The notes below the pieces were generated by a model that ran no database searches, was not told the DNA's origin, and worked only from the letters and a program-made list of their open reading frames with translations. Source: an uncultured Verrucomicrobiae bacterium (GTDB lineage: Bacteria > Verrucomicrobiota > Verrucomicrobiia > Chthoniobacterales > Terrimicrobiaceae). Taken from it: a stretch of 64,000 nucleotides of DNA. Every line of letters begins with the position of its first letter. Within the stretch, counting starts at the first letter, position 1. Position numbers and translations under genes: made by a program. The DNA is taken from positions 50,086-114,085 of the forward strand of contig CAVPOC010000007.1 of the NCBI GenBank assembly GCA_963706955.1. Reading direction: 5' to 3'. Of the stretch, positions 1 to 64,000 are shown piece after piece.

Positions 1-305
1 TAGACATGCTTGCCCGCTTCCATGGCGACCAGCGCCGGCTCGACGTGTAAATTGTTCGGAGTGGTGATATCGATCACGTGGACGTTTGGATCTTCAATCA
101 TGCGCCTCCAATCGCCGTAGGCCTTTTCAAAGCCCAAGCGACGGCGCGATTGCTCGGCCAACGTGTCGTTCTGATCCGCAACTGCATACAAGACCGGTGT
201 GCAAGGCAGGTTGCGATAGAGAATGCCCGCCCTTCGATAAGCATCTGCATGCGCCTGCCCCATAAACCCGGACCCAATCAGTCCAATGTTTAGTGTCTTT
301 GACAT
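1..305 (-). CDS. Gfo/Idh/MocA family oxidoreductase (3' end runs off window)
   Basis: Manual translation from ATG at 305: MSKTLNIGLIGSGFMGQAHADAYRRA...DPNVHVIDITTPNNLHVEPALVAMEAGKHV. Rossmann GxGxxG and the typical TPxxxH...AGKHV motif. Not in ORF track because it has no stop in the window. Confidence 0.9.
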   Translation of the reverse strand, partial: MSKTLNIGLIGSGFMGQAHADAYRRAGILYRNLPCTPVLYAVADQNDTLAEQSRRRLGFEKAYGDWRRMIEDPNVHVIDITTPNNLHVEPALVAMEAGKHV

Positions 306-323
306 AGATTTTTTCGCCGGCGG

Positions 324-1238
324 TTAAAAGATCAGGTCCTTCGCAAAACGATACGCTTTTTCCGCATAAACCTTCGGGGTCGCCTTGGCCGGGTCTTGTT
401 CCGCTTCAACGATCACCCAGCCACGATAGCCCGAGTTCCGGACAAACTTTCCCAATTCGGAGAAGTCCACATCACCATCGCCGGGGACAGTGAAATATCC
501 CTCCCTGACTCCGGCGTTGAAGCTGGCATCACTTTCTAGAATTCGCTTGAGGACAGCTCGACGGACGTCTTTGAGGTGAATGTGCACGATGCGGCTGCCA
601 AATCGCCGAATAATTTCAGCGTAGTCCGCGCCCGCCGCGGTCGCATGGCCGGTGTCGAGCAGCAAGCCAACCGAATCCTTGGTGGCGTCGCAGAAAGCTG
701 CAATTTCGTCGGCCTTCTCCACCAGCATCATCAAGTGGTGGTGATAAGCAAAAACGAGTCCCTCTTCTTTCAGGCGCTCGGAGAAAACCTCCACCTTCCT
801 CGCGTAGGCCGGAAGATCGATCGATTTTAGCTCGGGACTCTGGCTCAACGGCAGGTTAAGGTCAGCGTTGCCCGGCATCTTGCCACATTCTCCATAGACG
901 AGGATGCTCGTTCCACATCCCTTGAGTAAGGCAATATGATCTGCGGCCGCCTTCCATTCTTCTTCCAATGACCGGTCCGCAAGGAATCCCGAATACCATC
1001 CAGCGGCCAAGACAAGGCCATATTCTGAGAGCTTCGCTCGCAACACCGCGGGATCTTTGGGAAACTTCCGCCCAAGCTCCACTCCTTTGTAGCCGATTTC
1101 CGATGCTTCGCGCAGACATTGCTCCAGTGGAATCTCGTCACCGAGATCGTGGAGCACATCGTTGGTCCAACTCAGCGGACTGATTCCCAACCGAACGCCA
1201 TCGAGAGATTTGTTCGAAGTTTCCGTCTTACTATTCAT
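324..1238 (-). CDS. iolE: myo-inosose-2 dehydratase
   Basis: LGISPLSWTND..DLG..IPLEQCL.EA..GY.GVELG.KFP, YHHH, LLDTGH, HLKD, FTVPGDG and VEAEQDP are IolE hallmarks. Confidence 0.9.
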   Translation of the reverse strand: MNSKTETSNKSLDGVRLGISPLSWTNDVLHDLGDEIPLEQCLREASEIGYKGVELGRKFPKDPAVLRAKLSEYGLVLAAGWYSGFLADRSLEEEWKAAADHIALLKGCGTSILVYGECGKMPGNADLNLPLSQSPELKSIDLPAYARKVEVFSERLKEEGLVFAYHHHLMMLVEKADEIAAFCDATKDSVGLLLDTGHATAAGADYAEIIRRFGSRIVHIHLKDVRRAVLKRILESDASFNAGVREGYFTVPGDGDVDFSELGKFVRNSGYRGWVIVEAEQDPAKATPKVYAEKAYRFAKDLIF

Positions 1239-1724
1239 AAAACAACTCTGTGGCGGTGCGTCTCCGTTGAGACAACTGGGGAACCGCTGGAGATTAGCCG
1301 CAGACGATGAGCTATTCGCTCACAAGCAACGGCGTGCTTCTCTTTTGCCAGTATTTCAGGCAACGAAGCAACCCATTTTCGGGCGCCGGACTCGGTTCTG
1401 GGTCAAAATCTCCGGGATCGTGTCAATCATTCATTCGTAAGCAATCCGTAAGTCGGCCGTCAAGGAAAGAATCCCAGATATTTCTGGCGGCACCAGCTGG
1501 AGGCGCAATCTGCCGCCTCGGTTCCCCATGGATCGCCGAGCGATTTATTCTATAGTAAGTATTTATGGTTAATTCATATGCGTATATACTACCGTTCTGC
1601 GTCGCGCCGCGGGCAATTTGAGATTGCTTTCTGCGATTTTCTCCTTGATCTTGCCTGAACGATTCGCAACTCTGCGCTTTCGCTTGAAAGCGAGCGTGCG
1701 ATTTTCCCCGAGAGACCAGCAGTT

Positions 1725-3195
1725 ATGACGACGACACTTTCTCTACAAGACTCCGATCTCTTTCGGCAGCAGGCATATATTGGCGGCCGCTGGTGCGACG
1801 CAGAGAGCGGGGCAACCATCGAGGTGAATAATCCTGCCACAGGAGAAATCATGGGAACGGTTCCGCGGATGGGCGCAAACGAGACCTGGCGTGCCATTGA
1901 GGCCGCAAAGGACGCTTTCAGCGACTGGAGCCAAAGACCTGCCAAGGAGCGAACCAACCTGATGCGCCGCTGGTATGATTTGATCATGGCGAACGTTGAC
2001 GATCTGGGTGCGCTGATGACTGCGGAGCAGGGCAAGCCCCTGGCCGAGGCCAAGGGCGAAGTGGCTTATGCCGCTTCCTTTATTGAATGGTTCGCCGAGG
2101 AGGCCAAGCGGGTCTACGGAGATGCGATCCCCTCGCCCTGGAAGGATCGCCGGCTTAGTGGTAATCAAACAGCCGATCGGCGTCTGTGCGGCGATGACGC
2201 CGTGGAATTTTCCGGCGGCCATGATCGCGCGGAAAGCCGGTCCGGCGCTGGCGGCTGGCTGTACAATGATCGCGAAACCGGCGAGCTCAACTCCCTATTC
2301 CGCTTTCGCGCTCGCGGTCCTGGCCGAGCGCGCCGGGATTCCCTCCGGAGTCCTGAACGTTGTCACTGGCGATTCCAAGGAGATCGGAGGGGAAATGACT
2401 TCGAATCCCGATGTCCGCAAGATCACCTTCACCGGGTCAACGGAAGTCGGCCGTTTGCTCATGAAGCAGAGCTCCTCCACAATAAAGAAGCTTTCCCTGG
2501 AGCTGGGCGGCAACGCTCCTTTCATTGTCTTCGACGACGCTGATTTGGATGCCGCAGTCGAAGGGGCGATTATCTCGAAATATCGCAACGCGGGCCAGAC
2601 CTGCGTTTGCGCGAATCGGTTATATGTCCAGGCGGGCGTGTATGATGCTTTTGCGGAGAAATTGGTCGCGGCGGTCGCGAAGCTTAAGGTGGGCAATGGC
2701 TTCGAGCCGGGAGTCCAACAGGGTCCTTTGATTGATAAAGCCGCCGTCGAAAAGGTGGAGGAACATATCGAGGATGCCGTTTCGAAAGGCGGCAACGTTC
2801 TGTTGGGCGGCAAGCGCCATGCCCTCGGCCAGACATTTTTTGAACCGACGGTGCTTGCCGGCGTCACTTCCCAAATGAAGGTGGCCAAGGAGGAAACCTT
2901 TGGCCCATTGGCTCCTCTCTTCCGGTTTGAAACCGACGAAGAAGGGCTCCAAATGGCCAATGACACGGAATTCGGCTTGGCCAGTTACTTCTTCAGTCGC
3001 GACGTCGGTCGGATTTGGCGCGCCGCCGAGGCACTGGACTCGGGCATGGTGGGAATCAATACCGGCTTGATCTCGAACGAGGTCGCGCCATTTGGTGGCG
3101 TTAAGCAGTCGGGGCTAGGCCGCGAAGGCTCCCACTACGGCATCGAAGAATTCCTCGAGATCAAATATCTCTGCTTCGGCGGCCTCGATAAGTAG
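1725..3195 (+). CDS. gabD: NAD(P)-dependent succinate-semialdehyde dehydrogenase, copy 1 (+1 frameshift near 2155, probably a sequencing error)
   Basis: ORFs 1725..2543 and 2068..3195 join at [13 protein letters not shown] into a protein colinear with the intact copy 2. Motifs [36 protein letters not shown]. Confidence 0.88.
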
Positions 3196-3206
3196 GCGCT
3201 GTGTAA

Positions 3207-4673
3207 ATGATCAAGTTCCCCCTACAAGACTCGGATCTCTTCCGGCAGCAGGCCTACATCGGGGGGAACTGGTGCGACGCGGAGAGCGGCGCGACTATCG
3301 AGGTAAACAATCCAGCCACTGGAGAGATCCTGGGCACAGTTCCGCGCATGGGGGCGAACGAAACCTGGCGCGCCATCGAGGCGGCCAAGGATGCCTTTGC
3401 CGACTGGAGTCGAAGACCGGCGAAGGAGCGAAGCAACCTGATGCGGGGTTGGTACGATTTGATCATGGCCAACGTGGACGATTTGGGAGCCCTGATGACG
3501 GCCGAGCAAGGCAAGCCGCTCGCTGAAGCCAAGGGAGAAGTTGCCTACGCGGCCTCCTTTATCGAATGGTTCGCCGAAGAAGCCAAGCGGGTCTACGGAG
3601 ATACGATCCCGTCGCCGTGGAAGGACCGCCGACTCGTCGTGATCAAGCAGCCCATTGGAGTTTGTGCAGCCATTACACCGTGGAATTTTCCAGCGGCGAT
3701 GATCGGTCGAAAAGCTGGCCCGGCGCTCGCCTCGGGATGTACCATGCTTGCCAAGCCGGCTGAATCCACACCGTTTTCCGCCTTGGCCCTGGCGGTGCTT
3801 GCTGAGCGAGCCGGCATCCCGGCAGGCGTCTTCAACGTTCTCACCGGGGAGGCCAAAGAAATTGGCGGGGAGATGACCTCCAACTCGGATGTCCGCAAGA
3901 TCACCTTTACCGGATCAACGGAGATCGGCCGTTTGCTCATCAAGCAAAGCGCCGACACCATCAAGAAGCTTTCGCTAGAACTCGGAGGCAATGCACCGTT
4001 TATCGTCTTTGACGACGCTGATCTCGACGCCGCGGTCGAGGGAGCAATTATTTCCAAGTACCGCAACGCCGGGCAAACCTGTGTTTGCGCGAACCGTATT
4101 TATGTTCAAGCCGGCGTTTATGATGCCTTCGCTGAAAAACTCGTGGCGGCGGTTGGAGAGCTGAAGGTTGGCAATGGATTTGACCCCGAGGTTCTCCAGG
4201 GACCGCTGATCGATTTTGCCGCCGTCGAGAAGGTTGAAGATCATATTCAGGATGCCGTCGCCAAGGGAGGCCGAGTTCTCCTTGGTGGCAAGCGACATGC
4301 CCTGGGTCAGACCTTTTTCGAACCCACCGTTCTCAGCGAGGTAACTTCCCAGATGAAGGTTGCCCGCGAGGAGACCTTCGGCCCTCTGGCGCCGCTTTTC
4401 CGCTTCGAGAGCGATGAAGAAGGCATTCAGATGGCCAACGACACCGAATTTGGTCTGGCGAGCTACTTTTACAGTCGAGACATCGGCCGCGCGTGGCGAG
4501 CCGCGGAAGCGTTGGAGTGCGGTATGGTCGGCATCAATACGGGACTGATTTCCAATGAAGTCGCCCCGTTCGGCGGAGTTAAACAATCGGGACTTGGACG
4601 CGAAGGTTCTCACTACGGCATGGATGACTTTTTGGAAATAAAGTACCTTTGCTTCGGCGGCCTCGAAACGTGA
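3207..4673 (+). CDS. gabD: NAD(P)-dependent succinate-semialdehyde dehydrogenase, copy 2
   Basis: Intact 488 aa ORF with [24 protein letters not shown] and [15 protein letters not shown]. Confidence 0.92.
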   Translation: MIKFPLQDSDLFRQQAYIGGNWCDAESGATIEVNNPATGEILGTVPRMGANETWRAIEAAKDAFADWSRRPAKERSNLMRGWYDLIMANVDDLGALMTAEQGKPLAEAKGEVAYAASFIEWFAEEAKRVYGDTIPSPWKDRRLVVIKQPIGVCAAITPWNFPAAMIGRKAGPALASGCTMLAKPAESTPFSALALAVLAERAGIPAGVFNVLTGEAKEIGGEMTSNSDVRKITFTGSTEIGRLLIKQSADTIKKLSLELGGNAPFIVFDDADLDAAVEGAIISKYRNAGQTCVCANRIYVQAGVYDAFAEKLVAAVGELKVGNGFDPEVLQGPLIDFAAVEKVEDHIQDAVAKGGRVLLGGKRHALGQTFFEPTVLSEVTSQMKVAREETFGPLAPLFRFESDEEGIQMANDTEFGLASYFYSRDIGRAWRAAEALECGMVGINTGLISNEVAPFGGVKQSGLGREGSHYGMDDFLEIKYLCFGGLET

Positions 4674-4738
4674 ACGTCCACTCTCACGAAGGCGTGGCCA
4701 CCTCGCTCAGCGGGACGTCGAAGCAAAGCGCGACCATC

Positions 4739-5581
4739 ATGAACAACCAACGGCGGACAAGGCGACTTGCCAAGACTTCCCGCGCGGAGCCGCCGTTGAC
4801 CATGGACGAACGCCGCGAAACCATTGTCGACTTCTTAAAAAAGGAAGCTAAGATCAGCGTCGAAGAGCTCTCCGGTAGACTTAAGGTTAGTCAAGTCACG
4901 ATCAGAAAGGACTTGGACAGCCTCGAGAAGCGAGGACTGATCGAGCGAAGTCATGGGAACGCCATCTTTTCGCAGCAGAGCCGATTTAATATTGCCTTCC
5001 TCGAGAAGCTGCAAATGCAAGCGCGGGAGAAGGACCTGATTGCCAAGGTTGCCGCCAGCTACGTTCACGAAGGAGATTCGATCATCCTGGACTCGGGAAC
5101 AACCACCCTCTCGCTGGCGAAGGCTTTGGTCGGAAGGTTCAAATCCCTCTTCGTCATTACTAACTCAGTTCCGGCCGCTCTGGAATTAACCAAGGCCGGA
5201 TACGATCTTCTCTTGGTCGGCGGGCAGGTGCGTAAACATAGTTTGTCGCTCCTCGGCCCTTGGGCGGTCAAAAATCTCGAAAGCTATCATGTCGACCGAG
5301 CATTTATGGGAACTTCGGGCATCACCCTGGCACATGGATTTAGCACCCCCGATTCATTGGACGCTCAGATGAAACAGACAATGATCCGGATTTCCGATAA
5401 GGCTTATGTTCTCACAGATTCGTCGAAGTTCGGTCACAATTGCATGGTTAGTTTCGCTAAGTGCTCAGAGATCCATCTAACACTTACGGATTCGCGCCTT
5501 CCGCAAAGGCTTCTCAAGGAATTTAAGCAACAGGGAGTCGATATTCGGATTGTCAGCGCCAACTCCAACTCTGAGCATTAG
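4739..5581 (+). CDS. DeoR/GlpR family transcriptional regulator
   Basis: ERR..I...L.....ISVEELS..LKVS.VTIRKDL HTH, plus DSGTTT and DSSKFG in the sensor domain. Start is 4739 or 4802. Confidence 0.92.
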   Translation: MNNQRRTRRLAKTSRAEPPLTMDERRETIVDFLKKEAKISVEELSGRLKVSQVTIRKDLDSLEKRGLIERSHGNAIFSQQSRFNIAFLEKLQMQAREKDLIAKVAASYVHEGDSIILDSGTTTLSLAKALVGRFKSLFVITNSVPAALELTKAGYDLLLVGGQVRKHSLSLLGPWAVKNLESYHVDRAFMGTSGITLAHGFSTPDSLDAQMKQTMIRISDKAYVLTDSSKFGHNCMVSFAKCSEIHLTLTDSRLPQRLLKEFKQQGVDIRIVSANSNSEH

Positions 5582-6023
5582 TTATGCAAAAGCTTAGAAC
5601 ACCATCTGGGATTGGCGAAGCTGCCCCGTCTCCACAAGCGTTCGACGCCAGGTCGAGAAAGTCACTGCCACGAAATCGACCGCGCCGTCTCTTACACGGA
5701 ACTGCCGTGGCCGGTCCCGAGCCGCTCGCCGGGCCCGTTTCGTCTCTGATTTTTCACACCCTGAAGCTCTTCCCGATGAACCTTCAATTAGCGCCGCGCA
5801 ATATTAGCTCGGCGGCATTTTTCACCATTATATTCTTGCATAGATGAAATCGATGGCTTACGAGTCCCCCCAGAGGCTAGCTGAGCAGCGATCGGCCGCC
5901 GGGCATGTGTCCCCGGGAGTCGAGAGCTGGTCTTCAGTCTTTCAACAAGAAAGTCCCCAGGAAATCACAAACACTTACCCGCCCGCAGAGTCCGGGCGTT
6001 TACACTGCAGGAGAATACACCAA

Positions 6024-6944
6024 ATGAAACGCTTAGTAATGGCCCTGGCCGCTATCGCCCTTATGATGACTGCCGCGATCGCACAGAACGTCGGAGTGTC
6101 GATGGCTTATTTCGACGACCTTTTCCTCACCAATCTTCGTGAGGCGATGTCGGCACAGGCAAAGCAAGCAGGAGTAAAGCTTCAATTCGAGGACGCCCAA
6201 GGCGACATCGGCAAGCAACTCAGTCAGATTCAAAACTTCATCGCCCAGAAGGTCGATGTGATCGTGGTCAACCCCGTCGATAGCTCGGCGACCGCTCAGA
6301 TGACCAAACTGCTCAAAGATGCGAAGATCCCGGCGGTTTACGTGAATCGGCAGCCGCTCGAGCCGCTCGATCCTAATGATCCGATCGTCTATGTGGGCTC
6401 GGACGAAAACGTGTCAGGGAAGCTCGAGGGTGAGGCAATCGCCAAACTTCTTAAGGGCAAAGGCAATGTCGTCATTATGATGGGCGAGCTCGCCACCCAG
6501 GCGGCCGCGCTGCGCACCGAAGGCGTCGAAAAGGTCTTCGCCCAACACCCTGAGATAAAGGTCGTGCAAAAGCAGACCGCCAACTGGCGCCGCAACGAGG
6601 CCATCGACCTCATGAACAACTGGCTGGTGGCGGGCACCAAGATTGATGCGGTCGCCGCGAACAACGACGAAATGGCCATCGGAGCTATTATCGCTTTGCA
6701 ACAGGCGGGCAAGGATCCGAAGAGCATGGTTATCGGCGGCGTTGATGCGACTACTGACGCCCTCAAAGAAATGGAGAAGGGCAATTTGGCAGTGACCGTT
6801 TTCCAAGATGCCAAGGGGCAAGGCAAAGCGGTGGTTGATTCTGCCGTCAAGCTCAAGAAGGGCGAAAAGTTCGAGTCTCCTTACGTCTACATCCCCTTCC
6901 AATTGGTTACACAGGAGAACTACAAGGAGTTCCTGAACAAGTAA
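6024..6944 (+). CDS. sugar (inositol/rhizopine-type) ABC transporter substrate-binding protein
   Basis: RBS CAGGAGA, then signal peptide MKRLVMALAAIALMMTAAIA; FDD.FLT.LR, EDAQGD..KQLSQIQNFIAQKVD, ANNDEMAIGA. Confidence 0.9.
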   Translation: MKRLVMALAAIALMMTAAIAQNVGVSMAYFDDLFLTNLREAMSAQAKQAGVKLQFEDAQGDIGKQLSQIQNFIAQKVDVIVVNPVDSSATAQMTKLLKDAKIPAVYVNRQPLEPLDPNDPIVYVGSDENVSGKLEGEAIAKLLKGKGNVVIMMGELATQAAALRTEGVEKVFAQHPEIKVVQKQTANWRRNEAIDLMNNWLVAGTKIDAVAANNDEMAIGAIIALQQAGKDPKSMVIGGVDATTDALKEMEKGNLAVTVFQDAKGQGKAVVDSAVKLKKGEKFESPYVYIPFQLVTQENYKEFLNK

Positions 6945-6953
6945 GGCTGTTTA

Positions 6954-6979
6954 GCTGCGCCGCCGCAAGGCGGCGCAGC
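6954..6979 (+). promoter_or_regulatory. perfect 11-bp GC hairpin with GCAA tetraloop between the binding-protein and ATPase genes (likely mRNA-stabilising)
   Basis: GCTGCGCCGCC-GCAA-GGCGGCGCAGC, no U-tract. Confidence 0.7.
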
Positions 6980-7017
6980 CTCCTGCGCTCATCAACATCT
7001 AAACGGAGAGTTACGCC

Positions 7018-8577
7018 ATGTCGCCCTCAGCTCCTCAGGAACCTTTCAACGCGACCCAAGTTGCAGGGGTGGTGTTGCCGGACGCTCCTTACCTCCTTGA
7101 GGCCGAGGGGGTCCGTAAAGAATTCCCGGGCGTCGTCGCGCTCGATGGAGTCAGGCTGCAGATTCGTCCGGGAACCGTCCATGCGTTGATGGGTGAAAAT
7201 GGCGCCGGCAAATCGACGCTGATGAAGATCATCGCCGGCGTTTATCAGCCGGACACCGGGGAAATTCGCCTGAAAGGCAAACCGGTAAAACTCACGACGC
7301 CCCTGGCCGCGCTGGATGCGGGAATCGCAATGATTCACCAGGAGTTGAACCTGATGCCTTACATGACCGTGGCCGAAAACGTCTGGATTCGGCGCGAGCC
7401 GATGAAGGGCCTCGGATTTATGGACTTCGTGGATCATGCGGAGATGCGCCGAATGACCGAGCATCTGTTTCGCCGCTTGAACATCGACATCGATCCGGAA
7501 ATCGAAGTTCGGTATCTTACGGTTGCCAATCGGCAGATCGTCGAGATTGCTAAGGCGGTCTCTTTCGAATCCGACATTCTGATCATGGATGAGCCCACTT
7601 CCGCGCTGACCGAGCGCGAAGTCGAACATCTCTTCGCGATCATTGCGGACCTCAAGGCCCATGGCGTCGGTATCGTCTACATCACCCACAAGATGGATGA
7701 GGTCTTCGAGATTGCCGACGACGTCTCCGTCTTCCGCGATGGTCGCTACATTGCCACTCATCGGGCGAAAGACATCAACCGTGAGATCCTGATAAAAGAA
7801 ATGGTCGGTCGCGACCTCGACGCCATGTTCCCCAAGGAAATTGTCCCGATCGGCGACGTGGCTCTCTCGGTGAAGAACCTTACGCTTGAGGGCGTTTTTC
7901 GTGATATCTCCTTCGACCTCCGCAAGGGGGAGATTCTGGGTTTAGCCGGGCTGGTCGGGGCAGGGCGAACCAACGTCGCCGAGACGATCTTCGGAGTTAC
8001 CCCAGCCACCGGAGGAGAGATCTTCGTCAATGGCAAGAAATTGGTCGTTGATTCTCCGCACACGGGCATGCACGCAGGAATGGCGTTCTTGACTGAGGAC
8101 CGCAAGGACACAGGTTGCTTCTTGGTCCTCTCCGTGCTTGAGAACATGGAAATCGCAGTCCTGATGGACCGCTACGTCAAGGGTGGATTCGTCAACCAGG
8201 CGGACGTAAATTCAGAATGCGAAAAGCTTAAGAGCGTTCTTAGAATCAAGACGCCCAATCTCCATGAACGCATCGAGAACCTGAGCGGTGGCAATCAGCA
8301 AAAAGCTTTGATTGGACGCTGGCTGCTGACTACGCCGAAGATCCTGATCCTCGATGAGCCCACCCGCGGGATCGACGTGGGGGCTAAAGCTGAAATCCAC
8401 AGGTTGATCTCGAAGCTGGCCGGGGAGGGTCTCGCGGTGATTATGATTTCTTCCGAAATGCCGGAAATCCTTGGAATGAGCGATCGAATTATGGTGATGC
8501 ACGACGGCCACGTTACCGGTTTTCTGGACCGAGCCGAGGCCGATCAGGTCAAGATCATGCACCTCGCCTCCGGCTGA
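7018..8577 (+). CDS. sugar ABC transporter ATP-binding protein (CUT2, two ATPase domains)
   Basis: [39 protein letters not shown]. Confidence 0.95.
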
Positions 8578-8642
8578 TTAATGGACCCAAGTCGGACGAA
8601 TCAGGATAACGCAGCAATACCGATGAAATTGGAGGAACAGTA

Positions 8643-9689
8643 ATGAGCAACGAGGTCAAAACTCAGGTGGGCCAGGAGGTAAGTGCCACTGCGCCTCCGG
8701 AACGAAAACGAGAGGGCCGTAAGCTGCCCGCCGAAGCGGGCATACTGTTCATTCTGATCGGTATTGCGGTGCTCTTTGAAATCATGGGCTGGGTCTTTAA
8801 GGGTGACACGTTTCTGTTCAATCCCCAGCGGCTGTTTATCATCGTTCTTCAGGTTTCGGTCGTTGGCTTGCTTGCCATTGCGGTGACCCAAGTGATTATC
8901 ACGGGAGGCATCGATCTATCTTCCGGATCTGTCCTGGCGATCTCCGCAATGGTCGCGGCAAGTTTCGCTCAGACGCCTGAGAACACCCGTGCCGTTTATC
9001 CAGCGCTAACCAATCTCCCCTTCGTAATTCCACTGCTCGCGGGTTTATGCGTGGGTATTTTAGCGGGATTAGTTAACGGCAGCTTGATTGCTAAAACAGG
9101 GATTCCTCCTTTCATCGCGACCCTCGGCATGATGGTGGCGGCCCGTGGACTTGCGCGGGCTTACACCGGGGGCCAACCCGTCAGCATGCTTTCTCCAAAG
9201 TTTACCTGGATCGGATCCGGGTACATGCCGGTGATTATTTTCCTGGTGACCGCGCTCATATTCCACATTGCGCTGAAGTATACCCGATACGGTAAATTCA
9301 CTTATGCCATTGGAGCGAACCCGCAGGCGGCGCGCGTCTCTGGTATCAATGTCGGGCGCCATCTGATCGTTGTTTACTCGATTGCGGGCCTGCTTTCAGG
9401 ACTCGCCGGAGTCGTAACTGCAGCTCGCGCGTCCACTGGTCAAGCAGGCATGGGACTGGGTTATGAACTCGATGCCATCGCTGCAACCGTCATCGGCGGC
9501 ACGAGCCTTACTGGTGGGATTGGCCGCATCGGCGGGACCGTCATCGGCATGGTGATTCTCGGCATCATGACGAGCGGATTCACGTTTCTCGGTGTAGACG
9601 TCTATTACCAGGATATCGTGAAGGGCGTGATCATCGTCGCTGCGGTCTCCGCCGACATGTATCGCCAGCGCAAGCGCAGGAAGGCTTAG
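8643..9689 (+). CDS. sugar ABC transporter permease (RbsC-like)
   Basis: [46 protein letters not shown]. Confidence 0.95.
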
Positions 9690-9784
9690 CCTCGAACGAT
9701 TCTGCGGCAGCCGCTGCACTCGCCGGAGTGGGCAGGCGCGTTCGCGAATGACTTGTCTTCGACCGAGCAACGCACGATCCATCT

Positions 9785-10951
9785 ATGCCAGCTAGTCTTC
9801 AGAGAAAAGTAAGAGTGGGAATGATTGGGGGCGGACCGGGCGCATTCATCGGCGGCTCGCATCGGATCGCCATGCGTCTCGATGATCGCTATCAACTCGT
9901 CGCCGGTGTCTTCTCGCGAAATCGTGAAAAGTCCCTGGCCGCTGCACGCGAGCTCGGGATTTCTGAAGATCGCGTCTACCCAGATTATGAAACCATGGCC
10001 ACGCGCGAGACGGAACGCGAGGACGGAGTCGATGCGGTGGCCATTGTCACGCCGACCGACAGTCACTACAAAATCGCGAAAAAGCTGCTCGAAGCCGGGC
10101 TCAATGTAATTTGCGATAAGCCCCTCTGCCTCTCGGTGGTGGAAGCAAGGGAATTGCAAGCTCTCGCCGAAAAGGGCGAACTAATTCTTTGCCTGACGCA
10201 CAACTACTCGGGTTACGCCATGGTGCGCCACGCTGCGCGCCTGGTTCGAAATGGCGACCTCGGAGAGGTCAAGATGGTTCAAGTGGAACACGCTTCCGGT
10301 TGGGCAGCCAAGCTACTGGAAAAACAGGGCCACACCCAGGCTGCCTGGAGAATGGATCCAGCCTTGGGTGGCGAGGCGAGCGTTCTCTACGATTTGGGAA
10401 CCCACGCGCATCAGTTGGCGCGCTTTATAACAGGTCTGGAAGTTTCGGAAGTGGCCGCTGAATTGAGCAAAGTGGTTGCCGGTCGGGAGATCAATGATAA
10501 CGCCAACGTGCTTTTGCGCTTTACGAACGGCGCTCGCGGTAGCCTCTGGGTAACGATGGCCGCAGTCGGCAACGAACACGGACTTCGTATTCGTGTCTAT
10601 GGAGAACGCGGCAGCCTCTTCTGGCATCAAGAGGACCCTCACCATCTGCTCTTCTCCCCGATCGACGGCCCCCCACGGATTCTCGCGCAAGGCGCCGAAT
10701 GGCTTTCCCCAGATGCCGCCAAATGGACCCGCGCAGGTCTTGGGCATCCGGAGGGCTTTTTCGAAGCGTTCGCCAACCTCTACACCGAGGTTGCCGACGC
10801 CTTGCTCGCCAAAGCAGAAGGGCGGCCAGTCGCGAAAGCAGAGTTGGGATTTCCCGACGCTTCCGATGGCCTCAAAGGGGTCGCCTTTGTCGAGGCGGCG
10901 ATGCGCTCTTATGCGGCTGGGGGCGCATGGACTGCGTTAGAAACCAACTAA
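9785..10951 (+). CDS. Gfo/Idh/MocA family oxidoreductase
   Basis: GMIGGGPGAFIG..HR.A.RLD, VICDKP, DLGTHA, GHPEGFFEAFANLY. Confidence 0.9.
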   Translation: MPASLQRKVRVGMIGGGPGAFIGGSHRIAMRLDDRYQLVAGVFSRNREKSLAAARELGISEDRVYPDYETMATRETEREDGVDAVAIVTPTDSHYKIAKKLLEAGLNVICDKPLCLSVVEARELQALAEKGELILCLTHNYSGYAMVRHAARLVRNGDLGEVKMVQVEHASGWAAKLLEKQGHTQAAWRMDPALGGEASVLYDLGTHAHQLARFITGLEVSEVAAELSKVVAGREINDNANVLLRFTNGARGSLWVTMAAVGNEHGLRIRVYGERGSLFWHQEDPHHLLFSPIDGPPRILAQGAEWLSPDAAKWTRAGLGHPEGFFEAFANLYTEVADALLAKAEGRPVAKAELGFPDASDGLKGVAFVEAAMRSYAAGGAWTALETN

Positions 10952-10968
10952 AAACTAATACTCGCAAT

Positions 10969-11964
10969 ATGCTTAAAATAGCCGTCATCGGAGCTGGTTT
11001 TATCGGCTCGGTCCACGCAAAGAACGTCGCCCGCCATCCTGGGACGCAATTGGTCGCTGTCAGCGATGTAAATTTGGAAGCCGCCAAGAAGCTGGCCGCG
11101 ACGACCGGTGCGAAGGCAGTGGGCGACCCCGCCGAGATCTTCAGCGACAAGGAGGTGGAGGCCGTCTTTATTTGTTCCTTAACAAGCACGCATGTTGACT
11201 TTCTGAAACGATCAGCCGAATCCGGCAAAGCCGTTTACTGCGAAAAGCCGATCGGTTTGGATTACCAGGAAGCGGTCGAGGCGGTGAAGGTCGTTCGAGC
11301 GGCCAAAGTTCCCGCCATGCTAGGCTTCAATCGAAGGTTCGATCCCAACCATGCAGCCCTGCAAGATGAAGTGAGGCGTGGCGAAGTCGGTAAGTTGGAG
11401 ATAATCCAAATGACCTCGCGCGGACCGAGCCTGCCGGCAATTAGCTATCTGGCGACCTCAGGCGGGCAGCTCAAGGACCAAACCATTCATTTTTTCGACC
11501 TTCTGCGGTGGATTACCGGTGATGAAGCAGAAGAGGTGTATGCTATCGGAGCGGCCATGGTAGATCCACGAGTGGCCGAAGTTGGCGATGTCGACACGAG
11601 CATCTTGGCAATTCGAATGGAATCGGGAGCGCTTTGCCAGATCGACTCCGCGAGACGCACCGGCTACGGATACGATGAGCGCATCGAAGTCTTCGGATCA
11701 ACCGGAATGGTGGAGTCGCGACGCCAGCGGGCGCGAGGAGTTTCGCGCTATGTCGGCGACAAAGTCATCGACGATGGTCTGCACGCAGGCTGGTTCGAAA
11801 GAATAGAACAAAGCTACTTTCAAATACTCGACGCCTTCGTCGATGCCCTCGCGAACGGGACAGAACCGAGTCCATCACTCGAGGATGGCTTGAAGGCTCA
11901 GTTGCTGGCGGACAAGGCGACTGAATCTCTCAAAAGCGGCAAGCCGGTAAAGGTTCAGGGATAA
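10969..11964 (+). CDS. iolG: inositol 2-dehydrogenase-like Gfo/Idh/MocA protein
   Basis: MLKIAVIGAGFIG..H, CEKPI, GFNRRFDP, SGG..KDQTIHFFD, YGYDERIEVFG. Start trimmed to ATG 10969. Confidence 0.75.
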   Translation: MLKIAVIGAGFIGSVHAKNVARHPGTQLVAVSDVNLEAAKKLAATTGAKAVGDPAEIFSDKEVEAVFICSLTSTHVDFLKRSAESGKAVYCEKPIGLDYQEAVEAVKVVRAAKVPAMLGFNRRFDPNHAALQDEVRRGEVGKLEIIQMTSRGPSLPAISYLATSGGQLKDQTIHFFDLLRWITGDEAEEVYAIGAAMVDPRVAEVGDVDTSILAIRMESGALCQIDSARRTGYGYDERIEVFGSTGMVESRRQRARGVSRYVGDKVIDDGLHAGWFERIEQSYFQILDAFVDALANGTEPSPSLEDGLKAQLLADKATESLKSGKPVKVQG

Positions 11965-11994
11965 CAGCGAAAGCATTCTCGCGCGCAGAACAAT

Positions 11995-12955
11995 ATGAAA
12001 TTATGTGCCGTATCGGAGAGTTTGGGGCACCTTGGATTTGAAGAGGCTGCCAAAGTTTCGGCGGAACTCGGACTAGCAGGCTTGGAGATCGGCACCGGTA
12101 ACTGGAATGCCGGTCATCACGTCGATCTTGCAGGCATTGCTGGAAAGCGCTGATGAGAGACGAAAGTTCCTCTCGGTGTTTGAGCGGAACGGCTTGGCGC
12201 TCTCGGCGCTCAATTGCAATGGCAATCAGCTTCACCCCGTGGATGGTGAACGGCAAAGCAAGGTGGTTTACGACACCCTGCGGGCTGCCGAACTGCTCGG
12301 AGTCAAGTCAGTTGTGCTGATGTCCGGCTTGCCAGCCGGCGGACCGAAGGATGTCAGACCGAACTGGGTCACTTGCGCATGGCACCGGGAGAACTTGGAA
12401 ATTCTTGAGTGGCAATGGAACGAAAAGTTACTGCCTTACTGGAGCAAGCTGGCGGCGGCGGCTAAGGACGCCGGTGTGAGGCTTTGCATCGAACTCCACG
12501 GGCATCAACTCGTCTACAACGTTCCCACTTTGCTCAAACTGCGGAAAGAAGTGGGCGATATCGTCGGCACTAATTTGGACCCCAGCCATCTCTTTTGGAT
12601 GGATGCCGATCCACTGGTCGCGATCGACGCACTCGGCGACGCCATTTACCACGTCCATGCAAAGGACACCTTCATGAACAGGCCAGCTCTCGACCTGACG
12701 AGCCGCCTGGAGACCATCCCACACGAGAAGGTCAAGGAGCGCTCCTGGAGCTACATCACTCTTGGTTACGGGCACGATGAAAAATGGTGGCGGGAGTTTT
12801 GCTATCGTCTTCGCCTGAATGGATATGATGGGTGGCTCTCCATCGAACACGAGGACATCGTGCTTTCGCGCATGGATGGGATGCGAAAGTCAGTCGATCT
12901 TCTCAAGCGCACCATGATCGAGGAGAAGAGCGACTACGCGCTGCCCGAAAGCTAA
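11995..12955 (+). CDS. sugar phosphate isomerase/epimerase, TIM barrel (+1 frameshift near 12128)
   Basis: N-terminus MKLCAVSESLGHLGFEEAAK...EIGTGNW..GHHVDL joins ORF 12107..12955 (NGNQLHP, IELHG, NLDPSHL, HVHAKD, SIEHED). Confidence 0.85.
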
Positions 12956-12990
12956 AGCCGATACAAGAGACAGAGCGTCTCAACGCGCCC

Positions 12991-13047
12991 TGTAGCGGCG
13001 ATGTCCTCATCGCCGAGGTCTCCGCCGGTGGGGACACCGCCGCTACA
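12991..13047. repeat. REP doublet (REPIN), family 1 (GTAG-CGGCGGTG-TCCC-CACCGCCG)
   Basis: TGTAG CGGCGATG TCCT CATCGCCG followed by an inverted copy ending CACCGCCG CTACA; lies between convergent genes. Confidence 0.85.
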
Positions 13048-13102
13048 ACAACAAAGCGACGTCTTTCGCAAAGGATCTTGCGGCTGCTTTGCTCGGCAAC
13101 GG

Positions 13103-14146
13103 TCAGCGGACCTCTTGCGGCAGGAGCGGCTGAAGCTTCTTGATGTCTTGGGCTGCGTCGCGATGACAGACCAGCACGGCGTCGGGCGTCTCGATGACGA
13201 TCAGGTTTTCGACACCGCAAAGGGCGATCAACCTGCCGTTGCTCAGCGCGATGTTATTCCGCGACCCCTGCTCGATGACGCCGCCGCGCACCGTATTTCC
13301 CGCTTCATCGCGTCCCAAGTGATCGGGAAGAGCGGTCCAAGAGCCGACATCGTCCCAATCGAAGGCCGCTTTAAAAGCGAGCACTTCGGAGGCTTTTTCC
13401 ATGATCGCGTAGTCGACGGAAATCTTAGGCAACTTGGCAAAGCGTTCCGCTAGATATTTGGTCGCGTCGCCCTGTGGGAAGTCGCGGATAAATTCGGCCA
13501 ACGGAGGAGTAAGTCTCTCCGCTTCGCGCAGGAAGATCTCAGCTCGCCAAATAAACATTCCGGCGTTCCAAGCATATTCGCCGCTCCGATAGTACTTCTC
13601 GGCGGAAGCGAGATCCGGTTTCTCAACAAACCGAATCACTTTGTGAACCGAGTCGCTTCCCTCCCCAAGCTGGAGATATCCGAAGCCGGTCGAAGGATAC
13701 GTCGGGGGGATGGCGAAGGTGATCAAGGCATCTCGCTTCGCCGCCACCTCGGCCGCAGCGGTCAGTTGTTTTTGAAAGACGGGAGTGTTGTGAATGACGG
13801 CGTCGGCTGGAAGCAGAGTGCAAATCGCGTCCTTATCGCGCGCACGGGCAAAGCCAACCGCCAGCGCGCAGGCCGGTGCGGTGTCGCGCTTCTCTGGCTC
13901 TGCGACAATGTTCTCCGGGGGAAGAAAAGGAAGTTCCTTGCGAATGGAATCCACCTGCGTCGCATTGGTCAGAATGAACACCTGATCCCACGGGACCAGG
14001 TTCTCGACTCTGCGAACAGTGGTTTCCAAGAGCGTCCGGTCGCTCAGCAGACGCAAAAGATGCTTGGGCGTTTTCGAACGGCTGAGCGGCCAAAAGCGTT
14101 CTCCGCTCCCGCCAGCGAGAATAAAGGTGAAGAGATGATTGGACAT
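13103..14146 (-). CDS. manC: mannose-1-phosphate guanylyltransferase
   Basis: ILAGGSGERFWPLSR..TPK, EP..RDTAPA, GFGYL, FVEKPD, WNAGMF, ISVDYAIMEK, WDDVGSW; no cupin isomerase domain. Confidence 0.9.
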   Translation of the reverse strand: MSNHLFTFILAGGSGERFWPLSRSKTPKHLLRLLSDRTLLETTVRRVENLVPWDQVFILTNATQVDSIRKELPFLPPENIVAEPEKRDTAPACALAVGFARARDKDAICTLLPADAVIHNTPVFQKQLTAAAEVAAKRDALITFAIPPTYPSTGFGYLQLGEGSDSVHKVIRFVEKPDLASAEKYYRSGEYAWNAGMFIWRAEIFLREAERLTPPLAEFIRDFPQGDATKYLAERFAKLPKISVDYAIMEKASEVLAFKAAFDWDDVGSWTALPDHLGRDEAGNTVRGGVIEQGSRNNIALSNGRLIALCGVENLIVIETPDAVLVCHRDAAQDIKKLQPLLPQEVR

Positions 14147-14230
14147 GACTGTTGCAACTCCGCAAATGATGTTCGTAACGAAATGACAAAGCAAGACTTC
14201 GCTGGCCAGCGGTCTTGTGGATTGCAAAAT

Positions 14231-16820
14231 CTAGGCCGCAAGTGCGTCTCGGGCTCCGCGGAGAGCTTCGAGGCGAGCTGACCATGTTTCTAGCCGCTGG
14301 CGATGCTCGAAGACCACTTCTGGCGGCGCGTTCAGTGTGAAAGACGCCGAGCCCAGTTTCCGTTCGACCTTTTCGATCTCAGCCTGCACCTTGCCCATTT
14401 CGCCCTCCAGCCGGCGACGCTCGGTTGAGGGATCAACCACTCCCTCGAGCGAAAGGTAAAGAATGCCGATGTCGGTGGGGCAAGCTGCTGCATGCGCCGG
14501 TCGTTGCTCGACCAAGGTAATCGACTCCGCATTCAAGAGCACCCCAAGCACGGCGACCTCGCTTTTCACCCAATCCTCGCTCGACTCGAGCAGCCAACGC
14601 AGCCGCTTACTCGAAGGCAAATTGAACGTGGCGCGGAGTGTGCGAGCCGTCACCACCGCGCGCGATAGCTCCACTGCTTTCGACTCCGCTCCGATACTTC
14701 TCGCGCCAGGCCACTGTGCAAATTGAATGGTCTCGGATCCGAAGCCCATCCCGTGCCACAGTTCTTCGGTGAGAAAAGGAGTGAACGGGTGGAGCAACAA
14801 CAGAATGCGCTTGAGGGCGTAATCCATTGTCGCAAGTGTTCCAGCTTTGCGGACGGAATTATTTAAATCCGCCTTGGCAGCTTCGATAAACCAATCGCAG
14901 AATTGCGCCCAAACAAGATCGTAGAGAGCCTGCGCGATGTCGCTGAAGCGGTAATCCGCATATCCCGATTCGATGCGAGAGACCGTTGCCTCCAGTTTAA
15001 AGAGAAGGTCCTTGGCGAAGAGCGACAATTCGTGGCGAAACGGGTCGGCTTCCGGATCAACTGGCCCCTGGAGAAGCCGAAAGCGGCAGGCGTTCCACAG
15101 CTTGTTGCAAAAATTGCGTCCTTCGACGATCTGCTGCTCGTCGAAGCGGATGTCCTGACCTTGCGGTGCGATGCGCATCAGCCCGAACCGCAATCCGTCG
15201 GCCCCATATTTTGTAATCAAGTCCAGCGGGTCCGGCGAGTTGCCGAGGCTCTTGGACATCTTGCGCCCCTGCTTATCACGTATTATTCCGGTGAAGGACA
15301 CGTGATGAAAAGGGACTTCGCCCGTATACTCCAAAGCGGCCATGATCATCCGCGCCACCCAGAAGAAGATGATGTCCGGGCCAGTGACGAGCGCGCTCGT
15401 CGGATAGAACTTTTTGCGAGTAGGTTCGTCCATGGTCTCGTGCGCCCAGAGCCACGAAGAAAACCAAGTGTCGAGCACATCCGGATCCTGAATCCATCCC
15501 TCGCCAGGGGACTCAATCTGGCACTCCACGCATGTGGTCCCCCTCACCTTCCTTGTACCAGACGGGAATGCGGTGGCCCCACCAGAGCTGGCGTGAGATG
15601 CACCAATCCTGGATGTTCTCGAGCCAGTGATCGTAGACTTTCTCCCAGCGCTCCGGAAAAAATCGGATGGAGCCGTCACGCAGCGCGGCACGCGCTGGAC
15701 CGGTCTGAGGATATTTTAAAAACCACTGCTCGGAGAGGCGCGGTTCTACGGGAACATCCGCGCGTTCGCTGAAACCCACGTTATTCTCGTATGGTTCCTC
15801 GCGAACCAGAATTCCAAGCTCACGCAATTTTTCCACGGCCTCGACGCGCGCCTCAAAACGGTCGAGACCAGCAAAGTCTTCCCCCGCCAGCTCGTTCATC
15901 GTTCCGTCCGGATTCATGATATCGACGATCGGGAGCGCGTGGCGCAGGCCGATTTCGTAGTCCGTCTTGTCATGCGCGGGAGTCACCTTGAGGACACCGG
16001 TGCCAAACTCGAACTCTACCGCCTCGTCGCCGATGATCGGGAGCAGGGCCTGATTCTCGACAGGGAGTGGACGTCGAATCCTTCCTCCGATCAAGTGGGC
16101 ATAGCGTTGGTCCCTCGGATTCACCGCGACAGCTGTGTCTCCCATGATCGTTTCCGGACGTGTCGTTGCAATCTCGAGAAACACACCCGGCGCTCCGACC
16201 ACCTCGACTTTAAAATAATAGAGATAACCCTTCTGTGCCTTCGGAATCACCTCCTCATCGCTGAGTGCAGTTAACGAGACGGGACACCAATTGACCATTC
16301 TCTTGCCGCGATAGATCAAGCCTTTCCGGTAGAGGTCTACAAACACCTCTTGAACTCGGCGCGCGTAGGCCTCGTCCATAGTAAAACGCTCTCGGCTCCA
16401 ATCGCACGAACAGCCGAGTTTCTTCAGCTGTTCGATGATGATGCCGCCGTGCTTTTCCTTCCACTCCCACACCCGCCGAAGAAACTCCGCGCGTCCGAGA
16501 TCATGTCGCGTTTTTTTTTCTTCCTTGCGAAGTTTCCGCTCTACCACCGTCTGCGTCGCAATGCCGGCGTGGTCGGTGCCCGGCAGCCAGAGGACCTCGT
16601 GTCCCGTCAGACGCGCCCGGCGTGCGAGAATGTCCTGGATAGCATTGTTGAGAACATGCCCGAGGGTGAGCACGCCAGTGACATTCGGGGGCGGAATGAC
16701 AATTGAGTATGCGGGCTTAGTAGAGTAAGGATCAGCCACAAAATGACCCTGCTGCAACCACCAGGCATACCACTTTTCTTCAACGGTCTGGGGTTCGTAG
16801 GCTCTTGCAAGTTCGGACAT
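14231..16820 (-). CDS. valS: valine--tRNA ligase (frameshift near 15530, probably a sequencing error)
   Basis: PPPNVTGVLTLGH, PGTDHAGIATQ, DWCISRQLWWGHRIPVW joined to DPDVLDTWFSS, KMSKSLGN and a C-terminal coiled coil. Confidence 0.95.
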
Positions 16821-16917
16821 GAAGCGTTCGATTCTGCGCAAAAACGTCCTGCATTCAACCGGCTTCTATCGTAAATTCAACTTGCAGGTGCCAGAATCCC
16901 GGTCAACTTGCAAGCGC

Positions 16918-18024
16918 GTGCGGAACGTCCTGATCATCTCCGTTTTGTTGTTTTGGGCGGCCTCGTCAGAGGCAAAATGGAATGTCGTCATTCACGATAG
17001 CAGGCGGTACGTGCCGATGGAGGATGTTGCCGCTTTCTACAAGATGAATATGCCGGCGACGAGTACGGATCGATTCCGACTCGAAGCTCCCGGGCGAAGC
17101 ATCGAGGGCGCGGACAATGGTCGCAATGTTTACGTCAACGGCGTCAAATATGCGCTCTGTTTCCCGATCGTATCTCAAGGCGGTCAAACGCTCATTTCAG
17201 CGATGGACGTCGTCAAAATCATCGAACCGATTCTTCGTCCGCAGAAAATCAAGAATGCCGGCCCGGTCCGCACGGTGATTCTCGACGCCGGCCATGGAGG
17301 GATCGACAGCGGAGCCACCGGAGCGCTGGGAAGGGAAAAGGATGCGACACTTGACGTGGTCGTTCGCGCGAAAAAGCTTCTCCAGGAGAATGGCTATCAA
17401 GTGCGCTGCACGCGGCTAACTGATTTCCTGGTTCCCCTGGAGAAACGCGCACAATTCGCCAACCGCCATGCCAACGCTATCTTCGTAAGCGTCCATTTCA
17501 ACAAGAGCAATCGACGCGAGGCGACCGGTTTGGAAACTTACTGTCTCGCACCCCGCGGGGTTCCCTCGATGGATGAAGAGAATTTGAGTTACAGCGACTA
17601 TGTCCAGCATCCTGGCCACGCGAACGATCCCGCCAATGTTGCCCTGGCCACCACTGTTCACGCGGCCCTGGTGCGCAATTTGGGTTTGACCGATCGTGGG
17701 GTGAAACGAGCGCGGTTTGTGGTCATCAAAAACGTCACCATTCCCGGCATTCTCATCGAAGGCGGGTTCATGAGCGGAACGCCGGATGCCCGACTTATTG
17801 CTACGCCCGAATACCGGCAACGCATCGCGCAATGCATCCTGGACGGCGTCAATCGGTACAAAGAAGCCCTTACCAATCAGGCGCTAAAACCGTCTGCGGT
17901 CGTTGCTGCGACCGATCCGACGAGCGTGCCGAACCTCGACCGTGCGGTCGGTACGCAGACCGGAATGGAACCCTCGGTCGCACAAGCTCAGGACGCTCTC
18001 CAATCTTCTGGCAGCGGCAACTAA
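16918..18024 (+). CDS. N-acetylmuramoyl-L-alanine amidase (Amidase_3)
   Basis: Signal peptide, LDAGHGGIDSGA, EKD..L, FVSVHFN, GLETY, ILIEGGFM. Start GTG 16918 inferred. Confidence 0.9.
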   Translation: MRNVLIISVLLFWAASSEAKWNVVIHDSRRYVPMEDVAAFYKMNMPATSTDRFRLEAPGRSIEGADNGRNVYVNGVKYALCFPIVSQGGQTLISAMDVVKIIEPILRPQKIKNAGPVRTVILDAGHGGIDSGATGALGREKDATLDVVVRAKKLLQENGYQVRCTRLTDFLVPLEKRAQFANRHANAIFVSVHFNKSNRREATGLETYCLAPRGVPSMDEENLSYSDYVQHPGHANDPANVALATTVHAALVRNLGLTDRGVKRARFVVIKNVTIPGILIEGGFMSGTPDARLIATPEYRQRIAQCILDGVNRYKEALTNQALKPSAVVAATDPTSVPNLDRAVGTQTGMEPSVAQAQDALQSSGSGN

Positions 18025-18159
18025 GATCGATCTGCTGAAAGTTCTGCAGAGGATCGTTCGGCCAGATCTTCATCGTCCTCGTCTGATGCCCTAGAGGGTC
18101 GGCGGCGGCTTGCGATTGGAAGCGAGGTTCCTTACGCTGCACGATCGCACTAGATTTCC

Positions 18160-18990
18160 ATGGACACCGACGCTCCTTCCGACCCGAGTCTTGATCCCAT
18201 TGGCGTATTCGATTCGGGAATCGGCGGACTGACGGTGGCGGCGGCGCTGAAGAACCTGCTGCCCTCCGAAGCAATTCTCTATATAGGCGACACCGCCCGC
18301 GTTCCCTATGGAGGCAAGAGCCGGCGAACCGTCGAGCGTTACAGCATTGAAATCGGAGGACTGCTCCTCGCAGAACAAGCAAAGATCATCGTTGTCGCTT
18401 GCAATACTGCCTCCGCGCTGGCTGTGCCTCGCATGAAGGAACTCTTCAAGGTTCCCGTGCAAGGGGTCGTCACCCCTGGTGCTGAAGCCGCTCTACGCGC
18501 CACTCGCAACCGTCGCATCGGTGTGATCGGAACGCGCGCCACAATCGCCAGCGGAGCCTATGAACGCGCCATCCACGCTCTCGATAGAAAAGCGAAGGTT
18601 TTCAGTGAGGCGTGCCCGCTTTTGGTGCCACTGATCGAAGAGGGAATGTTTGACGATCCGATCACCGATCAAGTAATCGATCGCTATCTTAAATCTCTGC
18701 TCGCTGAGGACATCGATACCCTCGTCCTGGGTTGCACGCACTACCCGCTGGCACGCGAAGCGATCGCCAGGGTCGCGGGCGAAAAAATTCATCTGGTCGA
18801 TTCGGCCGAGAATTGCGCCCTGGCGGTCAGGGATCTGCTCACGGAGCAGCGACTGGCCGCACCGGCCGAGCAATTGGGACGACTTGATGTGGCGCTGACC
18901 GATTCAACCGAGGGCTTTCTTCGCACTGCCGAGCGAGCCCTTGAGCTGGATATCGGCGACGTCGAGCTGCGCATGGTCCAGTCAGAATAA
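18160..18990 (+). CDS. murI: glutamate racemase
   Basis: IGVFDSGIGGLTV, DTARVPYG.KS, VACNTAS, LGCTHYP. Confidence 0.96.
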   Translation: MDTDAPSDPSLDPIGVFDSGIGGLTVAAALKNLLPSEAILYIGDTARVPYGGKSRRTVERYSIEIGGLLLAEQAKIIVVACNTASALAVPRMKELFKVPVQGVVTPGAEAALRATRNRRIGVIGTRATIASGAYERAIHALDRKAKVFSEACPLLVPLIEEGMFDDPITDQVIDRYLKSLLAEDIDTLVLGCTHYPLAREAIARVAGEKIHLVDSAENCALAVRDLLTEQRLAAPAEQLGRLDVALTDSTEGFLRTAERALELDIGDVELRMVQSE

Positions 18991-19071
18991 GGCTCGAAAG
19001 CACAGAAAATTCCCGGGTCGCCTGGGCGCTCGCTATGGACAACACGCGTTGGCGATGCCAAAATTCGGATC

Positions 19072-20163
19072 ATGGAAGCCAGTGTGGCCGAAAAGGACGT
19101 TGTGGATCGAGTCCTCGATGGGGAGAGAATTTCTCGAGATGACGCCCGGGCGCTCTACCAATTGCCCTTGCAGGAACTCGGGGCGCTCGCTGACTTCCGC
19201 CGTTCCGCTGTCAAGGACAGCGCCTACGATGGTCGCGGTGCGGAGATTGTCACCTACATTGTTGATCGCAACATCAACTACACAAACGTTTGCAACGTCT
19301 ACTGCAAATTCTGCGCCTTTTACAGAACCGAACGGGACGAGGATCATTACGTTCTCAGCATCGAGCAGATTGACCAGAAGCTCGATGAACTCGCGGCTGA
19401 GGGAGGTGTGCAGGTGCTTCTTCAGGGGGGCCACCATCCAAAATTGGGCATCGACTTCTATCTGGAGATGCTTTCGCACATCCGCGCGAAATATCCGCAA
19501 ATCAACATTCATGGGTTCAGCCCTCCGGAGTTCAACCACTTTTCGCAGGTTTTTCGGATGCCCCTCCGTGAAGTGATCGCTCGATTTCAGGAGGCTGGTT
19601 TAGGTTCGATCCCTGGCGGCGGTGGCGAGATCCTGGTGGACCGGGTCCGCGATCGAATCGCTCCTCTCAAGTGTAAGACCGATCAATGGCTGGAGGTGAT
19701 GCGTATTGGCCATGAACTTGGCCTGCGCTCGAGCGCGACGATGATGTTCGGCCATGTCGAGAGTGTCGACGACCGAATCGAACACCTTCAGCGCCTGCGA
19801 GACACACAGGATGAAACCGGCGGCTTTACCGCCTTTATCTGCTGGACTTTCCAGCCCGAGAACACCCGATTGAAAGCCGAGACCGTTACATCCGCAGAGT
19901 ATTTGCGGATGCAAGCTCTCTCGCGCATCTTTCTGGATAACTTCGAGAACGTGCAGAGTTCCTGGGTGACACAGGGACCGAAGATCGGCCAGATTGCGCT
20001 GAAGTTTGGAGCCAACGACTTCGGCAGCGTGATGATGGAGGAGAACGTAGTCTCAAGTGCTGGCACTACCTTCCGCCTCAATGCCGGAGATATCGAGCAC
20101 CTTATTCGCGAGGCCGGTTATCAGCCGCATCGCCGCAGCACCTGGTATCAGCTGCTCAACTAG
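19072..20163 (+). CDS. mqnC: cyclic dehypoxanthine futalosine synthase (radical SAM, futalosine menaquinone pathway)
   Basis: VTYIVDRNINYTNVC...CKFCAFYR, LLQGGHHP, GANDFGSVMMEENVVS.AG. Confidence 0.92.
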   Translation: MEASVAEKDVVDRVLDGERISRDDARALYQLPLQELGALADFRRSAVKDSAYDGRGAEIVTYIVDRNINYTNVCNVYCKFCAFYRTERDEDHYVLSIEQIDQKLDELAAEGGVQVLLQGGHHPKLGIDFYLEMLSHIRAKYPQINIHGFSPPEFNHFSQVFRMPLREVIARFQEAGLGSIPGGGGEILVDRVRDRIAPLKCKTDQWLEVMRIGHELGLRSSATMMFGHVESVDDRIEHLQRLRDTQDETGGFTAFICWTFQPENTRLKAETVTSAEYLRMQALSRIFLDNFENVQSSWVTQGPKIGQIALKFGANDFGSVMMEENVVSSAGTTFRLNAGDIEHLIREAGYQPHRRSTWYQLLN

Positions 20164-20208
20164 AGTGGTTCTCCTCGAAAACGTCCTAGTAAGTTGGACG
20201 GCTGTTGC

Positions 20209-20325
20209 TGTAGCGGCGGTGTCCCCACCGCCGAGGGAGCTATCAACGAGGCGCTCCAAAGGCCCTCGGCGATGGGGACATCGCCGCTACAGAGAGCCCT
20301 CGACGGTGGGGACACCGTCGCGACA
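20209..20325. repeat. three family-1 REP units (one forward, two inverted)
   Basis: 20209-20233 TGTAGCGGCGGTGTCCCCACCGCCG; 20268-20291 CGGCGATGGGGACATCGCCGCTACA; 20301-20325 CGACGGTGGGGACACCGTCGCGACA. Confidence 0.85.
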
Positions 20326-20372
20326 CATGACGCGACCCTCTCCGCTCTCAAGCGTTACTCTCGGTGCATTGA

Positions 20373-21413
20373 ATGTCTGAGCCCGGACGAAAGACCATCT
20401 CTCAGCTCCGCGCCGAAGCGAGAAATGGCGCCCTGGTGGCGCGGATTCATGCCCAAATCGAAGAGATTGTGCGCAAGGATGCGAGCAATGGAAAACCGTT
20501 CTGGGAGGTGCGAATCCGCGATGCTGCGGATTCCATGACCCTGAAAGCTTGGAGCGACTCTCCAAATTTCAGCACCTGCGAAGGACTCGAACGCGGCATG
20601 CCCGTGGCCATTGAGGGCGAATTTTCTGTGGGAATCTTCGGTCTGGATGCGAAAAGATGGTCAGTTCTGGCGCTCCCTGAAAATGAGGCCCAGGAACTAC
20701 TCCAGGGTGACGAGACCGAGCGGGCGGCAGCTCAAGCCGAGTTCGATTTGATCCAGCAGAAGCTCAACAGTGTGACGGATCCCAGGCTGCGCGCGCTAAC
20801 GGAAGCTTTCCTGGCGGAGTTCGGCTCGCGCTTTCGTCGCGCTGCCGCGGCACGCCGCAACCATCATGCCTTTCGGGGCGGTCTCCTTCGGCATACGGCG
20901 CAGATGATGAGGTGCGCCGATGCCATTTGCGCAGCCTACCCCACTCTTAATCGTGACCTATTGATCGCCGGTGTTCTGGTTCACGACTGCGGTAAGCTCT
21001 GGGAAATGTGCCCGTCGGAAACGAGTTTCGAAATCCCGCGAGATCTTCGTGGCGAGCTCCTCGGACACATCAGCATAGGCATCGAGGTCGTTAACGCGCT
21101 TTGGCGCAAGCTCCCGCTGGAGAACTGGAAAGATCTGACGCCACCTTCAGAGGAAGTTCGGCTTCACCTGCTCCATCTGATCGCCGCCCACCATGGAGAA
21201 CTTCAATTCGGCTCTCCGGTCGAGCCGAAGACGCCTGAAGCTATTGCTCTCCATTTCATAGACAACCTCGACGCGCGGCTGGAGATGATCTTTTCCTCTT
21301 ACCGGCGGCTGGTTGAAGTCGCGCCGGGCGTTTTCGAGCGAGTTCGCGGGCTGAACGTTTCTCCGGTGCGAGCACTTCCCGCCTCTGGTCCGCCGAAGGA
21401 GCAGCCCGGCTAG
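20373..21413 (+). CDS. OB-fold + HD-domain protein (YhaM/Cbf1-like 3'-5' exoribonuclease)
   Basis: N-terminal OB-fold-like region, AAA..NHHAFRGGLL.HT, HDCGK, GELLGHI, AHHG..EFGSP-like motif, P.TPEA..LH.IDNLDA. Confidence 0.85.
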   Translation: MSEPGRKTISQLRAEARNGALVARIHAQIEEIVRKDASNGKPFWEVRIRDAADSMTLKAWSDSPNFSTCEGLERGMPVAIEGEFSVGIFGLDAKRWSVLALPENEAQELLQGDETERAAAQAEFDLIQQKLNSVTDPRLRALTEAFLAEFGSRFRRAAAARRNHHAFRGGLLRHTAQMMRCADAICAAYPTLNRDLLIAGVLVHDCGKLWEMCPSETSFEIPRDLRGELLGHISIGIEVVNALWRKLPLENWKDLTPPSEEVRLHLLHLIAAHHGELQFGSPVEPKTPEAIALHFIDNLDARLEMIFSSYRRLVEVAPGVFERVRGLNVSPVRALPASGPPKEQPG

Positions 21414-22114
21414 CCAGCTTTCCGATCCGCCATGGAAAGAAAACGCGCCGCCATTACGACCAATAGCGACACAGGGAGAAGCAAAACGCCCGCTCGGAAG
21501 GCAAGCAACCCGGCGCTGCCCGATAAAGCGCCCAGGAGATAGCACAGCCAGAGCCGGGCGGCACGGCCGGCTGTGCGGCTGTCCGCTCCGCTTTCCTCGC
21601 GGCTGATGACAGCCAAGGCCACCGACTTCGCTAGAGTATCAAGCACCCCCGTGATGTAGGTGCTTGGAAATGCCGAGCGGCCAACTTCGCGCAGCGTGGC
21701 ATTCTGCAAACCCATGGCCAGAAGGGGCAGCGCCGCAAATCCAAAATAGGCCAAAGAGTTGCGCTCGGGAGAACCGTCCCGAGCGAAGAGCAAAGCGAAC
21801 AGCGCGAGTAAGAGCGCCTCAATCAATAGAATCGATGCACAACGCCGATAAGTAGGAGCACGCAAGATCCAGAGATAACCGGCGAAAAGCCCGACCAGAA
21901 AGAGAGGCACAGCGAAGAGATGCGGCAACCCTGTCCGCCAATCGCCATGACCAAAGGCAGCTCCAAGTGCGGCGCTATTGCCACTCATGTGCGAGACAAA
22001 AAGCCCACCGAGAGTCAAAACGCCAATCGCGTCAATGCATCCGCCAACGCCCGAGAGGAAAAAGGCCTCGGTGGCTGCGAACACCGGTGCATGGCTGCCT
22101 CTTGTCGCAGACAT
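21410..22114 (-). CDS. YoaK/DUF1275 family membrane protein
   Basis: G..DAIG.L.LGGLFVSHMSGN, AMGLQNA, TYITG; hydrophobic. Confidence 0.85.
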   Translation of the reverse strand: MSATRGSHAPVFAATEAFFLSGVGGCIDAIGVLTLGGLFVSHMSGNSAALGAAFGHGDWRTGLPHLFAVPLFLVGLFAGYLWILRAPTYRRCASILLIEALLLALFALLFARDGSPERNSLAYFGFAALPLLAMGLQNATLREVGRSAFPSTYITGVLDTLAKSVALAVISREESGADSRTAGRAARLWLCYLLGALSGSAGLLAFRAGVLLLPVSLLVVMAARFLSMADRKAG

Positions 22115-22118
22115 CCGA

Positions 22119-23036
22119 CTATCGGGAACTGGCCTCCGGCGGTGGCCGGTCTTTGTACCAGAGAATTCCACTGCGTCGCAAATTCGAAACCAGGGCCCGT
22201 AAGTTTTCGGCCATCTCGCGATCGGAGATGAGCGCGGCGAGCGCGCCCCTTCCCTGTTTCGCTTGCTGAATAAGTGAGCGGAGATCACCGATGGCCTTCT
22301 TGAGGTCATCGGCGGCACTCTTGGCCGAGGTAAACGTCTGATTAGCGGAGGTGAACGTCTCATTGGCCGAGGTGAAGGTCTGTTTCCCGGAATCGATCGC
22401 TTCCCCAGCCTTTTTTACCACGCCGTCAATCTTCTGGGAGGCTTCCGAGACGGCCGTGCTGGCTTCTTTGAGGTTCGCGAGAGTCGTGCTCAGATTCGCA
22501 ATTGTCGTATCCTTGAAGACTTCGGTGTTCAGCTTTTCGGCAACTTTGTTGATATTGCCCACCGCGGTTTGGACGTCCGTCAGGAGCGACGCAGCCTGCT
22601 CGAAGACATCGCCCATGCCTGCTTCACTCTTCCCCTGGATGACCGCGCCTGGGGCAATCGGCGGTGCCGACTTGGCATCCTTACCGAGAACGATCTGGAT
22701 GAAACGGTCGCCAAGAAGACCCGAGCTGCCAATGGTGAACTCCGCAGCGGTAGGAATTTTAACCTCCTCGTAAATCCTTAAATCTATGTAAACGCCATCC
22801 ATGTCCGGCAGGATCACGGGATTGTTCTCGACGGAACCGATCTTAGCACCTGCCAGAAGGACGCTGGCTCCCTTGTAGATTCCGCTCGCGTTCGCATATT
22901 CGACGCGAATTCTGTAGGCACCATGAATGCTTTCTCCAAAGCGTCCGAAGTAGACCACCATCAGTCCTATGGCGAGCAGACCGATTGCCATGAAGATGCC
23001 CACTCGCAACTGTGATGCACGTTCTTTGGAGGTCAT
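22119..23036 (-). CDS. mlaD: MCE/MlaD family protein
   Basis: N-terminal TM RVGIF, ASGI..GASV.LAG.KIG.V, SSGLLGDRFI, helical C-terminus. Confidence 0.85.
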   Translation of the reverse strand: MTSKERASQLRVGIFMAIGLLAIGLMVVYFGRFGESIHGAYRIRVEYANASGIYKGASVLLAGAKIGSVENNPVILPDMDGVYIDLRIYEEVKIPTAAEFTIGSSGLLGDRFIQIVLGKDAKSAPPIAPGAVIQGKSEAGMGDVFEQAASLLTDVQTAVGNINKVAEKLNTEVFKDTTIANLSTTLANLKEASTAVSEASQKIDGVVKKAGEAIDSGKQTFTSANETFTSANQTFTSAKSAADDLKKAIGDLRSLIQQAKQGRGALAALISDREMAENLRALVSNLRRSGILWYKDRPPPEASSR

Positions 23037-23042
23037 AAGGCT

Positions 23043-23804
23043 CTAATCTTCGCCGTCCTCCGAATGTCCGTCCACAAAATCCCTAACGATGGAATCTTGG
23101 GTAGCATGCAGATCATCGAGTGTCCCGTAGAAATGGCGCCGGCCTTCGTTGAGCAAGGCAACCCGATCAGCGATCCGATTGCAACTGGTCAAATCATGCG
23201 TGACAACAACCGAGGTGACCGAAAGTTGCTCTTGGAGTCTTCGAATCAGCCGATTAATACTGTCGGAGACGATCGGATCGAGGCCGGCAGTCGGTTCGTC
23301 GTAGAGGATGACCTGCGGAGGGGAGATAATTGCACGGGCGAGGGCCACGCGCTTGCGCATGCCGCCGCTCAGATTCACAGGCATTTTCTTGTCGTGGCCG
23401 CTCATGTTTACGAGGGCGAGCGCTTCGTGCACTTTCTGCCGGACAACCTTCTCGTTCTTTTCACCGCGCTCTTGAAGGGGAAAGGCGACATTGTCATACA
23501 CGGTTAACGAATCGAAAAGCGCGCCATCCTGAAAGAGCATGCCGATCTTGCGGCGCACCGGCGCGAGTTGGCGCTCATCCAAGTGCGCGATGTCCTCTCC
23601 CTCAAAGAGGATCTCCCCGGAGATCGGTTTCATCAAGCCAATCAAATGACGGAGAAAGACGCTTTTACCCCCGCCGCTTTTCCCGAGGAGCACCAACGTT
23701 TCGCCTTGAAAAATGTCGAGCGAAAATCCCCGGAGGATCTCCTGCTTGCCGATCTTTTGCACGAGATCGCGCACGGAGATGAGAGGCTCTACTTCTTCGC
23801 TCAT
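23043..23804 (-). CDS. mlaF: MlaF-like ABC ATPase
   Basis: GKSGGGKS, LFQDGALFDSLTV.DNVAFPL, LSGGMRKRVALARA, YDEPTAGLDP. Start trimmed to 23804. Confidence 0.9.
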   Translation of the reverse strand: MSEEVEPLISVRDLVQKIGKQEILRGFSLDIFQGETLVLLGKSGGGKSVFLRHLIGLMKPISGEILFEGEDIAHLDERQLAPVRRKIGMLFQDGALFDSLTVYDNVAFPLQERGEKNEKVVRQKVHEALALVNMSGHDKKMPVNLSGGMRKRVALARAIISPPQVILYDEPTAGLDPIVSDSINRLIRRLQEQLSVTSVVVTHDLTSCNRIADRVALLNEGRRHFYGTLDDLHATQDSIVRDFVDGHSEDGED

Positions 23805-24592
23805 CGCTGTCCTGCCGGAAAGAGGATATTGAGGAACATGGTGAGAAAGAAATTGGCGATCAAGATGCAGAGCGAACAGATCACGACGGTTTCGGTGGTG
23901 GCGCGTCCGACCCCGACGGCACCGTCCTTGGCATTCAAGCCTTCTCGACAGCTGATAAAGACGATGATGTTCGCAAAGACGAATCCTTTGATCAGCGACA
24001 TCGCGATATCGCTGGCCTCGGTAAACTTCTGCATATTGTTGACGAAGTAGACCCCTTCGATATTGAGCACATGCACGGCGACGAGGTAAGAGGCGAGGAT
24101 CCCGCAACCGACAGATTCGACCACCAATAAGGGCATGGAAATCAACATCGCCAAGGCCCGCGGAACCACCAGGTAGTCCACCGGGTGAACCGCGAGCGCA
24201 CGCAGCGCATCGATCTGTTGGGTCACCTTCATGGTCCCAATTTCCGCACTCATGGCAGCGCCAACTCGTCCTGCGACCATCAAGCCCGTCAAGACGGGGC
24301 CCAACTCGCGGAACATCGATAAAGTGACCACCGGACCCACCGCCGTCTCCATGTTCAAGCTGGCAAATTGAAAGTAGGCCTGCGCGGTAAACACCGCCCC
24401 GGTAAATGCCCCCGTGACAACGACGATGAGCTGGGATCCGTATCCGATTTCAGCGATCTGCAGCAGCGTCAGCCTAAAACGAATCCGTGCCGCAAAGATC
24501 GACCGAAAGGTCTCTCCAGCCAACAAAGCGACCTGACCCAGGTAGGTGAAGAAACCAAAAAGCCCGCTTTTGACGAGATCGAGCAGGGCCAT
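23801..24592 (-). CDS. mlaE: MlaE family ABC permease
   Basis: RELGPVLTGLMVAGRVGAAM.AEIGTMKVT.QIDAL, GA.GVGRATT. Confidence 0.92.
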   Translation of the reverse strand: MALLDLVKSGLFGFFTYLGQVALLAGETFRSIFAARIRFRLTLLQIAEIGYGSQLIVVVTGAFTGAVFTAQAYFQFASLNMETAVGPVVTLSMFRELGPVLTGLMVAGRVGAAMSAEIGTMKVTQQIDALRALAVHPVDYLVVPRALAMLISMPLLVVESVGCGILASYLVAVHVLNIEGVYFVNNMQKFTEASDIAMSLIKGFVFANIIVFISCREGLNAKDGAVGVGRATTETVVICSLCILIANFFLTMFLNILFPAGQR

Positions 24593-24626
24593 TCAACGGT
24601 GGCTACGAAGCGAAGAGTCTCTCGCG

Positions 24627-24899
24627 CTAGGCGGCGGCATTTTCAATCCGCTGCGTACTCTTCTTCGAATTGATCTCTGGCGGCAACTGACCAACGAATT
24701 TTGCTTCTAAGCCAGTTTTGATAAAGACGGACTTCAGGGTGGAAAGCGTTGGAACACTTTCGGTGAACTCCATATATACAATGTCGTGATTGGTGTCCAC
24801 CTTGTAGCGAAGGCCGGCAATCACGTCCAACTCCAGGGCGAGCGCCATCATCTTCTCGGGATTACGCACACCGGCGGCATACACCTCAAGTTCGATCAT
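24627..24899 (-). CDS. small hypothetical protein (about 90 aa, ferredoxin/HMA-like pattern without CxxC)
   Basis: MIELEVYAAGVR...GLRYKVD..HDIVYMEF...TL..LKSVF...GLEAKFVG; fills the gap co-directionally with mlaE. Confidence 0.7.
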   Translation of the reverse strand: MIELEVYAAGVRNPEKMMALALELDVIAGLRYKVDTNHDIVYMEFTESVPTLSTLKSVFIKTGLEAKFVGQLPPEINSKKSTQRIENAAA

Positions 24900-25039
24900 G
24901 CCAGAATGCTTCGTCGGCGGCCGGTCAAAATCAAGGCACAATTTGAAGGAGAGGATTAGACGCTCTCCAATCTGTCGAATTGTGCGGTTTGCCTTTGCGA
25001 GGGTCGCGGTTATCGGGTAGATCGGTCCGCCGTCTAGTC

Positions 25040-28265
<3,226 letters not shown>

Positions 28266-28320
28266 CTCCACCGTCTTAGCGAGCGTGCCATGCTTGCAGG
28301 CATTGCGCGGCGTATTTGTT

Positions 28321-28380
28321 TTAGCGGCGATGTCCTCATCGCCGGAGTGATCTTCGGCGGCGGGGACGCCGCCGCTACAG
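28321..28380. repeat. REP doublet, family 1
   Basis: TTAG CGGCGATG TCCT CATCGCCG ... CGGCGGCG GGGA CGCCGCCG CTACA between convergent carB and the cNMP-binding gene. Confidence 0.85.
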
Positions 28381-28418
28381 CAAATGAGCGATTCGACGTT
28401 GAATGATGTTGGCCACCT

Positions 28419-28910
28419 TCAGGGTTCCACCAGCAGGGAGGCGCGGACGACCGCCAACTCTGCCTCTTCCATCAGGCGCCGCGTCACCGACCGTAATCGC
28501 TTGCTGAGAACCGACGCCAGGCTGATGACGAGTTGCATGCCGGCTTGAGGATAATTGTTGATAAACTCCTCGAGATTCGGGCGGCTAATCGCCCAATATT
28601 GAACTCGCTCGACAACGATCACCGAGCACATGGCGCTGACGGGGTCAAAGAGATCCACTTCGCCCACCCATTCCCCACTGCGAATCGTCCCAAGCAATAC
28701 CTCCCGGTCCCCGTCACGACGAACGGCATGAAGCAGACCACTGAGGATAAAGAAGAGGCGACCCTGCGAATCACCCTGCGTGATCAACACCTCGCGCTGA
28801 TCGGCCAGGTGAAAGTCGCCGTATGAACTGCAAATGCCTCGTTCTTCGTCCGACAGCGTAGCCACCGGACCCACGGCGGGAAGATAGGGACCTTCAAGTT
28901 CCTCAGGCAT
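28419..28910 (-). CDS. stand-alone cyclic nucleotide-binding domain protein
   Basis: LI.QGD....LFFILSG.L, LG.I..GE.VGEV.LFD....SA.CSV; no HTH. Confidence 0.8.
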   Translation of the reverse strand: MPEELEGPYLPAVGPVATLSDEERGICSSYGDFHLADQREVLITQGDSQGRLFFILSGLLHAVRRDGDREVLLGTIRSGEWVGEVDLFDPVSAMCSVIVVERVQYWAISRPNLEEFINNYPQAGMQLVISLASVLSKRLRSVTRRLMEEAELAVVRASLLVEP

Positions 28911-29169
28911 GCGGCAGAAACTACAGCATCTATCGGAAAATCACTTCCGAAAAGCTCATCCTCCTCCATGTCCGGCCGCCTTCCATTGTCTACACAACCA
29001 CCTCAGCCAGGGCCGACGCTCGAAGGTCGGATCACGCTCCAGGAGCCGACGCTAATCGCTCTTTTCCAGAAGCTTTCATACGCCGAATCGACGCGCGCTG
29101 GAAAAACTCTTCTTGCGCACTGCGGCCGTCGATGTAACTCTAGAAGGTTTACAAAGTTCAAAGAAGAAA

Positions 29170-29430
29170 ATGGCAAAAGCAGAAACGTTCGAGGTCGATA
29201 CTCTTCGGCTTCATGAGAAGGATACAGGCAGCGCGGATGTTCAGATAGCGTTGCTGACAAAACGCATTAACGAGCTCACCGAGCATCTCAAGGGTCATGT
29301 GAAGGATCACGCTTCACGACGGGGGCTTCTCAAGCTGGTGGCTCAGCGCCGCAGTTTACTGGACTACTTAAGGAATACAGCTTCCGACCGGTATCAAACG
29401 GTTGTCGAGAAGCTTGGTTTGCGCAAATAG
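29170..29430 (+). CDS. rpsO: 30S ribosomal protein S15
   Basis: [47 protein letters not shown]...LGLRK. Confidence 0.98.
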
Positions 29431-29516
29431 CACTTGCAAGTCGAAGCCCCGCTTCTGGGGCATTCATTTAAAACCGTTTCGGGCTCGCTGTGCCACGAAA
29501 CGAATTAGGTTAGATT

Positions 29517-31646
29517 ATGTCTCATTCCGTTACGGCCACTGTTGGCCAAACCTCCATCACCATTGAAACAGGCAAGCTGGCGCGACTCGCCGATGGTGCA
29601 GTTACAATTCGCTCCGGGGAGACCATTGTTCTCGTCTCCGCTGTTTCCGCGACGACCGTTAAAGAAGGTCAGGATTTCTTTCCACTTACTGTTGATTATC
29701 GGGAGAAAGCGGCGGCGGTTGGAAAATTTCCCGGCGGCTATTTCAAACGAGAAGGGCGTCCTTCGGAGAAGGAGACGCTTACCTGTCGGATGACGGACCG
29801 CCCGTTGCGGCCCCTCTTTCCGAAAGGCTATCTTTACGACACGCAGATTATCGGCGTTCTGCTGAGCGCCGACGGCGAACACGATCCCGATATGCTCTTT
29901 ATCAATGGTGCCAGTGCGGCGCTTTGCGTCTCGGACGTTCCGTTTGCCGGGCCCGTGGGTGCGGTTCGCGTCGGCCGTGTTGATGGCGAGTTTATCGTCA
30001 ATCCGATGCACAGTCAGCGCGCTACGAGCGACCTAGATCTTGTCTACGTGGGAACAGAGGACCAGGTGGTAATGATTGAAGGCGAAGCCAAAGAGATTTC
30101 TGAGGCCGACTTCGTCGCGGCGTTGGCTTTCGCGCATGAAGAGGTCCGCCACCTCATCGCCGCGCAACAGGAACTGATGGTCGCCGCTGGAAAACCAAAG
30201 CGCCAGGCAGCGCTCTTCGTTGTTCCTGACGAACTTCTCGAGATCGCCTATCGCGTCGCCGGCGATCGCATCGAAGCGGCGCTCTACACTCCCAGCAAGG
30301 TCGCTCGGCAAAAAGCGGTCGAGGCGCTCAGAGATGAGGTCGACGCGGCCATCCTGGAAACCTATCCCGAAGCGACGAAGTTCGAGATCAGCCAGGCTTT
30401 TGATTACCTGCAGAAGAAAGCGTTTCGGATCAGTATTCTCGACAAGAAGATCCGGTGTGATGGACGCAGCTACGAGCAAATCCGTCCCCTGAGCGCCGAG
30501 ACAGGCCTTCTTCCCAGAAGTCACGGCAGCGCCCTTTTTCAACGGGGCGAAACCCAAGCCATCTGCCTGGCGACGCTGGCGCCTGCCGATGAAGCTCAAG
30601 AGCTCGACGGCTATACGGGCGGAGAAACCAGTAAGCGCTTTATCCTCCACTATAACTTTCCGCCGTTCAGTGTCGGTGAAACTGGCCGCACGGGCAGCCC
30701 TGGCCGCCGGGAGATCGGCCATGGAGCGCTTGCCGAGCGGAGCATCGCGCCGGTCATTCCTGAGGTCAGTGAATTCCCCTATGCCATTCGTGTGAGCAGC
30801 GAGATCATGGAATCGAACGGCTCGAGCTCCATGGCCAGCGTCTGCGCCGGTGTTCTCGCGCTGATGGATGCAGGTGTTCCCATCAGCAAGCCGGTCGGCG
30901 GGATCAGCTGCGGGCTCGTCACTGAATTCAGTGGCGACGTGATTTCGCGCTATACGTTGCTAACGGACATTATTGGCAGCGAGGATTACTTCGGCGATAT
31001 GGACTTCAAGTTATGCGGCACGGAAAGCGGCATCACAGGCTTCCAACTTGACCTCAAGCTTGCCGGAATTCCGCTCAAGCTTATGGAGGAAGCGATTTAT
31101 CGCGCCCGAGACGCGCGTTTCGAAGTGCTCAAGGTGATGAATCTCGCTCTCGACGCTCCGCGCGCCGAGTTAAGCCCATACGCGCCCCGGATTGAGACCA
31201 TTCGGATCAAGCCGGACAAGATTGGACTGGTCATTGGCCCAGGCGGCAAGACGATCAAAGGGATCGTGGCGGAGACTGGCGCAGAAATTAATATCGAAGA
31301 TGATGGTTCGATTCATATCTATTCGAGCAGCGGTGAGAGCCTCAAACGAGCCAAGGAAATTATCCTGGGCATGACCAAAGAAATTGCCGTTGGTGAAGTC
31401 TACCAGGGGACCGTTGTCTCAACCAAAGAGTTCGGCGCCTTCGTCGAAGTTCTTCCCGGCAAGGACGGCCTTTGTCACATTTCGGAGCTCGCCGACTTTC
31501 GTGTGAACAGGACCGAGGACGTTGTCAAAGTCGGCGATACCATCTGGGTTAAATGTATCGGTGTCGACGACAAGGGACGCGTCAAACTCAGCCGCAAGGC
31601 TGCCATGAAAGATCGCGACGCCAAGGCGGCCGGACTCGCTGCCTAG
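29517..31646 (+). CDS. pnp: polyribonucleotide nucleotidyltransferase
   Basis: DFFPLTVDYREK, RREIGHG.LAER, ESNGSSSMAS, GDMDFK, KH and S1 domains; follows rpsO. Confidence 0.98.
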   Translation: MSHSVTATVGQTSITIETGKLARLADGAVTIRSGETIVLVSAVSATTVKEGQDFFPLTVDYREKAAAVGKFPGGYFKREGRPSEKETLTCRMTDRPLRPLFPKGYLYDTQIIGVLLSADGEHDPDMLFINGASAALCVSDVPFAGPVGAVRVGRVDGEFIVNPMHSQRATSDLDLVYVGTEDQVVMIEGEAKEISEADFVAALAFAHEEVRHLIAAQQELMVAAGKPKRQAALFVVPDELLEIAYRVAGDRIEAALYTPSKVARQKAVEALRDEVDAAILETYPEATKFEISQAFDYLQKKAFRISILDKKIRCDGRSYEQIRPLSAETGLLPRSHGSALFQRGETQAICLATLAPADEAQELDGYTGGETSKRFILHYNFPPFSVGETGRTGSPGRREIGHGALAERSIAPVIPEVSEFPYAIRVSSEIMESNGSSSMASVCAGVLALMDAGVPISKPVGGISCGLVTEFSGDVISRYTLLTDIIGSEDYFGDMDFKLCGTESGITGFQLDLKLAGIPLKLMEEAIYRARDARFEVLKVMNLALDAPRAELSPYAPRIETIRIKPDKIGLVIGPGGKTIKGIVAETGAEINIEDDGSIHIYSSSGESLKRAKEIILGMTKEIAVGEVYQGTVVSTKEFGAFVEVLPGKDGLCHISELADFRVNRTEDVVKVGDTIWVKCIGVDDKGRVKLSRKAAMKDRDAKAAGLAA

Positions 31647-32785
31647 TGCAGTCTAACGCATTGATATAAGATACGCGAGGTGTCAGAGTCAATGAGTGAA
31701 CGACAAGAAAGTAGTGATTAGTCCGCGTGAACGCAGAGAACTGAGCCGGCGGGTTCGGTCTCGAACGATAGGAGCCGAGGATGCCCCACGCGCTCAAGTT
31801 ATTCTTGCGCTGGGCTCGGGGCTTGGAGTGAGTGCGGTAGCAGGCATGCGTAGGTGTAGTTCCTCTTATGTGCAGCGCTGGAGAGAGCGTTTTATGGCAA
31901 GCCGTCTGGCGGGACTGGTGGCCCGTCATCAAGGTCGCAAACTGCGGCACGATGCCGCGAAGCTTGAGGCACGCATTTTGGAGTGGACCCGACGTGGCGC
32001 TCAGGACGGAACCACCGACTGGAGCAGCCGTCGGTTGGCCGTCGCGCTTGGCACCAATCACATGACCGTTTCGCGGGTTTGGGCTCGGCACGGCCTTCAA
32101 CCTTACCGGTTGCGCCGTTACATGCTGAGCGAGGATCGCGACTTCGAGAAGAAGGCCGCCGACATTATCGGCCTTTATCTGAACCCTCCTGATCACGCCG
32201 CCGTCTTTTGCGTAGACGAAAAGACTGCAATCTAAGCCCTGGACCGCCTGGATCCGGTGCTGCCCCTTTCTCCCGGCAGAGCCGAGGCTCACGGTTTTGA
32301 GTATTACCGCCATGGAACTCTTTCTCTTTACGCGGCTCTTAATACGCGAAGCGGAGAAATCCTTGGTAAGACGGCTCAACGCCATACGAGCACGGAGTGC
32401 GACGACTTTCTTGCCCAAGTGATGGCCTCTCAGCCCCTCGGACGTCAGATCTACGTCATCGCTGATAATCTCTCGGCCCATAAAACCAAACTCGTCGATG
32501 ACTTTCTGGCTTATCATTTTTAAGTTTGTATTTATTTTATGTTTATTTATTTTTTTTGGTTTAATTAAGTCGAAATCTGGTTCGCCAAAGTTTGAGAGCG
32601 CGCGAGATCAAGGTCATAGAGCAGAGCGCATCGCACATCTTCGGCTCGCCGGTCTATGGCTGAGGCTTATGCGTTACATCAAGGCGTTACATCGAGACGG
32701 ATACTACAATCTAAAGGGTGCTAACTATGTAGAAAACCATACGAACCTATAGCGTGAGATCGTTCAACTGTTACAGCTGCACTAG
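31643..32785 (+). mobile_element. IS630-family insertion sequence, inactivated
   Basis: Ends CTAGTGCAGTCTAAC ... GTTACAGCTGCACTAG (imperfect inverted repeats, CTAG at both ends). Transposase motifs WSSRRLA, DFEKKAADIIGLYLNPP.HAAVFCVDEK, YYRHGTLSLYAAL, IADNLSAHKT. Confidence 0.92.
31696..32756 (+). pseudogene. IS630 transposase pseudogene
   Basis: CAA>TAA stop at 32233 (KTAI*ALDR), C-free tract 32516-32570 with two more stops, and an indel-rich 3' end still showing LMRYIKA. Confidence 0.9.
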
Positions 32786-32828
32786 TACGCGGATAGTTTG
32801 TAAGAACTACAAGCCGCAATCGACGAGC

Positions 32829-32888
32829 TGTAGGGGCACTTGCGTCAAGCGCCCAGCGAATCCAGAGGCGCTTGGCACAAGCGCCTTC
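32829..32888. repeat. REP doublet, family 2 (GTRG-AGGCGCTTG-NNN-CAAGCGCCT)
   Basis: TGTAG GGGCACTTG CGT CAAGCGCCC agcgaatccag AGGCGCTTG GCA CAAGCGCCT. Confidence 0.75.
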
Positions 32889-32904
32889 TCCCATGACTGA
32901 ATGG

Positions 32905-33090
32905 TCCACAGATTACACCGATTAACACGGATTATGGTTTGGGCGTGAAGAGCGATGAACCTGCCAAGTTCGACAATACTCTGCCAGCCGCGAATCGTAA
33001 AAAGCCCGGAAAGCCAATCGCTGAATGACTCTTACCGCTGCCGTCAGCGATTTGCCGAAGTCATCTATGTCGATCTGCGAAACCTGTGGA
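32905..33090. repeat. about 185-bp element bounded by imperfect 28-nt inverted repeats with ~9-nt CACAGAT periodicity
   Basis: TCCACAGATTACACCGATTAACACGGAT versus reverse complement of 33063-33090, TCCACAGGTTTCGCAGATCGACATAGAT. Confidence 0.6.
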
Positions 33091-33101
33091 TTTCTTTCGT
33101 C

Positions 33102-33125
33102 AGGCGCTTGGCACAAGCGCCTCCA
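33102..33125 (-). repeat. single family-2 REP
   Basis: AGGCGCTTG GCA CAAGCGCCT CCA, same palindrome as at 32866 and 54567. Confidence 0.75.
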
Positions 33126-33192
33126 TAAATTTTCGTATTTCGTAGCGGGAAATATTATAACTTAACACATCTGCGGATGGCGGGGTGCATCC

Positions 33193-33247
33193 GTCGCGAC
33201 CGTGTCACCACGGTCGAGGGCACGGCGGTGAGGACACCGCCGCTACA
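33193..33247. repeat. REP doublet, family 1, directly upstream of the RAYT remnant
   Basis: GTCG CGACCGTG TCAC CACGGTCG ... CGGCGGTG AGGA CACCGCCG CTACA. Confidence 0.8.
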
Positions 33248-33264
33248 ACTTAAAGCGCCCGCGA

Positions 33265-33549
33265 GTGCCCAATCGACCACCGCGCCTTAAGGTCTTTCAA
33301 CGTTATGACCTGCCGTTGTTTTTCGTGACGTCCAGCACGCACAAACGGAAATCACTTCTGGCCAATCAGACAGTCCACGACATCTTCATCGCCTATTGTG
33401 AAAAAGGATCACTCCGCGGGGCAGGTGTTGGCCGGTATGTGTTGATGCCCGACCACATTCATCTTTTACAAGATGGCTGCGGGGGAACGCAAGAATGCAT
33501 ACGCGACCTGATGGCCGGGTACGTCGCTGTGGTCTTTGAGAAGTCGTAA
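33265..33549 (+). pseudogene. truncated REP-associated tyrosine transposase (RAYT, HUH/Y1)
   Basis: R.PRL..F..Y....FFVT..T..RK..L ... YVLMPDHIHLL (HUH motif). Similarity stops after about 33470, so the catalytic Tyr region is missing; adjacent to REPs. Confidence 0.8.
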
Positions 33550-33705
33550 GTGCGCAGATTCAAGAGGCCGTCTCGTTAAAAATCACGCGTTCAACTAGAA
33601 CGTGGCTTGCGCTCCGGCCCCGGTGGCAAGTGTGACGAGAACGTTACAATTCCCGTCTTTGAGGCAGGCGTGTTGTCGGCAAGTCTCCGTGGCCTTGTCT
33701 CAACT

Positions 33706-35175
33706 ATGAATCCAAATTTATTGCTCCATAAGCTGGCCGGAAGGGTCGTCGCCACGCTCGCTGCAATCGTGATCATGGGTCACGCTCATGCTGCTTTCTA
33801 CGACAGACCCGTGACCGGGGCTCCTCCACCGCAGCCATCGTCGGAACCGTGGTTTGAACAATGGTGGAACGGAAAATACGCCAGCGGAAATTGGTTCGGC
33901 GTTCGCGACACCCTTGAGGATCGTGGTCTGAAGCTCGGCGGAAGGTGGATCGGAGTCTACTATGGGGTCGTTGACGGTGGCAGACCGGGTTTTCGAGGCA
34001 GCTACTTCGACGAGGAAATCAAATTTACTGGAGAACTCGACTTCGCCAAGGCGACCGGTTGGGAACCGCTGGAGGGCCTCAGGGGCTTTGGTGAAGTGCG
34101 CTGGCGCGACGGGTTAAATCCTAACCAGCGGGTTGGCGCCTCGGGCAACTTCCAGCCCTCTCATTTTCAATCCGGTAAACAGTGGCGCTTGATGACCTTC
34201 GGTCTCACCTACTTGACTCCGGAGCTCTTCGGCACCAAGGAGTTTTTGACTCTAACCGGCGGTTGGATTCAGCCGCAGAAAGAATTCATCGATCAGCCCC
34301 TTTCGAAGCAATTCGTGAACAATTCTTTTGAAAGCTCGAAGGGGATTGGAGCGAACATTCCCTTCTCATCCAGCTTCACAACCTGGGGTGGCACCCTAAG
34401 GATCAAACCGGTCGAATGGCATTATATCAAGGGAGGTCTTTTCATGTCGTATCCGCAGGCCACTTCAACCGATAATCATGGATTGGCCTTCGAAGGTTTC
34501 GGACCTGACCCAAGCCAAAACGGATTGTTCGCGATTGGAGAGATCGGATTCACTCCAAAAATCGGTCCCTCGAAACTTCCCGGTAAGTACGCCTTCGGTG
34601 GATACTACTACGAAGAGGAAAATACTTCCTTTTTCGGAACAGACTACAATGGGCGCTACGGATTCTATTGGCAGGTGGATCAGATGCTTTTTCGCGAGCC
34701 CTCCCCCGAAGCCCCCGCTCCGTTGGCCAAAGGTCCTTCAGACGGAAAATCGACGATGGACGGAAAGTCAGGCAAGGAAATAGAGGAGCCGGTTGTCGAG
34801 AAAAAGCCCAAACTCTCGGAGCAGGGTCTCTATTTCTTCAGCCTGTTCACCTACTCTCCGAAATACAACAACATCCTGCCGTTTTACTTTCACACCGGAC
34901 TTGTCTATAGAGGCTTAATCCCGACGCGAGACAACGACCAACTGATGGCTGCGTTTAGCTTTGGTCAATACAGCTTCTACAATATCGAATCCCTCCAGCA
35001 ACGAGGCAATGTCAATCAGCCTAATTACACGGGCGTCCTCGAGGTAGACTATCGCATTCAATTGAACAAATGGGCCTACCTTCAGCCTTACCTCCAATAC
35101 ATCATTCAACCCAATGGGACTGGTGCCATTGAGAATGCGACCATCCTCGGAGTGATGGCCGGGGTCATCTTTTGA
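33706..35175 (+). CDS. carbohydrate-selective porin (OprB family)
   Basis: Signal peptide, GNWFG.RD.LED.G, LPGKY.FG, YWQVDQMLFRE, GLIPTRDND, LQPYLQYIIQP.G, terminal Phe. Confidence 0.85.
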   Translation: MNPNLLLHKLAGRVVATLAAIVIMGHAHAAFYDRPVTGAPPPQPSSEPWFEQWWNGKYASGNWFGVRDTLEDRGLKLGGRWIGVYYGVVDGGRPGFRGSYFDEEIKFTGELDFAKATGWEPLEGLRGFGEVRWRDGLNPNQRVGASGNFQPSHFQSGKQWRLMTFGLTYLTPELFGTKEFLTLTGGWIQPQKEFIDQPLSKQFVNNSFESSKGIGANIPFSSSFTTWGGTLRIKPVEWHYIKGGLFMSYPQATSTDNHGLAFEGFGPDPSQNGLFAIGEIGFTPKIGPSKLPGKYAFGGYYYEEENTSFFGTDYNGRYGFYWQVDQMLFREPSPEAPAPLAKGPSDGKSTMDGKSGKEIEEPVVEKKPKLSEQGLYFFSLFTYSPKYNNILPFYFHTGLVYRGLIPTRDNDQLMAAFSFGQYSFYNIESLQQRGNVNQPNYTGVLEVDYRIQLNKWAYLQPYLQYIIQPNGTGAIENATILGVMAGVIF

Positions 35176-35550
35176 TTTAGATCATCGCGGGGAAACGACC
35201 GCCGCCGAGCAATGATTTGTCCGGCGGCGGTTTCGCTCTTTGTTGAGCTCCTGGCATCTTCCAGGCAAACTGGCGAACTCGCTTTTAACTCGCGCCGGTT
35301 TGCCAAAAACGTGGGCGTTACCGCTCACATCCAAGGGGCACGGCGAGGGCCGGGCCGAAAGGATTTGACACAAATGATCGTGGCGCTTTCAATCAATCAT
35401 TCCCCGTCCGGTCCATGCGTCCACATCCTGCATGCTCCTCCAATGACAGCAATGAAGCACACACGGCCCGGTCGAATCGCTCGACCCTTCAGTGAAGCAC
35501 GCAACGAGTAAGTGAATCGCGTTCCGCCTTCCACGGCAATCCCTCAAGCA

Positions 35551-37027
35551 ATGACTACCAAGCTCAACACCGCGAACCTAAGCAAACTCGATCCGCAAAT
35601 CCAAGTCCCTCGATACGATCGTCAGAAAGTCGGCCAGTCCATTATGCACGTGGGCGTGGGCGGCTTCCATCGAGCGCATCAAGCACTTTACTGCGACGAC
35701 CTTCTCAACCAAGGCGAGGATTCGAAATGGGGGTTCTGCGGCGTGGGACTGCTCAAGCATGACGCGCGCATCCGTGACGTTATGCGTTCACAGGATTGCC
35801 TCTATACTCTGGTCGAACGGAGCCTGGCAGGCGATTCGGCTCGCGTGATTGGCTCGATTGTCAACTTTGCCTTCGCGCCGGACGATCCTCAAAAACTGCT
35901 CGAGCAAATGGCATCTCCGGAGCACACTGATCCTCTCGCTGACGATCACCGAGGGCGGATACTATATTGACCAGTCCACTGGTGAGCTCGATGCCAAGCA
36001 TCCGGATCTTCAGCACGATCTTGCTCATCCGCATGAGCCCTCCTGTTCGTTCGGATATATTCTGGAGGCGCTTGATCGAAGGCGCTTGCGTGGGCTGGCT
36101 CCCTGCACGCTGATGTCGTGCGATAACATTCAGAGCAATGGCGAAGTCGCTAAGAAAATGCTCACCGCCTTCGCCGAATTAAGGGATCCCGCCCTGAGAA
36201 ACTGGCTCGACGAGAAATGCCTTTTCCCCAACAGCATGGTCGATCGCATCACTCCAGCAACTACCGACGAGCATCGCCAACTGGTCAGGGACAAATTCGG
36301 AATCGAAGACGGCTGGCCCGTCATGACCGAATCGTTCAAGCAGTGGGTCATCGAAGACCATTTCATTCAAGGACGTCCCAAGTGGGAACAAGTCGGCGCG
36401 CAGATGACCAGCGACGTGCTCCCTTACGAGAAAATGAAGCTGCGCCTGCTGAACGCCAGTCATCAGGCCCTTTGCTACATTGGAATGTTGCTCGGATACC
36501 AACTCGTCCACGAGACCATGGAAGACGCGGACATTCGCACGCTCGTTCAGAAAATGATGGATGAGGAAGTCACCCCGATTCTTTCACCGGTTCCCGGGGT
36601 TGACCTGACCGAATATAAGAAAACCCTGATTGAACGTTTCGCTAATCCGGCAATTCGCGATCAGCTTTCGCGCATCGGCATCTATGGTTCTTCCGGAATT
36701 CCGAAGTTTGCCCTGCCGTCGGCCACTGATCAGCTCAAACGCGGCGGACCTGTCAAGCTCCTCAGCTTTACGGTGGCGTCATGGTTTCGCTATTTGAATG
36801 GACTAAATGAGTCCGGGAAGGAGATGCCGATGCTGGATCCGATGGCCGCAACCCTGCGAGATCGAGCCAAGGCGGCTGGCAAAGACGCGCGGAAACTTCT
36901 GGGTATGCGGGAAGTCTTTAGCGAAGAGCTCGCCAATGATGCGACCTTTAGCAAGGAAGTCTCGAAGATCTTCGATAGCTTTTATAGCAAAGGCGCCCGG
37001 GCGACGTTGCGGGAATGCATTAGCTAG
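35551..37027 (+). CDS. mannitol dehydrogenase family protein (frameshift near 35925)
   Basis: P.YDR....I.HVGVGGFHRAHQA.Y joined to ILSLTITEGGY, SCDN, FPNSMVDRITP, QWVIED, YEKMKLRLLNASH, RFANP.I.DQL.RI. Confidence 0.9.
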
Positions 37028-37104
37028 CCTAAGGCATGTCCGGTGCACTGACGAGTTCTCGTAGGGATGCGGAGACTTACTTAGCTTCAACCGATCTTCG
37101 ATTC

Positions 37105-37165
37105 TGTAGCGACGGTGTCCTCACCGTCGGGGCGCTCTTTCGGCGGTGGGGACACCGCCGCTACA
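37105..37165. repeat. REP doublet, family 1
   Basis: TGTAG CGACGGTG TCCT CACCGTCG ... CGGCGGTG GGGA CACCGCCG CTACA between convergent genes. Confidence 0.88.
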
Positions 37166-37203
37166 GTTTAAGAAACTTTTCTTAGGTTCTCAGCCACGCA
37201 GAG

Positions 37204-38266
37204 CTACTTGAGCTCTTCATCGAAAACGACGGCGACCTTGCCAGACTTGCCGCTCGCCATAAGCGCATAAGCTTCGTCCGCTTTCTCGAGCGGAAATCTA
37301 TCGGTAACGAGATCTTCGGGATGAATCTTCCAGCGGACGATGCGTTCCACTAAGTCCTCCATCAGCCAGATGCTGGTCACCCAGGAACCGTAGACCGTCT
37401 TCTGATCGTGAATCATATCGTAGCTGGGCTGCAGGGCCAACGTTCCTCCCTCCCCAACAAGCGCGATTTTCCCCCACTTGCGCGTCGCTTGGATCGCCGT
37501 CAGGCGACCCTTGTCATTGCCACTGGCATCAAAGGCTCTCTCGACTCCGTGCCCGCCCGTCAGGTTTCGGATCTCTTCGACGTTGTGTGGCCCAGACTTG
37601 AGCACATGATCCGCCAAGCCCGAGTTTCCGCGCCACTTCGAGGCGATCTTCGACCACGTCGACCCCGATGAGCTTGTTCGCGCCGAGCGCCTTTGAAAGC
37701 ATGAGCGCGGCGAGACCGACCGGACCCAGGCCCACAACCAGGACGGCGTCGTTTCCGGAAATCCCGATCTTTTCAAGTCCCTCATAGACGGTCCCAAAGC
37801 CGCAGGCGACTTGTGCGCCGTCGGTGTACGAGAGCTCGTCGGGCAAGCGCGACGAGGTCCTTCTCTTCCGCGAGGATGTATTCGGCCATCCCCCATCCCT
37901 CTGCCAGCCATAGGCGGCGCGAAAGGAACTCGTGCAGCTGATCATGTAGCCGCGCCGGCAGTCGTTACAAACTCCGCACCCGGAAATGTGATAGACGATG
38001 ACACGATCCCCTTTCTTAAATTTTTTCAAGCCGGGTCCCTCCTCGACGATTTGCCCGCAGGGTTCATGTCCCGCGATCTTGTTTTGATAACCCTCAGGTC
38101 CCTTCCCAAGGTGTTCGCGGTAGATGGCTCTAATATCGCTGCCGCAGATCGTCGACGATTTTGTCTTGATTAAAACCTGACCGTGCCCTGGCTCGGGGAC
38201 CGCAAACTCCTTGAACTCTACCGTGCTGTTCCCGGGCAGCACTGCTCCCGTCATCGTTTTGCTCAT
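37204..38266 (-). CDS. zinc-binding (MDR) alcohol/polyol dehydrogenase (three apparent 1-nt indels at about 37892, 37845, 37616)
   Basis: [21 protein letters not shown]...C, GLGPVG; the alternate frame supplies [16 protein letters not shown]-terminus is in ORF 37204..37911. Confidence 0.88.
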
Positions 38267-38336
38267 AAGCTATGAGGTTGTCTTCTAATAACCGGGCGCC
38301 TGCACTATCATGCAAGGCGAGATGTGGGGACGGGCG

Positions 38337-39467
38337 TTAGCCCTTGATGACCTTTTCAGTTTGGACGTCGAAAAGATGGACCTTCTCCATGTTCAATTGA
38401 ACGGTCAACTGTTCGCCGGGATGGTAGTGATGCTCGCCGGGCACGCGGGCGATGACAGTGCCCGTTCCTGCCTTGAGATAGACGATTGACTCCGAGCCCA
38501 TCGGTTCCGATATCTCGATGACCGAGCTGATCGGGACGTGGGCTGGATCGCTGACCTGGTCGCTGAGATGCTCGGGACGGATGCCGAAGATAATCGGCTT
38601 GCCCTCGTAAGGGGCGGCCAGGGTCTCGAGCTTGCCGCGTAGGGGAATGGTCAAGGCGTTTTGCTGGGCATCCTCGACAAAGCTCAGCCCTCCATCGAGC
38701 TTCTGCACTTTGCCTTTGAGGAGGTTCATCGGCGGACTGCCAATGAAGCCGGCCACAAAAATGTTCTCCGGCTGGCGATAGAGAGTCAGGGGATCGGCAA
38801 TTTGCATGATGTTGCCATCGCGCATCACACAGATGCGGTCTCCCATGGTCATGGCCTCTACTTGATCGTGGGTCACATAGACCATGGTAGTGGTCAATTG
38901 GGTATGCAGTCGGGAGATCTCCGAACGCATGTGCACCCGCATCTTAGCGTCCAGATTGGAAAGCGGCTCGTCAAAGAGGAACACCTTCGGATCCCGCACA
39001 ATCGCTCTCCCGAGGGCCACTCTTTGGCGCTGGCCTCCGGAAAGCGCTCCAGGCTTGCGGTCGAGCATTTTGTCCAACCCGAGGCTCTTCGCAGTCTTCG
39101 TGACGGTCTGCTGGATGAAGTCCTTGGGCTTTTTCGCCAACTTCAAGCCAAAGGCGATATTGTCGAAAATGCTCATGTGCGGATAGAGCGCGTAGTTTTG
39201 AAAGACCATCGCGATCCCGCGATCCTTGGGATGCACATTGTTGACCACGCGGTCACCGATGGCAATGCTTCCGCTGGTGATGTGCTCTAACCCGGCCAGC
39301 ATCCGCAACGTCGTCGACTTGCCACAGCCCGAAGGACCCACCAGGACCATGAACTCGCCGTTCTGAATCTCCAGATTGATGTTCTTGACGGCGGTGAACG
39401 ACGGCTTGCCATGCTCGTCAAGATACGTTTTGACCAAATTCTTAATGTGAACCGCTCCGTCGTTCAT
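38337..39467 (-). CDS. polyol ABC transporter ATP-binding protein (MalK/SmoK-like)
   Basis: [44 protein letters not shown]-like C-terminus. Confidence 0.95.
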
Positions 39468-39479
39468 AAGCTTTCTTTT

Positions 39480-40295
39480 CTATTTGACCGCTCCAAAGGT
39501 CAATCCGCGCACCAGTTGTTTCTGGGTCATCCAGCCCAGCACCATGATCGGGGCTACCGCCAGGAAGGAAGCCGCCGACAGCTTTGCCCAGAAGAGCCCC
39601 TCCGGACTCGAATAAGAGGCGATAAAGACCGGCAACGGCGCTGCGTTCACACTCGTCAGATTCAAGCTCCAAAACGCCTCATTCCACGACAAGATCACCA
39701 GGAGCAGTCCCGTCGAAGAGAGACCCGGGAGGGTCATCGGCCGGAGGACATGCCACATTTCTTGCCAGATCGTGGCGCCATCGATCCGCGCCGCCTCCAG
39801 AATGGCCGCTGGGATTTCGCAGAAATAGGTGTAGGCCATCCAGACTGCTATCGGCAAGTTGATCAGCGCGTAGATGACGATCAGGGCAACGATGTTATCC
39901 AAAACGCCAAAGAATTGGCAGAGGATATAGAGCGGAATTAACACACCCACTGCTGGCATCATCTTGGTTGACAACATCCACACCAAGGTCGACTGCGTCT
40001 TCGGTGTCGGATAAAAGGCCATCCGATAGGCTGCCGGGATCGCCAAGGCAAAGCACAAGAGTGTCGAGCCGATGGAAGCCAAAATAGAGTTCCACACGTA
40101 GACCGCGTAGTTGCTCCGCGCGAAGACCTCGTAGAAGGATACCAAGGTCGGAATAAAGAACAAACTCAAGCTCTGGGCTTCCCGCTCGTTCTTAAAAGCC
40201 GTAATGATCATCACAAAGATCGGGAAGAAGATGGTCAGGGCGACCAGCCAGGCCAAGATCCCCCACGCCCATTTGCTAAGCTTCGACTCGTGCAT
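39480..40295 (-). CDS. sorbitol/mannitol ABC permease (SmoG/MtlG-like)
   Basis: WMLSTKMMPAVGVL.P, EAARIDGA, SYSSPEGLFWAKLSAAS, QKQLVRGLTFGAVK. Confidence 0.92.
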   Translation of the reverse strand: MHESKLSKWAWGILAWLVALTIFFPIFVMIITAFKNEREAQSLSLFFIPTLVSFYEVFARSNYAVYVWNSILASIGSTLLCFALAIPAAYRMAFYPTPKTQSTLVWMLSTKMMPAVGVLIPLYILCQFFGVLDNIVALIVIYALINLPIAVWMAYTYFCEIPAAILEAARIDGATIWQEMWHVLRPMTLPGLSSTGLLLVILSWNEAFWSLNLTSVNAAPLPVFIASYSSPEGLFWAKLSAASFLAVAPIMVLGWMTQKQLVRGLTFGAVK

Positions 40296-40302
40296 ACTCT
40301 TT

Positions 40303-41227
40303 CTAGCGTGTCTGGAGGTTGCGGGACATCAGTCGAACCATGAAGAAGGCGACAACGTTGGCCAGCACCACTGCCAAAATGCCTCCGGCCGAGGCAATTC
40401 CCGCATCAAACTGCTGCAGGCCCAACGAATACACCAAAAACGCCAGGTTGGTCGTGGCCGTCCCGGGCCCGCCTGAGGTCGTCGTGTAGATCTCGGCAAA
40501 GATCGAGAGCAAGAAGATCGTCTCGATCATCACCACCACGCCAATCGCTCGGCTCAGATGCGAGAGGGTCACATAAAAGAAGAACTGCACCGGATTGGCG
40601 CCATCTACTGCCGCCGCCTCCTTCTGCTCCTGGTCCAGGCTCTTGATCGAGGTGAACAAGATCAAAAAGGCAAAGGGCAGCCATTCCCAGGACACAATGA
40701 TGATGATGGACAACAGTGGATGCGTGCTGAACCAATCGATGGCCGGCAGTCCAAGCTTGTTCATCGTCACCGCGAGGAATCCATAGACCGGGTGCATCAT
40801 CATGTTCTTCCAAATGAGCGCACTCACCGTCGGCATCACAAAAAACGGGGCAATCACCAGCAAGGTGGCCACGTTCTTGCCGAAGAAGTCCCGGTCAAAG
40901 AGCACCGCAAAGAGCGTCCCTAAAACCACCGTGATAATCAGCACCGCCCCGATTAAGATGATGCTGTTGATGATCGCCGGGATAAAGGCCGGATCCTCCC
41001 ACAAATACCTGTAGTTCTCCAGCCCGGCAAAGCCAGTCAGCTCAGGATTAAGCAGATTTTTGCGGATGAAGGAAAAGTAGATCGTCATCCCCAAGGGGAC
41101 GATCATCCACAAGAACAACACCGCCACCGAGGGAAACTGCAGCAAAGGCAACAGGAGGCTCGGCTTAGCCCTCCACCTCAGGCTCGACAGAGCTTGCGGG
41201 GACTACGGGCTGTGGAGCGGTGCTCAC
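40303..41227 (-). CDS. sorbitol/mannitol ABC permease (SmoF/MtlF-like); probable start GTG 41227 with a frameshift near 41170
   Basis: PSV..LFLWMIVPL.MTIYFS, APFFVMPTVSALIWKN, WEWLPFA, EAA.VDGA, TSGGPG. Confidence 0.9.
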
Positions 41228-41277
41228 TTTACATCTTCAAAGCACAACCAGAGTTTTTTTATCCCCTCTTTCGCCGT

Positions 41278-42585
41278 TTACTTCTGCAATCCCGCCTGCT
41301 TGACGGCTTTGTTCGCTGCCGCCTGGCTCGCCTTTAAGGCGGCATCCACCGTCATCTTTCCCGCCAGCGCTCCCGCGACATTCTGCCCGACCACCGTTCC
41401 AAAGGACTGAAACTCCGGAATCCCGACAAACTGCACACCCGTGTACGGCACCGGCCGGATCGCCGGATTGGTCGGATCCGCCGTCTGCATCGCTTTCAGC
41501 GTGACCGCCGCAAACGGTGCCGCTTTTTGATACTCCGCATTGTCATAGAGAGACTTCCGCGTTCCGGGCGGCACCGTCGCCCACCCAGTCTCGTCGGCTA
41601 CCATCTTGATATACTCTTTGGAGGTTGCCCACAGCGCAAACTTCTTGGCCTCCTCTGCCGCCTTCGAACTCTTTGGGATGGCAAAGGCCCACGACCAGAG
41701 CCAGTGGGATCCATTAGGCGTCTTCTCGATCGGTGCGTTGGCAAAGGCCACCTTGTCGGAAACCTGCGACTCCTTCGGGTCAAAAAGCGGGCCGGCTCCA
41801 GAGGTCGCATCGATCCACATCGCCGCCTTTCCGGTAGCAAAGATCGTCAGGTTCTCGTTGAACCCATTCGAGGTTGCTCCGGGCGGTCCGGATGCCTTCA
41901 TCAAATCCACGTAGTAGCTAATCGCACTCTTCCACTCCGGACTTTCAATGGTCGCCTTCCACTCCATGTCGAACCACGTCCCCCCGAAGGTGTTTACCAG
42001 CGTGCTGACAAAGGCCATGTTCTCTCCCCAGCCCGGCTTCCCGCGCAAGGTGATCCCATAGATTCCCTTGCCTTTGTCGGTGAGCGCCTCCGCCCATTTC
42101 TTGATGTCCGCATAGGTCGCCTGCTCCGGCATCGTGATCCCCTTGGCGTCGAAAAGATCCTTGCGATACATCAACATCGAACTCTCTCCGTTGAAGGGCA
42201 GCGCGTAGAGCTTTCCATCATAGGACAAGCCGTCGCGCAGGCTCTTGAAGACGTCCTCGATATCGTATTCTGCCGGCAGATTCGCCATCTCCGTCAGCCA
42301 GCCTCGCTTGGCAAAGATCGGCGCCTCATACAGCCCAATGAAAATAACGTCAAATTGCCCGCCCCCGGTCGACACGTCCGTCGTGATCCGTTGGCGCATG
42401 ATGTTCTCTTCCAGAACCAGCCAATTTAATTTGATGTTCGGATTGGCCTCTTCGAACTTTGTCGAAAGTTTCTTTAAGGTGATCATGTCCGGATTATTCA
42501 CCGTGACGATGTTCACCGTTTTTTGCTGAGCGAGGACGTTCAAGCTCGTCAGGAGGATGATAGCGAGGGAGAGAAGACGTTTCAT
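41278..42585 (-). CDS. sorbitol/mannitol ABC substrate-binding protein (SmoE/MtlE-like)
   Basis: TVNN.DMI....LS..F, LEEN..RQRITTD, LRGKPGWGENMA, WIDAT, PYTGVQFVGIPEFQ. Confidence 0.92.
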   Translation of the reverse strand: MKRLLSLAIILLTSLNVLAQQKTVNIVTVNNPDMITLKKLSTKFEEANPNIKLNWLVLEENIMRQRITTDVSTGGGQFDVIFIGLYEAPIFAKRGWLTEMANLPAEYDIEDVFKSLRDGLSYDGKLYALPFNGESSMLMYRKDLFDAKGITMPEQATYADIKKWAEALTDKGKGIYGITLRGKPGWGENMAFVSTLVNTFGGTWFDMEWKATIESPEWKSAISYYVDLMKASGPPGATSNGFNENLTIFATGKAAMWIDATSGAGPLFDPKESQVSDKVAFANAPIEKTPNGSHWLWSWAFAIPKSSKAAEEAKKFALWATSKEYIKMVADETGWATVPPGTRKSLYDNAEYQKAAPFAAVTLKAMQTADPTNPAIRPVPYTGVQFVGIPEFQSFGTVVGQNVAGALAGKMTVDAALKASQAAANKAVKQAGLQK

Positions 42586-43014
42586 GGGAGAACTGAGTTG
42601 TGGTTACGTTATCTTTGTGGCGGAGGGGGGACCTCTGGCGGAAGCCCTTGGCGAGAGCATCCACCCAACGTCAGCCATCCTGACGCAATTTGATCGACCA
42701 CGCAAACCCCTTTTTTTACCGCCCAGCTAAACTGGTAGGACAGCGCCTCGTCTTCATCTCATCAATTAGCTACCCGTTAAGGGTAAGCGGCTTCCAACGT
42801 CGGGCGAAAGGGCTAAGGACATTTGAGCAGCTATCACTTGCGGGCCGTTGAACCGTCGGGCGCAGCCGAGATCCCGCGGCCGCAGTTAGCCTTCTAACTG
42901 CCTGTCAACATCTCAAGGGTCGTTGAGCACGTGACTAGAGCGCTTCCGTCGGCCAGCCGGCGGGCTGGCTTCCGACCACCTATTCCCCAAAGATCGCGCC
43001 GTCCACACCGGCGA

Positions 43015-43575
43015 TCATGAAGGCTCGCTATCCGCATTCGAGTAATCAAGCCGCGCCTGGTAGTCTTGATAAAGCCGGGCATAGGGTTCGACCCAGGCCG
43101 TCACAGGCTGAATTTCTTGCAGGTTCAGTCCCTCTACAAACGGCAATGCGACGCCTGCACCTTGCGCTGCGATGAGAGCTGCGCCGATGGCGGTAAGTTC
43201 AGGCTCATCGACCACGGTCACCGGTTGGCCAAAAATGCTGGCGCGCAATTCTACGAAGGCGTGCGATCGTGCCCAGCCGCCAGCTGCGAAAATCGGGGCA
43301 GGCGTGGCCCCGACCCTCAATATCTCATCAAACATCCGTCGAGCGTAGAAGGTCGCCGCCTCTAATACGGTTCGCACATCCGCTTCGGTCGGTTCGTTCC
43401 CAGATCGCAAGAGTAATTCGTCAGAAGCCGGAATCGGAATTGGACGGTCGCCAGGAACGCCCGGGATGCGCTCCAACGCAAGCAACCGCCTGACAAGGTC
43501 GGTGGTCCCGCGATGCGGATGAATCGCCGCCGCCAATTCAAAAACGCCGAGGTAGGATAAGCCATCATTGCCCAT
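43015..43575 (-). pseudogene. C-terminal fragment of an FGGY-family carbohydrate kinase
   Basis: R.VLE...F..R, IFAAGGWARS..FVELRASIFG.PV.V..EPELTAIGAALIAA; the 5' part is replaced by IS256 sequence. Confidence 0.75.
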
Positions 43576-44221
43576 CGCCGGTCCTCCCAGTCAATACCGA
43601 TAGCCACCAGCACGGCTCGTGAGCGGATCACTCTGCTCTCACGCGGTTTTTCATATCGCGTGTCGACGATGAGGTAGGGATACTCGCTATCCAACCCGCA
43701 CCGAGCAAAGCGTCCGAGTTCGTTATCCAGCTTCTTATTGATCGAATCGCGCTCGCACTAAAGCTGTGCCCGCAGAGCTCTTCGCTGATCGCTTTAACTT
43801 TCCGAATCGACACTCCTTGGAAGCACCTCTCCCTCAGCGCAGCGACCCGCGCTCTCGCTGCGCTTGTAGCGCTCGAAGTTCTCAGTGAAAAATCGCCCTG
43901 GCGATCTTGGGGAACTCTTAACTAGAGTTTTCCTATTCGCGTGACCAAGCTCCGGTTATAGTAGCCGCCGCGATAACTTAGACGCCTGTCGGCTCGCTCT
44001 CCTTTCTCCGCTCCGACGGCTTACGCCATCTCCGCTTCAAGAAATTCCTGGATGACACTGCGTACCAGCGGACCGAAAAAATCCCGTCTTCACCACTCAT
44101 CGCTTCTCTTCGGTTCCTTTGTTATCTCTCTTTTGAGTCAAGGTTCGATACTCCGTTCGGTTGTTTTTCACTCCAACTGCTTACCAAGACCTCGTCTCTT
44201 TACGGAACTTTCAGACACTAC
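43576..44221 (-). mobile_element. IS256-family remnant (left end plus 5' part of a decayed transposase)
   Basis: Minus strand starts GTAGTGTCTGAAAGTTCCGTAA. Fragments LEAEM..AVGAEKGER, YR.GYY.R.LVTRIGKL.LRVPQDR, S.RKVKAISEELCGHSFSAS and YPYLIVD.RYEK..SRAVLVAIGIDW, with stops and frameshifts. Confidence 0.88.
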
Positions 44222-44222
44222 G

Positions 44223-44416
44223 TTGCTAGCAGCACTGTGCGCTTACGATGCGTGCGCATATTGCGAGGATTTGTGCGCAAATTAGCGCTATTCATCGAAG
44301 ATTCAAGCTGCATATAATTGCGCAAGAAGCTCCCTCCAAAACGAATTTTTCGTCCTAGAATCGAATAAACTATTACCAATAAACCACTTATCTAGAACAA
44401 GAAGAAAAGTATGAAA
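44223..44416 (+). promoter_or_regulatory. XylR-linked promoter cassette, copy A
   Basis: Near-identical to 48085-48285 and 52893-53086 in its 5' half; TGCGCA direct repeats 21 bp apart, TATAAT at 44313, GAACAAGAAGA..ATGAA. Confidence 0.75.
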
Positions 44417-44750
44417 AGGCTTTTCATCTCTGCTATATGCGCGAGGAACAGCGCGCGAGCGCCAATGAAATTTTGTGAGAGTGCCAGCGGCAACTTCTAC
44501 GATGGGCTAACCGGCGAAAGCCCATCTGAAATGCCTATATTCCTTACCAGACCCGACTTTGACGCTCACGGCCGAGGCGCGGGCTAGGCGACCAGCTCCA
44601 TTTCGAGTCGGGCATGAAGCACTGTATCAATCGGGACGGAGAATCTTTTCGTGTTCGAGCGCTTCATTGATCCCAGGGATGGATAGGACCGCGCGTCGAT
44701 CTACGAGCCGGATGCCGTATGAAGTGCGCCAGTCGCAATCTCTCCCGCTT

Positions 44751-45668
44751 ATGAACACCGAATTCTACACTTTTGGCGAAATCCTCTGGGACTGTCTGCC
44801 CTCCGGGCGGCATGCTGGTGGAGCGCCATTCAACGTCGCCGCTCACCTCGTCCAGTTGGGTGTCTCAGCGTCTCTGATCTCAGCGATCGGCCAGGATCCG
44901 CTCGGCGACGAGATCCTGAAGGTGGCCCAAGACAAAGGAGTCAACACACAGTTTGTAACCCGTGCGCGCATCGGTCTCGCCACCGGAACTGTTCTAGCAA
45001 CTGTGGACGCCTGCGGGAACGCGACCTACGAACTCGTTCAACCGGTGGCTTGGGACGAGATTAGAGTTCTTCCGACAACCGTGGAAGCTGTTGCGCAGGC
45101 CCGCGGACTCATCTTCGGCTCGCTCGCAGGCCGGTCACCATACAACCTCGATCAGTTGAATCTCCTGCTGGCAATCGAAGGCCCGATGAAATTCTTCGAT
45201 GTCAATCTGCGCCCTCCCTTCGGCCAACCGGAGCTGGTCATGAACCTTGCGAAGCATGCCGATGTCATCAAACTCAACGATGACGAAGCTGGCAAGCTTG
45301 CTTCTTGGGTGCGTACTGGCGAAGCGAAGCTGGATACGCCGCGAAGCCTTGATGCTCTTGACGAAGCCTGCGCAGCCTTGGCGAAAGCAACCAACACCTC
45401 TCGGATCTGCGTCACGAGGGGGGCCGATGGCGCGGCGTTGTGGGAGAGCGGAAATCTGGTCTCTGCCCCGGCTCCTAAAGTGGCCATTAAGGACACGGTC
45501 GGCGCGGGCGACTCATTCATGGCGGGCCTGATGGTCGGACTAACACATGGCACGGACACACAAAAGGTGCTGGAAGACGCCTGTCGTGTCGGCGCCTTCG
45601 TTGCCTCGCACGACGGAGCGACGCCCTTGCTGCCGACGGAGATCACTCAGGAATTCAAAAGCAGGTAG
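44751..45668 (+). CDS. PfkB family carbohydrate kinase (fructokinase-like)
   Basis: FGEILWD.LP.G...GGAPFNVA.HL, FDVNLRPP, KLNDDE, DTVGAGDSF. Confidence 0.92.
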   Translation: MNTEFYTFGEILWDCLPSGRHAGGAPFNVAAHLVQLGVSASLISAIGQDPLGDEILKVAQDKGVNTQFVTRARIGLATGTVLATVDACGNATYELVQPVAWDEIRVLPTTVEAVAQARGLIFGSLAGRSPYNLDQLNLLLAIEGPMKFFDVNLRPPFGQPELVMNLAKHADVIKLNDDEAGKLASWVRTGEAKLDTPRSLDALDEACAALAKATNTSRICVTRGADGAALWESGNLVSAPAPKVAIKDTVGAGDSFMAGLMVGLTHGTDTQKVLEDACRVGAFVASHDGATPLLPTEITQEFKSR

Positions 45669-45736
45669 CCGCTTCCCGTCGCAAGGGGTTCCCTACATCT
45701 CACGGCAACTTCAGCATGGGTTAGAGAGGAAATGAG

Positions 45737-46893
45737 TTGAAACCTTTTAATTACCGGCATCCTACAGAAATCATATTTGGATGTGGGCGCTTCGCCGAGT
45801 TGGGATCAATCGTAACTAGGTTCGGCCTCAAATGTCTGCTTGTGAGTGAACAGAAAACCGGCCCCCTTCGCGACATTTACGACAAAGCCGAACAGTTTCT
45901 GGCGACGGAAGGCGTCGAGTTTGAGCATTTTGATGGTGTTATTCCTAATCCAACAGTCGAAATCGTTTCAGACGGGGCCAAGCTCGCGAAGGCCTTCCGA
46001 CCGAACGTTATATTGGGCATTGGGGGAGGGTCGAGCCTCGACTCTGCAAAAGCGATCGCAGTGGAGGCAACTCACGAAGGATCCTGCTGGGACTATCTCT
46101 TCTTCAAGAACAAACCGACCGACCGGACCCTTCCGATAGTCGCGGTTGGAACAACCGCAGGCACGGGCTCGCAGGTCACCCAGGTAGCGGTAGTGACGCA
46201 AACTGCTACTCGCGATAAATCGGCTCTCTACGACAATCATCTAATCCCTCGAGTTGCGTTGGTGGATCCTGAATTGACCCTATCACTTCCAGCCAAAATC
46301 ACCGCTGTTACGGGATTCGACGTATTCTGCCACGCGTTTGAATCGACACTGAACCCAGGCAGTAATCCGATGTCGGAAATTGTGGCCTGGGAAGCGATTC
46401 GACACGTGATCACCGATTTGCCAACTTTAATACAGGATGGCCACAACCTTAGGGGTCGAAGCAGTTTAGCTTGGGCAGACACCTTGGCTGGTCTGTCCAT
46501 TTGCGCCGCCGGAACCACTCTGCCTCATGGAATTGCTATGGCAATCGGCGGGATGTACCCGGCGTGGCTCACGGCGCAGCGCTCGCCAGTATCTATCTGG
46601 CGTGTATGAAATTTTCCTGGCAATCCGCGATACGTCAGTTTGCGAAGCTCGGGCGGATTCTGGATATTTCGTTACATCAGGCCGATGATGGAATGGCAGC
46701 TCAGTCGAGCATCGAATTGTTTGCGAAGTTTCTGGCTCGAATCGAGCTAAACTACTCGCTGAAGCAGCTGGGTGTTTCGGAGGAGGAATTATCGGCACTC
46801 GCTAAGCAGTCGATGGTGCTTCCAGATTACACAAAAAATCCAAAAATACCGACCGGCACTGAAATGCTCTCGATAATTAAGCAATCCTTTTAG
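45737..46893 (+). CDS. iron-containing alcohol dehydrogenase (frameshift near 46559)
   Basis: F.Y.HPT.I.FG.G, PNP, GGGSSLD.AK, TTAGTGS, D.FCHAFE, LPH joined to GVAHG..LA. Confidence 0.88.
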
Positions 46894-46942
46894 CGTTATG
46901 CAGCCCTGTCGGTCCAACGGTTTATGGCCGTTATGCAGGAGA

Positions 46943-48121
46943 CTACGTCGAGCTTGCTGCTATGCTCTTATTCGCCAGACGAAATGCACGCGGGGTCATT
47001 TTAGTTTGAGTGCGAAAAACGCGGAAGAAATGATTGAGGTTTCCAAATCCAGATTTCATCGCGACAGTAGCGATGGCCAACTCAGTGGATTCCAACAGCG
47101 TGCGGGCATGATTCACGCGAATTCGTAGAATTTCAGCTAGGATGCTTCGATCAAGCTCCTTTCGAAATGCTTTTTCCAAAAATCGACGAGATAAGTTGCA
47201 CTCTTCGACGACAGAAGAAACCGACAAGTCTTTTCGAACGAAATTGGCCCGTATGTAGCGGCTAGCTTTAGCCACCTCCGGATGTTCAATGGCGAGCACA
47301 TCTGTGCTCTTTCGAGTTATGACTCCTTTTGGCGCTATCCGCTCGGGCACTATAGGCGCCGCCCGACCCTCCATCAATCGATCCAATAAGGCAGCTGCCT
47401 GATAGGCCATTCCCTCAAGATCGTGTCGGACGCTGGTTAGTGGCACTTGCGCGCACTCACAAAGGATCGGATCATTATCCACTCCAATGACCGCAACTTC
47501 CTGCGGAATATGGATTCCTGCCTCAATGCACGCGTCCATGATATCCGTAGCAACATAGTCATTGTAGCAGAAGATACCGACAGGATGATGTAACGAGCGA
47601 ATCGCGCGGATCAACGATCTGCGGCGCAAGGTCCAGTTTAGGTGCCTGCTGTGGGAGGCCTCTTTACGATTGCTTACTGGAATCAGTCGAACACACTCAT
47701 ATCCAGCGGCCTGTAGGGATCGAGAAAAACCAAGATAGCGCTCTTTGTTCACTTGATCGTCCCAGAATGGAGCCCAGGCAAAGCTCTTAAAATTACGCTG
47801 AAGAAGATGCTCCGAAGCCAGACGGCCTATCGCCTCGTTATCCTCACCCACATGAGGCAAGCCTAAATCCTGGCGAACGGACGAAATTTCAACCGCGGGC
47901 ACGTCTGCCGACTTTACGTAATTGGCGAGCTCTTCCCAATATCCCACAAAAGAGAGGATTCCATCGCCTTTCCACCCTATCGGGACCATGGACGCGTAGA
48001 TTGTATCGGCCACCAGATGCCAGTGATGTTGTACCGCGTACCGCGATGCGCCCCGGTAGAAACCGTGGTGGGTCGCGGAAGTTATTGCTAGCAGAACTGT
48101 GCGCTTACGACGCGTGCGCAT
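46943..48121 (-). CDS. XylR-type transcriptional activator (periplasmic-binding-fold sensor plus AraC HTH)
   Basis: GDGI, DNEAIG.LA.EHLL.R.FK.FA, PVGIFCYND, P.EVAVIGVDND..C....PLTSV, R.STD.LA, C-terminal AraC HTH. Confidence 0.92.
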   Translation of the reverse strand: MRTRRKRTVLLAITSATHHGFYRGASRYAVQHHWHLVADTIYASMVPIGWKGDGILSFVGYWEELANYVKSADVPAVEISSVRQDLGLPHVGEDNEAIGRLASEHLLQRNFKSFAWAPFWDDQVNKERYLGFSRSLQAAGYECVRLIPVSNRKEASHSRHLNWTLRRRSLIRAIRSLHHPVGIFCYNDYVATDIMDACIEAGIHIPQEVAVIGVDNDPILCECAQVPLTSVRHDLEGMAYQAAALLDRLMEGRAAPIVPERIAPKGVITRKSTDVLAIEHPEVAKASRYIRANFVRKDLSVSSVVEECNLSRRFLEKAFRKELDRSILAEILRIRVNHARTLLESTELAIATVAMKSGFGNLNHFFRVFRTQTKMTPRAFRLANKSIAASST

Positions 48122-48285
48122 ATTGCGATATTTTGGCGATCTTTTTGCGCAAATTAGTGCTATTCACTGAAGATTCAAGCTGGATATACTTTTGAGCGGA
48201 ACAAATCGTTGTTGTGCCCACGGCGAAAGAACGTCTTACCAAGCAACCCCTCAACCCTGCCGAGAACAAGAAGAGACCTATGAAA
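48085..48285 (+). promoter_or_regulatory. XylR-linked divergent promoter cassette, copy B (overlaps the regulator's first codons)
   Basis: TGCGCA repeats 31 bp apart, TTCACT-16-TATACT, GAACAAGAAGA..ATGAA. Confidence 0.75.
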
Positions 48286-48567
48286 AGAGCATCTCGCTTT
48301 CCTGTCAGTCATCTCCTTCATCTAGGACCATCGGGCGGAAGATGAGAATCGAAATCCGGGTTCGTCGGACCCCGACGCGTTCAACAATTCGAATATCGAA
48401 TCGGCGGACGTCGTCATCTTCACCTGCGATGTGCGGATCAAGCCGGGGGGCCCTTTCCCGCCAAATCGATTTACGAAACCCGCTCCAGCGTCGCAATCCT
48501 TCTCTGCATCAACGCGGGGCCTGAAAAAAGCAATTTCCCTGATCATAAATAGCAATCAACAAATCCA

Positions 48568-49515
48568 ATGAAAAAACAATATATCAAGAACCTATTAGGT
48601 GTATGTCTGGTCATGGTGGTAGGCCTGACAACAGCTAGTTCAGCAGACAAGAAGGTCAAAGTCGGGATGGCCGTCCAGGATCTAAGCAATCCGACATGGG
48701 CAGGCTATTGTCAGGCTATCAAAAAGGAGGTCGAATCTAAGGGTGGAAGTTTGAATTTCGTTTCCTGTGAAAGCAATGTTAACAAGCAAATCACTCAAAT
48801 CGAAAACTTCGTCTCAAGCGGCGTCAATGTTTTGATTGTTCATCCAGCTGACCCCGCAGGGGTGGAAGACGCTTTAAAACAAGCAAGGGAAAAGGGGATA
48901 AAGGTCCTCGCCTGGGACGACAACCTTGAGAACGCCGATCTGGCTTGGCTGATCGACAATCGTAAATTGGGGAATGTAATCGGCGAACAGGCTGCCAAGT
49001 GGATCAATGAAAAACTTGGCGGAAAAGCAGAGGTCGCCATCCTTAATTACCCGCAGTTACCGATCTTGCTGGAACGAGGAAATGGCATTAAGGAAGCCAT
49101 TATTAAGGGAGCGCCAAATGCGAAAATCGTAGCAGAGACCAGTGCCATCAATCCTGCTGAAGGCATTTCCAAGATGGAGACGATCTTCCAGTCCAACCCT
49201 AATGTCAAAGTTGTTGGATGTATCGGCGGTGGCGGCTCGGTGGGTGCCAATGAAGCGGCAAAAGCAGGAAACAAAATCACAGACGACTTCGGCATCTTCG
49301 CAGCTGATGCAACCCAACCGGAACTTCTCGCGATCAAGAACAATGAGGGCGTCAGAATGAGCGTAACGATTACGGGCACCAATAAGGTCATCGCCGAAAA
49401 AGTTGCGGCCATGGTTGATCAACTGGCTTCGGGACAACCGATAGAGAAAAAAGAGGTCTATCGCGAGATGATTCCCGTCACTAAAGAGAATGTTGATGAA
49501 TACATCGTCAAGTAA
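48568..49515 (+). CDS. sugar ABC transporter substrate-binding protein (RbsB-like)
   Basis: Signal peptide, VG..VQDLSNP.W, KQI.QIENF, periplasmic binding protein type 1 pattern. Confidence 0.9.
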   Translation: MKKQYIKNLLGVCLVMVVGLTTASSADKKVKVGMAVQDLSNPTWAGYCQAIKKEVESKGGSLNFVSCESNVNKQITQIENFVSSGVNVLIVHPADPAGVEDALKQAREKGIKVLAWDDNLENADLAWLIDNRKLGNVIGEQAAKWINEKLGGKAEVAILNYPQLPILLERGNGIKEAIIKGAPNAKIVAETSAINPAEGISKMETIFQSNPNVKVVGCIGGGGSVGANEAAKAGNKITDDFGIFAADATQPELLAIKNNEGVRMSVTITGTNKVIAEKVAAMVDQLASGQPIEKKEVYREMIPVTKENVDEYIVK

Positions 49516-49633
49516 GCCGCCCACCGTATGAATTCACCTTGCGTGTATGGCCTGGAATTCCGCATCGGGTATCGCCAGGCTATGCGTGAGGTAATCACGG
49601 CGGCAGAGGCTCGCAATGCATAAATAATAAATT

Positions 49634-51112
49634 ATGTATATTTTGCAGTTACAAAATATAACGAAGAAATATCCAGGCGTCGTTGCGCTGAACGACGTCA
49701 GCATTGACGTTGTCAAAGGCGAAGCACATGCATTGGTCGGGGAGAACGGCGCCGGCAAATCGACATTGATCAAGAGTTGCACAGGCGCAGTCGTCCCGGA
49801 TAGTGGCAAGATAATTGTCCAAGGCAAGGAGTTTTCGTCTCTCACCCCCACGTCCTCTGAAGAAAACGGAATTGGGGTAATTTATCAGGAATTCAATCTG
49901 GTGGGGGAACTTTCTGTCGCGGAAAATATCTTTCTGGGAAGAGCCATTAGAAAAGGGATCATTATCGATCAGAAGGCTATGGTCAGGGAGTCTGAAGCCA
50001 TCTTCAAGCAGTTCAACATCGATATCGATCCGAACGGGTTGGTTAGTAATCTGACTGTCGGTTATCAACAGCTCGTAGAAATCGCCAAAGCCATATCGCA
50101 AAAGGCAAAAATTTTGATCATGGACGAGCCGTCCGCGCCGTTAACCAAGGCCGAGGCGGAACGGCTTTATGAAATGGTAGAGAAACTGAAGGCCTCAGGG
50201 GTAACGATCATCTACATCTCGCATCGGATGGAGGAAATTTTCAGGCTGACAGATCGGATCACCGTGTTGAGGGATGGTCAAAAAATTGCCACCTTAAACA
50301 CGCGCGATACGAATCTGGACGCCCTGGTCAAACTCATGGTTGGTCGTGAGCTTAAAGAAACCTACCCGAAGCGAAAGGATTGCATTTCTGATGAGGTTTT
50401 GCTGGATGTCCAGAATTTAACTGGAAACGGGGTGCACGATGTCACCTTTCAAATCCGGAAAGGCGAAGTGTTGGGATTTGCGGGACTGATTGGCGCAGGT
50501 CGAACGGAGCTGGCGGAAGTGCTTTTTGGAGCGAAGCGGAAAACCGGCGGAACCGTGGTCCTGAATGGCAAGCAGAGCGATCCGAAATCGCCTCGAGAAG
50601 CCATTGACACCGGGATTGCGCTTGTTCCGGAAGATAGGAAAAAGCAGGGGGCATTGATGGAAGTAGACATCCGGGGCAATATCAGCATGGCGATCATTGA
50701 AAGGATATCGAAATTCTTCACGGTCAATAAGACCGAAGAAAAGCGTATCGCCAATTACTATAAGGATGCCATCAGGATCAAGACCCCGACTATCGAGCAG
50801 AAGATTAAGAACCTGAGTGGCGGCAACCAGCAAAAGGTCATTATCGCCAGATGGCTGGCATCCGAACCGACCCTGGTCATTTTCGATGAACCGACCAGGG
50901 GAATCGATGTTGGTGCGAAATCTGAAATTTACGCATTGGTAAATGAACTGGTCGAATCGGGTAAGGCTGTGCTGATGATTTCTTCGGAAATGGAAGAAGT
51001 CATGGGGATGTCGGATCGAATTATCGTTCTGCGGGAAGGGCGAATATCCGGAATGTTGAATCGAGCAGAATTTAATCAAGAAACCATCATGGCCTTTGCG
51101 TCCCGATCCTGA
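49634..51112 (+). CDS. sugar ABC transporter ATP-binding protein (RbsA-like)
   Basis: [39 protein letters not shown]. Confidence 0.95.
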   Translation: MYILQLQNITKKYPGVVALNDVSIDVVKGEAHALVGENGAGKSTLIKSCTGAVVPDSGKIIVQGKEFSSLTPTSSEENGIGVIYQEFNLVGELSVAENIFLGRAIRKGIIIDQKAMVRESEAIFKQFNIDIDPNGLVSNLTVGYQQLVEIAKAISQKAKILIMDEPSAPLTKAEAERLYEMVEKLKASGVTIIYISHRMEEIFRLTDRITVLRDGQKIATLNTRDTNLDALVKLMVGRELKETYPKRKDCISDEVLLDVQNLTGNGVHDVTFQIRKGEVLGFAGLIGAGRTELAEVLFGAKRKTGGTVVLNGKQSDPKSPREAIDTGIALVPEDRKKQGALMEVDIRGNISMAIIERISKFFTVNKTEEKRIANYYKDAIRIKTPTIEQKIKNLSGGNQQKVIIARWLASEPTLVIFDEPTRGIDVGAKSEIYALVNELVESGKAVLMISSEMEEVMGMSDRIIVLREGRISGMLNRAEFNQETIMAFASRS

Positions 51113-51132
51113 AAAAGCATAGGAATATTCCA

Positions 51133-52101
51133 ATGAAATACTTCGAAAAACTGAAAGTCGCGGCTGGCGCTGTAGAGTTCTTAAAAAGATACGGAATATA
51201 TGTCGTGCTTCTGGCGCTGATCATATTTTTCTCGATCGCGACAGAGAATTTTTTTCGCTCCAGCAATCTGCTTAATGTTGCCAGGCAGGTATCTATGCTC
51301 GGCATTGCGGCGGTCGGCTTCGCGTTTGTTCTGCTGTTGGGGGGCATAGACCTGTCGATTGGGTCGGTGGTTACATTGGTGAACATTGTCGCAGCGTGGT
51401 TGATGGTCAACGCCGCGATGAATCCTATTTTGGCCAGCATTGTGGCATTGATAATGAGCGCCGCGATCGGATTTACTAATGGATGGATTATTGCCAATAT
51501 TAGAATGCCGCCCCTGATCGTGACCCTGGCGATGATGATTATCGTTGAAGGGGTGGCCTACATGATTTGTAAGGGACTCCCGATTTACGGGTTTCCAAAA
51601 TCCTTCGCGGTGATAGGGCAGGGATATGTAGGCCCCATTCCAATTCCGGTGATCATCATGGCTATCATCTTGGCTATCGGATCGTTCATCCTAAATAAGA
51701 CGTATTTTGGCAGATATTTTTACGCGGTTGGCGGCAATGAACAGGCTGCAAATCTATCGGGAATCAAAGTTAATAATGTAAAATATCTGGTGTATACGCT
51801 GTCGGGACTCTTCGCGGGAATCGCGGGCATCGTTATCTTGTCCAGGACGAACTCGGCTCAGGTTTTGTCTGGCAAAGGACTGGAATTCGACGTGTTGACA
51901 GCATGTGTTCTCGGTGGTGTAAGTGTGACGGGTGGCTTCGGCAAGATTTCCAATGTGGTTGCCGGCGTCCTGATTCTGGGTGTTCTGAGCAATGGCCTGG
52001 TATTGCTTGACGTGAGCCAGTTTGCCCAAATGGTTATTAAGGGTGCGGTCTTGATGTTGGCCGTAGCATTCGATTGTTTGCAGCATCGCAAGGCGAGTTG
52101 A
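51133..52101 (+). CDS. sugar ABC transporter permease (RbsC-like)
   Basis: GGIDLSIGS, MPPLIVTLA, YAVGGNE.AA.LSGI, EFDVLTACVLGGVS. Confidence 0.95.
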   Translation: MKYFEKLKVAAGAVEFLKRYGIYVVLLALIIFFSIATENFFRSSNLLNVARQVSMLGIAAVGFAFVLLLGGIDLSIGSVVTLVNIVAAWLMVNAAMNPILASIVALIMSAAIGFTNGWIIANIRMPPLIVTLAMMIIVEGVAYMICKGLPIYGFPKSFAVIGQGYVGPIPIPVIIMAIILAIGSFILNKTYFGRYFYAVGGNEQAANLSGIKVNNVKYLVYTLSGLFAGIAGIVILSRTNSAQVLSGKGLEFDVLTACVLGGVSVTGGFGKISNVVAGVLILGVLSNGLVLLDVSQFAQMVIKGAVLMLAVAFDCLQHRKAS

Positions 52102-52108
52102 AACACCG

Positions 52109-52837
52109 ATGAAAACAATTGCAATTTCCAGATTAATTGGCAGCGAAGGGGCCAAAATCGGCCGGCAAGTGACCGAGGCTTTAGGATACACTTTGGTGAA
52201 TAAAAGCGTTCTGGAGGGGATATTCCGCCAATACGGGCTGGAAAAATTTGGCGAACTATATACGTCTCCACCAAATATTTGGGATTTAGCAAACGCGAGG
52301 AATTTGGAAATCGTTTCGATGTTAAATGAGACAATGGAAGCCCTAGCCCAGCGAGGGGATACGTTGATACTGGGGCGGGGTGGCTATGCCTCTCTGAGCA
52401 AGTATGCAGATGTACTCAACGTGCGCCTCCATGCCCCGTTCTCAGTCAGAGTGGAACGAGTGATGGCCCGGGAAAACATATCCGACCGCTTGCGAACTGA
52501 GCAACGAGTCAAAATAGACGACACGGCCCGGCAAAAGTTCGTCTCGATGTTCTATAACCAAGCCTGGGATAACGCATCAAACTTCGATCTGGCAATTGAT
52601 ACCGATACCATATCAACTGAGATGGCTGCGGACTGGATCATCGAAGCAGCCAGGGCACTTTCGCCAAAAGAATTCAAACCAGATGCAGTCACAGCCGAAC
52701 GGGCCAAAGTAGACCCTGCCTTATTGGACGCGATAAATATTGCCCTAGCACGCCAGGTTCCTTCTGTGAATGAGGACTCTGACCAGAAAGGAAACAGAAA
52801 CTCCGGCATAATAGCCGGAGCCTTGAAAAGGCATTAA
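52109..52837 (+). CDS. cytidylate kinase-like family protein
   Basis: IAISRLIGSEG..IG..V...LGY, LILGRGG, VRL.AP...RV.RVM, D..R..F...FY...W.....FDL.IDT. Confidence 0.85.
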   Translation: MKTIAISRLIGSEGAKIGRQVTEALGYTLVNKSVLEGIFRQYGLEKFGELYTSPPNIWDLANARNLEIVSMLNETMEALAQRGDTLILGRGGYASLSKYADVLNVRLHAPFSVRVERVMARENISDRLRTEQRVKIDDTARQKFVSMFYNQAWDNASNFDLAIDTDTISTEMAADWIIEAARALSPKEFKPDAVTAERAKVDPALLDAINIALARQVPSVNEDSDQKGNRNSGIIAGALKRH

Positions 52838-52892
52838 CGGCTCGTGGAGGGTATCAGAGAGTTTTTGATTGGGTCATCACCTGAGAGAGTTC

Positions 52893-53086
52893 TTGCTAGC
52901 TGAACTGTGCCCTTACAACGCGTGCGCATATTGCGAATATTTGTGCGCAAATTAGCGCTATTCACTGAAGGTTCAAGCTGGATATAATTTGAGCGCAACA
53001 AATCCTTCCTTCCGTTGTGCCCCACGGCGAAGAACCTTTTACCTAGTGACCCCTCAACCTGCCGACAACAAGAAGAGAACTATGAA
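52893..53086 (+). promoter_or_regulatory. XylR-linked promoter cassette, copy C
   Basis: Colinear with copy B over about 190 bp; TGCGCA repeats 21 bp apart, TTCACT-16-TATAAT, AACAAGAAGA..ATGAA. Confidence 0.75.
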
Positions 53087-53213
53087 GGCGAGAAATTGTT
53101 CGGTCGGCTCCGAGCCCCCAGATTTTTTTCATCTTAAAGTGAGTATTCAATCCTAATATGAAATGTTTGTTCATGTCAGGTGATGACAACCCCACACTAA
53201 GAGCAGAGAAAAG

Positions 53214-53943
53214 ATGGCAGAGGAATTAGAAGGTAAGGTCGCCGCTGTCACCGGTGGCGCGTCGGGCATCGGGCTGGCCAGCGCCGAGGCGATGCTTGGC
53301 GGCTGGTGCGCGCGTGGTGCTGGTCGACCGCGATGAGGCGGCGTTAACGGCACTCCGCGAAAAGCACGGCGACGCGTTGATTCCACTGGTCATCGATCTG
53401 CTCGACGCGAGGAGCTGCGCGACGTTGATGCCGCAGATCCTGGAGAAGGCAGGCCGACTCGACATCCTGCACGCCAATGCCGGCCTTTATATCGGTGGCG
53501 ACTTGGTCGATGCCAACACCGACGCGATTGATAGGATGCTGAACCTTAACGTCAACGTGGTGATGAAAAACGTCCACGATGTCTTGCCGCATATGATCGA
53601 GCGTGGTTCCGGCGACATCGTGGTGACGAGTTCGTTAGCGGCCCACTTTCCGACGCCGTGGGAGCCGGTCTATGCGTCGTCCAAATGGGCTATAAACTGC
53701 TTCGTCCAAACTGTCCGCCGCCAGGTCTTCAAGCATGGCATCCGCGTTGGCTCGATCTCGCCCGGTCCCGTCATCACCGCGCTTATCGCCGACTGGCCGG
53801 AGGAGAAATTGAAGGAGGCAAAGGAATCAGGCAGCCTAATCGAACCGAGCGAGGTGGCCAATGTGGTGATGTTCATGCTGACTCGGCCACGCGGGATGAC
53901 CATTCGCGACGTGGTCATGCTGCCCACCAATTTCGACCTCTAG
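53214..53943 (+). CDS. rbtD: ribitol 2-dehydrogenase-like SDR (frameshift near 53296)
   Basis: MAEELEGKVAAVTGGASGIG joined to LDILHANAGLYIGG, LNLNVN, WEPVYASSKWA, LTRPR..TIRDVV.LP..FDL. Confidence 0.8.
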
Positions 53944-54528
53944 ACAAGCATCGGTGAGTCAAGGGTCGAGGGCATCTTCTTGCAGGACGCAAGATGGACC
54001 TCGGAGGCAAGCGGCATCGATGATGTCGAGGAGGTTTTTCGTTTGACTGACGAATGGGCATCCCACTTCAGGCATCCTCAGCACGAACGGCTCCGCGGAA
54101 GAGCGCCGTGTCACGCAAGAGACTACCGATCGGGCATGGGCGAAAGATGTAAGCGGCAAAAGAGGCCGCCGGAGCTACTTGGGTCAGCGCGTTTTTGAGC
54201 CACGTCGATCCGGAGTAGCTGCTGTGGGGATTTTGGCTTGAGGCTTCCCTCCGGGCCATGGGCAACATGAAGGCCGGGGATATCCAGGGGTTGCAACATC
54301 GTACCGCAAGTGGTGCGCGTCTCAAGGAAGTCAGCCAGTAGTCCGACCCTTCGCACCCTGCGGCAATGCACGTGATTATCGCGGCCTCAGCCTAGCGGGG
54401 TGGTGGCGCTCGACGAAGGCGATCGTGGGAAGACAACTTGCGGCTTGTAAGCTTTACAGGCCGTCGGCCATCGAGCGCCAGCCCATTAGCTAAGGGCAGG
54501 ACCAAAATATATGCGTCGCATGGACGGC

Positions 54529-54591
54529 GTGTCGGGCGCTCCTGTCAAGCGCCCTGCGAAATCCACAGGCGCTTGGCACAAGCGCCTCCAC
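54529..54591. repeat. REP doublet, family 2
   Basis: GTCAAGCGCCC tgcgaaatcca CAGGCGCTTGGCACAAGCGCCT CCAC; direct repeat of 32844-32886. Confidence 0.75.
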
Positions 54592-54619
54592 ACCATTTCG
54601 GCATCGTATCGCCAGAGGT

Positions 54620-55993
54620 TTACTTGGCGGCGGAATCTTTCTTTGCTGACGCGGCGCCGGCAAACTCCTCAGGAAACTTGCTGAGAAAGCTTTGGGTTGG
54701 CCACGAGCAAGCTTCGCCAAAGGCGCAAACCGTTCGGCCGGCGATATTGTCGGCGACACTCTTGAGCACGCTCGGATCCTTGCCCCGGCCGCTTCCCGCC
54801 AGCATCCGTGTCGTGATCTTCGACATCCAGAGGCTGCCTTCGCGGCACGGAGTGCACTGACCGCAACTTTCGTTGGCGTAGAATTGATTCAGGTTATTCA
54901 GTGCCCAGACCATATTGCGCGAATCATCCATCACCATGACGCCGCCGCTCCCCACCATCGTGCCGACGGAGGCCAGGCTGGAAGCGTCCATGACCACGTC
55001 GAGCATCTTGATCTCCTTGTCGACCAGCTTTCCTCCGGCATCCTTGCCCTTGATCTTGTAGACATCCTCGGCACGCATCACTTTTGCGGAACTTCCCCCG
55101 GGAATAACCGCTTTCAGTTTGCGACCGGGTTTGAGGCCTCCGCACACATCGAAGATCAATTCTCCGAGCGTCACGGCGCCGGCAGGAAGTTCGTAGAAAC
55201 CCGGCTTGACCACATCTCCGCTGACGCACATGGTTCGCGTTCCGCCGTCACCGGGAGTGCCCATCCGCGCATACTCGATGGCACCGAGACGGAGGATGTG
55301 TTTGATGTGGCAGATCGTCTCTACGTTGTTAACGATAGTCGGCTTGAGATAAAGCCCGAGGACCGCCGGAAAGTAGGGCGGTTTGATGCGCGGATACGGC
55401 CGCTTTCCCTCCAGAGATTCGAGAAGGCTCGTCTCCTCGCCACAAATATAGGCACCGGCACCTTGATGGACGAAAACATCCACATCGAAGCCCGAACCAA
55501 GAATATTCTGGCCGAGAAAACCTTTCGCGCGGGCGTCTTGAATCGCCGTCCAGACGATGCGGGCGGCCGCGGGAAATTCACACCTTATATAGATGTAACA
55601 AAGGTGCGTATTCGTGGCGTAGGCTGAGATGGCCAGACCTTCAATAAGTTGGTGCGGGTCGTAGTGGAGAATGTAGCGATCCTTGAAAGTTCCGGGCTCG
55701 GACTCGTCAGCATTGACGACGATATAGTGTGGTTTGCCGTCGTCGTACTTGATAAAGCCCCACTTGGCGCCGCAAGGAAAGCCAGCCCCACCGCGGCCAC
55801 GTAAATTGGAAGCCTTGACCGCATCAACAATCTCGGAAGGCTTCATCGTGACAGCTCTCCTTAGCGATTCATATCCACCGTGCGCGAGGTACGTTTCAAT
55901 ACTGGTGTCATAGCCAGGCTTGCTAATGTTCTCGAAAACAATCCGCCGTTCCTTTGGATGCGGCGCCGGCATGACAAAGGTTTTGCCGTTCAT
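54620..55993 (-). CDS. nuoF: NADH-quinone oxidoreductase subunit F
   Basis: LRGRGGAGFP.G.KW, NADESEPGTFKDR, GAGAYICGEET, ESCGQCTPCREG, C.FG.A..WP. Confidence 0.96.
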   Translation of the reverse strand: MNGKTFVMPAPHPKERRIVFENISKPGYDTSIETYLAHGGYESLRRAVTMKPSEIVDAVKASNLRGRGGAGFPCGAKWGFIKYDDGKPHYIVVNADESEPGTFKDRYILHYDPHQLIEGLAISAYATNTHLCYIYIRCEFPAAARIVWTAIQDARAKGFLGQNILGSGFDVDVFVHQGAGAYICGEETSLLESLEGKRPYPRIKPPYFPAVLGLYLKPTIVNNVETICHIKHILRLGAIEYARMGTPGDGGTRTMCVSGDVVKPGFYELPAGAVTLGELIFDVCGGLKPGRKLKAVIPGGSSAKVMRAEDVYKIKGKDAGGKLVDKEIKMLDVVMDASSLASVGTMVGSGGVMVMDDSRNMVWALNNLNQFYANESCGQCTPCREGSLWMSKITTRMLAGSGRGKDPSVLKSVADNIAGRTVCAFGEACSWPTQSFLSKFPEEFAGAASAKKDSAAK

Positions 55994-56538
55994 CTGTACT
56001 TTTCCACGATGTCAGGAACCGCTTCGGGAGCGATTCTTTCGTGGAGATCATCGTTAATCAGCGCGACCGGCGCACTGCCACAGCTGGCCAGGCACTCGAC
56101 GAATTCCACACTAAATTTTCCATCAGCGCTGGTGGGCGGCGCACTGCCATAGCCATGGTGCTCGGCATGCGGATCAAGGCCGACAGCCGCACAAAACCTC
56201 TCTCTAACGGCATAGCTGCCGGCCATCGCGCAGGCCAAAGTGCGGCAAACGCGAATAATCGTCTTCCCAGCCGCCTCGCGACGAAACCAGGGGTAAAAAG
56301 TCACCAGCTCGTAAATGTTGATTGGCTGAAGCTCGAGCCGGGTCGCGATCCAATCGATCCCCGTGTCATCGATGGACCCAAAGTGGTTCTGCCAATGATG
56401 GAGGAGAGGCAGCGCGGCGCTGCGCTTCGAAACCGGATAGTGCGAAACGAGCTCGTCAACCTCGGCCTCGAACTCCCGAGTCACCTTATCGGCCTGCCGC
56501 TCGGCGGCTGCCGGCTCAGCGGCAGAATCAACGATCAT
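55990..56538 (-). CDS. nuoE: NADH-quinone oxidoreductase subunit E
   Basis: YP..KRSA.LPLLH..Q, VTFYP.F, CRTLAC, ECLASC..AP; ATGA overlap with nuoF. Confidence 0.94.
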   Translation of the reverse strand: MIVDSAAEPAAAERQADKVTREFEAEVDELVSHYPVSKRSAALPLLHHWQNHFGSIDDTGIDWIATRLELQPINIYELVTFYPWFRREAAGKTIIRVCRTLACAMAGSYAVRERFCAAVGLDPHAEHHGYGSAPPTSADGKFSVEFVECLASCGSAPVALINDDLHERIAPEAVPDIVEKYR

Positions 56539-56642
56539 GTGCAAAGGTTTCGTGTTTTCCCACAACAGCTTCAAGCAAAACGATAGCCTAGGCCAAAAGA
56601 ATCACGCCTTCAACTGTTGCCGTTGAGATGAGCCGATAACTT

Positions 56643-57677
56643 TCACCCGGCGGTCATTTGGTACTTCGTCGCCATGTTTCGAACGGTTGTGCAAATCCGC
56701 TTTCGCAGCTCGGGTGGCTCGATCACCTCGGCATGATCACCCCAACTAAGGATCCAGTTCTCAAGATCCGGGGCGATGCCCACGCGCATCGTCAACTCCA
56801 TCCCGCCACCAGCCGCCGGACGCATCTTTTGCGATTTGTGCCATTGGCGTTCGCGCACCAGGCGGGCGGCGAACGCATCAAAGCGGATTTTCACGTGCTC
56901 GGTGCGCGCAGCTTGAAAGGCAGAAAAGCTGCCCGCGAGCATCTTTGCCGCCGAGAAATCCGTCGGGCGCGCAAAGGGAATTTTCAGATTCTTGACATTA
57001 GCAATGCGTGTCAACGCGAAGGTCCTCAGTTGGCCGCGGGACCGATCGGCGCCAATCAAATACCATTGGTTGTTAATGCAGGCGAGATGATAGGGCGCGA
57101 CCTGCCGGAGCTCCGGCTTGCTCGCCCGAAGAGAAAAATAATCAAACTCAACCACACGGTTAGACACAACTGCCTCGGTTAAGGTTTCGAAAACTTCGAT
57201 TTGACTGTTGGGAACGCCGGCCGAGTGAAATGAGACGGCCTCAGACAAATCATGGAGGGAGATGTTCGTCTCGCCGGTAAGACTGGAGACCAGCTTCTGA
57301 AAGGCCGATTGGAGCGGTTTCTCAAAAGAGGTGCCGCGATACTGCTCGGCCGCTTTTTGCGCGACCAGCAAGGCGACCACCTCACCTTCACTCACGGTGA
57401 TCAAGGGAAATTGACCCACCGGGCGCGAGTAGAAGAAGCCATGCCCGCGGCTGTCGTACTCGATCGGCAGCATCAGTTGGTCTCTCATGAAATCCACGTC
57501 GCGTTGCACCGTCTTCGCCGACACCTCAAATTCCCTCGCCAAGACCGAACAGTTCGGAGCCCGATCTGCGGAAAGAAGCTCATGGATCCGCAGCATCCGC
57601 AGGAAGGGAGGCCGTGTGACTCGTGATCCGGCGAGGCCTCGCGGTGAGCCACTGGCAATTTTTTTCGGCCGCGACAT
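56643..57677 (-). CDS. HTH-WYL-WCX transcriptional regulator
   Basis: RPP..RM..IH..L....PNCS.LAREFEVS.KTVQRD.DFMRD...LPIEYD; R.V.PYHL....NQWYLIG.D..R...RTFALTRI; WILSWG.HAEV.EP.ELR. Start trimmed to ATG 57677. Confidence 0.93.
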   Translation of the reverse strand: MSRPKKIASGSPRGLAGSRVTRPPFLRMLRIHELLSADRAPNCSVLAREFEVSAKTVQRDVDFMRDQLMLPIEYDSRGHGFFYSRPVGQFPLITVSEGEVVALLVAQKAAEQYRGTSFEKPLQSAFQKLVSSLTGETNISLHDLSEAVSFHSAGVPNSQIEVFETLTEAVVSNRVVEFDYFSLRASKPELRQVAPYHLACINNQWYLIGADRSRGQLRTFALTRIANVKNLKIPFARPTDFSAAKMLAGSFSAFQAARTEHVKIRFDAFAARLVRERQWHKSQKMRPAAGGGMELTMRVGIAPDLENWILSWGDHAEVIEPPELRKRICTTVRNMATKYQMTAG

Positions 57678-57683
57678 GGTATA

Positions 57684-57716
57684 GGACATCAAATGTCCCA
57701 TCCATCCCGCTAGAGT
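57684..57716. promoter_or_regulatory. putative WYL-regulator operator GGACAT-CAA-ATGTCC plus -10 box TAGAGT
   Basis: Perfect 6-bp inverted repeat in the 46-bp divergent gap; TAGAGT lies 7 nt before ATG 57724. Confidence 0.6.
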
Positions 57717-57723
57717 CAAGCGC

Positions 57724-57891
57724 ATGATGAAAAACTTTCCACATCTTTTCGTGAGAGTCTCCGCGAAGGACTCGCCTATCTGCCGACAAATGGAACTCTC
57801 TCTACCCGGCTCACGGCTGACCCGTGACGAAGCGCAGTTTCTGCGCAACCTCCGCAGAATCCGTGAGCAGCTTGCGGAATCCCGGACATGA
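57724..57891 (+). CDS. 55-aa micro-protein divergent from the WYL regulator
   Basis: Manual translation: MMKNFPHLFVRVSAKDSPICRQMELSLPGSRLTRDEAQFLRNLRRIREQLAESRT*; below the ORF-track cutoff. Confidence 0.55.
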   Translation: MMKNFPHLFVRVSAKDSPICRQMELSLPGSRLTRDEAQFLRNLRRIREQLAESRT

Positions 57892-57930
57892 GCTGGTCCT
57901 GACGGCGAGTATGGGTGGATCTGGTTTTTT

Positions 57931-58302
57931 AACCACAGAGGGCACAGAGAACACAGAGAGGTGAAGAAAGGAATCTTAGGCGTCTCTGGCCAATGCGAGA
58001 TTGACCTCAAAGGAGGGTAGCGATTCAAGCAAGCGCGTCCCGGGCATATAAATCGCCTCACGCAATATTAACCTCAGAAATCTCTTTATTCGGAAACTCT
58101 GTGTCCTCTGTGGTTTATCGTCGCTGGTCAGCATTTTCGTTGTGCACGCGCAATAGAGACGAGCTCGGGAAGGCGGTAGGACTCGGGGCAGGTAAGGTGG
58201 TCATTCGAGCAAGCACGACCCTGGCACGTAATCGCCTAACGCGATAATAGCCTCAGGAAGCTCTTTGTTCGGAACTCTGTCGCCTCTGTGTCCTCTGTGG
58301 TT
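57931..58302. repeat. 9-nt-period CACAGAG repeats in inverted orientation
   Basis: AACCACAGAG GGCACAGAG AACACAGAG at 57931-57958 versus CTCTGTG TCCTCTGTGGTT at 58097-58115 and CTCTGTCGC CTCTGTGTC CTCTGTGGTT at 58275-58302. Confidence 0.75.
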
Positions 58303-58519
58303 TGGTCGTAGTGGTCAGCATCTTCGTGAGGCACGCGCAGTTGAGAGAGCTGGAAAACGGCGCTGTGCGCGACTGCTCTGGCGCAATCGTCCTCTTGCAG
58401 CTATGATCTGGCTTCCATGATGCACGAAAGACCTACCAGGAGCCAGCTTGAGGTCCGCCGAGCGGTTCCAGGCCGGAGGACGTGCGATTAGGCACACGGT
58501 CTTTCTCTGTCGCTTTTCT

Positions 58520-59443
58520 ATGCACGCTCAAGACATTTTCCGATCCACGCGAACGACCTTTTCGTTTGAGTTTTTTCCGCCAAAGAGTGCCGAGGCGGTG
58601 GAAAGTCTCTATGGAATCATTCGAGAGCTGGAAGTCTATCAGCCGCATTTCGTCAGCGTCACTTATGGTGCGGGTGGCTCCACACGTGAGTTGACCCATG
58701 ATCTGGTCGAGCGGATCAAGCGCACGACGTCTTTGGACCCTGTTCCCCACCTCACGTGTGTGTGCCACAACGACGCGGAGATCGCCGGAATCCTCGAACG
58801 TTACGCGCAGGCCGGCGTCAGCAATATTCTCTCACTTGGTGGCGATGCTCCAAAAGGCCTCCAATATCGCAAGGCCGACGATCACTTCCAACACGCGGTC
58901 GATTTGGTCAAATTCATACGAAAGTTCAATGAATCGGGCCACCACTCCGACCGGCGAGGATTCGGAATTGGAGTCGCGGGATTTCCGGAAGGCCATCCAG
59001 CTACTCCCAACCGGTTGCTCGAGATGGATTATCTCAAGCAAAAGGTAGACGCTGGAGCGGACTACATTGTCACCCAACTTTTCTTCGATAATCGGGATTT
59101 CCTCGATTTTCGTGATCGATGTGAGCTTGCCGGCATCAATGTCCCAATTGTGGCGGGGATCATGCCGATCACATCTCTCGGCGGGATGAAACGCATGGCC
59201 GAACTGGCTGCAGGTGCACGCTTTCCGGCAAGGCTTCTACGCGCGTTGCAACGCTGCCAGGACGATCCGGAAAGCGTCGCGCGCGTTGGCATTCACCATG
59301 CTTCCGAGCAATGCCATGATCTTCTCGAGCACAAAGTTCGGGGAATTCATTTTTACACGCTTAATCGTTCCGACGCGACGCGGCAGATCTTCGACAGTCT
59401 TGGGCTGAGGCACTCGCGAGGGAAGAGCGCTCAGGTTGCCTGA
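58520..59443 (+). CDS. metF: 5,10-methylenetetrahydrofolate reductase
   Basis: FSFEFFPPK, FVSVTYGAGGSTR, PHLTC, GFPEGHP, KVDAGAD...TQLFFDN, GIMPI, HFYTLN. Confidence 0.96.
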   Translation: MHAQDIFRSTRTTFSFEFFPPKSAEAVESLYGIIRELEVYQPHFVSVTYGAGGSTRELTHDLVERIKRTTSLDPVPHLTCVCHNDAEIAGILERYAQAGVSNILSLGGDAPKGLQYRKADDHFQHAVDLVKFIRKFNESGHHSDRRGFGIGVAGFPEGHPATPNRLLEMDYLKQKVDAGADYIVTQLFFDNRDFLDFRDRCELAGINVPIVAGIMPITSLGGMKRMAELAAGARFPARLLRALQRCQDDPESVARVGIHHASEQCHDLLEHKVRGIHFYTLNRSDATRQIFDSLGLRHSRGKSAQVA

Positions 59444-59694
59444 GAGCCTCGCCTACTTTTTTCGTTAGGAAGGACTTGCCTTTTCTGAGGCAACGGCGTA
59501 TGAGGCCGTGCAGCATGCATACTCAGCTTGCTATTGTAAAGGTAGTCGTAGTCTCCGGGGCGGTAGCCCTTGGGGACCGTGGTGCCTTTGCAGAACTGAC
59601 CTGAATCGTTCACAAAGTCCCACGGCCCGCCGAAGGTCGTGGGAGGATCCGATCACGACCGCAGGCAGACCGGGGTTCACACAAGACAACAATC

Positions 59695-60492
59695 ATGAAT
59701 CCCACAACAATAAAAGAAAACTACACGCCGGGGCACACGCCAAACGCGTTTAGCTTCATGGCCGTGCGAGACCTCGACAGCCACGGCTTCTTCCTGACTC
59801 CTTTCTTGCAAGCCGATCTGGAGGTTCTGGATGCGGGCTGCGGCCCGGCCACGATCAGCGCCGACATTGCTGACGTCGTCTTTCCAGGCAAAGTGACCGC
59901 TCTCGACGTCTCCTCCTCGGAGCTCGATCACGGCCGCCGTCTTGCCGAGGGGCGCGAAATCGTAAATCTGGAGTTCGTCGCGGGTTCGGCTTACGAGATG
60001 CCCTTTCCCGACAATTCTTTCGACGTTGTTTTTTCCCTCGATCTCTTCGAACATTTGAGCGAGCCCCTGAAGGCCCTGCGGGAATTTCACCGAGTGGTGC
60101 GCCCAGGAGGCTTCGTGGCGCTAAGCACGCCTGATTGGGATGCAATCGAGATCAGCCCGCTGCCGATGGCTCTCGGCCGCGCAATTAACGCGTATCGAGA
60201 TTTGGAGGAAAGAAATGGAGGGAACAGTCGCGCCGGACTTCACCTGGGTGAATGGCTGGTCGACGCTGGGTTCGCACCGCTCTCCAATGGCGATTGGATC
60301 GAGGAATACGAGGAACCGCGCCGGTTTGCGGAATATCTTGGTCTCCAACTGGAGACGGCGGGCCTGTTTCATCATGCCACCGCATTGCGCGACTGGGTCC
60401 GGGAGCCGGACGCGAGCTTTCGGCAGTCGTGGAAATATGTCACCGGGGTCCGCCCAAGCGCCAACAAACGACGCAAGCGGGTTACGGAATGA
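59695..60492 (+). CDS. class I SAM-dependent methyltransferase
   Basis: VLDAGCGP, PFPDNSFDVV, L.E..RV.RPGG. Confidence 0.9.
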   Translation: MNPTTIKENYTPGHTPNAFSFMAVRDLDSHGFFLTPFLQADLEVLDAGCGPATISADIADVVFPGKVTALDVSSSELDHGRRLAEGREIVNLEFVAGSAYEMPFPDNSFDVVFSLDLFEHLSEPLKALREFHRVVRPGGFVALSTPDWDAIEISPLPMALGRAINAYRDLEERNGGNSRAGLHLGEWLVDAGFAPLSNGDWIEEYEEPRRFAEYLGLQLETAGLFHHATALRDWVREPDASFRQSWKYVTGVRPSANKRRKRVTE

Positions 60493-60569
60493 TTGGTCGG
60501 ACGGGGTGTCCGGAAGCACATAACGCGGGACGCTCTCTTGACCAGTGAGCATCCTTCCTGCCCCCGGCC

Positions 60570-61112
60570 TCACGCCATTATCGAACGAGCGATTTCGTTT
60601 GATTTTTCGGCTCCGAAAAGCGCCTCGACCAAAGCAAGACCGAAGTCGACCGCGGTGCCGGCACCTCGTGAAGTGAGGATCGCTTCGTCTCGAACCACTC
60701 TCTGGTCGGCGAGCGCCTCCGGCAGTTCTTCAAAAACCGAGAAATGCGCGGTAAACTTCTTGCCCTCCAGCAAGTGAGCGTCTTTGAGAACGGTCGGGCC
60801 AGCGCAAATCGCTGCGACCATTTTCCCTGACTTGTGGAAGGCTCGGGCAAGTTTGGCCGGACGTCCGTCCGCTCGAAGCGCTTTCACGCCTGGCCCGCCG
60901 GGGACCACCAACAGGTCAAACTCTTGCTCGGCGACGTCGGCGAGTGCCGCATCGGCCCGAAGCGTAATTTGGCTGCGTCCGGTGACGAGTGGCTCGCCGC
61001 TCACTGAGGCGACGATCACCTCGGCATCGGCTCGCCTAAGCAGGTCAATGGGTGTGACCGTCTCGATTTCCTCGAACCCGGCTCCGAGCAAAAAGAGGAC
61101 ACGCTTTTTCAT
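60570..61112 (-). CDS. DJ-1/ThiJ/YajL family protein
   Basis: GFEEIE.VTPIDLLRRA, VPGG.G, AAICAGP, TSRGAGTA.DF.L.LVE.L. Confidence 0.92.
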   Translation of the reverse strand: MKKRVLFLLGAGFEEIETVTPIDLLRRADAEVIVASVSGEPLVTGRSQITLRADAALADVAEQEFDLLVVPGGPGVKALRADGRPAKLARAFHKSGKMVAAICAGPTVLKDAHLLEGKKFTAHFSVFEELPEALADQRVVRDEAILTSRGAGTAVDFGLALVEALFGAEKSNEIARSIMA

Positions 61113-61117
61113 AGTCA

Positions 61118-61483
61118 CTATTCAACGTCGGCCGCATTCGCGGTCAAATCTTCCAGGGAAACAAACTCGATTGTCGATGCGTGCGTTGCTTCCAAGATGA
61201 TCGGCGGAGCCACCCCGGCATCCAAAGCCTCCTTCCACCGGCTGACGCAGAGGCACCAGCGGTCTCCGGCGACGAGGCCAGGAAACCCGAACTCCGGATG
61301 GGGTGTGATCAGATCGTTTCCTCGAGAGCGCGAAAATTGCAGAAACTCCGCAGTCATGACCGCGCAAACTGTGTGCAGTCCGACATCGCCAGGACCGGTG
61401 CGGCAAAAACCATCTCGATAGAACCCCGTGGCCGGCTGCAGGCAGCAGCACTGTAAATCCCCGCCAAGAACGTTGGATGGCAT
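61118..61483 (-). CDS. DUF2237 family protein
   Basis: NVLGG.L..C...P.TGFYRDGFC.TGP.D.G.HTVCA, GNDL.TP.P..GFPGL..GDRWCLC..RW. Confidence 0.9.
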   Translation of the reverse strand: MPSNVLGGDLQCCCLQPATGFYRDGFCRTGPGDVGLHTVCAVMTAEFLQFSRSRGNDLITPHPEFGFPGLVAGDRWCLCVSRWKEALDAGVAPPIILEATHASTIEFVSLEDLTANAADVE

Positions 61484-61554
61484 GGTCGAACAATATGCGA
61501 AAAGGCGCCGCGCGGCAGTTGAAAGTTGAGGGCGAGTCGGATTTCTTCTTTTCC

Positions 61555-62496
61555 ATGAAGACGAGCCTTCTTGGAAATTCAGACATGGGGATTACACGAT
61601 TTGGATTTGGGGCATGGGCGGCCGGCGGCGCTTGGCAATATGGATGGGGCACGCAAGATGACAGCGATTCCGTGGCCGCGATCCATCGCGCTCTCGAGTT
61701 CGGTATCAACTGGATCGACACGGCCGCGGTTTATGGCTTGGGACACTCCGAAGAGGTCGTGGCCAAGGCTCTGGCGGCGTGGTCCGGACCGAAGCCTTAC
61801 GTTTTCACCAAGTGCGGCATGATCTGGAACGAGAAGCGGGAGGTCGACTATTCCCTCAAGGCGAATTCCATTCGCCGCGAATGCGAGAACAGTCTTCGAC
61901 GGCTGAACACTGAGGTGATTGATCTCTACCAAATTCACTGGCCAGCGGACGATTTGTCGGAGACGCAGGAGGGATGGACGGCGCTCGCAGCGTTGCAGAA
62001 AGAGGGAAAAGTCCGTTGGATCGGCGCGTCGAATTTCAGCCGGGAAGAACTCCAGGCTGCGCAAGTCATCGCTCCGATAACGTCCCTGCAGCCGCCCTAC
62101 TCACTGATCCGCCGCGAGATCGAGAGCGGTGTCCTGCCCTACTGCAAAGAACACGGAATTGGCGTAATCGCCTACTCACCGATGGGTTCCGGACTGCTTA
62201 CTGGCACAATGACTCGCGAGCGCGTCGCCACGCTTGCCGCGGACGACTGGCGCAGCAAGAACTCAGAATTTCAAGAGCCGAAGCTTTCCGAAAATCTTAC
62301 GATCGCCCAGCGAGTTAAGGTGGTGGCGGATCGGCGCGGCGTCTCTGCAGGCGCGGTGGCGGCGGCATGGACGCTGCAGAATCCGGCCGTGACAGGCGCA
62401 ATTATCGGGGCAAGGAATGCCCGGCAAGTTGAGGAAATCTTTCCTCATGCCGATGTGGCGTTGGCGCCGGAAGAGGTGGCTGAGATTCAAAGCTGA
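61555..62496 (+). CDS. aldo/keto reductase
   Basis: GFGAWA.GG, GINWIDTA.VYGLGHSEE, TKCG, IDLYQIHWP, SLQPPYSL, YSPM.SGLLTG. Confidence 0.94.
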   Translation: MKTSLLGNSDMGITRFGFGAWAAGGAWQYGWGTQDDSDSVAAIHRALEFGINWIDTAAVYGLGHSEEVVAKALAAWSGPKPYVFTKCGMIWNEKREVDYSLKANSIRRECENSLRRLNTEVIDLYQIHWPADDLSETQEGWTALAALQKEGKVRWIGASNFSREELQAAQVIAPITSLQPPYSLIRREIESGVLPYCKEHGIGVIAYSPMGSGLLTGTMTRERVATLAADDWRSKNSEFQEPKLSENLTIAQRVKVVADRRGVSAGAVAAAWTLQNPAVTGAIIGARNARQVEEIFPHADVALAPEEVAEIQS

Positions 62497-62532
62497 TCAG
62501 CCCGCTCTCAGCTCACGCCTTCCATCTTAACC

Positions 62533-63780
62533 GTGCCACTCCGAGTCCTTTTCGTCCCGTTCGGAAGCGAGGGAGACGTGAACCCACTCTTGTGGCTTGC
62601 GGAGGGCATGGCCGACCGAGGACACGAACCAACTTTCGTGATTACTCCCCACTACGGACCGCTCATCGAGGAACGAGGATACCGGTGGATTCCCGTCGGC
62701 ACGAAGGAAGATTTCCTTCGATTCGCGCGAGATCCTCGGATCTGGAGCCGACTGTACGGGCCCGGCGTGGTCATGGAAGGGATGATCAGGACGCTTCCAG
62801 CTTATCGACAGGCGATCGAGGACGCCAAGGACAGCTTCAATCTCATTGTCCTGTCCAGCCTAGCCTTGGCCGCCGCGGCGACGGCAGAGGCGGCGAAAAT
62901 TCCACGGTTAACCCTCCATATGCAGCCTGCGCTCTTTCGAAGCATCTACGAGTGCCCCGTCTTCATGGAAGAGTTGGCATGGCTGACCCGAGCACCACGC
63001 TGGATCAAGCGTCTCTTCTTTGCTCTGGTCGACGTGCTTGTTTGGGAGCGCGTCCGAAGGCGACTGAATGCCTTTCGCGGCGGAATAGGTCTCCCTCCCC
63101 TCCAGAGTTTCTTTCATGACGCGCTTCATGGAGCAGAGGGGGTGGCAGCGTTGTTCCCACGTTGGTTTGCGGCTCCACAGCCTGACTGGCCAGCACGGGT
63201 TCGACAATTTGGATTTCCGATTGCCAGCAAGGCACGTCCGCTCTCCGATTCTCTTGAGAACTTCCTAAAGGCGGGTGAGTCGCCGTTGGTATGGACTCAC
63301 GGCTCAGCCAATTTTGATATCGGGCATTTTCAATCCCGGGCGCTTGAGGTCTCGCGCGAGCTCAATCTCCGATGTTTGCTCATCAGTCTTGATGCTCCCG
63401 CAGCCCTGGCCGACAACGCCTTCCACGTCGCGCACGCTCGTTTCGAGGACCTATTTCCCCGCTGCAAGGCCGTTGTCCATCACGGCGGGATCGGAACGAC
63501 AGCCAAGTGCATCGCAGCAGGTATCCCGCAACTCATCATCCCGCGTTCGCATGATCAGCCCGACAATGCTCAACGCGTTGTTAAGCTAGGTCTCGGAAAG
63601 GCACTTTCCTACCGTCACACCGATACCGCACAACTTGCCACAACCTTGCGGCAACTTCTCGCATCTGAAACAACCTTCTCCCGCTGCAGAGAATTCCAGC
63701 AGCGAGTGCTGCGGACCAACACTCTGTCCGATGTCTCGGATTGGGCGGAGCAGATCGCCAGGGACGGGGCAAAACGATAA
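62533..63780 (+). CDS. GT1/GT28-type glycosyltransferase (RhlB-like)
   Basis: GSEGDVNP, LFP.WFA.PQPDWP, VHHGGIGTT...AGIPQL..P..HDQPDNA. Confidence 0.88.
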   Translation: MPLRVLFVPFGSEGDVNPLLWLAEGMADRGHEPTFVITPHYGPLIEERGYRWIPVGTKEDFLRFARDPRIWSRLYGPGVVMEGMIRTLPAYRQAIEDAKDSFNLIVLSSLALAAAATAEAAKIPRLTLHMQPALFRSIYECPVFMEELAWLTRAPRWIKRLFFALVDVLVWERVRRRLNAFRGGIGLPPLQSFFHDALHGAEGVAALFPRWFAAPQPDWPARVRQFGFPIASKARPLSDSLENFLKAGESPLVWTHGSANFDIGHFQSRALEVSRELNLRCLLISLDAPAALADNAFHVAHARFEDLFPRCKAVVHHGGIGTTAKCIAAGIPQLIIPRSHDQPDNAQRVVKLGLGKALSYRHTDTAQLATTLRQLLASETTFSRCREFQQRVLRTNTLSDVSDWAEQIARDGAKR

Positions 63781-64000
63781 ACCCTCTCACGGCAGGGTCA
63801 GCCGAACCTCAAAAGTCGTTCGCCTTCAGTTGCAGCGTTTTGAAACGTATTTGCGGGCTACCGTCGGCCATCGAAACCGTCGTAGGAACGCACTCGTTTA
63901 CTAGTTTTCATTGAGGTAATTACCCGGACCGCGTCGCGCCAGGGAAACTCCTTAGGCATAATTCAGGCAACACCCGATGCAACATTTCCTCCGCACGCGC

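What the first reader, a model, noticed from the sequence alone, without database searches (positions are those of the whole stretch)
32516..32570. Complete, strand-specific C-to-T conversion tract inside an IS630 transposase
Seen: 55 consecutive nt without a C in a GC-rich window, in frame with the transposase: ttt taa gtt tgt att tat ttt atg ttt att tat ttt ttt tgg ttt aat taa gtc gaa atc tgg ttc. Known: IS630 transposases carry HFTPTYSSWLNQVE-WF at this point, just after DNLSAHK. Changing only T back to C restores P-Q-V-R-I-H-F-T-P-T-Y-S-S-W-L-N-Q-V-E-I-W-F with no indel. That needs 9 C>T changes in the conserved motif and about 13 overall, while every G is retained. Converted Cs follow A, C, G and T, so there is no obvious context preference. 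The separate stop at 32233 is also CAA>TAA. Inference: one processive cytosine-deamination event on exposed ssDNA (kataegis/RIP-like), or gap synthesis without dCTP. It could be the footprint of an undescribed anti-transposon editing mechanism. No deaminase gene is visible in this window.
Basis: partly seen in the sequence, partly recalled or inferred. Interest (0 to 1): 0.9.

Follow-up and report, generated by a model that had tools for sequence, protein, structure and literature searches.

The report
C-to-T tract in one garbled IS630 copy
The cytosine-free stretch is really in the sequence and did come from C-to-T changes, but it sits in a newly inserted jumping gene that is garbled along its whole length and seen in no other data, so it is more likely a sequencing or assembly fault than a new anti-transposon editing system.

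Summary
Observation confirmed and sharpened. 32516-32570 is the longest C-free run in the 4.16-Mb genome (55 nt; next longest 41). Against an intact paralog on contig C4, 21 of 23 cytosines in 32510-32570 read T and 0 of 38 other bases differ.

The tract is not an isolated edit. It lies in a 1,137-bp IS630 insertion (31646-32782, flanked by a duplicated TA). Soil metagenome contigs from three runs carry the empty site. Apart from its own private changes, this copy is identical to the paralog. It carries about 100 private substitutions and about 24 inserted bases. Their type changes by segment: pyrimidine transversions, then C>T plus C>G, then pure C>T, then a scrambled 3' end. The lesions stop at the element's borders.

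No other data set examined holds any of these changes. No other of 108 repeat pairs in the genome shows anything similar. The assembly demonstrably contains consensus errors. No toxin-type DNA deaminase was found.

Best reading (about 0.58): the consensus of a poorly supported, minority insertion allele, reflecting miscalls or one damaged molecule. Main rival (about 0.27): a real, polar, one-strand hypermutation of a freshly transposed element. Raw reads, which I could not see, would decide.

The parts
29517..31646 (+). 709-aa ORF upstream of the insertion (polynucleotide phosphorylase by my reading of its sequence; not run against a family library). Its TAG stop lies in the CTAG target site.
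   Evidence: ORF list; sequence.
31644..31645 (.). Left copy of the duplicated TA (CTAG at 31643-31646).
   Evidence: Contigs of X1, X2 and X13 join 31642 to 32782, skipping 1,139 = 1,137 + 2 bases, with 5 letters fitting both sides.
31646..32782 (+). IS630-family element, 1,137 bp. It is a strain-specific insertion and a broken copy of the C4 element.
   Evidence: 95% identity to G000:C4:170076-171009. The paralog's 346-aa ORF matches NF033545 IS630 transposase at 243 bits (cut-off 100) and DDE_3. Terminal inverted repeat CTAGTGCAG/CTGCACTAG (I9). Empty site in metagenome contigs.
31646..31670 (+). Left terminal repeat with private lesions: G>C at 31653 and an inserted CG at 31657-31658.
   Evidence: Alignment of 9 copies.
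31696..32235 (+). N-terminal transposase fragment (179 aa) ended by TAA at 32233-32235 (CAA in the paralog). It carries 15 private substitutions before that stop, 13 of them transversions.
32233..32510 (+). Middle segment with 11 private substitutions: C>T 5, C>G 3, T>G 1, T>A 1, G>A 1. The last 65 nt (32446-32510) are unchanged.
32511..32566 (+). C>T tract: 21 C>T changes and no other change. One C stays at 32515 inside the tract, and 32510 just before it is also unchanged. The C-free run is 32516-32570.
32567..32589 (+). Unchanged island of 23 nt. Its 5 cytosines (32571-32586) are all kept.
32590..32757 (+). Scrambled 3' part, collinear with the paralog. 99 of 146 aligned bases are identical, 22 bases are inserted and 0 deleted. 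No single reading frame is kept. It includes a 13-nt tandem repeat at 32671-32696.
   Evidence: alignment score 61.5 against a shuffle mean of -15.8, sd 8.9; D6.
32758..32782 (+). Right terminal repeat with a private T>A and one inserted A.
32783..32784 (.). Right copy of the duplicated TA (CTAG at 32782-32785). The flank from 32782 on is identical to metagenome contigs.
   Evidence: table 8: records 6, 16 and 24 show 0, 1 and 0 other letters over 121, 245 and 241 bases.

Best explanation
The tract is real in the deposited sequence and its Ts were once Cs. It is most likely not a heritable edit made by the cell.

Shown:
- An IS630 element identical to the C4 copy inserted at a CTAG just behind the upstream ORF.
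- The allele without the insertion is what public soil metagenomes carry.
- The inserted copy alone carries about 100 private substitutions and about 24 extra bases.
- The type of change differs by segment.
- The lesions stop at the element's borders.
- The assembly contains consensus errors elsewhere.

Inferred: in a long-read-type metagenome assembly, the draft path went through a minority molecule that carried the insertion. The many reads from cells without the insertion corrected the flanks but could not correct the 1.1-kb insert. The insert therefore kept the letters of one or very few reads. Those reads either suffered direction-consistent miscalls (C read as T, then C as A, A as G, and extra bases), or came from a template strand that was physically damaged, with cytosines deaminated to uracil and read as T.

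On this reading the true insert equals the C4 element, and the 'editing footprint' is a property of a molecule or a read, not of the lineage.
For: 1. All changes are private to this copy. After removing them the copy is identical to the C4 paralog, which itself has only 2 private changes. The seven other copies, from three genomes, carry 0-69 private substitutions, spread over the element except in G076_C4.
2. The spectrum is not natural and differs by segment. In 31661-32510 there are 7 transitions to 19 transversions, against 6,618 to 5,060 in the genome's other repeat pairs (p = 0.003). Next come 21 pure C>T changes. Next come C>A 15, A>G 11 and T>A 5, with 22 insertions and 0 deletions.
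3. Of 127 private alignment columns, 100 lie in the last quarter of the element, and both terminal repeats are hit. The right flank matches metagenome contigs with 0-1 differences over 121-245 nt.
4. The insertion is polymorphic. An empty-site joint was seen in 3 of the 4 runs laid.
5. There is no independent support.
   - None of the 24 listed runs holds more than 0.23 of the sampled words.
   - 29 of the 48 private positions appear among the 40 rows shown, and every one carries the paralog's letter; 143 further rows were not shown.
   - No contig covers 32626-32733 in any of the 4 runs.
   - Exact-pattern scans for the tract gave 0 hits in metagenome contigs and in genome contigs, and a scan for a stretch of the scrambled part gave 0 hits in metagenome contigs.
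6. The assembly has consensus errors. Contig ends C14:1-8332 and C6:1-8332 are two versions of one region that differ by 145 substitutions and 14 single-base indels, and each version breaks different ORFs.
7. The event is unique. Among 108 repeat pairs, the longest run of one substitution type is 22 here and at most 5 in the other 107.
Against: I never saw the reads behind this assembly. Coverage, platform and assembler are therefore all inferred.

48 substitutions with no indel over 932 nt is unlike random long-read error. So is a 56-nt stretch in which only C changes, always to T, while every A, G and T stays in place. I know of no documented basecalling fault that produces this, and one literature search on nanopore reading of uracil and deamination found none.

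Other young IS pairs in the same genome are clean, with 0.3-1.2% differences, so poor polishing is not general.

The strand bias outside the tract (16 changes at C against 3 at G, p = 0.004; 22 at pyrimidines against 4 at purines, p = 0.0006) is what one-strand DNA damage in a cell would also give.
Confidence: 0.58

Rival explanations
1. A real, heritable, one-off hypermutation of a freshly transposed IS630 copy. The + strand became single-stranded from the right end inwards. This could follow transposase cleavage at the right end and 5'-3' resection, or happen on the excised intermediate. A patch was saturated by a context-independent ssDNA cytosine deaminase, such as an SsdA-like toxin from a competitor, or by sulfite-type chemistry. 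The complementary strand was then refilled by a very error-prone polymerase. The result would be a polar gradient of lesions confined to the element.
For: - 21 of 23 cytosines are converted, in all four preceding-base contexts, with no indel and sharp borders.
- Changes outside the tract also sit on + strand pyrimidines (22 against 4).
- Lesion density rises towards the right end, where a transposase would cut.
- SsdA deaminates ssDNA cytosines preceded by any base (PMC7901873, passages read; PMC12494967, abstract read).
- Confinement to the element follows naturally if the damage hit the excised transposon.
Against: - A deaminase explains only 26 of the roughly 100 substitutions. C>G, C>A, T>A and A>G changes, plus 22 insertions at 32% divergence, need further and very exotic steps.
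- DddA-induced mutations showed no clustering in the genomes of surviving cells (PMC7901873).
- No toxin-type deaminase family was found in the genome. PF14431 gave no match and its control rang. PF14428, PF14424 and PF14432 gave no match, but their controls rang nowhere, so those three are uninformative.
- There is no second case in the genome.
- There is no independent sequence support.
Confidence: 0.27
2. Ordinary evolution: an old, decayed pseudogene copy, or a mosaic whose 3' end came from a distant IS630 relative.
For: The 3' 190 nt align to the paralog at only about 70-75%. IS630 copies in sister genomes differ by 3-12%.
Against: - The copy shares none of the natural variants that separate the other eight copies. 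Every difference is private.
- The insertion is young, because the empty site is what the metagenomes carry.
- The 3' part is collinear with the paralog but keeps no reading frame.
- No closer relative of the 3' part was found in 101 genomes of the family, where the best match was 77%.
- An exact 30-mer from the scrambled part was not found in JGI metagenome contigs.
- A run of 22 identical substitutions cannot arise by drift.
Confidence: 0.03
3. A dedicated targeted-mutation system: a diversity-generating retroelement, repeat-induced point mutation guided by homology, or local DNA hypermodification that is misread as T.
For: The lesions are limited to a repeated element, as in RIP. Adenines are often changed in the last segment (18 of 53).
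Against: - A DGR changes only adenines of the template repeat. Here C is the main target and segments 1-3 have only 1 A change.
- RIP mutates both copies by C>T/G>A only. Here the partner copy has 2 private changes, and the spectrum includes transversions and insertions.
- Nothing similar appears in 107 other repeat pairs.
- I did not search for a reverse transcriptase.
Confidence: 0.04

Closest known systems
Unpolished minority-allele insertions and low-coverage consensus errors in long-read metagenome assemblies
   Same: The lesions are confined to a strain-specific insert and the flanks are perfect. There is no support in other data. The same assembly has error-laden contig ends. An earlier scan note (e1-4078448) describes a one-strand C-to-T stretch in a strain-specific insert, in a badly assembled region of another genome.
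   Different: A base-specific C>T run without indels is not a documented error mode that I could find (search). The platform and the reads of this assembly are unknown to me.
Bacterial ssDNA deaminase toxin SsdA (BaDTF2) and dsDNA toxin DddA
   Same: C-to-T changes. [quoted passage not shown]
   Different: Toxin-induced mutations in survivors were scattered without clustering (DddA; PMC7901873). Here a single 56-nt patch is saturated and comes with transversions and insertions. No such toxin gene was found in this genome.
APOBEC/AID kataegis and hypermutated retroviral DNA
   Same: Strand-coordinated clusters at cytosines, with C>T plus C>G and C>A, and a polarity that could reflect how long the DNA stayed single-stranded (comparison recalled, not from a call).
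   Different: Those enzymes have TC, CC or WRC preferences (recalled), and none is seen here. They are eukaryotic. T>A, A>G and insertion lesions are not part of that signature.
Repeat-induced point mutation (RIP) of fungi
   Same: C>T changes limited to a duplicated mobile element, which creates stop codons.
   Different: RIP hits both copies, prefers CpA and gives transitions only (recalled). Here one copy is untouched, every context is hit and half of the changes are transversions.

Membership tests
IS630 family insertion sequence | DDE transposase of the IS630 family | tested here: met
   The paralog's 346-aa ORF matches NF033545 at 243 bits (cut-off 100), and Pfam DDE_3 and HTH_23. The window copy is the same gene, broken.
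IS630 family insertion sequence | TA duplication at a CTAG-type target (feature recalled from ISfinder descriptions) | tested here: met
   The empty-site joint skips 1,139 = 1,137 + 2 bases. CTAG is present on both sides here and around all 8 other copies.
IS630 family insertion sequence | Terminal inverted repeats | tested here: met
   31643-31651 and 32777-32785 are 100% complementary (I9). Both repeats carry private lesions further in.
Deaminase-driven strand-coordinated hypermutation (APOBEC/AID-like or SsdA-like) | Changes at cytosines of one strand only, as C>T | tested here: inconclusive
   Met inside 32511-32566 (21 of 21 changes). Not met for the element as a whole: the pairwise comparison counts 26 C>T among 48 changes up to 32592 and 4 among 49 in the 3' part.
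Deaminase-driven strand-coordinated hypermutation (APOBEC/AID-like or SsdA-like) | A DNA cytosine deaminase available to the cell | tested here: not met
   Only TadA, RibD and two generic dCMP_cyt_deam_1 proteins were found. PF14431, PF14428, PF14424 and PF14432 gave no match, and controls for the last three rang nowhere. The genome is 92.5% complete, and a toxin could come from another organism.
Deaminase-driven strand-coordinated hypermutation (APOBEC/AID-like or SsdA-like) | The mutation is present in replicating DNA of a lineage (several molecules, both strands) | not testable with these tools
   No run holds the private words. The source reads were not available.
Repeat-induced point mutation | Both repeat copies mutated, transitions only, dinucleotide preference | tested here: not met
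   The C4 copy has 2 private changes against 100 in the window copy. 48 of those 100 are transversions. All four preceding bases are hit.
Diversity-generating retroelement | Adenine-specific differences between a template repeat and a variable repeat | tested here: not met
   Changes at A number 2 of 48 up to 32592 and 18 of 49 in the 3' part, where C (21) is hit as often. A reverse transcriptase was not searched for.

The most novel reading that the evidence does not exclude
A newly transposed IS630 copy was hit, in one event and on one strand, by a polar mutational catastrophe that started at its right (cleaved) end. The steps would be resection to ssDNA, saturation of a 56-nt patch by a context-independent ssDNA cytosine deaminase, and refilling by an extremely error-prone polymerase. 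This would be the first natural footprint of kataegis-like, element-confined hypermutation of a transposon in a bacterium, and a possible trace of an unknown anti-transposon defence or of interbacterial deaminase attack in soil.
Probability: 0.22. Interest if true: 0.8.

Novelty: not a real feature. Interest (0 to 1): 0.3.

Why it matters
If the tract were a heritable edit, it would show that bacteria, or their competitors, can saturate a stretch of a transposon with C-to-U changes. That would be a bacterial counterpart of RIP or APOBEC restriction, which has not been described.

The evidence instead points to a poorly supported insertion allele in an error-containing metagenome assembly. The practical lesson is that base-specific 'conversion tracts' inside strain-specific inserts of MAGs need read-level support before any biology is read into them. 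This scan has now met such a case at least twice (this one and e1-4078448), so a systematic look at the raw data of both would be worthwhile.

Tried and rejected
- Public runs: 20 of 24 listed runs hold part of 32200-32900, but none holds more than 0.23 of the sampled words. By my estimate that share matches the right flank plus the IS stretches that are identical to the paralog. I could therefore inspect neither the source sample nor any read carrying the tract. In the four runs laid, no contig covers 32626-32733.
- Exact scans: the 65-nt tract and a 30-nt piece of the scrambled part gave 0 hits in JGI metagenome contigs. A 48-nt piece of the tract gave 0 hits in 185,579 species genomes. Records of the window's own genome may be left out of these scans.
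- Exact protein look-up of the three broken ORFs: none is in the collection. This is weak evidence, because two of them start at GTG and such fragments may never have been called as genes.
- Recurrent process in this genome: rejected.
  - The other long C-free or G-free runs (41-48 nt) are an A/C-rich leader in front of a start codon, an AT-rich spacer and an ordinary coding stretch. They are not conversions.
  - None of the other 107 repeat pairs has a same-type run longer than 5.
- Templated origin of the inserted bases: repeat search inside 31600-32900 gave only a 13-nt tandem repeat (32671-32696) and short chance matches.
- G076_C4, a copy in a sister genome, has 13 of its 15 private lesions in the same last quarter, but they are mostly small deletions. 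It is not the same phenomenon.
- Literature: searches for bacterial RIP-like or IS hypermutation and for clustered deaminase-toxin mutations listed no report of a comparable natural tract. Searches for a matching long-read artefact also listed none. I read only listings and abstract starts, plus passages of PMC7901873 and the abstract of PMC12494967.
- Earlier scan notes near this place and in look-alike stretches: nothing to show.

Full report
**What is there.** The last C before the tract is at 32515 and the next is at 32571, so 32516-32570 is 55 nt without C. GC drops to 0.27 in 32500-32599. In the whole 4,155,808-base genome (15 contigs; the window is C7:50086-114085) this is the only C-free run of 50 nt or more. 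The next longest is 41 nt and the longest G-free run is 48 nt. Base composition predicts about 0.01 runs of 55 nt or more. The other long runs are an A/C-rich leader before a start codon, an AT-rich spacer and a normal coding stretch.

**The element.** The tract lies in a broken transposase gene (ORF fragments 31696-32235 and 32257-32523).
- The genome holds one close paralog, C4:170062-171181, which is 95% identical over window 31659-32592.
- The paralog's 346-aa ORF is intact and matches NF033545 'IS630 family transposase' at 243 bits (cut-off 100), and Pfam DDE_3.
- The window element runs from 31646 to 32782 (1,137 bp), between CTAG sites and with terminal inverted repeats (I9).
- Contigs of three of the four soil-metagenome runs that I laid join 31642 directly to 32782. 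They skip 1,139 bases (the element plus a 2-base duplication), and 5 letters fit both sides.
- The right flank in those contigs differs from the window at 0, 1 and 0 of 121, 245 and 241 positions.
- The insertion is therefore genuine (a target duplication exists), young and polymorphic, and the empty site is the allele seen in public data.

**The tract against the paralog.** In 32510-32570 the paralog has 23 cytosines. Of these, 21 read T in the window (32511-32566), and 32510 and 32515 stay C. None of the 38 other bases differs (p = 2e-14).
- Converted cytosines follow C (10), T (5), G (3) and A (3).
- The next 5 cytosines (32571-32586) and the previous 65 nt (32446-32510) are untouched.
The count is 21, not about 13.

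**The rest of the element.** The tract is one segment of a copy that is damaged throughout.
- Ungapped comparison of 31661-32592 gives 48 differences over 932 nt and no indel: C>T 26, C>G 7, C>A 4, T>A 4, T>G 2, G>C 2, A>G 2, G>A 1.
- By segment:
  - 31661-32232 has 15 changes, 13 of them transversions and none C>T.
  - 32233-32510 has 11 changes (C>T 5, C>G 3, and one each of T>G, T>A and G>A), including the CAA>TAA stop at 32233.
  - 32511-32566 has 21 changes, all C>T.
- Outside the tract, changes hit C 16 times against G 3 times (p = 0.004) and pyrimidines 22 times against purines 4 times (p = 0.0006).
- Transitions to transversions are 7:19, against 6,618:5,060 in the genome's other repeat pairs (p = 0.003).
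- From 32590 the alignment degrades. In 32590-32757, 99 of 146 aligned bases are identical, 22 bases are inserted and none deleted. The stretch is still clearly collinear with the paralog (score 61.5 against a shuffle mean of -15.8, sd 8.9).
- Over 32571-32786 the spectrum is C>A 15, A>G 11, T>A 5, C>T 4, A>T 4 and A>C 3, with G almost never changed (2 of 34).
- No reading frame survives there.
- Both terminal repeats carry private lesions: G>C and an inserted CG on the left, T>A and an inserted A on the right.

**Polarity and privacy.** I aligned the window copy with the C4 copy and seven full-length copies from three other genomes of the genus. These came from 14 of 101 family genomes with any match, and they align to C4 end to end at 88-97%.
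- I counted a change as private if at least 6 of the other 8 copies agree and none shares the variant.
- The window copy has 100 private substitutions, 26 inserted columns and 1 deleted column. Of these 127 columns, 100 lie in the last quarter.
- The C4 copy has 2 private changes.
- The other copies have 0-69. Apart from G076_C4, discussed below, their changes are spread over the element, and the G061 copies are transition-rich.
- Once its private lesions are removed, the window copy is identical to the C4 element, so it carries no ordinary divergence at all.
- In the metagenome contigs, 29 of the 48 private positions appear among the 40 rows shown, and every one carries the paralog's letter. 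A further 143 rows were not shown.

**Is it recurrent or independently supported?** No.
- Among 108 repeat pairs of at least 300 nt in the genome, the longest run of one directed substitution type is 22 for this pair and at most 5 for the other 107.
- None of the 24 listed public runs holds more than 0.23 of the sampled words of 32200-32900.
- No contig covers 32626-32733 in the four runs laid.
- Exact scans for the tract and for a piece of the scrambled part found nothing in JGI metagenome contigs, and the tract was not found in 185,579 species genomes.
- The broken ORFs are not in the protein collection (weak evidence, see Tried and rejected).

**Quality of the assembly.** Contig ends C14:1-8332 and C6:1-8332 are two versions of the same region. 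They differ by 145 substitutions and 14 single-base indels, mostly outside homopolymers, and each version breaks different ORFs. The assembly therefore contains stretches of uncorrected consensus. Other young IS pairs in the genome are clean, with 0.3-1.2% differences, so the window copy is a special case and not the norm.

**Deaminases.** PF14437 matched four places.
- One is TadA (NF008113, 183 bits).
- One is RibD (TIGR00326, 328 bits).
- Two are generic dCMP_cyt_deam_1 proteins of 212 and 226 aa.
- A motif scan of 22,805 ORFs added nothing credible.
- PF14431 gave no match, and its control rang in Bacillus subtilis.
- PF14428, PF14424 and PF14432 gave no match, but their controls rang nowhere, so those three say little.
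- The genome is 92.5% complete, and a toxin could be delivered by another organism.

**Interpretation.** Two readings fit the confinement of roughly 125 lesions to a young insert.

*(a) Artefact (0.58).* The draft path of a long-read-type metagenome assembly ran through a minority molecule that bore the insertion. Reads from empty-site cells corrected the flanks but not the insert. The insert therefore keeps the letters of one or a few reads, either miscalled or taken from a damaged strand with uracils.
- This reading explains the segment-wise, direction-consistent changes.
- It explains the insertion-only 3' end and the hits in both terminal repeats.
- It explains the perfect flanks, the uniqueness and the absence from all other data.
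- Its weakness is that I could not see reads.
- A further weakness is that an indel-free, C-only conversion is not a known error mode to me or in the searches I ran (listings only).

*(b) Real event (0.27).* A single polar catastrophe struck the + strand of a freshly moved element: resection from the cleaved right end, saturation of an ssDNA patch by a context-independent deaminase of the SsdA type, then very error-prone refilling.
- SsdA's lack of context preference fits (PMC7901873 passages; PMC12494967 abstract).
- However, toxin mutations in survivors were unclustered (DddA; same paper).
- A deaminase also accounts for only about a quarter of the changes.

Ordinary divergence or a mosaic origin (0.03), and DGR-, RIP- or modification-type systems (0.04), fail specific tests listed in the membership table.

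**Verdict.** The inference that the Ts derive from Cs is confirmed. The finding is most likely not a biological feature. Because the raw reads were out of reach, a real hypermutation event keeps roughly a one-in-four chance and would be remarkable. This scan has noted one similar case before, in other DNA (e1-4078448).

Noticed in passing
window 32832-32885 and about 33098-33120: Palindromic REP-like units (GGCGCTTGGCACAAGCGCC type) just right of the insertion. The same units reach very high summed depth in soil metagenome contigs (up to 374 in X13) and show many alternative joints, so they are a widespread small repeat family.
   Followed up: partly
G000 C14:1-8332 and C6:1-8332 (outside the window): Two contig ends are reverse-complement versions of one 8.3-kb region at 98.1% identity, with 145 substitutions and 14 single-base indels. 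Each version breaks different ORFs. This is redundant assembly with uncorrected errors or two strains.
   Followed up: partly
G000 C4:165916-167232 against C4:169638-170066 plus 171176-172068: The intact IS630 paralog is itself inserted into a second copy of another repeat of about 1.3 kb (99.3-99.7% identical to the intact copy). The IS630 element has therefore been active recently in this genome.
   Followed up: no
L028 (G076:C4:89500-91200) against L029 (G076:C8:62500-64200): Two otherwise identical IS630 copies in a sister genome. One has 15 private lesions, 13 of them in the last quarter and mostly 1-3-nt deletions. These are probably consensus errors or early decay.
   Followed up: partly
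G000 C1:127610-128245 (L031:1291-1926): A 212-aa zinc-deaminase-fold protein (dCMP_cyt_deam_1, 80.8 bits) that stays below the TadA cut-off (69.7 against 150 bits). Its substrate is unassigned.
   Followed up: partly
G000 C8:499015-529482 against C8:1046528-1088030: A segmental duplication of about 30 kb within one contig at 83-89% identity. It could be a paralogous gene cluster, two related mobile elements, or a binning or assembly join of two relatives.
   Followed up: no
G000 C8:848055-848102: A 48-nt G-free, A/C-rich leader directly in front of an ATG. It is the longest G-free run in the genome and may be an unstructured translation-enhancing 5' leader.
   Followed up: no
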